From a virus: a stretch of 40,033 nucleotides of DNA. Positions 1 through 40,033 of the stretch are shown piece by piece. The stretch's first letter is position 1, and every line of letters starts with the position of its first letter. Under the pieces are notes generated by a model that saw only the letters and a program-made list of their open reading frames with translations, ran no database searches and had not been told where the DNA came from. The stretch lies in the UHGV virus genome UHGV-0235137; one strand, written 5' to 3'. The position numbers and the translations under genes are program-made.

Positions 1-5065: not shown

Positions 5066-6667
5066 ATGGACTTAAATGCTGTTAAGCAGAAGCGAGTGGA
5101 AGATGTTAGGAAAGTCCTAGCTGGAGAGTTGGGGCTTTCTGATGAAGTAAAAGAAATTATCAAATCATTCGGTAAAGACCCCTCTAAATTCCTTCCAACT
5201 CAAATTCTGACTTTATTAAGATACACACCAGACCAAGTTAGACTTATCTTCAAATTGATGACTGATAAGAACTATGTAGCCCCTCAGCCGGGTTCTCAAG
5301 AGGTCTTTTTAAATACTAATGCTGATTTGGTTCTCTATGGTGGTGCTGCTGGTGCTGGTAAGACGGCTGCATTGTTAATGGACTCTTTAAGGTTTATTGA
5401 TGACCCTAACTATAACGCTGTCTATTTCCGTCGAAACACAACACAGTTACAAGGTGGTTTGTGGCCTGCTGCAAAGAAACTATTTGGTAAGTTTGGTGGG
5501 GTTCCTCACGAGCAGAAGATGACTATCACATTCCCTTCTGGGGCAACTATCAAGTTTACCTACCTAGAACTTGAAAAGCACGCTGAAGGTCATCAGGGTA
5601 TTGAATACTCAGCTATTTACTTTGACGAAGGTACGCACTTCTCTGCTTCACAGATTTCATACCTACAGACTCGTCTACGTTCTGGGGCTGAAGGTGATTC
5701 ATACATGAAGATTTCTATGAACCCAGACAGAGACCACTTTATTTACGATTGGGTAGAACCATTCTTAGATGAAGAAGGTTACCCAGACCCTGAAAAGTGT
5801 GGTCGTATTCGTTGGTATGTAATGAATGATGGTGTTATGGTTTCTGATTGGGAGAGGGACAAGATTCTTGAAATGTTTCCTCTTGAGATTCCTCAAACAT
5901 ATACATTCATCTCTGGTACGATTGATGATAACCCAATTCTTGACTTCTTAGAACCAAAGTATCGCGGTAAGTTGGAAAACAACACTCCTGTAAACGTTGC
6001 AAGACTTCGTTTCGGTAACTGGAAGGCTCGTGCAGAAGGTTCAAACTATTGGCAAAGACAATGGTGTGAGATTGTTGATTCACTCCCAGAAGATGTATTC
6101 GATGTCAGAGCATGGGACTTAGCAGCAACTTTACCATCTGAGATTAACCCTAATCCAGACTGGACAGCAGGTGTTAAGATGGGTAAATCTAAAAAAGACG
6201 GTTGCTATTATATCATTGATGTAGTAAGATTTAGAGATAGACCCTCTGGAGTCGAAACACAAATTAATTTGACTGCTGAAAGTGACGGTAAGCGAACTGG
6301 TATTTTTATCCCTCAAGACCCAGGCGCTGCTGGTAAATCCTACGCGACATCCCTCATCAGGAAACTTGCCGAGAAAGGCTATCGTGCAAGAGCTAAACCA
6401 ACAAATAAAGATAAAGTTACCCGCTTTGCGGGATTTTCTGCTGCTTCTGAAGCTGGACTTGTAAAAGTCTTGAGAGGTAGCTGGAATGAAGCTTACTTTC
6501 AAGAGCTTGAAGGCTTTTGTGGTGATGGCAAAACTAAAGATGACCAAGTGGATGCTACCAGTGATGCTTTCAACAGTCTTAACGAAGTTAAATTATTCAA
6601 GCCACCATCAATGGGTGCTCACACAGACTTAGTGAGAGGAAACCCATATGAGGGGCTTAGACGTTGA
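5066..6667 (+). CDS. terminase large subunit
   Basis: Walker A GGAAGAGKT, Walker B-like YFDEG, size about 530 aa, followed by portal-sized gene; start moved to the ATG after a GGAGG RBS. Confidence 0.85.
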   Translation: MDLNAVKQKRVEDVRKVLAGELGLSDEVKEIIKSFGKDPSKFLPTQILTLLRYTPDQVRLIFKLMTDKNYVAPQPGSQEVFLNTNADLVLYGGAAGAGKTAALLMDSLRFIDDPNYNAVYFRRNTTQLQGGLWPAAKKLFGKFGGVPHEQKMTITFPSGATIKFTYLELEKHAEGHQGIEYSAIYFDEGTHFSASQISYLQTRLRSGAEGDSYMKISMNPDRDHFIYDWVEPFLDEEGYPDPEKCGRIRWYVMNDGVMVSDWERDKILEMFPLEIPQTYTFISGTIDDNPILDFLEPKYRGKLENNTPVNVARLRFGNWKARAEGSNYWQRQWCEIVDSLPEDVFDVRAWDLAATLPSEINPNPDWTAGVKMGKSKKDGCYYIIDVVRFRDRPSGVETQINLTAESDGKRTGIFIPQDPGAAGKSYATSLIRKLAEKGYRARAKPTNKDKVTRFAGFSAASEAGLVKVLRGSWNEAYFQELEGFCGDGKTKDDQVDATSDAFNSLNEVKLFKPPSMGAHTDLVRGNPYEGLRR

Positions 6668-6683
6668 TAGCTAGGTGAGAAGA

Positions 6684-8150
6684 ATGGCAGAAATTACAGA
6701 AACACAAGAAAGCTTACCACCATTTAGAATGGGTGAAGTAGGTTCTTTGGGTCTGAAGGTTAAGAATGGAAGAATCTATGAAGAACCTCGTCAGGCACTA
6801 AGGTTCCCTGAAAGTATTAAAACTTTCCAATTAATGATGCGTGACCCTGCTGTAGCAGCATCTGTGAATATTATTAAGATGTTTGTCAGAAAAGTCAACT
6901 GGAGATTCGTACCTCCAAAGGGAAAAGAGCAAGACCCTAAAATGCTTGAAAGAGCAGACTTCTTTAATTCTTTAATGGATGACATGGAGCATGATTGGGC
7001 AGATTTTATTAACTCTGTAATGTCATTCTGCACTTATGGGTTCTGTGTTAACGAAAAGGTTTATAAGAAACGTCAGGGTAAAAAAGGAAAGTACCAGTCA
7101 AAATTTGATGATGGTCTAATTGGGTGGGCTAAATTACCAATCAGAAACCAGTCAACACTTGATAAGTGGTATTTTGACGAAGACTTTAGAAAAGTTACTG
7201 GTGTTAGACAGAATCTGAGAAATGTTTCACATATTGCTGGAGCAATTAATCTTGGAGAAAGACCACTAACAAGAAAACTCCCACGAGCTAAATTCATGCT
7301 GTTTAAGTATGACGATGAGTATGGTAACCCAGAAGGTCGTTCACCATTACTTAATGCTTATGTACCGTGGAAGTATAAAGTACAGATTGAAGAGTATGAA
7401 GCTGTTGGTGTTTCAAGAGACTTAGTAGGTATGCCAAAGATTGGTTTACCACCAGACTATCTAGATGAGAATGCAGAACCTGAAAAGAAAGCTTTCGTAC
7501 AATACTGCAAAACTGTTGTTAATGATATGATTGCTAATGACAGAGCAGGTTTAATCTGGCCTAGATATATCGACCCAGATACTAAAGAGGATATCTTTGA
7601 GTTCTCATTAGTTTCTAGACAGGGTGCTAAAGCATATGATACAGGTTCTATTATTGATAGATATTCCAAGCAGATTATGATGGCATTCATGTCAGATGTT
7701 CTTGCTATGGGTCAGTCAAAATATGGTTCATTCTCTCTTGCAGATTCTAAGACAAGCCTATTAGCAATGTCAGTAGATATTCTGCTAAAGCAAATTAAGA
7801 ACGTAATTAACCGTGATTTAGTTGCACAGACTTATGCTCTTAATATGTGGGATGATGAAGAACATGTACAAATCACATATGATGATATCGAAACTCCAGA
7901 CCTTGAAGCAATTGGTTCTTATATTCAGAAGACTGTTGCAGTAGGTGCTTTGGAAGTTGACAAAGAGCTATCTAACAAACTTAGAGAGCATATTGGTCTT
8001 CCTCCTGCTGATGAGTCTCAGCCAGTATCTGAAAAGCTTTCTCCAAATAGCCAAAGCCGTTCAGGAGATGGTTATAAGACCGCTGGGGAAGGTACTGCAA
8101 AGACACCTTCAGCGAAAGACCCAAGCACAGCAAATAAGGCAAATAAATAA
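6684..8150 (+). CDS. portal protein (candidate)
   Basis: about 490-aa ORF directly after terminase; assigned by position and size; ATG at 6684 preferred over GTG at 6675. Confidence 0.6.
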   Translation: MAEITETQESLPPFRMGEVGSLGLKVKNGRIYEEPRQALRFPESIKTFQLMMRDPAVAASVNIIKMFVRKVNWRFVPPKGKEQDPKMLERADFFNSLMDDMEHDWADFINSVMSFCTYGFCVNEKVYKKRQGKKGKYQSKFDDGLIGWAKLPIRNQSTLDKWYFDEDFRKVTGVRQNLRNVSHIAGAINLGERPLTRKLPRAKFMLFKYDDEYGNPEGRSPLLNAYVPWKYKVQIEEYEAVGVSRDLVGMPKIGLPPDYLDENAEPEKKAFVQYCKTVVNDMIANDRAGLIWPRYIDPDTKEDIFEFSLVSRQGAKAYDTGSIIDRYSKQIMMAFMSDVLAMGQSKYGSFSLADSKTSLLAMSVDILLKQIKNVINRDLVAQTYALNMWDDEEHVQITYDDIETPDLEAIGSYIQKTVAVGALEVDKELSNKLREHIGLPPADESQPVSEKLSPNSQSRSGDGYKTAGEGTAKTPSAKDPSTANKANK

Positions 8151-8650
8151 TGGCTGAAGTTATCTCTATTTCAAATGCTACACGAGTGCATTCGTATAGG
8201 GGTGTCCTTATCATTACTGATAAGCTATCTGTAGAGGCTGGCTCAAGGGTCAGCCTTTCAGGTTATGTTAGTGATGGTGGAATCTCTGACGTTTTCACTA
8301 TTTGCAGGTTACTTGATGCACCAATGAGTGGAAAACCGTTTATTTCAGGAAATTGTAGTGAAATTGTTAAAATTCCATTTGACAGTTCATGCCTTTTGGG
8401 TGTAAAGTTATATAACTGCGAGAATAAACGTATCAATGTTAATAGCATTGAAGCCGCTTTCATTACCCTCGATACTGCATTTCAATCTCCAATGACAGTT
8501 AATAAAGAAACAAACAGACTTGAATACATTTTTTCACAAAATGATTACAAAGTACTTGTCAAAGGTAAAGTATATGATATGATTGTAAATGTGGTAGATG
8601 AATCTGGTAACCATTCAACAGTCCTTAAACAAAAAGTAAGGTTTAATTAA
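8150..8650 (+). CDS. hypothetical head-module protein
   Basis: 166-aa ORF whose start overlaps the portal stop. Confidence 0.5.
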   Translation: MAEVISISNATRVHSYRGVLIITDKLSVEAGSRVSLSGYVSDGGISDVFTICRLLDAPMSGKPFISGNCSEIVKIPFDSSCLLGVKLYNCENKRINVNSIEAAFITLDTAFQSPMTVNKETNRLEYIFSQNDYKVLVKGKVYDMIVNVVDESGNHSTVLKQKVRFN

Positions 8651-8982
8651 TGGGAACATTAACTATTGATGGTAAGAATAAAATCCTCGCCACGCTAACC
8701 CCAACGACTATTATTTTACACAATGTAGACCCAACGGCAGACCCTACAGCAAATAAGGTTACTCAGCCAGTGGCTATTTATTTTTCTGAACCGGATAATG
8801 GCTTAATTGCCTCAGAAGACACAGTTGATATTACTGTTCCAGCTTCTGCAACGGTCTCACACTATAGCTTGTGGGATGCTAACGATAAATGCGTGGCAAC
8901 TGGTGCTCTTAGCAAACCTCAATTCTTTGCTGAAGAAGGTATCTATGTTATCTCTTCAGTCTCTGTAGATTTAAACAAATAG
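8650..8982 (+). CDS. hypothetical head-module protein
   Basis: 110-aa ORF in the same orientation, start overlaps the previous stop. Confidence 0.5.
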   Translation: MGTLTIDGKNKILATLTPTTIILHNVDPTADPTANKVTQPVAIYFSEPDNGLIASEDTVDITVPASATVSHYSLWDANDKCVATGALSKPQFFAEEGIYVISSVSVDLNK

Positions 8983-8993
8983 GGTGAGTAAAA

Positions 8994-10340
8994 ATGAGTT
9001 CGAATATCTTCAGACTTGCTGATAGATTATTCAACCAACCTTTACTAGCCACTGAATCATTAGCTCACTCAGCAGCAACTTATGTGAATAACAGATTGCT
9101 GGGTGATGTCCAAGCAGCAGTAAACTTTGATACCCCAAAAGGTGATGCAAGAAGTCTTTTAAAAGTAAAAGATGATATTGCTATTATCCCTATTATGGGT
9201 GGCTTAACCCATCGTATGACATTCATTGATGCAATGTGCACAGGTGGTTTAAGTTCTTATGAAGGTTTACGCAGAGGCTTTGACGAAGCTTTAGCAGATG
9301 AGTCAATTAAGACTATTGTTCTGCACATTGATTCTGGTGGTGGTGAAGCTTCAGGTTGCTTTGAATTAGCACGTCACATTATGGCTTCAAGAGGCCAAAA
9401 GAAAATTATTGCTTATGTAGATGAGTTCGCTTGTTCCGCTGCATATGCTCTTGCATCTTCTGCTGAAGAAATTATTGCATCACCAGATGCAGATGTTGGT
9501 TCTATCGGTGTAATCATGGTTCATCAGGAATTAACTAAGGCATTTGAAAAGAATGGCGTAACAATTAACGTCATCAAAGCTGGTGAGTTTAAAGGTATGG
9601 GTTCACCATTCCAAGCACTTTCAGAAGAAAGCAAAGAAAGACTTCAAAAGAGAATTAATGATACCTACACAACCTTTACAGGTTTTGTAGCTGAATCTCG
9701 TAATCTCTCTGAAGAAGCTGTAAAGAATACTGAGGCGAATGTTTATTCTGCTCAGGAAGCTCTTGAACTTGGTTTAATTAACTCAATCATGTCTCAAGAT
9801 GATTTCTTAAATTACTTACAAGGTTCTGAAGAGGCTCCTGTAAGTTTAAACGTTAACAATTCAGGTGAAGAAATGACTGAACAAGAAAAGCAAGAACTAG
9901 AAGCTTTGCGTCTTCAGGTTGCTCAAATGAAAGCTAAAGAACAGGAAGCTGCTTTGTCAGATTTGACTAATAAGATTTCTGCTTCTGCTGAAGCTTTTGG
10001 ATTTGATGCAAAAGAAGCTGCAATGACTATTTTAGGTGCTGGTCTTGATAACCCTCTGAGTGTTCTGTTTATGAATGCTATGGAAGGTGCTAACCAGAAA
10101 CTTAATGAAACTATCGCATCCCATGCTTCTGCAATGGAAGAAAAAGAATCAGAAATTACCAAGCTGAAAGAAACTGCTGGTGCTGTTCTTGAACATTCCA
10201 ACGCTATGGAAGAAGTGGGTAATGACGGCGAAGCTGATTTGGTTGAAGAAGAAAAAGAACCAGCTAAGAATGCTTCCGAAGACACCGCTGAACAACGCAA
10301 ACTGGCTCTCCAGAATGCTCTAAAATCTCTTATTAAATAA
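8994..10340 (+). CDS. prohead protease (S49/ClpP-like, lambda C-like) fused to a coiled-coil scaffold-like C-terminal region
   Basis: N-terminal region with glycine-rich and ...CSAAYALAS... serine motif resembling SppA/S49 peptidases; Glu/Ala/Lys-rich C-terminal half; sits between portal and capsid genes. Confidence 0.65.
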   Translation: MSSNIFRLADRLFNQPLLATESLAHSAATYVNNRLLGDVQAAVNFDTPKGDARSLLKVKDDIAIIPIMGGLTHRMTFIDAMCTGGLSSYEGLRRGFDEALADESIKTIVLHIDSGGGEASGCFELARHIMASRGQKKIIAYVDEFACSAAYALASSAEEIIASPDADVGSIGVIMVHQELTKAFEKNGVTINVIKAGEFKGMGSPFQALSEESKERLQKRINDTYTTFTGFVAESRNLSEEAVKNTEANVYSAQEALELGLINSIMSQDDFLNYLQGSEEAPVSLNVNNSGEEMTEQEKQELEALRLQVAQMKAKEQEAALSDLTNKISASAEAFGFDAKEAAMTILGAGLDNPLSVLFMNAMEGANQKLNETIASHASAMEEKESEITKLKETAGAVLEHSNAMEEVGNDGEADLVEEEKEPAKNASEDTAEQRKLALQNALKSLIK

Positions 10341-10351
10341 GGAACACAACA

Positions 10352-10729
10352 ATGGCATATCAAGGTTTTACTAAGTTAGGTAAAAGAGAACCTCTGAATG
10401 ATATCATTCTTTGGGAACAGGTTACCCCAACAGGCCACTCTCGTAAAGAGTACACTCCGGTTGCTTCAACAGAATATCGTGTAGGTGAAGTTCTGAAGGC
10501 AGACGGTACTAAAGTTACAGCAGGGCAAGAAGCTCAGGCTGATTCGGTATGTATCGTTAACTTCTATGCAGACCTGCAACTGTCTTACCACGGTCAGTTG
10601 AAAGTTGTTGGTATTTACCGCGACGCAGAACTAAAAGACCTGCTTACTCTTGAGTCAGGTGTTGATGCTGCCGCAGTCAAGACAGCTCTGGCTGCCAAAG
10701 GTATCGATTTCGTACCAACTGGCCTGTAA
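10352..10729 (+). CDS. head decoration protein (candidate)
   Basis: 125-aa ORF immediately upstream of the major capsid gene; position only. Confidence 0.4.
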   Translation: MAYQGFTKLGKREPLNDIILWEQVTPTGHSRKEYTPVASTEYRVGEVLKADGTKVTAGQEAQADSVCIVNFYADLQLSYHGQLKVVGIYRDAELKDLLTLESGVDAAAVKTALAAKGIDFVPTGL

Positions 10730-10762
10730 TAACAATAATAAGACATTCTGGAGAATTTTACA

Positions 10763-11869
10763 ATGTTGACTAATTCTGAAAAAAGCAGATTTTTCCTTGC
10801 TGACCTGACTGGTGAAGTCCAGTCTATCCCAAATACTTATGGGTATATTTCCAACTTAGGTCTGTTCCGTTCAGCACCAATCACCCAAACTACTTTCCTT
10901 ATGGACTTGACCGATTGGGATGTTAGCTTGCTTGATGCGGTAGACCGTGATAGCCGTAAAGCAGAGACTAGCGCACCTGAGCGTGTTCGTCAAATCAGCT
11001 TCCCAATGATGTATTTCAAAGAAGTTGAAAGCATCACTCCTGATGAAATTCAGGGTGTACGTCAGCCAGGCACTGCAAACGAACTGACTACTGAAGCTGT
11101 AGTACGTGCTAAGAAGCTGATGAAGATTCGTACCAAGTTCGACATTACTCGTGAGTTCCTGTTTATGCAAGCTCTGAAGGGTAAAGTTGTCGATGCTCGT
11201 GGTACTCTGTACGCTGACCTGTACAAGCAGTTCGACGTTGAGAAGAAGACTATTTACTTCGACCTTGACAATCCTAATGCTGACATTGACGCTGCTATTG
11301 AAGAACTGCGTATGCACATGGAAGATGAAGCTAAGACTGGCACTGTAATCAACGGTGAAGAAATTCACGTAGTTGTTGACCGCTTATTCTTCAGCAAACT
11401 GGTTAAACACCCTAAGATTCGTGATGCTTATCTTGCACAGCAGACTCCGCTGGCTTGGCAACAGATTACTGGTTCTCTGAGAACTGGTGGTACTGACGGC
11501 GTTCAGGCTCACATGAACACTTTCTACTACGGTGGTGTTAAGTTTGTCCAGTACAACGGTAAGTTCAAAGACAAGCGCGGTAATGTTCACACTCTGGTGA
11601 GCATTGACAGCGTAGCAGCAACTGTTGGTGTAGGTCACGCTTTCCCTAACGTTTCTATGCTGGGTGAAGCAAACAACATCTTCGAAGTGGCATATGGTCC
11701 ATGTCCTAAGATGGGTTATGCAAATACACTTGGTCAGGAACTGTACGTATTCGAATACGAAAAAGACCGTGACGAAGGTATTGACTTCGAAGCTCACTCT
11801 TACATGCTGCCATACTGCACACGTCCTCAGTTGTTGGTAGACGTCCGTTCTGACGCTAAACCAAGCTAA
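10763..11869 (+). CDS. major capsid protein (lambda E-like)
   Basis: 368-aa ORF after protease/scaffold and decoration candidate; C-terminal region recalled as resembling lambda gpE; strong RBS. Confidence 0.75.
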   Translation: MLTNSEKSRFFLADLTGEVQSIPNTYGYISNLGLFRSAPITQTTFLMDLTDWDVSLLDAVDRDSRKAETSAPERVRQISFPMMYFKEVESITPDEIQGVRQPGTANELTTEAVVRAKKLMKIRTKFDITREFLFMQALKGKVVDARGTLYADLYKQFDVEKKTIYFDLDNPNADIDAAIEELRMHMEDEAKTGTVINGEEIHVVVDRLFFSKLVKHPKIRDAYLAQQTPLAWQQITGSLRTGGTDGVQAHMNTFYYGGVKFVQYNGKFKDKRGNVHTLVSIDSVAATVGVGHAFPNVSMLGEANNIFEVAYGPCPKMGYANTLGQELYVFEYEKDRDEGIDFEAHSYMLPYCTRPQLLVDVRSDAKPS

Positions 11870-11890
11870 TATTCTTAAGGAGGGTTATTA

Positions 11891-12340
11891 ATGTGTTATA
11901 CAGGCGACCCAGCCAATAACCCTCTTGATAGAGTAAGAATCCTCTGCACAGACACCAATAATGATGAAATTCTTATTGAGCAGTCTGTGCTAGAGTGGTT
12001 CTATCTAGAATCTGGAAAGGATGAAAAGAAAGCAGCCATCAAAGCTCTTAAATATTTACTCTTTCAAGTAGCCAAGATGGGAGATGAGAAGGTTGGTGGT
12101 GTTTATTTACGTAACTCTTCCAGATTCAAGTCTCTGAAGGCTGTTTATGACGACCTTGTTAAAAGCTCTGTTTCAGGACTGCCCTATGCAGGTGGTATTA
12201 GTCAGTGTGATATTGACATGCGTCGTCATAATCCTTGCTCTGTCAAGAAATACACAGAATATGGTGATGCTGCCAGATACGAAGGCAGGGATTACTGCAA
12301 CCGTGTTAATGGCGTATTTATTATCGAGCGAGATGAATAA
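11891..12340 (+). CDS. hypothetical head-completion / head-tail joining protein
   Basis: position between capsid and tail genes. Confidence 0.45.
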   Translation: MCYTGDPANNPLDRVRILCTDTNNDEILIEQSVLEWFYLESGKDEKKAAIKALKYLLFQVAKMGDEKVGGVYLRNSSRFKSLKAVYDDLVKSSVSGLPYAGGISQCDIDMRRHNPCSVKKYTEYGDAARYEGRDYCNRVNGVFIIERDE

Positions 12341-12822
12341 TGGTTAAAAGGGTTATTCACCCCGCTAGAGCAAAATTAGTCGGGGCTATGAAGAACTTGC
12401 AAACGGCTAATGCTCAAGTTGGGTATTTTCAAGAACAAGGTCAACATAGCTCTGGTTTTTCTTATCCTGCTTTAATGTATTTACAAGAAGTTATTGGGGT
12501 TCCTTCAGCTTCTGGTAAAGTATATCGTAGGTTGTTTGAAATCACTATGATGCTAAACAAACAGACCTTGTTAGAGCAGACTAAGAAGAATCTATATAAG
12601 CAACTTAGCAGTCTCAACACAGACCCTTCAAATACCTTAGAAGCATTTGCAAAGAATGCTCAGAAGGCAATTAAAAGAGGCTTTGGTAATTCTGCTATCC
12701 TCCCTCCTAACGCACCTTCCACAGTCAAGAAAAAAGGCTTTAATGCACCTCTTGTTGAGACAGGTGACTTAAGGGATAACCTTGCTTATAAAATTTCTAC
12801 TAAGAAGGGTATTAAAAAATGA
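12340..12822 (+). CDS. hypothetical head-tail joining protein
   Basis: start overlaps previous stop; position. Confidence 0.45.
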   Translation: MVKRVIHPARAKLVGAMKNLQTANAQVGYFQEQGQHSSGFSYPALMYLQEVIGVPSASGKVYRRLFEITMMLNKQTLLEQTKKNLYKQLSSLNTDPSNTLEAFAKNAQKAIKRGFGNSAILPPNAPSTVKKKGFNAPLVETGDLRDNLAYKISTKKGIKK

Positions 12823-13220
12823 GACTCTTAAACAGACACAGCTTTGTAGTAAAGCGTAAAGTCTCTGAAGACGGTTATTATAATGATGATGGTGATTGGG
12901 TAGCTTCACAAGATATTGTAGAGGTTAACTGTAAAGGTAATATCCAGCCATATATCAAAGGTTCTGTAAAGAATGGTACACAGATTGCTTTACCGGAAGG
13001 TATTAGGCTTACCGATACAAGAATCCTGTATACTACATATAAACTTAGAACTTCAGATGATGTAGAGTGGAATGAGTCTGACATTGTTATGATTGATAGT
13101 CATGAGTATGAAGTATTTATGACTATGGATTGGTCACAGCAATTAGCCCATACGTCCCATTATGAATATATCATTATTAGAAGGGATAAAATGAATGCAG
13201 TTAGAAACAGCAGAACTTGA
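12819..13220 (+). CDS. hypothetical head-tail joining protein
   Basis: overlapping start/stop with neighbours. Confidence 0.45.
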   Translation: MRLLNRHSFVVKRKVSEDGYYNDDGDWVASQDIVEVNCKGNIQPYIKGSVKNGTQIALPEGIRLTDTRILYTTYKLRTSDDVEWNESDIVMIDSHEYEVFMTMDWSQQLAHTSHYEYIIIRRDKMNAVRNSRT

Positions 13221-13794
13221 AAAAGGTCTAGTTAGAACCTTAGTGGATGTTATTGGTCACAGACTAGCTCGTGATAAGAATAATAGACCAAACGTAATTA
13301 GAGCTTACCCTTCTGATAACTCAAATGACAAAGGTTTAAAACCTGACCAGCCATTTATTACCGTATATTGTCAAGATGCTGCAACACCTTATGGTTGGGT
13401 TCTTGATAAGTTTGTTGAGGATGATGTAGTTTGCTACAGAATTGCTTTTCAGATTCCAGTATTAATTACGGTAAATGGTAAAGGTGCTCACAGTATTATG
13501 CTTGAGCTTAAACAACGATTAGAGATGAGTTCAGTCAGAGATTTAATTCTTGAAGAGACAGGAGCTACAGTTCTAGATACTGGAGCTATCCCAAATGACT
13601 ATACTTATCTTAATACAGATTTCGAAAATTCTGCACCTCTTGTTGTAACTCTTGTAAAAAATTCAGTCCTGAAAGATGAACGTGGAAGTATTATTGAACG
13701 TGTCATCGTTGATGGTGAATTAGTTTACGAAGAAGGACAAGAGCCACCAGAATATACTATCCATCTAGATGTAGACTCCAAAGGGGTAAAATAA
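13195..13794 (+). CDS. hypothetical tail-completion protein
   Basis: position. Confidence 0.45.
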   Translation: MQLETAELEKGLVRTLVDVIGHRLARDKNNRPNVIRAYPSDNSNDKGLKPDQPFITVYCQDAATPYGWVLDKFVEDDVVCYRIAFQIPVLITVNGKGAHSIMLELKQRLEMSSVRDLILEETGATVLDTGAIPNDYTYLNTDFENSAPLVVTLVKNSVLKDERGSIIERVIVDGELVYEEGQEPPEYTIHLDVDSKGVK

Positions 13795-15147
13795 ATGTGG
13801 AATCCAATTGTTAATGTAGATATTACATTGAACACCGCAGGAACTACAAGAGAAGGTTTTGGGCTACCACTATTTTTAGCTTCAACAGATAACTTTGAAG
13901 AAAGAGTCCGTGGTTACACTTCCTTAACTGAAGTTGCTGAAGATTTCGATGAGAATACTGCTGCATATAAGGCTGCTAAACAACTTTGGAGTCAAACTCC
14001 TAAAGTAACTCAGCTTTATATTGGCAGACGTGCTATGCAGTACACTGTATCAATTCCTGATGCCGTTACCGAAAGTACAGACTACTCAATTACTGTAGCT
14101 GCTGGCGGTGGAATTTCTCAAACATATCAGTATACAGCACTAGAGTCAGATACTGCTGAAAAAGTATTGCAACAGCTCAAAACACAGATTGAAGCTGACC
14201 CAACAATCAAAGATAAGGTTTCTGTGAACGTAACTGGTAGTGGTGCTTCTGCCACAATGATTATTACCAAAGCTGGTGATAATGACTTTGTGAAAGTAAC
14301 AACTACAGCACAGACTGTATATATCGCAAGTACAACTGCTGATACAGCGTCAACTGCTCTGGCAGCCATTGAAGCTTATTCTACCGACTGGTATTTCATT
14401 GCAGCAGAAGACAGAACTCAACAGTTTGTCTTAGCAATGGCTTCTGAGATTCAGGCTCGTAAGAAAATCTTCTTCACTGCTAACTCTGATGTATCAGCAC
14501 TACAAGGTACAGAATTAAACAGTGCAAACGATGTTCCAGCACAACTTGCTAAGAGTATGTATACTCGCACAGTTTGCTTGTGGCATCACACAGCAGCAGA
14601 AGACTATCCAGAGATGGCATACATTGCTTATGGTGCTCCATACGATGCAGGGTCAATTGCTTGGGGTAATGCTCAGTTGACTGGTGTAGCGGCTTCTCTA
14701 CAGCCAGCTAATAAGAGACCTCTGACAAGTATTCAGAAGTCAGCTTTAGATGCGCGTCACTGTAACTTTATCGACCTTGATGGTGGTGTTCCAGTGGTTC
14801 GTAGAGGGATTACTTCTGGTGGGGAATGGATTGATATCATCCGTGGTGTTGACTGGTTGGAATCAGACCTGAAAACTTCTCTGAGAGACTTGCTAATTAA
14901 CCAGAAGGGTGGTAAGATTACTTATGATGATACTGGTATTACCCGTATTCGTCAAGTCATTGAAACCTCTCTACAAAGAGCAGTCAACAGAAACTTCCTG
15001 TCATCTTACACAGTTAATGTTCCTAAAGCCTCTCAAGTTGCTTTGGCAGACAAGAAAGCTCGTATCCTGAAAGACGTTACCTTCGCAGGTATCTTGGCAG
15101 GGGCTATCTTGGATGTTGACTTGAAAGGTACAGTGGCTTACGAATAA
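13795..15147 (+). CDS. tail sheath protein (candidate)
   Basis: 450-aa ORF followed by a 148-aa tube-sized ORF, chaperone pair and tape measure. Confidence 0.55.
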   Translation: MWNPIVNVDITLNTAGTTREGFGLPLFLASTDNFEERVRGYTSLTEVAEDFDENTAAYKAAKQLWSQTPKVTQLYIGRRAMQYTVSIPDAVTESTDYSITVAAGGGISQTYQYTALESDTAEKVLQQLKTQIEADPTIKDKVSVNVTGSGASATMIITKAGDNDFVKVTTTAQTVYIASTTADTASTALAAIEAYSTDWYFIAAEDRTQQFVLAMASEIQARKKIFFTANSDVSALQGTELNSANDVPAQLAKSMYTRTVCLWHHTAAEDYPEMAYIAYGAPYDAGSIAWGNAQLTGVAASLQPANKRPLTSIQKSALDARHCNFIDLDGGVPVVRRGITSGGEWIDIIRGVDWLESDLKTSLRDLLINQKGGKITYDDTGITRIRQVIETSLQRAVNRNFLSSYTVNVPKASQVALADKKARILKDVTFAGILAGAILDVDLKGTVAYE

Positions 15148-15162
15148 TAGAGGTAAATTGGA

Positions 15163-15609
15163 ATGGCTATGTATCAGCAATATTCCCCTAAAGACGTTGT
15201 ATGTAGCTGGAATGGCATCGCTATTGAAGGCTTTGCTCCAGATTCATTTTTACGTCTACAGAGAACATCACCACTTATCACACCAGTTGTAGGTGCAGGT
15301 GGTCAGGTTGCTCTGACAAGAAATGCAGACAAGACAGGTACTATTGAGATTGAGCTAATGCAGACTTCTCTCTCTAATCAGATGCTTTCTGCAATTCAAG
15401 CTAAACAAGACAATATGGAACTTGAAGAAGATATCTCTTCTAACTTCGTAATCTACGACCCATCAGGCTCTGTTCTGGCAACTGGTATTAATGCTTGGTT
15501 GCAGGAACTACCACAGATTGAACTTGGTCGTGACCAGAACTCTAAAACTTGGATTTTTGGTTGTGAGAAGCTAGACTACACTTCAACAATTCCAGCGTCA
15601 AGTGTTTAA
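15163..15609 (+). CDS. tail tube protein (candidate)
   Basis: 148-aa ORF between sheath candidate and chaperone genes. Confidence 0.55.
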   Translation: MAMYQQYSPKDVVCSWNGIAIEGFAPDSFLRLQRTSPLITPVVGAGGQVALTRNADKTGTIEIELMQTSLSNQMLSAIQAKQDNMELEEDISSNFVIYDPSGSVLATGINAWLQELPQIELGRDQNSKTWIFGCEKLDYTSTIPASSV

Positions 15610-15682
15610 TAAATCCTATAAGGGGGAGACTTTAAAAGGTCTTCCCCTTTTTTGTTTCTTTTAAAAGTATTAAGGAATCACA

Positions 15683-16081
15683 ATGAAAACAGAATCTAGA
15701 GTAATTAATGGTAAGAAAGTAAATATCGTTCTGCTTGGGGCAAGAGATGGTATTAAGATGTCTATGAAGTTGGGTAAAATTGTTGTTCCAACATTTGCAC
15801 AGATGCTGTCAAGTCTGACTGATAAAGATAAGAAAGAAGCTCCAATGGTTCCATTTAAAGAACTTGTTGAAGCTTGTTTTGACAGAATTGAAGAAATTAA
15901 CCTTGAAGAAATGGCTACCCTGTTATTTCAAGGGGCAACTGTTGATGACTTTCCACTTAATATTGATACATACTTCCAAGCAAACTACGGTGAGTTTATT
16001 GATTACTTAGCATTTGCGCTGGAGGCAAACTTCGGAAGTTTTTTCGAAGCAAGCATTTTCAAAAGCCTAACTTCTCAGTAA
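15683..16081 (+). CDS. tail assembly chaperone (G-like)
   Basis: directly upstream of tape measure; slippery heptamer near its 3' end. Confidence 0.6.
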   Translation: MKTESRVINGKKVNIVLLGARDGIKMSMKLGKIVVPTFAQMLSSLTDKDKKEAPMVPFKELVEACFDRIEEINLEEMATLLFQGATVDDFPLNIDTYFQANYGEFIDYLAFALEANFGSFFEASIFKSLTSQ

Positions 16082-16083
16082 AC

Positions 16084-16322
16084 ATGGGTAATACTCTACA
16101 GACACCACTGACTGATGCTGCTGTAGAGGCAACCTATGAAGAAGCAGACGAGATGAAATTTGTGCTTGCTATTTATGGTATGGAAGGGTGTAAAGAAACA
16201 CTTGACCAACTCTTTGCTATGACATTCTCTGATTTATTATCATTGAGACAATTTCTTGAAATTCAGAGGTCGTATAAAGAGGAAATTGCTTACAACGAAC
16301 TTAGAAGAGCAGGAAAAATGTA

Positions 16323-16323
<1 letters not shown>
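16084..16323 (+). CDS. tail assembly chaperone extension (T-like), likely expressed as a -1 frameshift fusion
   Basis: its frame equals the -1 frame of the upstream ORF at T TTT TTC (16039-16045); no stop between. Confidence 0.55.
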
Positions 16324-24339
<8,016 letters not shown>

Positions 24340-24341
24340 TA

Positions 24342-25529
24342 ATGGCAGTAGGTGAAATTCAAATTAGTGCCTTGCCTCAAGCAGCCTTACCAATTGACCT
24401 TAGTGATATCTTCCATCTTAAGCAGGGTATTGAGGATAAGAGGTGTACTCTTGAGCAATTACTTGCTCCACACGCAAGCCTAAGAAATAACCCTCATGGT
24501 GTTACTAAGACACAAATTGGTTTAGATAATGTTATTAATGCTCTTCAGTTAGTTGCTGCAAATAACTTATCAGATATTGTTAATGTAGCTGAGGCAAGAG
24601 CAAATCTACAGATTATGTCTTCAGAAGAGGTTAATAACCTTGTCCAGCAACATATTCAGGACAAGAGTAACCCACACAATACAACTAAGGCACAGGTTGG
24701 TTTAAGTAATGTTCAGAACTGGACAACATCTAACCTGTATAACGAAGATGCAGATAAGTATGCTACAGCAAGAGCAGTAAATAACTTGTACAAGGCTGTT
24801 CAGGCTTCTTATCCAGTAGGTACTATCCATCTTTCTATGAACTCTGCAAACCCTTCTACATACTTAATTTGTGGAGGTACTTGGGAGTTAGTTTCAAAAG
24901 GTAGGGCATTGGTTGGCTATGACTCTGATACAAGGCCAGCAGGTTCTGTATTTGGTGCTTCAACTGTCACTTTGTCAGTTAATAATATGCCTCAACACTC
25001 ACACTCTGTGTCTCTCAGTGGTGGTGGTCACACTCATAATGCAACTGTTTCAATCTCAGCTTTTGACTATGGAACTAAGACTACCAACTCTTTTGACTAT
25101 GGAACAAAGACCACTAACACAACTGGTAACCACAATCACGTTGGTAGTGGGTCAACAAGTGCTGCTGGTGCTCACAACCACAGATTGACTTATGAAGCAG
25201 GTGGTGGTCTGTCGGAAAGACCTGCAATGGTTTGGTCTACAAGGAATGACCAATCGTGGTACTCAGCAGATGCTGTCTGCGAAGTCGCTGGTTCGCACAC
25301 CCACTCTTTTAGCGTTACCACTAACACAACTGGTAACCACAATCACACAGTGGGGATTGGTGCTCATAGCCATACAGTTGGTATTGGTTCACATACACAC
25401 AATGGTACTGTGACAGTTTCTTCTTCTGAGCATACACATAGTGGAAACACGAATAGTGTTGGTGGTGGACAAGCTTTCAACATTGAGCAGCCATCCTTCG
25501 TACTGTATGTATGGCAGAGAACAGCTTAA
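24342..25529 (+). CDS. tail fibre protein with C-terminal His-rich HxH repeat domain
   Basis: repeated SHSHS, GHTHN, GNHNH, AHNH, GSHTHS, AHSHT motifs; C-terminal end similar to the next gene. Confidence 0.7.
   Translation: MAVGEIQISALPQAALPIDLSDIFHLKQGIEDKRCTLEQLLAPHASLRNNPHGVTKTQIGLDNVINALQLVAANNLSDIVNVAEARANLQIMSSEEVNNLVQQHIQDKSNPHNTTKAQVGLSNVQNWTTSNLYNEDADKYATARAVNNLYKAVQASYPVGTIHLSMNSANPSTYLICGGTWELVSKGRALVGYDSDTRPAGSVFGASTVTLSVNNMPQHSHSVSLSGGGHTHNATVSISAFDYGTKTTNSFDYGTKTTNTTGNHNHVGSGSTSAAGAHNHRLTYEAGGGLSERPAMVWSTRNDQSWYSADAVCEVAGSHTHSFSVTTNTTGNHNHTVGIGAHSHTVGIGSHTHNGTVTVSSSEHTHSGNTNSVGGGQAFNIEQPSFVLYVWQRTA
25061..25120 (+). repeat. 30-bp tandem duplication inside the tail-fibre gene (encodes FDYGTKTTN twice)
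   Basis: ttttgactatggaactaagactaccaactc / ttttgactatggaacaaagaccactaacac. Confidence 0.8.
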
Positions 25530-25575
25530 TTTCTTTACAGGGGCTTTATAGCCCCTTTTAAGAGGATAATATATA

Positions 25576-27633
25576 ATGGCAGATTACAAATTGAGTGAAT
25601 TAAACTCAATCGACACAATCCGTTCAGATGACCTTCTTCATGTCAGAGTTAAAAAGAGACCTGAAATGCTGGGTGATGAAGACCGTCGAATGACCTATCA
25701 AGATTTCTTAGCATCTTTTAAGCTTGAGAGATTTGTTCAGATTGCTGGCAGCACTATGACGGGTGACTTAGGAATTGTCAAGTTACTTTATGGTGGTAAG
25801 GCAGTCTTTGACCCAACAGGTTCTTCTGAGATTACTATTGGGGATGTTTTAAAGACTTTTAAAATTAACGCAAATGGTCTTAAACTAACTATTGCAGATG
25901 CTTCAAGGTCGGCAACTGTTTACCATACTCTGAATAAACCAAGTCCTAATGAGCTTGGGATGAGAACTAATGAACAGAATGATACAAGGTATGCAAGGCT
26001 AAGCGTTGGTAATACATTTAAAGCTAAACAGATTATCACAGTAGATGGTGAAGCATTAGCACTTAAAAATACTTCTGATATGCCATCTTTATATATTAGA
26101 GGTAAAGATTCAGGAGATAGATTAAAGTGGTACGTTGGATTTAACACAGATAATAAACTTGGTTTATCTAATAGTGTTACTGGTACAACACTACTATTAG
26201 ATGATACCGGTATTAACTCAAATAAAAATCTAAATATCACTGGTCAGGTTAAACCCTCTGATTGGTCTAACTTAGATGCTAGATATTTTACTCAGACAGT
26301 AGCTAATCAGAGATTTGCACAGTTAGCTGGGAATAACACTTTTAGTGGCACTAATACGTTTAAAAAAGATGTTATCTTTAACTCAGATGTTCCGGTTGTT
26401 CTTAAGAACTTAACAGCTAATAGACCATTGTATATTCAGGGTAAGGATTACCAGAATACTAGTTTGTGGTTTGTTGGTAAGGGTGGAACTGGTACTGAGA
26501 TTAAATTTTATAACTATGTGACTGATACAGTTTTAGAGTTGTCTGAGACGGCTAGATTTAATAAAACTTTGAAGGTTACTGGACAGGTTCAACCGTCTGA
26601 TTGGGCTAACCTAGATGCTAGATACTATACAGGTTCAGCAGCAAATGCCAGATATATGTATGCGGAAAGAACTGGTGAAGGTGCTGATGAGGGTGCTATT
26701 GCTTGGAATGCTAAGACAGGAGTATATAATGTCAAGACGGGGGGAGCCACATCATCAAATCTTGTACTTCAGTTCTATCAGGGGTCGGGGTCTATCACAT
26801 CTACGCCATCTGCGCAGCTAAGATTTAAATGGGCGAATGGTGGTATGTGGTATAGGACATCAAGAGATGGTAATGGCTTTGAGAAAGGTTGGTCTATGGT
26901 GTACACAACTGCACAGAAGCCAACCCCTTCAGATATTGGTGCATACACTAAAGCAGAAACTGACCAGAAGATTGCACAGGCAATTAGTGACTCTACAGAC
27001 CTTAACAAAATCTATCCAGTAGGCATTGTAACGTGGTTTAACAGTAATGTTAACCCTAACACAGCGTTGCCTGGGTTAACTTGGACGTACCTGAACAATG
27101 GTGTTGGTAGAACTATCAGAATCGCAGCAGCAAACGGTTCAGATGTTGCTACAACTGGTGGTTCAGACTCTGTAACTTTAGCTGTTGGTAACTTACCATC
27201 ACACACTCACAGTTTCTCTGCTACCACTTCATCTTTTGATTATGGTACGAAGGGCACTAATAGTACTGGTGGACATACTCACTATGTAAGTGGTACAACA
27301 AGTGCTGCTGGTAACCATGCTCACCACTTAGGTCTGTTATTAGTTAACGGTGGTGATGCTTTGTACGGGTATACAACCATTGGTAACGGTCTCCCTAGAA
27401 CGCTTGACTGGCTTGATAGAAGAGATAACAAGTTCCCTAACACTAACACAACTGGTGACCATACACACACATGGTCTGGTACTGCAAGCGGTGCTGGTGA
27501 CCATTCCCACTCTGTAGGTATCGGTGCTCACAGCCACACAGTTAGTGGTAACACTGGTAGTACAGGTTCTGGTTCAGCATTTAGTGTTACTAACCAGTTC
27601 TATAAGCTAATGGCTTGGGTAAGAACTGCTTAA
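25576..27633 (+). CDS. tail fibre protein (long), internal ~105-aa duplication and C-terminal HxH domain paralogous to 24342-25529
   Basis: PSDW(S/A)NLDARY repeated; C-terminal SHTHSFS...GGHTHY...GDHTHT...GDHSHSVGIGAHSHTV. Confidence 0.7.
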   Translation: MADYKLSELNSIDTIRSDDLLHVRVKKRPEMLGDEDRRMTYQDFLASFKLERFVQIAGSTMTGDLGIVKLLYGGKAVFDPTGSSEITIGDVLKTFKINANGLKLTIADASRSATVYHTLNKPSPNELGMRTNEQNDTRYARLSVGNTFKAKQIITVDGEALALKNTSDMPSLYIRGKDSGDRLKWYVGFNTDNKLGLSNSVTGTTLLLDDTGINSNKNLNITGQVKPSDWSNLDARYFTQTVANQRFAQLAGNNTFSGTNTFKKDVIFNSDVPVVLKNLTANRPLYIQGKDYQNTSLWFVGKGGTGTEIKFYNYVTDTVLELSETARFNKTLKVTGQVQPSDWANLDARYYTGSAANARYMYAERTGEGADEGAIAWNAKTGVYNVKTGGATSSNLVLQFYQGSGSITSTPSAQLRFKWANGGMWYRTSRDGNGFEKGWSMVYTTAQKPTPSDIGAYTKAETDQKIAQAISDSTDLNKIYPVGIVTWFNSNVNPNTALPGLTWTYLNNGVGRTIRIAAANGSDVATTGGSDSVTLAVGNLPSHTHSFSATTSSFDYGTKGTNSTGGHTHYVSGTTSAAGNHAHHLGLLLVNGGDALYGYTTIGNGLPRTLDWLDRRDNKFPNTNTTGDHTHTWSGTASGAGDHSHSVGIGAHSHTVSGNTGSTGSGSAFSVTNQFYKLMAWVRTA

Positions 27634-27640
27634 TCCCTTA

Positions 27641-27669
27641 TTGACTGATTGTTAAGATGGTGTTAATAT
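27641..27669 (+). promoter_or_regulatory. possible sigma70-type promoter: -35 TTGACT, 17-bp spacer, -10 TAATAT
   Basis: hexamers at 27641-27646 and 27664-27669, upstream of the 27712 ORF. Confidence 0.4.
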
Positions 27670-27711
27670 TCTCTAGGGTATTCTCACCATCTTGGCTGAT
27701 GAGGTGATTAA

Positions 27712-27906
27712 ATGCCTACAATCCTAGCAATTCTTCTAAAAAATCTAGGTAGCTTCTTCTGGAAACTCATTTTATCCCTTCTAAGTGAATACATGATTGA
27801 GAAAGTGTTCTTTAGGCTTGCAAGATACCTTGCGAGTAAAACAGACACACCTATTGATGATGAGTTCGTAGATAACTTAGAGAAAGCTTTTAAGGGGGGA
27901 GAATAA
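27712..27906 (+). CDS. small hydrophobic protein (holin-like candidate)
   Basis: 64-aa ORF with hydrophobic N-terminal half, after tail fibres. Confidence 0.45.
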   Translation: MPTILAILLKNLGSFFWKLILSLLSEYMIEKVFFRLARYLASKTDTPIDDEFVDNLEKAFKGGE

Positions 27907-28278
27907 ATGAAGTGGCTAGAGGAAGCTTTTAAAAATAATATTGGTGCAATTGTAGTTGGTATTTTTAGTGTTATTGGGATGTATACCACCATGCAAGTTT
28001 CGGATGGTAAACAAGAAGTGTCTATCACAACAAAGTTACAGCAGTTAGATAATTATTCCAAAAGTAATTATTCAGCTATTCGTGATTTACAGTCTGATAT
28101 GAGGCTGCTTCAGCTAGGGATGGAGAACCAGAAAGTCCAGTTAGAGAATGTTAAGGGTGAGAATGCAAAACTTACTAAGACTCTTGATAAATTCTCTGAT
28201 AGTGTGAACAATCTGGCTCAATCAGTATCAGCCCTCCAAGCTATTACTGAAAAGAACACAAAGAATACTGAAAAGTAA
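27907..28278 (+). CDS. membrane-anchored coiled-coil protein (lysis-associated candidate)
   Basis: N-terminal hydrophobic segment then heptad-like polar region; start overlaps previous stop. Confidence 0.45.
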   Translation: MKWLEEAFKNNIGAIVVGIFSVIGMYTTMQVSDGKQEVSITTKLQQLDNYSKSNYSAIRDLQSDMRLLQLGMENQKVQLENVKGENAKLTKTLDKFSDSVNNLAQSVSALQAITEKNTKNTEK

Positions 28279-28285
28279 AGTTTAA

Positions 28286-28311
28286 GGCTCCTTTTTACGG
28301 GAGCCTTTTTT
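28286..28311 (+). terminator. rho-independent terminator at the convergence of + and - gene blocks
   Basis: hairpin ggctcc-ttttac-gggagcc followed by tttttt. Confidence 0.6.
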
Positions 28312-28314
28312 GTT

Positions 28315-29214
28315 TTATTTACCTACTGACAAAGGTGCTTCAATCTTTCCTGCATGTTGGTAATTGTTAATACCACCAATAAAGTCACTTGCAGTGAGAT
28401 GTTTTAAGTCACTTAAAGTGTTAAGTGGGATACCAATCTCAAAAGTTGGTGCATGGAACTCTTCATTGTTCATCAGTTCATAAACCTGCTTCATATGATT
28501 CTGATAAATCTGAGTATCTCCAAAGACACCTATCAAGTACCGTGGAGTGTACCCAGTCATCTTACAAAGAACTTCCAGAATAAAACCATAAGATGCAATA
28601 TTAAACGGAAGTCCTAAAAAGGTGTCTACTGAACGCTGATACCATTGTAAATCAACTTCACCTCCATTAGTGATATAAATCTGAAACAGAACATGACAAG
28701 GTGCTAAAGCCATTGAGTTTGCTGCAATATCTGCTGCATTCCAAGCATTAACAAGCATGTAACGGTCTGTGATATCACCCTTCATCTTTGTTACTAAGGT
28801 CTCTAACTGGTCTACAACACAACCATTATGACCTTCAAAGTTTCTCCACTGAACTCCGTAGATTCTCCCACCTGCATCTTCTAACCAATCTTGTTCAGAA
28901 GAATAGTTAGAGCTTAACCAGCGTTTAAAATCATCTGACCAGATAGTCCAACGTTCCCCATCATTTTCACCCCAAGTACGATAACGGAGTTCACCCAGCT
29001 TATTCTCGCCATTCAGGAACCATAAAGCTTCCCCAATAACTTGCCGTGTAAACACCTGTTTAGATGTTAAGAGCGGGAAACCAGTTCGCATATCAAAACG
29101 AAACTGAGGTGGAGCAAATGCAGAGATGACATCTCCAGTTCGTGTAGTACGCAGTTCACCAACTGATAAAACATGGTTCAGGATATTTTTGTAACTTGAA
29201 TCTGCTTGTGACAT
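28315..29214 (-). CDS. thyA: thymidylate synthase
   Basis: GFPLLTSK...ALWFLNG and catalytic ALAPCH motifs characteristic of ThyA. Confidence 0.95.
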   Translation of the reverse strand: MSQADSSYKNILNHVLSVGELRTTRTGDVISAFAPPQFRFDMRTGFPLLTSKQVFTRQVIGEALWFLNGENKLGELRYRTWGENDGERWTIWSDDFKRWLSSNYSSEQDWLEDAGGRIYGVQWRNFEGHNGCVVDQLETLVTKMKGDITDRYMLVNAWNAADIAANSMALAPCHVLFQIYITNGGEVDLQWYQRSVDTFLGLPFNIASYGFILEVLCKMTGYTPRYLIGVFGDTQIYQNHMKQVYELMNNEEFHAPTFEIGIPLNTLSDLKHLTASDFIGGINNYQHAGKIEAPLSVGK

Positions 29215-29215
29215 A

Positions 29216-29761
29216 TCAAAAGTGTCCTTTTACTTGTGGAACATAAATTTCAAAAGTTGCTTTACCATCCTCTGATGGTTTTGACTGTACCTTTGTAAAT
29301 ACACGGTTATCATACAGCTTCTCAAAGAAGTTTTCAAAAGGTAAATGCACAGTGGCCTCTTCAGTCACTTTATGAAAAACAGTATGGAACACCACACCAG
29401 CATACGGTAAAGCCTTTACAAGGACACCTGCACCACCAATTACAAAGACATCTTCATCAATAGAGCTATCAAGATACTTCAAAAATGCTCCAAATGACTC
29501 TTTACTGGCTTTAGCATACATTACATCATCTTTGCCAAAGTCTATGCCTAAGTATGGTACAGAGTTTGTTAAGATGAGGTTTGCACGTTCTGGTAAAGGT
29601 TTACTACCCAGAGTCTTAAAAGTCTCATTACCCATAACTACTAAGTTATTTTTAGTGAGTCTCTTAAACTCTTGCATGTCCTGTTTATGTCGAGGCCACG
29701 GCATACCAGTTGGAGTACCAAACTCCCCATTTTCACCACTTGCAAAGATTAATTTAATCAT
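29216..29761 (-). CDS. folA: dihydrofolate reductase
   Basis: N-terminal IFA...GMPW motif and LILT segment typical of DHFR; adjacent to thyA. Confidence 0.9.
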   Translation of the reverse strand: MIKLIFASGENGEFGTPTGMPWPRHKQDMQEFKRLTKNNLVVMGNETFKTLGSKPLPERANLILTNSVPYLGIDFGKDDVMYAKASKESFGAFLKYLDSSIDEDVFVIGGAGVLVKALPYAGVVFHTVFHKVTEEATVHLPFENFFEKLYDNRVFTKVQSKPSEDGKATFEIYVPQVKGHF

Positions 29762-30018
29762 TTTGTAAATCCTTTCTTAATGAACCAGTTGATAACATTC
29801 TTCACAGCTTTATTACTATGGTAGATTAAGTGTGGTGTAGGTTGGTATAAACCATAAGCCCAGAAAGCAATGATTTCATTACATCCTGTACACCTTGTAC
29901 TCTCTTCGGCAATATGACCGTTGACTATTTCACTTACCTCACCTTGTAAGTCTGTACACCCACAATGTGGGCATCGGATAGGTGTTCCATCAGACTCATA
30001 GCAGTGTTCAATTTTCAT
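29758..30018 (-). CDS. small zinc-ribbon protein (hypothetical)
   Basis: CPHCGC ... CTGC cysteine pairs. Confidence 0.5.
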   Translation of the reverse strand: MKIEHCYESDGTPIRCPHCGCTDLQGEVSEIVNGHIAEESTRCTGCNEIIAFWAYGLYQPTPHLIYHSNKAVKNVINWFIKKGFTK

Positions 30019-30534
30019 TTATTTAACCTCAAAAACTGGCTCAAGAGCCAATATAAAGTCTACACAGTCATCTTCTTCATCCAGAATACCATCAAAGTTC
30101 TTAGGAACGAAGTCGAAGAGGCTCATAACAAAACAGTCAGAAGTAACCCTTATAGTGCCTCCCATATTCTCTACAGTCAACACTGTACGACTTTCTTTTA
30201 CCTCTCGCAGAAGATTGCTCACAAAGTCATCTAAGAAGTACTTCATCAGTGACTTAAAGCCTTTAGGGTAATCTGTACCAGAGTATGTTTCAATCTGAGG
30301 TACAAGCTTAACATTTATACTAGTCTTTGCTAAGAACGTGCTAGAGAACATACTATCAGGTAACTTGCAAACAGTCTTTCCAGTGCCTTCATGCTCAATC
30401 TCAACAAAACCAGCTTCGTCGCCACATGTAACTATTTTAAAAGATGCTTCATTCTCATACTGTGAAGCCATAAACTTTTTAAGCATCACTTTAAGGAAGT
30501 CTGCATGAGCATCTTGCAAGTAGATATCAATCAT
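30019..30534 (-). CDS. hypothetical protein
   Basis: 171-aa ORF, tightly packed with neighbours. Confidence 0.5.
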   Translation of the reverse strand: MIDIYLQDAHADFLKVMLKKFMASQYENEASFKIVTCGDEAGFVEIEHEGTGKTVCKLPDSMFSSTFLAKTSINVKLVPQIETYSGTDYPKGFKSLMKYFLDDFVSNLLREVKESRTVLTVENMGGTIRVTSDCFVMSLFDFVPKNFDGILDEEDDCVDFILALEPVFEVK

Positions 30535-30547
30535 AATTCATCACCTA

Positions 30548-30907
30548 TTATGGGAACAGACACTTGATGTCATCGTTTTTGAAAACGAAACTTGTGTAGT
30601 TGTGACCGTCAACATCCAGCCAAACCGCCTGAACATCTACACCATCAAGATTGTGGTAAAGCTCTTTGATGAAGTGGTCTTTCACAATCTGACTGCTGGT
30701 TGTTTCCAGCTTAATGTTTGAGATTGCTGAACCTACAGCCATATAACCCATGACGCGTTTCTTCTCAGTATGCTTAATCTTACCATCTTTGTAGGCCATA
30801 ATGAGATTGGAAAGAATCTTCACACCATAATATTTTTCAAGGTGAGTCGGTACACCATAAAAACCTAATGCGAAGTTTTCAGAGTGGATAATGTTTTCAC
30901 GTTTCAT
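30548..30907 (-). CDS. hypothetical protein
   Basis: 119-aa ORF. Confidence 0.5.
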   Translation of the reverse strand: MKRENIIHSENFALGFYGVPTHLEKYYGVKILSNLIMAYKDGKIKHTEKKRVMGYMAVGSAISNIKLETTSSQIVKDHFIKELYHNLDGVDVQAVWLDVDGHNYTSFVFKNDDIKCLFP

Positions 30908-30908
30908 A

Positions 30909-31208
30909 TTAATCTGCCAGCCTTAAATTAAAATTAACACCAAATTTTTCGCATACTTCCAACATAAACTCAAGAGAGACATTACCAGTGAGATTGATTA
31001 TGTTGGATACACGAGCCTGAGAGATACCACAAATTTTAGCAACTTGCTCTTGAGAAAGACCTCTGGATTTAATCTCTCTCTTAAAACGATGTGCAACGAA
31101 ATCTCTCATTTCGTCTACATCCATTGGACAAATATAACTCTCCATTTCAGCCTCTCTGTCAGCCTCCCAATCATCTTGTGGAGCATAAGGGTCAAAAGTC
31201 TCATTCAT
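30909..31208 (-). CDS. helix-turn-helix DNA-binding protein (XRE/Cro-like regulator)
   Basis: LSQEQVAKICGISQARVSNIIN HTH segment; ATG at 31208 overlaps the upstream stop in ATGAATGA; ORF-track TTG extension to 31238 rejected. Confidence 0.65.
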   Translation of the reverse strand: MNETFDPYAPQDDWEADREAEMESYICPMDVDEMRDFVAHRFKREIKSRGLSQEQVAKICGISQARVSNIINLTGNVSLEFMLEVCEKFGVNFNLRLAD

Positions 31209-31413
31209 CTTTCTTCTTCCGTTTACGTGAAGTGTCAATCAATGAATCTATGTTTGTAGCCCTAACCTTTTCACGTTCATCGTTAAGATAATCGTCAAGA
31301 ACTTTTTCAATCTGTGAATCATCTTGACAGATAACTGTAAAGACTGTAAAGCCGTCTGTATCGTCAATTATCTTACCATAGCCGCTTCTGGGATGTAACT
31401 TTTTAAGAGCCAT
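31201..31413 (-). CDS. hypothetical small basic protein
   Basis: 70-aa ORF translationally coupled to the HTH gene. Confidence 0.5.
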   Translation of the reverse strand: MALKKLHPRSGYGKIIDDTDGFTVFTVICQDDSQIEKVLDDYLNDEREKVRATNIDSLIDTSRKRKKKDE

Positions 31414-31414
31414 A

Positions 31415-31723
31415 TCAAATACCTGTGCAGCTTCTGTTTTCTAAGAAATACTCAACACCATACATAGCTTTTTGCATCAAATCTTCTTTAAACTGAATAC
31501 GATGATTAAGCATAGCCTGTACATCAATATCATCATGGTGCTTCTCTTTAATATTTGCAGATTGCAGGAAATACTCTGCAAGAACACGATACTGATAGTC
31601 AGTTACCTTGTCAGTCATCTCTGTTAAAGACTCTTCAGAGATTGGTTTAAGTAACTCACCATTAGCCAGAGCAACACCTTTAACAATCTGGCAAGTGTCT
31701 TCTGGAACACCTGATAAGTCCAC
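31415..31723 (-). CDS. hypothetical protein (start uncertain; ORF track uses GTG)
   Basis: 102-aa ORF; an alternative overlapping 57-aa ATG ORF with a better RBS exists at 31624-31797. Confidence 0.4.
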   Translation of the reverse strand: MDLSGVPEDTCQIVKGVALANGELLKPISEESLTEMTDKVTDYQYRVLAEYFLQSANIKEKHHDDIDVQAMLNHRIQFKEDLMQKAMYGVEYFLENRSCTGI

Positions 31724-31841
31724 ATTTGGGAGTTCTGTTGCATTGACTGTAAATTCATTGACATAACCATTGCAGCAGCTAATAAAATCTTTTTCATAAT
31801 GACCTCAAAGCTATATTAAATTTTGTATTACATTGGATATA

Positions 31842-31871
31842 AAAATAAGCTATAACACCTGACTTGTCAAC
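31842..31871 (-). promoter_or_regulatory. possible leftward sigma70-type promoter overlapped by an 11-bp inverted repeat (operator-like)
   Basis: minus-strand TTGACA (plus 31865-31870), about 17-bp spacer, TATTTT; inverted repeat aataagctata (31844-31854) / tatagcttatt (31878-31888). Confidence 0.35.
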
Positions 31872-32229
31872 AGATTTTATAGCTTATTTTGGCAGATTTT
31901 TTATAAGGATACTGCCATCCTTCCATACCAGACCACACCATGCAAAACCAGACTTCACATCACCCTACCGTGCAATACATCACTTAAAAACCCTCTTAGA
32001 AGACTCTTAAGTGATGCTGGTGAGTACACGTTGGTTTATGCTGCTCAGTATACTCACCAAATTTTCTATGTCAACAACTTTATATAAAAGCCCTGATAGC
32101 TATATGTGTTACAAAACAAAAGATTGTGAACAAAACACCCATTGCAAAGGATGTGTTCAAAAGTTTACTTGTGATGTAAGACAATACAAAGACAACTAAT
32201 GCAAACAGAATGATTGTGCTTAACATAGT

Positions 32230-33333
32230 TTACTCATAATCCCTAATAACTAGCCCAACAGGGAACTGTAAAGAACCCTTACGAGTCATCTTCTGGAACT
32301 GAACCGTTAGAGGCTTCCCGATAAACTCTTCAGGATGCTCAGCAAGATACTGTTTCTTCTCACGAGTAGTCTTCCATGAGACATCTACAAAGACGTTAGG
32401 AAGAGTCTCTACAACGAACTTGCCATGACCACGCTTATCAGTCTTTACACCAGTCACTTTAAACTCTTCAGTGTGCATCTTCTTGTGCTTAATCAAGAAG
32501 TATGAACGGTGACAACACTCATAGAAGGAGTCTTCAGAGATTGAACGGTACATTGCACCTTCAAACTTAGCCTCAACCCACTTATCATGAGCTTCATCAA
32601 ACTCTTCCCAAGAATTTACACGACGAGACTTAACAGGAACAACTTTACAGCCGTCTCTAAAGTCATTCAATGGTGAAGTCTCAATAATATCTCTACGCTC
32701 AGGCCATGTCTTAGTACTGTCACAGATATCGTACCAGTAAAACTTGAGCAAGTGTCTGTCAGAATTGTCTTCATTTTTAATCATAGAGACAATATCTTCT
32801 AAGTCCCACCCATGAGCATAAATCTCACCATCAAATTCATCAACATCTTTGTGGAGCCTTAACATTGCCATAATGTCAGGTATTAGTTCAGTAGGGATTT
32901 TGTAAACAGTATTTTCACGAGAGTATGCTGTGAATACACTGCCAATACTTAAGTGCCTTGAAATCCTACAACGGACACCATCAAGTTTCGGTTGAGCATC
33001 AGCAGGGAACTTCAGATACTTTGCATGGCTAACCTTTGCAGCATCATGAGCAAGCTGTACACCTACCTTTTCAGTATTCTGTGCAGACTCTTTTGTGTAA
33101 GCATAACCTTTACGGTCAACTTGCTTTTTATACTTAGCAGCAACTTCAAAGAGAGCTTGCTGCTCAGCGTTACGCTCATTCTTTTTACCGATGTTTTTAG
33201 GTTCTGCTGTATACTCTTCAAACATCATCTTGCCATTTTCTTTACCGTAGGTTGTAATAACTTTGTCACCTACAGCAACACATGACCAGACGTTAAAAGA
33301 GCCGTCTTTATTTTGTTTGTATAGAATTGTCAT
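32230..33333 (-). CDS. ATP-dependent DNA ligase
   Basis: adenylation motif I KLDGVR (PKLDGVRCR); size about 367 aa as in T7-type phage ligases. Confidence 0.9.
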   Translation of the reverse strand: MTILYKQNKDGSFNVWSCVAVGDKVITTYGKENGKMMFEEYTAEPKNIGKKNERNAEQQALFEVAAKYKKQVDRKGYAYTKESAQNTEKVGVQLAHDAAKVSHAKYLKFPADAQPKLDGVRCRISRHLSIGSVFTAYSRENTVYKIPTELIPDIMAMLRLHKDVDEFDGEIYAHGWDLEDIVSMIKNEDNSDRHLLKFYWYDICDSTKTWPERRDIIETSPLNDFRDGCKVVPVKSRRVNSWEEFDEAHDKWVEAKFEGAMYRSISEDSFYECCHRSYFLIKHKKMHTEEFKVTGVKTDKRGHGKFVVETLPNVFVDVSWKTTREKKQYLAEHPEEFIGKPLTVQFQKMTRKGSLQFPVGLVIRDYE

Positions 33334-33412
33334 TTATTTCTTGCCTCACAAGCTATACACCCTTTTGAATAGAATGAGTGCCAATCGCACCCACCAAAAT
33401 CTTCTTTGATGA

Positions 33413-33661
33413 TTAAATTGGATTTGTTGCTTTCTTGTATCTTTCGTAGTAATCTAAACATTTTTCATCCATATCGGCTATATACTGTTCGTAGTAATCG
33501 TCTATTCGTGGCTTCACAAAGGATGCTTTTGCCTTACAATAGTACTCCTCATAGGAGTAATTATTCATCCAAGAATTAAAAAGTAGTATGTTTTCGCCAC
33601 GCTTTGGTGGCATTCTTAAACTTTTCTTGTATAATTCCTTCATTTCTTGAGTTATCTTCAT
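33413..33661 (-). CDS. hypothetical protein
   Basis: 82-aa ORF. Confidence 0.5.
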   Translation of the reverse strand: MKITQEMKELYKKSLRMPPKRGENILLFNSWMNNYSYEEYYCKAKASFVKPRIDDYYEQYIADMDEKCLDYYERYKKATNPI

Positions 33662-33861
33662 TGCATATCCTTAATCTTACCTAAGAACCTTACACCACAA
33701 TTATTACACTCGTATATGTCTAAATTTGTGTTATCAGGTTTATGAAAACAGTTTGACCCACAACGACACCGGAATAGTTTACCATCAACACGGAGAATAA
33801 ATGTTTCAAGCTCACCCTCTTCTGTAAGGACGGCGTTCTTAAACTTATCTTCTACAGTCAT
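33658..33861 (-). CDS. small zinc-ribbon protein (hypothetical)
   Basis: CRCGSNC ... CNNCG cysteine pairs. Confidence 0.5.
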   Translation of the reverse strand: MTVEDKFKNAVLTEEGELETFILRVDGKLFRCRCGSNCFHKPDNTNLDIYECNNCGVRFLGKIKDMQ

Positions 33862-34064
33862 TTTCTCTTACCACCAATCTCTACGTCGATAACCTGAACA
33901 TCACCAGCAACATCAAACTTATGAATGATGCTTCCCACAGTGTAAGTCCAACCCTCGATTCGAACCAACTCACCTTCTCGTGGGACGATTGGATTACGTT
34001 GAGCTACGGTTGTAGTGGAGTGAACAACATCATAACAATAGATATAGTTTACTAGGACTTCCAT
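33858..34064 (-). CDS. hypothetical protein
   Basis: ORF-track 33858-34163 trimmed to the internal ATG at 34064, which has a GAGGT RBS and removes the overlap with the lipoprotein gene. Confidence 0.45.
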   Translation of the reverse strand: MEVLVNYIYCYDVVHSTTTVAQRNPIVPREGELVRIEGWTYTVGSIIHKFDVAGDVQVIDVEIGGKRK

Positions 34065-34074
34065 CGTGAAAACC

Positions 34075-34311
34075 TCACTCAATAACCGTAGTATGTGATT
34101 GACCATTTTTACCATATTTATAAGATGTTGTTGTTTGAGAGTTTGGACATCTGACAACAACAATATCTATGCTTACAGTATCTCCATATAGCTTATAGAC
34201 CTTGCAATCTTGCATCTCTGGTGGGAGGCTATAAGAAGCATTCTTATCTTCATAAGAAGGGTTACAACCAGTTAGAAAAATAACACCAAGTGCAATTATT
34301 ACTTTCCACAT
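34075..34311 (-). CDS. small lipoprotein (signal peptide with lipobox LTGC)
   Basis: N-terminus MWKVIIALGVIFLTGC: positively charged start, hydrophobic core, L-T-G-C lipobox. Confidence 0.6.
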   Translation of the reverse strand: MWKVIIALGVIFLTGCNPSYEDKNASYSLPPEMQDCKVYKLYGDTVSIDIVVVRCPNSQTTTSYKYGKNGQSHTTVIE

Positions 34312-34326
34312 AACACATCTCCTGTT

Positions 34327-34482
34327 TTATTGTTCACGATGTTCTACTTCTCTGTATGTACGCCGGTAGTTTATGATGAGAGGTGCTAATTCGTTGCTTT
34401 TAACATTAGAACGTAACAATTGCCAATCAAAACCTTTGGCGACTCTGCCATATAAATTGAAAAACTTTGCTTTGCGTTTCAT
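34327..34482 (-). CDS. unlisted small ORF (51 aa), candidate
   Basis: hand translation MKRKAKFFNLYGRVAKGFDWQLLRSNVKSNELAPLIINYRRTYREVEHREQ; GGAG RBS 9 nt upstream; below ORF-track length cutoff. Confidence 0.35.
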   Translation of the reverse strand: MKRKAKFFNLYGRVAKGFDWQLLRSNVKSNELAPLIINYRRTYREVEHREQ

Positions 34483-34500
34483 TTTTGGTGTCTCCAATAC

Positions 34501-34713
34501 TCAAAAGTTAATATTAATACGTTCACCCTTAAGGACTCCTGTACGGTCTCTTGCAATCTTACCGTCAACAATGAGGATATGCGCAGACTTTAAAGATTCA
34601 CTATTAAAACCTTTTACGAACTTACTAGGCATCACCACAATAAGCATCTCTTGAATCAACTCTGGAGTATAGCAATTGTCGTGAAGTTGCTGAATAACGT
34701 CTGCAAGTGTCAT
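34501..34713 (-). CDS. hypothetical protein
   Basis: ORF-track 34501-34728 trimmed to the ATG at 34713, preceded by GGAG and overlapping the upstream stop in ATGA. Confidence 0.5.
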   Translation of the reverse strand: MTLADVIQQLHDNCYTPELIQEMLIVVMPSKFVKGFNSESLKSAHILIVDGKIARDRTGVLKGERININF

Positions 34714-34919
34714 TTTTGATGTCTCCAATATTCAATGTCAATAAGTTCTTGTGCAATGCTTTTCAGATTACCTTTCAAGAAAACCTTCTCAGAACCTGAA
34801 AGAGATGAATTGTCAATTAACCTGTTCATTCTCTCAAACAACTTCTGTTTACGATTCTTGATAGTTTCCTTTGAAGCACCTTTCATCATTGCTGCATGGG
34901 TTCTTCCACGGTGGCTCAT
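34710..34919 (-). CDS. hypothetical small basic protein
   Basis: 69-aa ORF. Confidence 0.5.
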   Translation of the reverse strand: MSHRGRTHAAMMKGASKETIKNRKQKLFERMNRLIDNSSLSGSEKVFLKGNLKSIAQELIDIEYWRHQK

Positions 34920-34970
34920 AAGCCCTCCTATATAAGATATTGTATAAGGTACTCTTCCATGAGCACCTTG

Positions 34971-35483
34971 TCAACTTAGTTTTGCAAACTCTCCGTGGAG
35001 TTTCATAGCAGCTTCACAGTAAGCTTTATGGGCTTCTTCTTCTGTTATGTATGTCCCTATATGCACTGTCTTGCCATTATGGTTAACCTGTGCTTTCCAC
35101 TTACCAGATTTGCTTCTACTTGTACCTTTCAAGTTTTTTGATGTTCTAGGTTGTCCCCTATTAGACATGTTCTGTTCTTTTGTGGCCTCTCTAAGATTGT
35201 TCCAAGCATTATTCAAACCATCTCCATCTTTGTGGTCAATGTGTTTATCAGGCCACTTACCTGTCATCCAGAACCAAGCAATTCGGTGATTACCTGTTCT
35301 GTATCCTAGAATCTGTGTGTGCATATACACACCAGACCTTGTGCGCTTGATTGCTCCGGCTTTGCTTCCAATAACCACTCTACTACTATGTGGAGGTCTT
35401 CCAATCCATGTTAAGACCCCTGTTTCGGGGTCATAGTCTAACCAAGATTTTAACTGTTCATGTGTGAATCCACAATCCCGCAT
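34971..35483 (-). CDS. HNH homing endonuclease with AP2-like DNA-binding domain
   Basis: HIDHKDGDGLNNAWNNLREAT HNH motif; C-terminal GKWKAQV...HIGTY...EEAHKAY AP2-like segment; directly downstream of the polymerase gene. Confidence 0.8.
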   Translation of the reverse strand: MRDCGFTHEQLKSWLDYDPETGVLTWIGRPPHSSRVVIGSKAGAIKRTRSGVYMHTQILGYRTGNHRIAWFWMTGKWPDKHIDHKDGDGLNNAWNNLREATKEQNMSNRGQPRTSKNLKGTSRSKSGKWKAQVNHNGKTVHIGTYITEEEAHKAYCEAAMKLHGEFAKLS

Positions 35484-38182
35484 CAGTGTACCTCATACCA
35501 CGATTTACCAACCTTACCAGTACCTGTAACAAGCGTTTCTTTCTTAAGACCTAAGTTCTTAGAAGCTTGTCCATAATACCAGTCAGTAACTGCTTTCACA
35601 TCTGCCGTCATACTTTCTGGACATTCCCAACTCGTCTCATCGTGATATGCGCAGAGCAAACGAGCACCAATAGCTGGTTGACGACCATTCAACTTCATCA
35701 AACCTTCGTCAATCATACGACGACAAGCAAGGTTAATTGCCTCATTTTGAATCTGAGCCTCTGAACCCATCAAAAGATAGTTCAACAGTTTGTGTGGAGA
35801 TTTACACCACAACCAAGCTCCAGCAACCTTTACAAAACCACCTTTAGAGATTGCAGCAGTCTTACCAAACACCTCTTCAAGTGCCTTCTTAGTTGCTTTG
35901 TAGTCAGCTTCCAAGTCATCTAGCAGCTTCTTAATCTTAGGCAAACGGATAAAGTAAGTCTGCTTAGTCAGTGCACCTTCCTGAGTAGTTGCAGCTTTAA
36001 TCGTCTTAGCAAACTTCTCATCACCTGCACCGAACAGCAGTGCATAGATACCATTCTTAGCTTTCTTACGACCCTTGCTAATCTCATGGAGAAGGTTCTC
36101 ATCCTGAGTAGCTCGACAAGTCAAGATATCCTGCTCATCATTCAAGCTAAAGTAAATACTGTTCAGTGTGTGTGCATCAGTCCCTGAATAGACAACGTAA
36201 AGGTCGTTCTCAGAGTCATAGCGAAGGTACTTATCAATCTCTGGGTTGAGGTACTCATCAAAGTGTTTGCAGTAATAGCGTCCATCTTCTTGACGAATAA
36301 ACTCAATCTCTTCTTTACCTTGCGTTACCGCTTTGGTGAAGTCTTTGTCACCCATAAAGTTACAAAGAAGAACTAGCTGGGCTGAGTTCATGTCTACAGA
36401 GACAACGTTAGTACCTTCTTCACAAATCCACACTGCCCTCATTGGTTCCCCATAGACAGCAGCACCAGACGGTACGTTTACAATACCATATTGTGTCATA
36501 CGTCCAGTTGAAGTACCAAACACCATTGCACCAGCACTAAGGCGACCATCAGGACGAATCTGGTTCAACCAACCTTTTTCATCATCCTTTGAGTTCTCAA
36601 TAGTTCTGCGTCGGTGCATCAAAGTATAGTACTTAGCAATTTTCTGTCCAAGCTCACCTTCAATCGTATCATAAGATGACTCAGTAAGTTTTGGTGAAGT
36701 ACGGATTAAGCAAGGTTCAAGCAAATCTGTGTACTTCTTAACAGACCAGTTATGCTCAATGTACTGGACACCTTCATGTTCAACATAACTCAAACCACAC
36801 CGTTCAACCATCTCCTGCCATTTAGGATGCTTTGTAATCATCTTTTTGTTGTCTTTGAAGCGACAAACCTTAACAGGACGACCATCAGAGTCTTTCTTAT
36901 AGTTCCAGTCATCTGGAATCCAACCAACTGATTTCAAGTAGTCTTTAACAACTGCTACCTGAGTCATACGAGAAACTTCGAACTCAATTGGTGTATATGG
37001 TGCATCAATCAAACCTGTGTAGCGACTTGACTCAAGTTCAAAGTGGTTAACAACATGACTGTTATAGTACTTCACAGTTTTAACTGTTTTTACTGGCTTC
37101 CAGTCTTTGCATTTCTTACCAATCTTTGCGTTCAACTCATTGCAAATTGCACGAGCATCCTTCATTGCTACAAAGCCTTCCTTGTACTCTTCACCAGTTA
37201 CAGAGTTGGTTGGTGTATAGCAATTCCGCTTTTCAATGTTAAAAATCTTGGTAGTTGGTTTACCAAATGGCTTGATTTCATATGTCTGCATCTCACCATT
37301 ACGTACCTGCTGACGATACTTTGTCTTAGGGTACTTAGTAATTCTCTTCAGTCCATCTGCATGACCGAATGCTTCAACATACTCATTCCAAGCTTTTGCA
37401 AATTCTTCTCCAGTAACTTTACCTTTGGTCTTAATAGTTGGTGGAAGGTGTGGTTCAACTTCTGAAGCAAGCTCATTAGTCAACTTGTCAAGTTCCTTTA
37501 CATGGAACTCCATAAGTTCTTTATCAGCTTTCCAACCATTAATAGCTTGTTGACTCATCCAGAAAGATGTTTCTTTAGCTCGCATGTAGGTTTCATAAGT
37601 ATCTACGCCACACTTCTTCAGCTTAAGATATTCATTATCCAGTGCACGTTTAGTTTTGGCGTTAATACGGATATCTTCCACAACACGAGTGAATATTTCT
37701 GCATTCCACACACCCCAATGTTCAATCTCTGGTTTACGGACACCAACACGAGCACCCCATGCTGCCAAGCCATGAGCACCCTTATAGCCCTTTGGAGTTG
37801 GTCTATCCATCCACTGAACACGAGACTGGATAAGAGAATCCTGAAAGAAATTACTCCACGGCTTACACTTTGGATTATCAAAGTTCCACAAATCAGGTGC
37901 AATGTGATTGAAAACCCACCAGTCATATCCCAGACCATTATGGATGCAAAGTCGTTTTGCCTTTAACGCAAACTCAACACCTTCACGCAAGCCACCCTTA
38001 ATGTACTTGGTATACTTGTGACCGAGGATAGGCTCATCTGTAAAGACCCATACAGGTGGCTCTTCATCGTCAGATTTATAGTCTGCGAAAGCCATTACGT
38101 GCACTTTAGTGAACTCAAGGAGTAAACCATCAGTTTCTGTATCACCAACTAAATGTAAGTTTTTAAAATCTACGTTTTCCAT
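35483..38182 (-). CDS. DNA polymerase, family A (Pol I / T7 gp5-like) with 3'-5' exonuclease domain
   Basis: exo motif DTETDG; motif A-like SVDMNSAQL; motif B-like KKAKNGIYALLFGAG; motif C YHDE; start set at the ATG (38182) preceded by AGGGAG. Confidence 0.9.
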   Translation of the reverse strand: MENVDFKNLHLVGDTETDGLLLEFTKVHVMAFADYKSDDEEPPVWVFTDEPILGHKYTKYIKGGLREGVEFALKAKRLCIHNGLGYDWWVFNHIAPDLWNFDNPKCKPWSNFFQDSLIQSRVQWMDRPTPKGYKGAHGLAAWGARVGVRKPEIEHWGVWNAEIFTRVVEDIRINAKTKRALDNEYLKLKKCGVDTYETYMRAKETSFWMSQQAINGWKADKELMEFHVKELDKLTNELASEVEPHLPPTIKTKGKVTGEEFAKAWNEYVEAFGHADGLKRITKYPKTKYRQQVRNGEMQTYEIKPFGKPTTKIFNIEKRNCYTPTNSVTGEEYKEGFVAMKDARAICNELNAKIGKKCKDWKPVKTVKTVKYYNSHVVNHFELESSRYTGLIDAPYTPIEFEVSRMTQVAVVKDYLKSVGWIPDDWNYKKDSDGRPVKVCRFKDNKKMITKHPKWQEMVERCGLSYVEHEGVQYIEHNWSVKKYTDLLEPCLIRTSPKLTESSYDTIEGELGQKIAKYYTLMHRRRTIENSKDDEKGWLNQIRPDGRLSAGAMVFGTSTGRMTQYGIVNVPSGAAVYGEPMRAVWICEEGTNVVSVDMNSAQLVLLCNFMGDKDFTKAVTQGKEEIEFIRQEDGRYYCKHFDEYLNPEIDKYLRYDSENDLYVVYSGTDAHTLNSIYFSLNDEQDILTCRATQDENLLHEISKGRKKAKNGIYALLFGAGDEKFAKTIKAATTQEGALTKQTYFIRLPKIKKLLDDLEADYKATKKALEEVFGKTAAISKGGFVKVAGAWLWCKSPHKLLNYLLMGSEAQIQNEAINLACRRMIDEGLMKLNGRQPAIGARLLCAYHDETSWECPESMTADVKAVTDWYYGQASKNLGLKKETLVTGTGKVGKSWYEVH

Positions 38183-38242
38183 TTTTACTCCCTCTAAAAT
38201 CATTAACCTCATACATTACTGCAAAAAATTATAAAAAGCAAG

Positions 38243-38271
38243 TTGACAATGTACTTGACAAGGTGTTAATC
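38243..38271 (+). promoter_or_regulatory. possible rightward promoter (TTGACA, 16-17 bp spacer, GTTAAT/TTAATC)
   Basis: two TTGACA hexamers at 38243 and 38255 in the divergent intergenic region. Confidence 0.35.
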
Positions 38272-38439
38272 TTTGCGAAGTGGGTTTTTACTTAAAAGGT
38301 TACTTAACAGTTTAACTATACAGATACTTTAAAACTCTTAAAAGATTATTTAATAGCTTTTAAAAAGCTTTAAAGTATAACGTATAGAATACGTTAAGAT
38401 AAAAGATTAAAACTTAATAGTTACTTAAAAGAGGCTTAC

Positions 38440-38862
38440 ATGCAGAAAATGTTTGTTCACCCAGACATAGCTGACTTTGTTAGAGCTTTGCAGAAGTTGG
38501 AAGAACTTGACATTGCTGCTCAACGGGAATATGCTCACCATCACAGGAGAATGGTTGATATACAACATGAAATAGAGTTGTCTGAAAACTATGAAGATGA
38601 CTTAAAATGCTCTGTATTTGAGCATATGAAAGATGTTGCTACAGCGAGACGTAAAGCTAAAGACACAGTTGCTTTACTTGATTCTCTTAAAAAGAGGTTG
38701 CAAAGTGGTACAGACCTGTGTAATCTAGCGTCACTGATTAACGATGTTGAGACTTCTTGGGATAGACATTACTATCCACGTTCTGAAAAGACACTTGACT
38801 TTTCTTCATCAGAAAACTTAAAATGTTCTAGAAAGAAACTTAACCAACTGAGAGAGAAATAA
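38440..38862 (+). CDS. hypothetical protein
   Basis: 140-aa ORF with GAGG RBS. Confidence 0.55.
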   Translation: MQKMFVHPDIADFVRALQKLEELDIAAQREYAHHHRRMVDIQHEIELSENYEDDLKCSVFEHMKDVATARRKAKDTVALLDSLKKRLQSGTDLCNLASLINDVETSWDRHYYPRSEKTLDFSSSENLKCSRKKLNQLREK

Positions 38863-38863
38863 T

Positions 38864-39676
38864 ATGAACACTACTGTAGACCAAATGCTTAAAGAAAAAG
38901 GTATTGACGAAGCATTCTTAATCAATGCCGTAGAAAGCATGGCTATAATTCTTCGTGGAAACAACTACACAGAACAGTTTATGCCTGCAAGCTATAACTT
39001 GCCTAAAGACAAGTCTGATAACGGTGCTTTTGCAGAGCAGGTAAATATGATGCTGTGTGACAAAACACTTGCTTTAGCATCTATTGTTGTAGGTGTTGAT
39101 GCTCTTGCAGAGTTCATTTTTTATGAGATGCAGAAAAATGACTATATTGCCATGACCTCTGAAGAAAAAGACTCGCTACTGCTCTTAGGTTATGATGAGC
39201 TAGTTAACCTATTAATTTCGTCAACGAGTGCTGTTATGGCTGCTCTTGAGAAGCGCATGGAAGAGAAGCTGTCACGATATGAAAAACTTGATTGGGGTGT
39301 AGAAGAGTTAAACCCACGAATCAAAGAGATTATCCAGCAAACTAAAGACTCTTTAGCAGAAGCTGTGAAAGATGATTCTGTAGCTGATGTAGAACCACTA
39401 CAGGTGAAAGTTGCATTGATGATTCCAGCTATCTCTATGATGATGAATATCGTTGCACTAATCCAACTTTCACAGATGATGGGTACAAGCATTGAGTTCA
39501 TTGAGAGCATGACTGGTGGTGTGAGTATGCAAGCAATCAATGATGTTTTGGTAAGCATCGGTGCTTCAATCATTGAAGAGAAGCTTCGTATTAACTTCGG
39601 CGATGATTTTGTGAAGCAAATCTCGGCTATGGCTGAAAAAGAGCACTCACAAATTACTAGTGACCAACTGCACTAA
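38864..39676 (+). CDS. hypothetical protein
   Basis: 270-aa ORF immediately downstream. Confidence 0.55.
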   Translation: MNTTVDQMLKEKGIDEAFLINAVESMAIILRGNNYTEQFMPASYNLPKDKSDNGAFAEQVNMMLCDKTLALASIVVGVDALAEFIFYEMQKNDYIAMTSEEKDSLLLLGYDELVNLLISSTSAVMAALEKRMEEKLSRYEKLDWGVEELNPRIKEIIQQTKDSLAEAVKDDSVADVEPLQVKVALMIPAISMMMNIVALIQLSQMMGTSIEFIESMTGGVSMQAINDVLVSIGASIIEEKLRINFGDDFVKQISAMAEKEHSQITSDQLH

Positions 39677-39737
39677 ATCTTTATAAATCTTACAAGCCTC
39701 CTTAGTTGGGGGCTTTTTAGTAATTAAGGGAGACAAA

Positions 39738-40033
39738 ATGAGTAATATTATCGCATTTACTGGAAAGGCACGTTCTGGAAAAGATACCTCATGCTCTATT
39801 GTTAAGAATATCCTAGAAGATGAGTATGGCTACAATGTTGCAGTAATGGCCTATGCAGACAATCTTAAGCTATCTGCATCAAAGATATTTGACTTGACGT
39901 GGAATGACCTGTACGGTGAAACTAAAGAGACTCCACAGGTTTTTGATTTATCATACTCTGAACTTATGTTTAAAGTTACAGAAGCTATGGAGTTTACCTT
40001 CAGGGGCGAACGTTATCATACGGACTTCAAACT
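39738..40033 (+). CDS. P-loop nucleotide kinase, dNMP-kinase-like (3' truncated by window end)
   Basis: N-terminal IAFTGKARSGKDT Walker A motif; AAGGGAG RBS; reading frame open to the window edge. Confidence 0.55.
   Translation, partial: MSNIIAFTGKARSGKDTSCSIVKNILEDEYGYNVAVMAYADNLKLSASKIFDLTWNDLYGETKETPQVFDLSYSELMFKVTEAMEFTFRGERYHTDFK

Follow-up and report, generated by a model that had tools for sequence, protein, structure and literature searches.

We report a 170-amino-acid (aa) open reading frame (ORF), located at positions 34971 to 35483 (minus strand) of a 40,033-nt stretch of viral DNA (the whole stretch analysed, here called the window), which is probably a freestanding homing endonuclease gene of the HNH_3-AP2 ("HNN-AP2") kind in a Felixounavirus genome. 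This putative endonuclease gene, designated type b, adjoins the DNA polymerase gene, is found at the same site in some relatives and is missing from others, and has moved between divergent polymerase backgrounds, accompanied by a short stretch from the 3' end of the polymerase gene. The element is of a known kind and is an ordinary selfish gene; this very gene has already been annotated, and the family was described in 2004.

Domain architecture and known relatives

The protein matched Pfam HNH_3 (PF13392) over residues 66 to 106 (E, 7e-14; 51.6 bits against a curated cut-off of 24.8) and Pfam AP2 (PF00847) over residues 122 to 164 (E, 8e-9; 36.1 bits against a curated cut-off of 33.3), and was assigned to phrog_99 (PHROG 99), "HNH endonuclease" (E, 1e-61). 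Residues D83, H84, N96, L97, and R98 were invariant in an alignment of 78 homologues, and D83, H84, and N105 aligned with D74, H75, and N96 of I-HmuI, residues with catalytic roles in that enzyme. Both the beta-beta-alpha-metal fold of HNH_3 and His-Me finger nucleases and the AP2 fold, a three-stranded sheet packed on a C-terminal helix, were found; the AlphaFold model of the 170-aa protein was confident (mean pLDDT, 94.9).

Relatives of the family were detected with tblastn in 2,686 of 50,697 phage records, and among the best 120 metagenomic relatives listed, almost all carried Pfam HNH_3 and about two thirds also AP2. The type-b protein matched plant WRI1 with phmmer (E, 2.4e-7); plant AP2/ERF domains (AtERF1, 1GCC/2GCC; TEM1, 7ET4; WRI1, 7WQ5), however, belong to transcription factors without a nuclease domain.

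Magnani et al. (2004) and Wuitschick et al. (2004), as cited in PMC5318435 and PMC10448857, described the HNH-AP2 architecture in Felix O1, RB49, Trichodesmium, and Tetrahymena. Six HNH endonuclease genes have been reported from Felix O1 (PMC3185647), and "HNN-AP2" genes with the same sequence boxes occur in Xanthomonas phages (PMC2248197). Like type b, the HNH-AP2 genes of phages Felix O1, RB49, Xp10/OP1/Xop411, T5, and T1 combine an N-terminal HNH_3 with a C-terminal AP2 domain (PMC5318435, PMC10448857, PMC2248197, and PMC3185647). They have the boxes HRxAW, WP, DH, NLRE, and QN in common with type b and are likewise freestanding ORFs with several copies per genome, with no difference of kind from it. 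The type-b gene itself, at 94 to 98% nucleotide identity, is already present in about 50 Felixounavirus records, and in many records the homologous ORF is labelled "HNH homing endonuclease" and abuts "DNA polymerase"; no biochemical study of a Felixounavirus HNH-AP2 protein was found in the literature searched.

Two further systems can be compared. I-HmuI of Bacillus phage SPO1 (PDB 1U3E) sits in a group I intron, has C-terminal DNA-binding modules other than AP2, and is 25% identical to the type-b protein, with a weak sequence-only E-value of 0.13 to 0.21. The IPA-HNH genes of Vibrio phage ICP1 and other phages (PMC10448857) resemble type b in joining an N-terminal HNH to a C-terminal AP2 domain, but their nuclease domain is too divergent for Pfam HNH_3, which the type-b protein matches at 7e-14. 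Among IPA-HNH genes, 29% adjoin DNA polymerase genes, and the unstable content of their sites marks recombination boundaries (PMC10448857). More broadly, Barth et al. (2023) found HNH-AP2-type genes to be frequent neighbours of polymerase genes and the set of endonucleases at a site to be unstable (PMC10448857).

Gene context and predicted expression

The adjoining family A DNA polymerase gene (minus strand, 35483 to 38212; 909 aa; Pfam DNA_pol_A match) is uninterrupted. The first base of the endonuclease ATG start codon (35483 to 35481) is the last base of the polymerase TGA stop (35485 to 35483), giving a 1-nt overlap, TGATG; the plus strand at 35478 to 35490 is ...CGCATCAGTGTAC..., and the minus strand reads GTA CAC TGA TG, then C. 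The last polymerase codons, TAT GAG GTA CAC TGA, contain a Shine-Dalgarno-like GAGGT (minus strand, 35490 to 35494), in which GAGG lies at a 7-nt gap from the endonuclease ATG. This GAGG may be the ribosome-binding site of the endonuclease gene, and the TGATG overlap suggests translational coupling of the endonuclease to the polymerase. The endonuclease gene is freestanding, having its own ORF outside any intron or intein and a complete 909-aa polymerase beside it; an intron or intein context was considered and rejected on account of this separate reading frame and of a search of positions 30000 to 40033 that returned no Rfam match. Base composition carried no signal of foreign origin (41 to 43% GC in the endonuclease gene; polymerase gene alike).

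Downstream of the endonuclease gene lies a highly conserved 51-nt intergenic block (minus strand, 34920 to 34970), which opens with TTGACAAGGTG and in the locus comparison showed few substitutions without being strictly invariant. The endonuclease stop TGA sits within the conserved TTGACA (34969 to 34974) at its edge. Next comes a 69-aa gene of unknown function (minus strand, 34710 to 34919; PHROG 5180), which forms the right flank of the insertion site and is present in most but not all relatives. The block is kept at empty and occupied sites alike, whichever gene follows. Its 33-nt conserved motif occurs once in the whole window and is not a dispersed repeat there. A consensus promoter scan made no call at the TTGACA block (34969 to 34974), and no terminator was found beside the endonuclease gene. 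The motif TTGACAAGGTG (34959 to 34974) has a second copy at 38255 to 38270, within the divergent intergenic region that precedes the polymerase gene, and may be a phage promoter -35 region.

The preliminary description of this DNA had placed an HNH-AP2 gene directly against the polymerase gene at position 35483 and had called it the third HNH gene in the window, unrelated in architecture to two in the tRNA array. The Pfam domains and the TGATG overlap confirm the first claim, and the second holds as well, type b belonging to PHROG 99 and the array pair to PHROG 2255. The array comprises 19 tRNA genes at 94 to 4621, and its HNH ORFs (plus strand) are at 1374 to 1766 (E, 1e-42) and 2684 to 3097 (E, 2e-41). 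These two were rejected as paralogues of the polymerase-adjacent gene because they belong to this different family, and phmmer found no paralogue of that gene in the window. Only one of the pair gave a Pfam HNH match, which was weak and below the cut-off; the ORF at 2684 to 3097 has endonuclease VII-like matches too. Also inside the array, at 3650 to 4447 (plus strand), is a gene for a 265-aa DUF7217 protein (Pfam E, 2e-89; PHROG 2114; unknown function).

An HNH motif by itself would also suit a packaging-associated HNH protein, a terminase cofactor as in some cos phages. Against this stand the location of the gene in the replication module, beside the polymerase and ligase genes; the AP2 DNA-binding domain and an HNH_3 subfamily typical of homing endonucleases; and the fact that about 40% of relatives lack the gene. 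Viable close relatives without the gene, together with its context, effectively refute a packaging role, and we give it a negligible probability.

Site polymorphism among relatives

Positions 33500 to 38500 of the window matched 262 GenBank phage records at 80 to 99% identity, nearly all of them Felixounavirus (Felix O1-like myoviruses of Escherichia, Salmonella, Shigella, and Citrobacter); 39 Felixounavirus loci were inspected closely together with the window. The site was a contiguous empty junction in 103 of the 262 records, so that the type-b gene is dispensable; 50 records carried full-length type b, 58 carried a different HNH-AP2 gene (type c or c3), and about 50 were, by difference, in other states. 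Three of the records, GU169904.1, MG065664.1, and MG065668.1 ("Staphylococcus phage SA1," "Campylobacter phage A132/A126"), are Felixounavirus-like at this locus, and their host labels look doubtful.

The empty site reads GTACAC TAA TTAGTA TTGACAAGGTGC... and the next gene follows after 61 nt; the empty junction in wV8 and C600M2 reads ...AGCTGGCTTGAAGTACACTAATTAGTATTGACAAGGTGC.... Type b always starts with TGA TG... and always ends with ...AAGT TGA CAAGGTGC, approximately 508 nt standing in place of the 6 nt TTAGTA between the polymerase stop and the conserved TTGACA. The insert boundaries are base-exact and identical in all copies examined, and no repeat or target-site duplication was seen at the insert ends besides a 3-nt CAA ambiguity. 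The preliminary description had singled out the polymerase 3' regions of relatives with and without the insert as the comparison to make, and conservation of the gene at this position in all relatives as the outcome that would speak against homing. The comparison found the gene present in some records and absent from others, with the exact junctions and the 103 empty sites given above.

Absent from that description are the several rival HNH-AP2 lineages that occur at the same site. The other HNH_3 plus AP2 genes found there (types c, c1, c2, c3, and d) encode proteins of 165 to 177 aa that are 38 to 48% identical to type b, and at least six HNH-AP2 lineages use the site after the polymerase gene. 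All occupants found at the exact site, from six lineages, are intact HNH-AP2 nucleases, with no other kind of gene among them.

This last result bears on the possibility that a hypervariable intergenic spot houses the ORF as an accessory gene, made patchy by ordinary homologous recombination and deletion with no nuclease-driven step. Small genes downstream do vary too without a nearby nuclease, the 69-aa gene being absent in BPSELC-1 and an extra gene being present in ZX4221. However, the use of one exact site by six lineages whose every occupant is an intact HNH-AP2 nuclease, insert boundaries that are equal to the base, and invariant catalytic residues all argue against such an origin, and we regard it as distinctly improbable. 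The variable downstream genes fall at window positions 34500 to 34920 (loci L040 and L041), and the extra gene of ZX4221, which encodes 72 aa, is inserted before the conserved intergenic block.

The polymerase end itself differs between occupied and empty alleles. Type-b alleles end in TGG TAY GAG GTR CAY TGA TG and most empty alleles in TGG CTT GAA/GAG GTA CAC TAA; the change from GAA to GAG, where it occurs, creates GAGG. Three empty alleles are exceptions, L030 with TAT GAG and L033 and L034 with a TGA stop, so the polymerase-end changes are not strictly tied to the insert. To judge from these codons, the three may be cleavage-resistant alleles or alleles that have lost the endonuclease gene. 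Their polymerase ends lie at locus positions of about 4200 to 4230 and 5005 to 5030.

Exchange between polymerase backgrounds

The polymerase of the window is 95 to 100% identical to those of the empty-site phages C600M2, ZX4221, and L006, and the endonuclease gene of the window has its nearest relative in Salmonella phage BPSELC-1 (97.7%; 12 nt differences in 513). Between the window and BPSELC-1 there are no mismatches from 35299 to 35533, a stretch that takes in the endonuclease gene's 5' half along with the final 50 nt of polymerase coding sequence. Mismatches cluster at 34975 to 35004, inside the endonuclease 3' tail, which places a breakpoint within the ORF tail. They become dense from 35648 on, where the window switches to matching the empty-site phages; the BPSELC-1 polymerase drops to 71 to 83% identity to the window at 35700 to 36400. 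The polymerase 3' end carried with the endonuclease gene (a putative co-conversion tract; minus strand, within 35484 to 35648) measures at least 14 to 21 nt and at most about 165 nt. On these matches, a segment of approximately 500 to 650 nt (the endonuclease body plus 14 to approximately 165 nt of polymerase) sits in an empty-type polymerase background. The donor-like polymerase tract fits co-conversion but does not prove that a nuclease initiated the event; the mosaic pattern establishes recombination, which alone cannot show a nuclease start, and it reads the same for either direction of transfer between window-like and BPSELC-1-like genomes.

Discordance between the two genes, as measured by pairwise comparisons, extends beyond this pair. 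Type-b copies are 91 to 98% identical where the adjacent polymerase C-terminal region is only 70 to 84% identical. For the window and L026, identity is 93.8% in the endonuclease gene versus 73.8% in the polymerase (dS, 0.24 in the endonuclease gene and 1.18 in the polymerase C-terminal region), and for L031 and L042 it is 98.8% versus 82.9%. These identities demonstrate, at the sequence level, exchange of the endonuclease gene between divergent polymerase backgrounds together with a short polymerase 3' piece.

All 11 of the type-b copies examined were intact at 170 aa, and pairwise dN/dS was 0 to 0.13 with one exception (0.25; window versus BPSELC-1), ratios that show a gene kept intact by purifying selection. 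Sporadic presence, exact boundaries, discordance with the polymerase, a co-conversion-like tract, and intact copies are what would be expected of the freestanding homing endonuclease that the preliminary description had proposed.

Purifying selection of this strength, with dN/dS similar to that of the polymerase gene in all pairs but one, would also suit a domesticated passenger, that is, a homing endonuclease descendant kept for a benefit to the phage and not actively homing. So would its tight integration with the polymerase gene, through the 1-nt overlap and the inferred ribosome-binding site in polymerase codons. The benefit might be exclusion of co-infecting relatives, or DNA binding and regulation mediated by AP2. 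We think this unlikely. With 103 of 262 records empty at the site, the gene is dispensable, and the divergence mismatch between endonuclease and polymerase, together with a near-identical copy in another polymerase background, implies recent movement; exclusion of competitors, moreover, would need the identical cutting mechanism and so differs in emphasis only.

For an active homing endonuclease, our preferred reading, DNA cutting, a target at the empty junction, a nick as against a double-strand break, and self-immunity are features that we infer from the comparisons above. The endonuclease gene would be co-transcribed with the polymerase gene and probably translated by coupling at the TGATG overlap, via the GAGG created by the HEG-linked allele in the final codons of the polymerase gene. 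In cells co-infected by a gene-lacking relative, the AP2 domain would bind near the empty polymerase-end/intergenic junction (...TGG CTT GAA GTA CAC TAA TTAGTA TTGACA...), and the single His-Me active site (D83, H84, and N105) would cut there, probably nicking one strand by analogy with the monomeric I-HmuI. Recombinational repair templated on the carrier genome would then transfer the endonuclease gene with neighbouring polymerase bases. The carrier itself would be protected because the insert splits the site and because of three polymerase-end changes (CTT to TAT, GAA to GAG, and TAA to TGA).

The seg and mob genes of T4-type phages offer a precedent, being, like type b, intergenic and beside essential genes (PMC2993671). 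They spread by cleaving the allele that lacks the gene, with co-conversion of flanking markers, and one endonuclease gene can replace another at a locus (SegH and Hef for mobC and mobE; PMC2993671). They differ in being GIY-YIG enzymes, or HNH enzymes without AP2, and in that their activity has been shown experimentally. The present site, where 103 alleles are empty, six lineages compete, and one empty allele is a candidate for resistance, is a clean natural test system for an HNH-AP2 endonuclease.

Positions 34971 to about 35650, together with the intron-prone polymerase region at approximately 35700 to 36400, should be flagged as recombinant and left out of phylogenies. Some relatives have a split polymerase gene, at about window positions 35950 to 36090, a site that falls in the 35700 to 36400 region where polymerase alleles diverge to 71 to 83%. 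In BPSELC-1 (L040, 5117 to 5349), the polymerase gene holds a group I intron without an ORF (Rfam RF00028; 64 bits). In GEC_vB_B1 (L004, 3691 to 4543), the polymerase gene is interrupted by 853 nt that contain an ORF of the Endonuclease VII type and match group I introns weakly and in part (22 bits; E, 0.004). For the polymerase gene of the window, the Rfam search of 30000 to 40033 gave no match to a group I insert.

Shared ORF tail and hairpin

The 3' tail of the ORF (EEAHKAYCEAA.KLHGEFAKLS*; minus strand, 34971 to 35048) is common at the nucleotide level to the divergent lineages at the site. The last 66 to 78 nt are found in all six lineages at 80 to 100% identity, against 55 to 62% for the remaining gene. 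An identical codon was used across lineages in 18 of the 41 amino-acid-invariant degenerate codon columns, 13 of them in the tail, 4 in a hairpin near the 5' end, and 1 at D83. HNH-AP2 paralogues at the exonuclease locus of Felix O1 and O157 typing phage 11 have a different tail, common to both (paralogue coordinates, 466 to 990 of L123 and 466 to 966 of L124). Such locus-specific tails suggest replacement of cassettes between fixed arms, with which the breakpoint at 34975 to 35004 agrees, the tail and the intergenic block serving as one homology arm and the end of the polymerase gene as the other.

The hairpin, GACCCC-N6-GGGGTC (minus strand, 35415 to 35432), lies within the ORF, its stem formed by codons Asp18-Pro19 and Gly22-Val23. 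The stem is invariant in all six lineages at the site and in the exonuclease-locus paralogues, and the loop varies (GAAACA, TTAACA, GAAATA, GATACA, and GACAAA). Its codons are rare in the phage (CCC, 3% of Pro; GGG, 9% of Gly; GTC, 10% of Val), with a joint probability of 1.1e-4 for this rare-codon use. The hairpin was present in both the minimum-energy and the centroid RNA folds, and the fold of the surrounding 116 nt had no unusual stability (z = -1.5). As a feature of the whole family the hairpin was rejected, since, of 58 distant homologues in other phages, just 2 can form the six pairs; the protein motif therefore does not force the hairpin. The hairpin may be explained either by paralogues converting one another or by selection for a cis-acting element. 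Both features, the shared tail and the invariant hairpin, offer small clues to the swapping and regulation of such genes.

We put forward one extended reading tentatively, giving it a modest chance of being right as a whole. The site would be a fixed docking site at which at least six HNH-AP2 lineages are swapped as cassettes between two constant arms, the first being the polymerase 3' end and the second the ORF tail (66 to 78 nt) plus the intergenic block, and the hairpin would act in cis. As part of the same reading, the hairpin, found so far only in Felixounavirus copies, would be something other than a by-product of gene conversion, and it could serve in translational or stability control or as an autoregulatory site for a G/C-preferring AP2 domain.

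Follow-up and report, generated by a model that had tools for sequence, protein, structure and literature searches.

The closest described system is the homologous region of phage Felix O1 itself. In the genome paper of Whichard et al. (2010), divergent promoters were assumed in the spacer between genes 96 and 97, none of which was recognisable, and the temporal regulation of Felix O1 was unknown at that time (PMC3185647). The same paper gives another promoter, P41, as TTGACA-N15-TATAGG; as discussed below, P41 is a paralogue of the rightward promoter of the present locus. In the record of phage AYO145A (NC_028825) a plus-strand promoter feature is annotated at the same place. It corresponds to positions 38243–38272 of the window, that is, the whole stretch of 40,033 nucleotides that was analysed. 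Thus, the locus and its presumed promoters were already known. Neither PMC3185647 nor NC_028825 mentions the phased array presented here, how conserved it is, how unstable its duplex is or how P41 relates to P97, and these features are also undescribed in the searchable literature, which contains no start-site, footprint, expression or origin mapping for Felix O1-like phages at this region.

Repeated sites at two promoter regions per genome, which differ between lineages, connect the locus to OL/OR of phage lambda and to the p4/p6 region of phi29. Lambda-type operators are 17-bp palindromes that overlap the promoter. In contrast to both phages, the repeated elements (boxes) found here are 8-bp direct repeats located 3' of the transcription start and cover 145 bp, and no repressor, p4-like or p6-like protein was identified. 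As for phi29 p6, related motifs are present at the genome ends, and binding would be helically phased. With oriF and oriG of T4 and the origins of T7 the locus shares a promoter with the most easily melted DNA right behind it, a transcriptional divergence, adjoining replisome genes and a T7-like polymerase together with a primase-helicase. The promoter, however, is of the host sigma-70 early type instead of being dependent on MotA or T7 RNA polymerase, and the A+T-rich part contains sequence-specific phased boxes. T4 oriE likewise combines an early host-type promoter with evenly spaced short direct repeats, whose role is undefined even in T4. This likeness is superficial because the oriE 'iterons' are coding repeats inside gene 5 with the 24-nt period of protein repeats, whereas the present array is non-coding and has an 11-bp period.

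The stretch is the genome of a Felixounavirus (Felix O1-like myophage), in which the region corresponds to the intergenic spacer of genes 96 and 97 in Felix O1. Over positions 38000–38640 the sequence matches Escherichia phage vB_EcoM-Pr103Blw with 100% identity, and alignments covering at least 80% of this interval were obtained for 259 phage records. The minus-strand neighbour is a family A DNA polymerase with T7 DNA polymerase as the best PDB match. It heads a leftward operon that also includes ligase, an HTH regulator, DHFR and thymidylate synthase. In the preliminary description the polymerase was assumed to start at 38212. Judged by the sequence, the ATG at 38182–38180 is the most likely start instead, because the poorly conserved interval 38183–38212 contains a 1-nt indel between genera. 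This ATG is preceded by the ribosome-binding site (RBS) GAGGGAG (38194–38188, minus strand), and a 2700-nt polymerase gene starting at 38182 is annotated in most relatives. Consequently, the spacer extends from 38183 to 38439, between the ATG codons of the polymerase and gp97. Its length of 257 bp is nearly constant across relatives (257–259 bp). A 41-aa open reading frame (38109–38234) was rejected as a real gene, since it overlaps the polymerase start.

On the plus strand, gp97 (38440–38862, ATG at 38440, 140 aa) is the first gene of the rightward replication operon, which encodes a dNMP kinase, a Toprim-DnaB primase-helicase, an exonuclease and ribonucleotide reductases. Its RBS (AAGAGG, 38429–38434) overlaps the last box of the array. 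The protein belongs to phrog_4039, to which no function is assigned in PHROG, and its amino-acid sequence is 100% identical in most Felixounavirus records. A scan of the region revealed no terminator-like sites in the spacer. The region is best explained as the transcription control region of two divergent operons with replication and nucleotide-metabolism genes.

The rightward promoter, P97, is located at 38243–38272 on the plus strand. The −35 hexamer TTGACA (38243–38248) is separated by 18 bp from the −10 hexamer TAATCT (38267–38272), which is extended by a TG at 38264–38265, and transcription is predicted to start at about 38279. The arrangement TTGACA-N18-TAATCT with its TGn extension thus lies within the sigma-70 spacing of 16–18 bp. 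With 12.2 bits in a weighted sigma-70 scan that includes an extended −10 term, P97 is the top-scoring promoter of the window. A simple promoter scan had missed it because TAATCT matches the −10 consensus at only three of six positions. At the homologous position, P97 is the best promoter of the region in Felix O1, SUSP1, pEC-M719, Sf14, Moogle, Arno162 and two Erwinia phages. The −10 element is TAGTCT in Moogle, and the complete homologues read TTGACA-17-TAGGCT in Arno162 and TTGACA-17-TACATT in the two Erwinia phages. Directly upstream of the −35 hexamer, the A-rich tract CAAAAAATTATAAAAAGCAAG (38222–38242, plus strand) resembles an UP element; within it, AAAAAGCAAG is invariant between genera. 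P97 also resembles about 24 strong non-coding promoters of the same phage, many of which have an A-rich tract such as aaaaaagttgTTGACA just upstream. Sequence and conservation therefore support the prediction of P97 as a strong rightward promoter of the host sigma-70 type and of early character.

Both TTGACA hexamers that had been noticed beforehand are present, the second one at 38255–38260 (plus strand) inside the P97 spacer. The accompanying idea of a promoter cluster with iterated regulator sites holds for P97, which is conserved across five Ounavirinae lineages, and for the phased motif described below. It does not extend to the second hexamer, which has no −10 element at a distance of 16–18 bp. 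The significance of the two hexamers results from conservation and not from counts, as bare TTGACA occurs 37 times in the window with 41 expected and is hence not above chance. The tandem pair TTGACAA-N5-TTGACAA, in contrast, is found exactly twice per genome, at P41 and P97. It is present in the examined relatives from the Felix O1 group, Suspvirus and Mooglevirus and absent from Arno162 and the Erwinia phages. The second hexamer, or the pair as a whole, may be an operator.

For the leftward direction, the candidate polymerase promoter is TTGCTT-17-TAATGT (38213–38241, minus strand), with the −35 hexamer at 38241–38236 and the −10 hexamer at 38218–38213. Of the minus-strand candidates, it alone keeps its position in Felix O1, SUSP1, pEC-M719, Sf14 and Moogle, where it reaches 6–7 bits, and it is arranged back to back with the P97 −35 hexamer. 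In this region the columns ATAC..TAC.GCAA and AAAAAGCAAG are invariant, and Arno162 has a stronger back-to-back counterpart. It is therefore probable that a weak leftward promoter, with a predicted start near 38206, reads from here into the polymerase gene. The perfect minus-strand TATAAT singled out in the preliminary description does exist (38228–38233, ATTATA on the plus strand), within the A-rich tract upstream of the P97 −35 hexamer. It is probably not a functional −10 element, since it is specific to Felixounavirus, being replaced by TTTCAA or CTTCAA in Suspvirus and Mooglevirus, and has no usable −35: the positions 16–18 bp away read AAGTAC or AGTACA.

Between the predicted P97 start and the gp97 ATG lies a leader of about 160 nt that contains no ATG and is untranslated. 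About 145 bp of it are occupied by a phased array of approximately 13 units of about 11 bp (38291–38434, plus strand) with the consensus CTTAAAAG and the general form CTTWANAG. Boxes 1–4 are CTTAAAAG at 38291, CTTAACAG at 38303, CTATACAG at 38317 and CTTTAAAA at 38327. They are followed by boxes 5–8, with CTTAAAAG at 38337, TTTAATAG at 38349, CTTTTAAAAAG at 38357 and CTTTAAAG at 38368. Boxes 9–13 are CGTATAGA at 38381, CGTTAAGA at 38392, AAAAGATT at 38402, CTTAATAG at 38413 and a final CTTAAAAG at 38424. Four copies of the motif had been counted previously. Three of them, at 38291, 38337 and 38424, are indeed CTTAAAAG, while the copy at 38360 contains one extra A (TTAAAAAG); an exact TTAAAAG is present there in inverted orientation on the minus strand (38357–38363).

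In the 160-bp leader, CTTAAAAG occurs three times compared with 0.05 expected from dinucleotide shuffles of the leader, and none of 5000 shuffles reached three copies. For CTTWANAG on the plus strand, six copies were found with 0.18 expected, a number again not reached in any of 5000 shuffles (P<2e-4). Over the whole window CTTAAAAG is present nine times (3.1 expected), and the non-coding DNA in the complete genome of the closest relative shows a 7.7-fold enrichment of this motif. Tandem Repeats Finder detected nothing between 38150 and 38500, because the units are too degenerate; periodicity was therefore demonstrated by Fourier analysis. Box starts and ends follow a period of 11.0 bp (P<0.001), so that the boxes face approximately the same side of the helix. 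A significant periodicity is seen in six lineages, the further values being 11.0 bp in Moogle, 10.75 in SUSP1, 12.0 in Arno162, 11.0 in Fifi318 and 11.25 in PM27.

The composition of the leader (77% A+T, GC 22–23%) could suggest that no specific factor is involved. The array would then be either curved, A-tract-phased DNA that acts via its shape or via nucleoid-associated host proteins, for example H-NS or Fis, or a compositional by-product of an A+T-rich spacer. A4 tracts do recur every 11 bp in the leader, and related short motifs with a period of 10.5–11 bp fill the terminal non-coding DNA. Dinucleotide-matched shuffles, however, never reproduce the boxes. Furthermore, the CTT and AG of the boxes are invariant between genera while the A/T core varies, the differences affecting the fourth and sixth positions of the box as well as the spacers, and shape alone does not predict the joint shift of box variants at two loci per genome that is described below. 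We therefore regard an explanation by composition or shape as very improbable.

A comparison of 21 distinct Felixounavirus sequences shows the leader to be locally the most conserved DNA (pi 0.005); the corresponding values are 0.036–0.038 in the coding DNA of the polymerase, 0.017 in gp97 and 0.106 in gp98. Between genera it is 91% identical, while the corresponding gp97 proteins share 62–75% identity. The arrays are kept downstream of the promoter in Arno162 and Kolesnikvirus, where other nucleotide similarity is lost. In every lineage compared all boxes are in sense orientation downstream of the promoter, and the first box is located at +7 to +13 (about +13 here).

The preliminary description had named recurrence of the motif at other promoters as a check, and such a recurrence was found. 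Across the complete genome of the closest relative, the boxes are densest at three sites, namely the leader, the terminal repeats with the adjoining non-coding DNA, and a second divergent spacer (8701–9092). This spacer is a paralogous module with the same A-rich tract and tandem TTGACAA pair. It contains P41 (genome position 8943, leader 8943–9000), the paralogue of P97. In both P41 and P97, ACTTAAAAGGTT is located 47–48 bp after the −35 hexamer. The two rightward leaders of Arno162 start with cctCTGAACAGttat instead, and those of Fifi318 with CT(T/G)AACAG. The box variant thus differs between lineages and matches within a genome, as one lineage-specific trans factor would predict; the sequences point to a single such factor behind the boxes at both leaders. 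When the terminal repeats of Moogle were compared for a leader-like box shift, their motifs proved too heterogeneous for such a shift to be judged.

Taken together, we favour divergent promoters combined with a phased protein-binding platform that would control the early rightward promoter P97. The reasons are the fixed promoter-proximal position of the boxes, their recurrence at a paralogous promoter and the co-change of box variants within a genome. We consider this tentative reading the leading one, at somewhat short of an even chance. Transcripts from P97 would start near 38279 and traverse the untranslated leader before reaching gp97. The boxes would be sites for one sequence-specific, probably phage-encoded factor, which could fill the array cooperatively, beginning in the initially transcribed region. 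As infection proceeds, occupancy of the array might switch the early promoter by repression or as a roadblock, and the same factor would presumably act on the P41 leader at the other divergent region.

Several observations weigh against such a platform. No binding factor was identified among the candidates gp97 and gp98, and 145 bp of sites exceed what simple repression needs. An operator model does not call for the conserved extreme instability of the duplex, which suits an unwinding element better, and the uniform sense orientation of the boxes is compatible with a role at the RNA level. A further point concerns an HTH_3 protein, which is missing from Erwinia and Pectobacterium phages that still have boxes.

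The gene for this Cro/C1-type HTH protein (Pfam HTH_3, 5e-11) is located at 30909–31238 on the minus strand. The Felix O1, Suspvirus and Mooglevirus records that show the palindromes and the tandem TTGACAA pair also contain this gene, and these elements are limited to the clade that encodes it; at a threshold of 1e-5 no HTH_3 protein was detected in Erwinia or Pectobacterium phages. The protein may be a trans factor for these clade-specific elements, and the small palindromes and the TTGACAA pair may be its operators. As a box-binding factor gp97 was rejected, as it has no Pfam domain, no PDB sequence match and no match to a DNA-binding fold. Its AlphaFold model (pLDDT 72) is all-helical with a helical hairpin, and Foldseek returned no match below an E-value of 0.1. 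For gp98 there was no Pfam or PDB match, and its PHROG label is 'minor tail protein'.

Both palindromes mentioned in the preliminary description are present. The first, AGCTT-TTAAA-AAGCT (equivalently AGCTTTT-A-AAAAGCT; 38355–38369), is 15 nt long with a 5-bp stem and a 5-nt loop. It is located within a larger imperfect dyad (38324–38378) and is invariant between genera apart from a central A-to-G change. The second palindrome, TAACGTAT-AGA-ATACGTTA, spans 38378–38396 and can be written as (T)AACGTAT-AGA-ATACGTT(A). Two of its pairs change on both sides between genera with the pairing retained. These columns vary together with box 2 as well, and the pattern is therefore as compatible with a symmetric protein site or concerted evolution of the boxes as with a hairpin. 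A model with a long hairpin gained no greater support than the local one.

The retained pairing at 38378–38396 can also be taken as an indication that the leader acts as RNA, either in boxA/nut-like antitermination across the long operon or in the control of mRNA stability or gp97 translation. Consistent with this, the boxes are all sense-oriented downstream of the promoter in every lineage, and the last one overlaps the gp97 RBS. As in boxA/nut systems, a small stem-loop lies behind a promoter-proximal, sense-strand CTCTTAAAA-like element in both long rightward operons. At 38333, ACTCTTAAAAGATTA is followed after 11 nt by a 15-nt hairpin (5-bp stem, 5-nt loop), which resembles lambda nutL. 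Moogle and SUSP1 carry ATTCTTTAAAA, a 10/11 match to the boxA consensus GYTCTTTAANA (PMC5725501). Moreover, transcription in Felix O1 must pass many terminators by means unknown (PMC3185647).

A strict boxA can be rejected: the whole genome lacks an exact copy of the gamma-proteobacterial consensus GYTCTTTAANA, plus-strand sites in the leader differ from it at two positions at best, and boxA positions 1–3 vary between genera. Unlike in boxA/nut sites, there are many phased copies instead of one, and an arginine-rich N-like protein is not evident. That the 11-bp register is kept across lineages points to duplex DNA and not to RNA. Furthermore, the fold of the whole leader is not unusual (z −1.55 and −2.0), and the covariance models of Rfam 15 gave only chance-level matches (E at least 0.35), far below the gathering scores. 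Hence, we consider a function of the leader at the RNA level improbable.

The physical properties of the leader raise the question of an origin of replication, which the preliminary description had offered as an alternative. In the 88-kb genome of Pr103Blw the leader is the most A+T-rich and least stable segment of 100–160 bp, with a duplex free energy of −105.1 kcal/mol compared with a genome mean of −127.8 (sd 5.1). In the Pectobacterium phage Arno162, whose GC content is 44.5%, the homologous leader is also the genome minimum (−108.6 versus −134.8, sd 5.7), and the other divergent spacer ranks second in instability. In the Erwinia phage Fifi318 the order is reversed, with the other divergent spacer first and the homologous leader second (z 4.5). 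Thus, P97 is followed immediately by an A+T-rich segment that should unwind easily. From P97, host RNA polymerase might therefore transcribe into the phased array, which would serve as the DNA unwinding element of a transcription-primed origin. Opening could be achieved by a persistent RNA-DNA hybrid or be assisted by a box-binding protein, whereupon the T7-like polymerase and the primase-helicase would assemble. The same DNA could double as an operon leader.

Apart from the stability minimum, the position directly 3' of an early-type promoter at a transcriptional divergence is in line with such an origin, as is the location between the family A polymerase with its T7-like PDB match and the Toprim-DnaB fusion. 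A promoter is needed by every T7 origin (PMC8373140). The two flanks of the site show the highest coding-strand GC skew (0.140 and 0.161, compared with 0.085–0.088 elsewhere), although this skew tracks gene orientation and is inseparable from transcription. The function of the T4 unwinding element, however, is not sequence-specific, and an unwinding element therefore does not explain the invariant boxes. In addition, a promoter-proximal box that recurs at a fixed distance in two leaders suggests regulation, and an initiator protein was not detected: neither of the adjacent proteins gp97 and gp98 resembles initiators. Boxes of 8 bp at intervals of 11 bp are also unlike classical iterons of 17–22 bp, so that an iteron-type origin as in plasmids or lambda was rejected. 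Overall, the findings have made a transcription-primed origin more plausible; it is the strongest rival to the operator platform and could coexist with it, but we regard it as possible rather than likely. More doubtful still is a combined model, in which the array would be the primary origin of Ounavirinae, primed as an R-loop by host RNA polymerase. The approximately 13 boxes would then be bound by a phage protein that also marks the second leader and the termini, and early transcription, initiation and perhaps end processing would be coupled.

Felix O1 and its relatives are widely used in typing and biocontrol of Salmonella and E. coli. For these phages the analysis provides a conserved promoter, a cis element of about 13 boxes common to two leaders, and the signature of a least stable duplex, which makes the region a practical landmark for engineering. 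On the evidence of its sequence, the array is a good candidate for a regulatory switch or a replication origin of Ounavirinae. If it is an operator platform, a new phage regulon and its factor would be defined. Should it prove to be an origin, it would be the first one proposed for this subfamily and would illustrate the priming of a T7-like replisome by host RNA polymerase.

The start of the family A DNA polymerase gene, which heads the leftward operon on the minus strand, is annotated inconsistently among database records (38182 versus 38212 in the window). Two alternative starts are given in the record of Felix O1, while the gene is 2700 nt or 2721 nt long in other records. Sequence conservation favours the ATG at 38182 as the probable start. 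Directly downstream of the polymerase gene lies a homing-type endonuclease gene with HNH_3 and AP2 domains (34971-35483, minus strand). In the Erwinia phages (L033:1-463), an HNH endonuclease gene is instead inserted so that it separates the control region from the polymerase gene.

In the rightward replication operon, the almost invariant gp97 adjoins gp98 (38864-39676), the most variable of the nearby genes (pi 0.106, with a peak of 0.24 around 39140-39240). Two promoter-like sites with high scores were found on the plus strand within the gp97 coding sequence, TTGACA-17-TATGCT at 38507-38535 (13.7 bits) and TTGACT-18-TAAAAT at 38795-38824 (12.6 bits), and these may be one reason why nucleotide diversity in gp97 is unusually low. 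PHROGs and many records name gp98 a 'minor tail protein'. The gene is located in the early replication operon, and a search for Pfam and PDB matches to its product returned none; the name seems to be a misannotation that has been passed on between records. The Felixounavirus DNA of the window is also matched by a record named Campylobacter phage A126 (MG065668.1, 43 kb; 99% identity) and by one named as a Staphylococcus phage. Both are probably contaminated or mislabelled entries.

Within the leftward operon, about 500 bp (31724-32229) contain no annotated gene, and in duplex stability this stretch is the second lowest in the window. Two strong promoter-like sites are present here on the minus strand, with -35 elements at 31870 and 32074, together with CTTAAGAG/CTAAGAG boxes. 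This gap could serve as a further control region, or it could encode a small RNA.

Outside the window, the closest relative, Escherichia phage vB_EcoM-Pr103Blw, has a conserved leader, ATCAACGGGGAGGGAATGACCTTCCCCACTAAATAAAGTCCTTAAACTAGGAGATTC, which is about 55 nt long, contains a hairpin and occurs six times in the right arm of the genome (L011:36941, 38503, 39366, 40588, 41153 and 42077). The three copies examined (36941, 38503 and 39366) have a strong promoter just upstream and a small gene downstream. The motif CAACGGGG was found eight times in non-coding and never in coding DNA.

The genome ends of Pr103Blw, likewise outside the window, are non-coding over about 1.2 kb on the left (L010:1-1212) and about 1 kb on the right (L011:42384-43421), including a 581-bp terminal repeat. 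They are crowded with the short motifs CTGTTAAGA, CTTGTTAGA, CTTAAAAG, CTATAAAG and CTATATAG at a period of 10.5-11 bp, and an end region with short motifs is also present in Moogle (L036:300-1470). With 80-90% identity, the terminal non-coding regions are less conserved than the untranslated P97 leader preceding gp97. In T7, arrays of CCTAAAG repeats adjoin the terminal repeats, and the layout of the terminal motifs in Pr103Blw and Moogle is reminiscent of these arrays.
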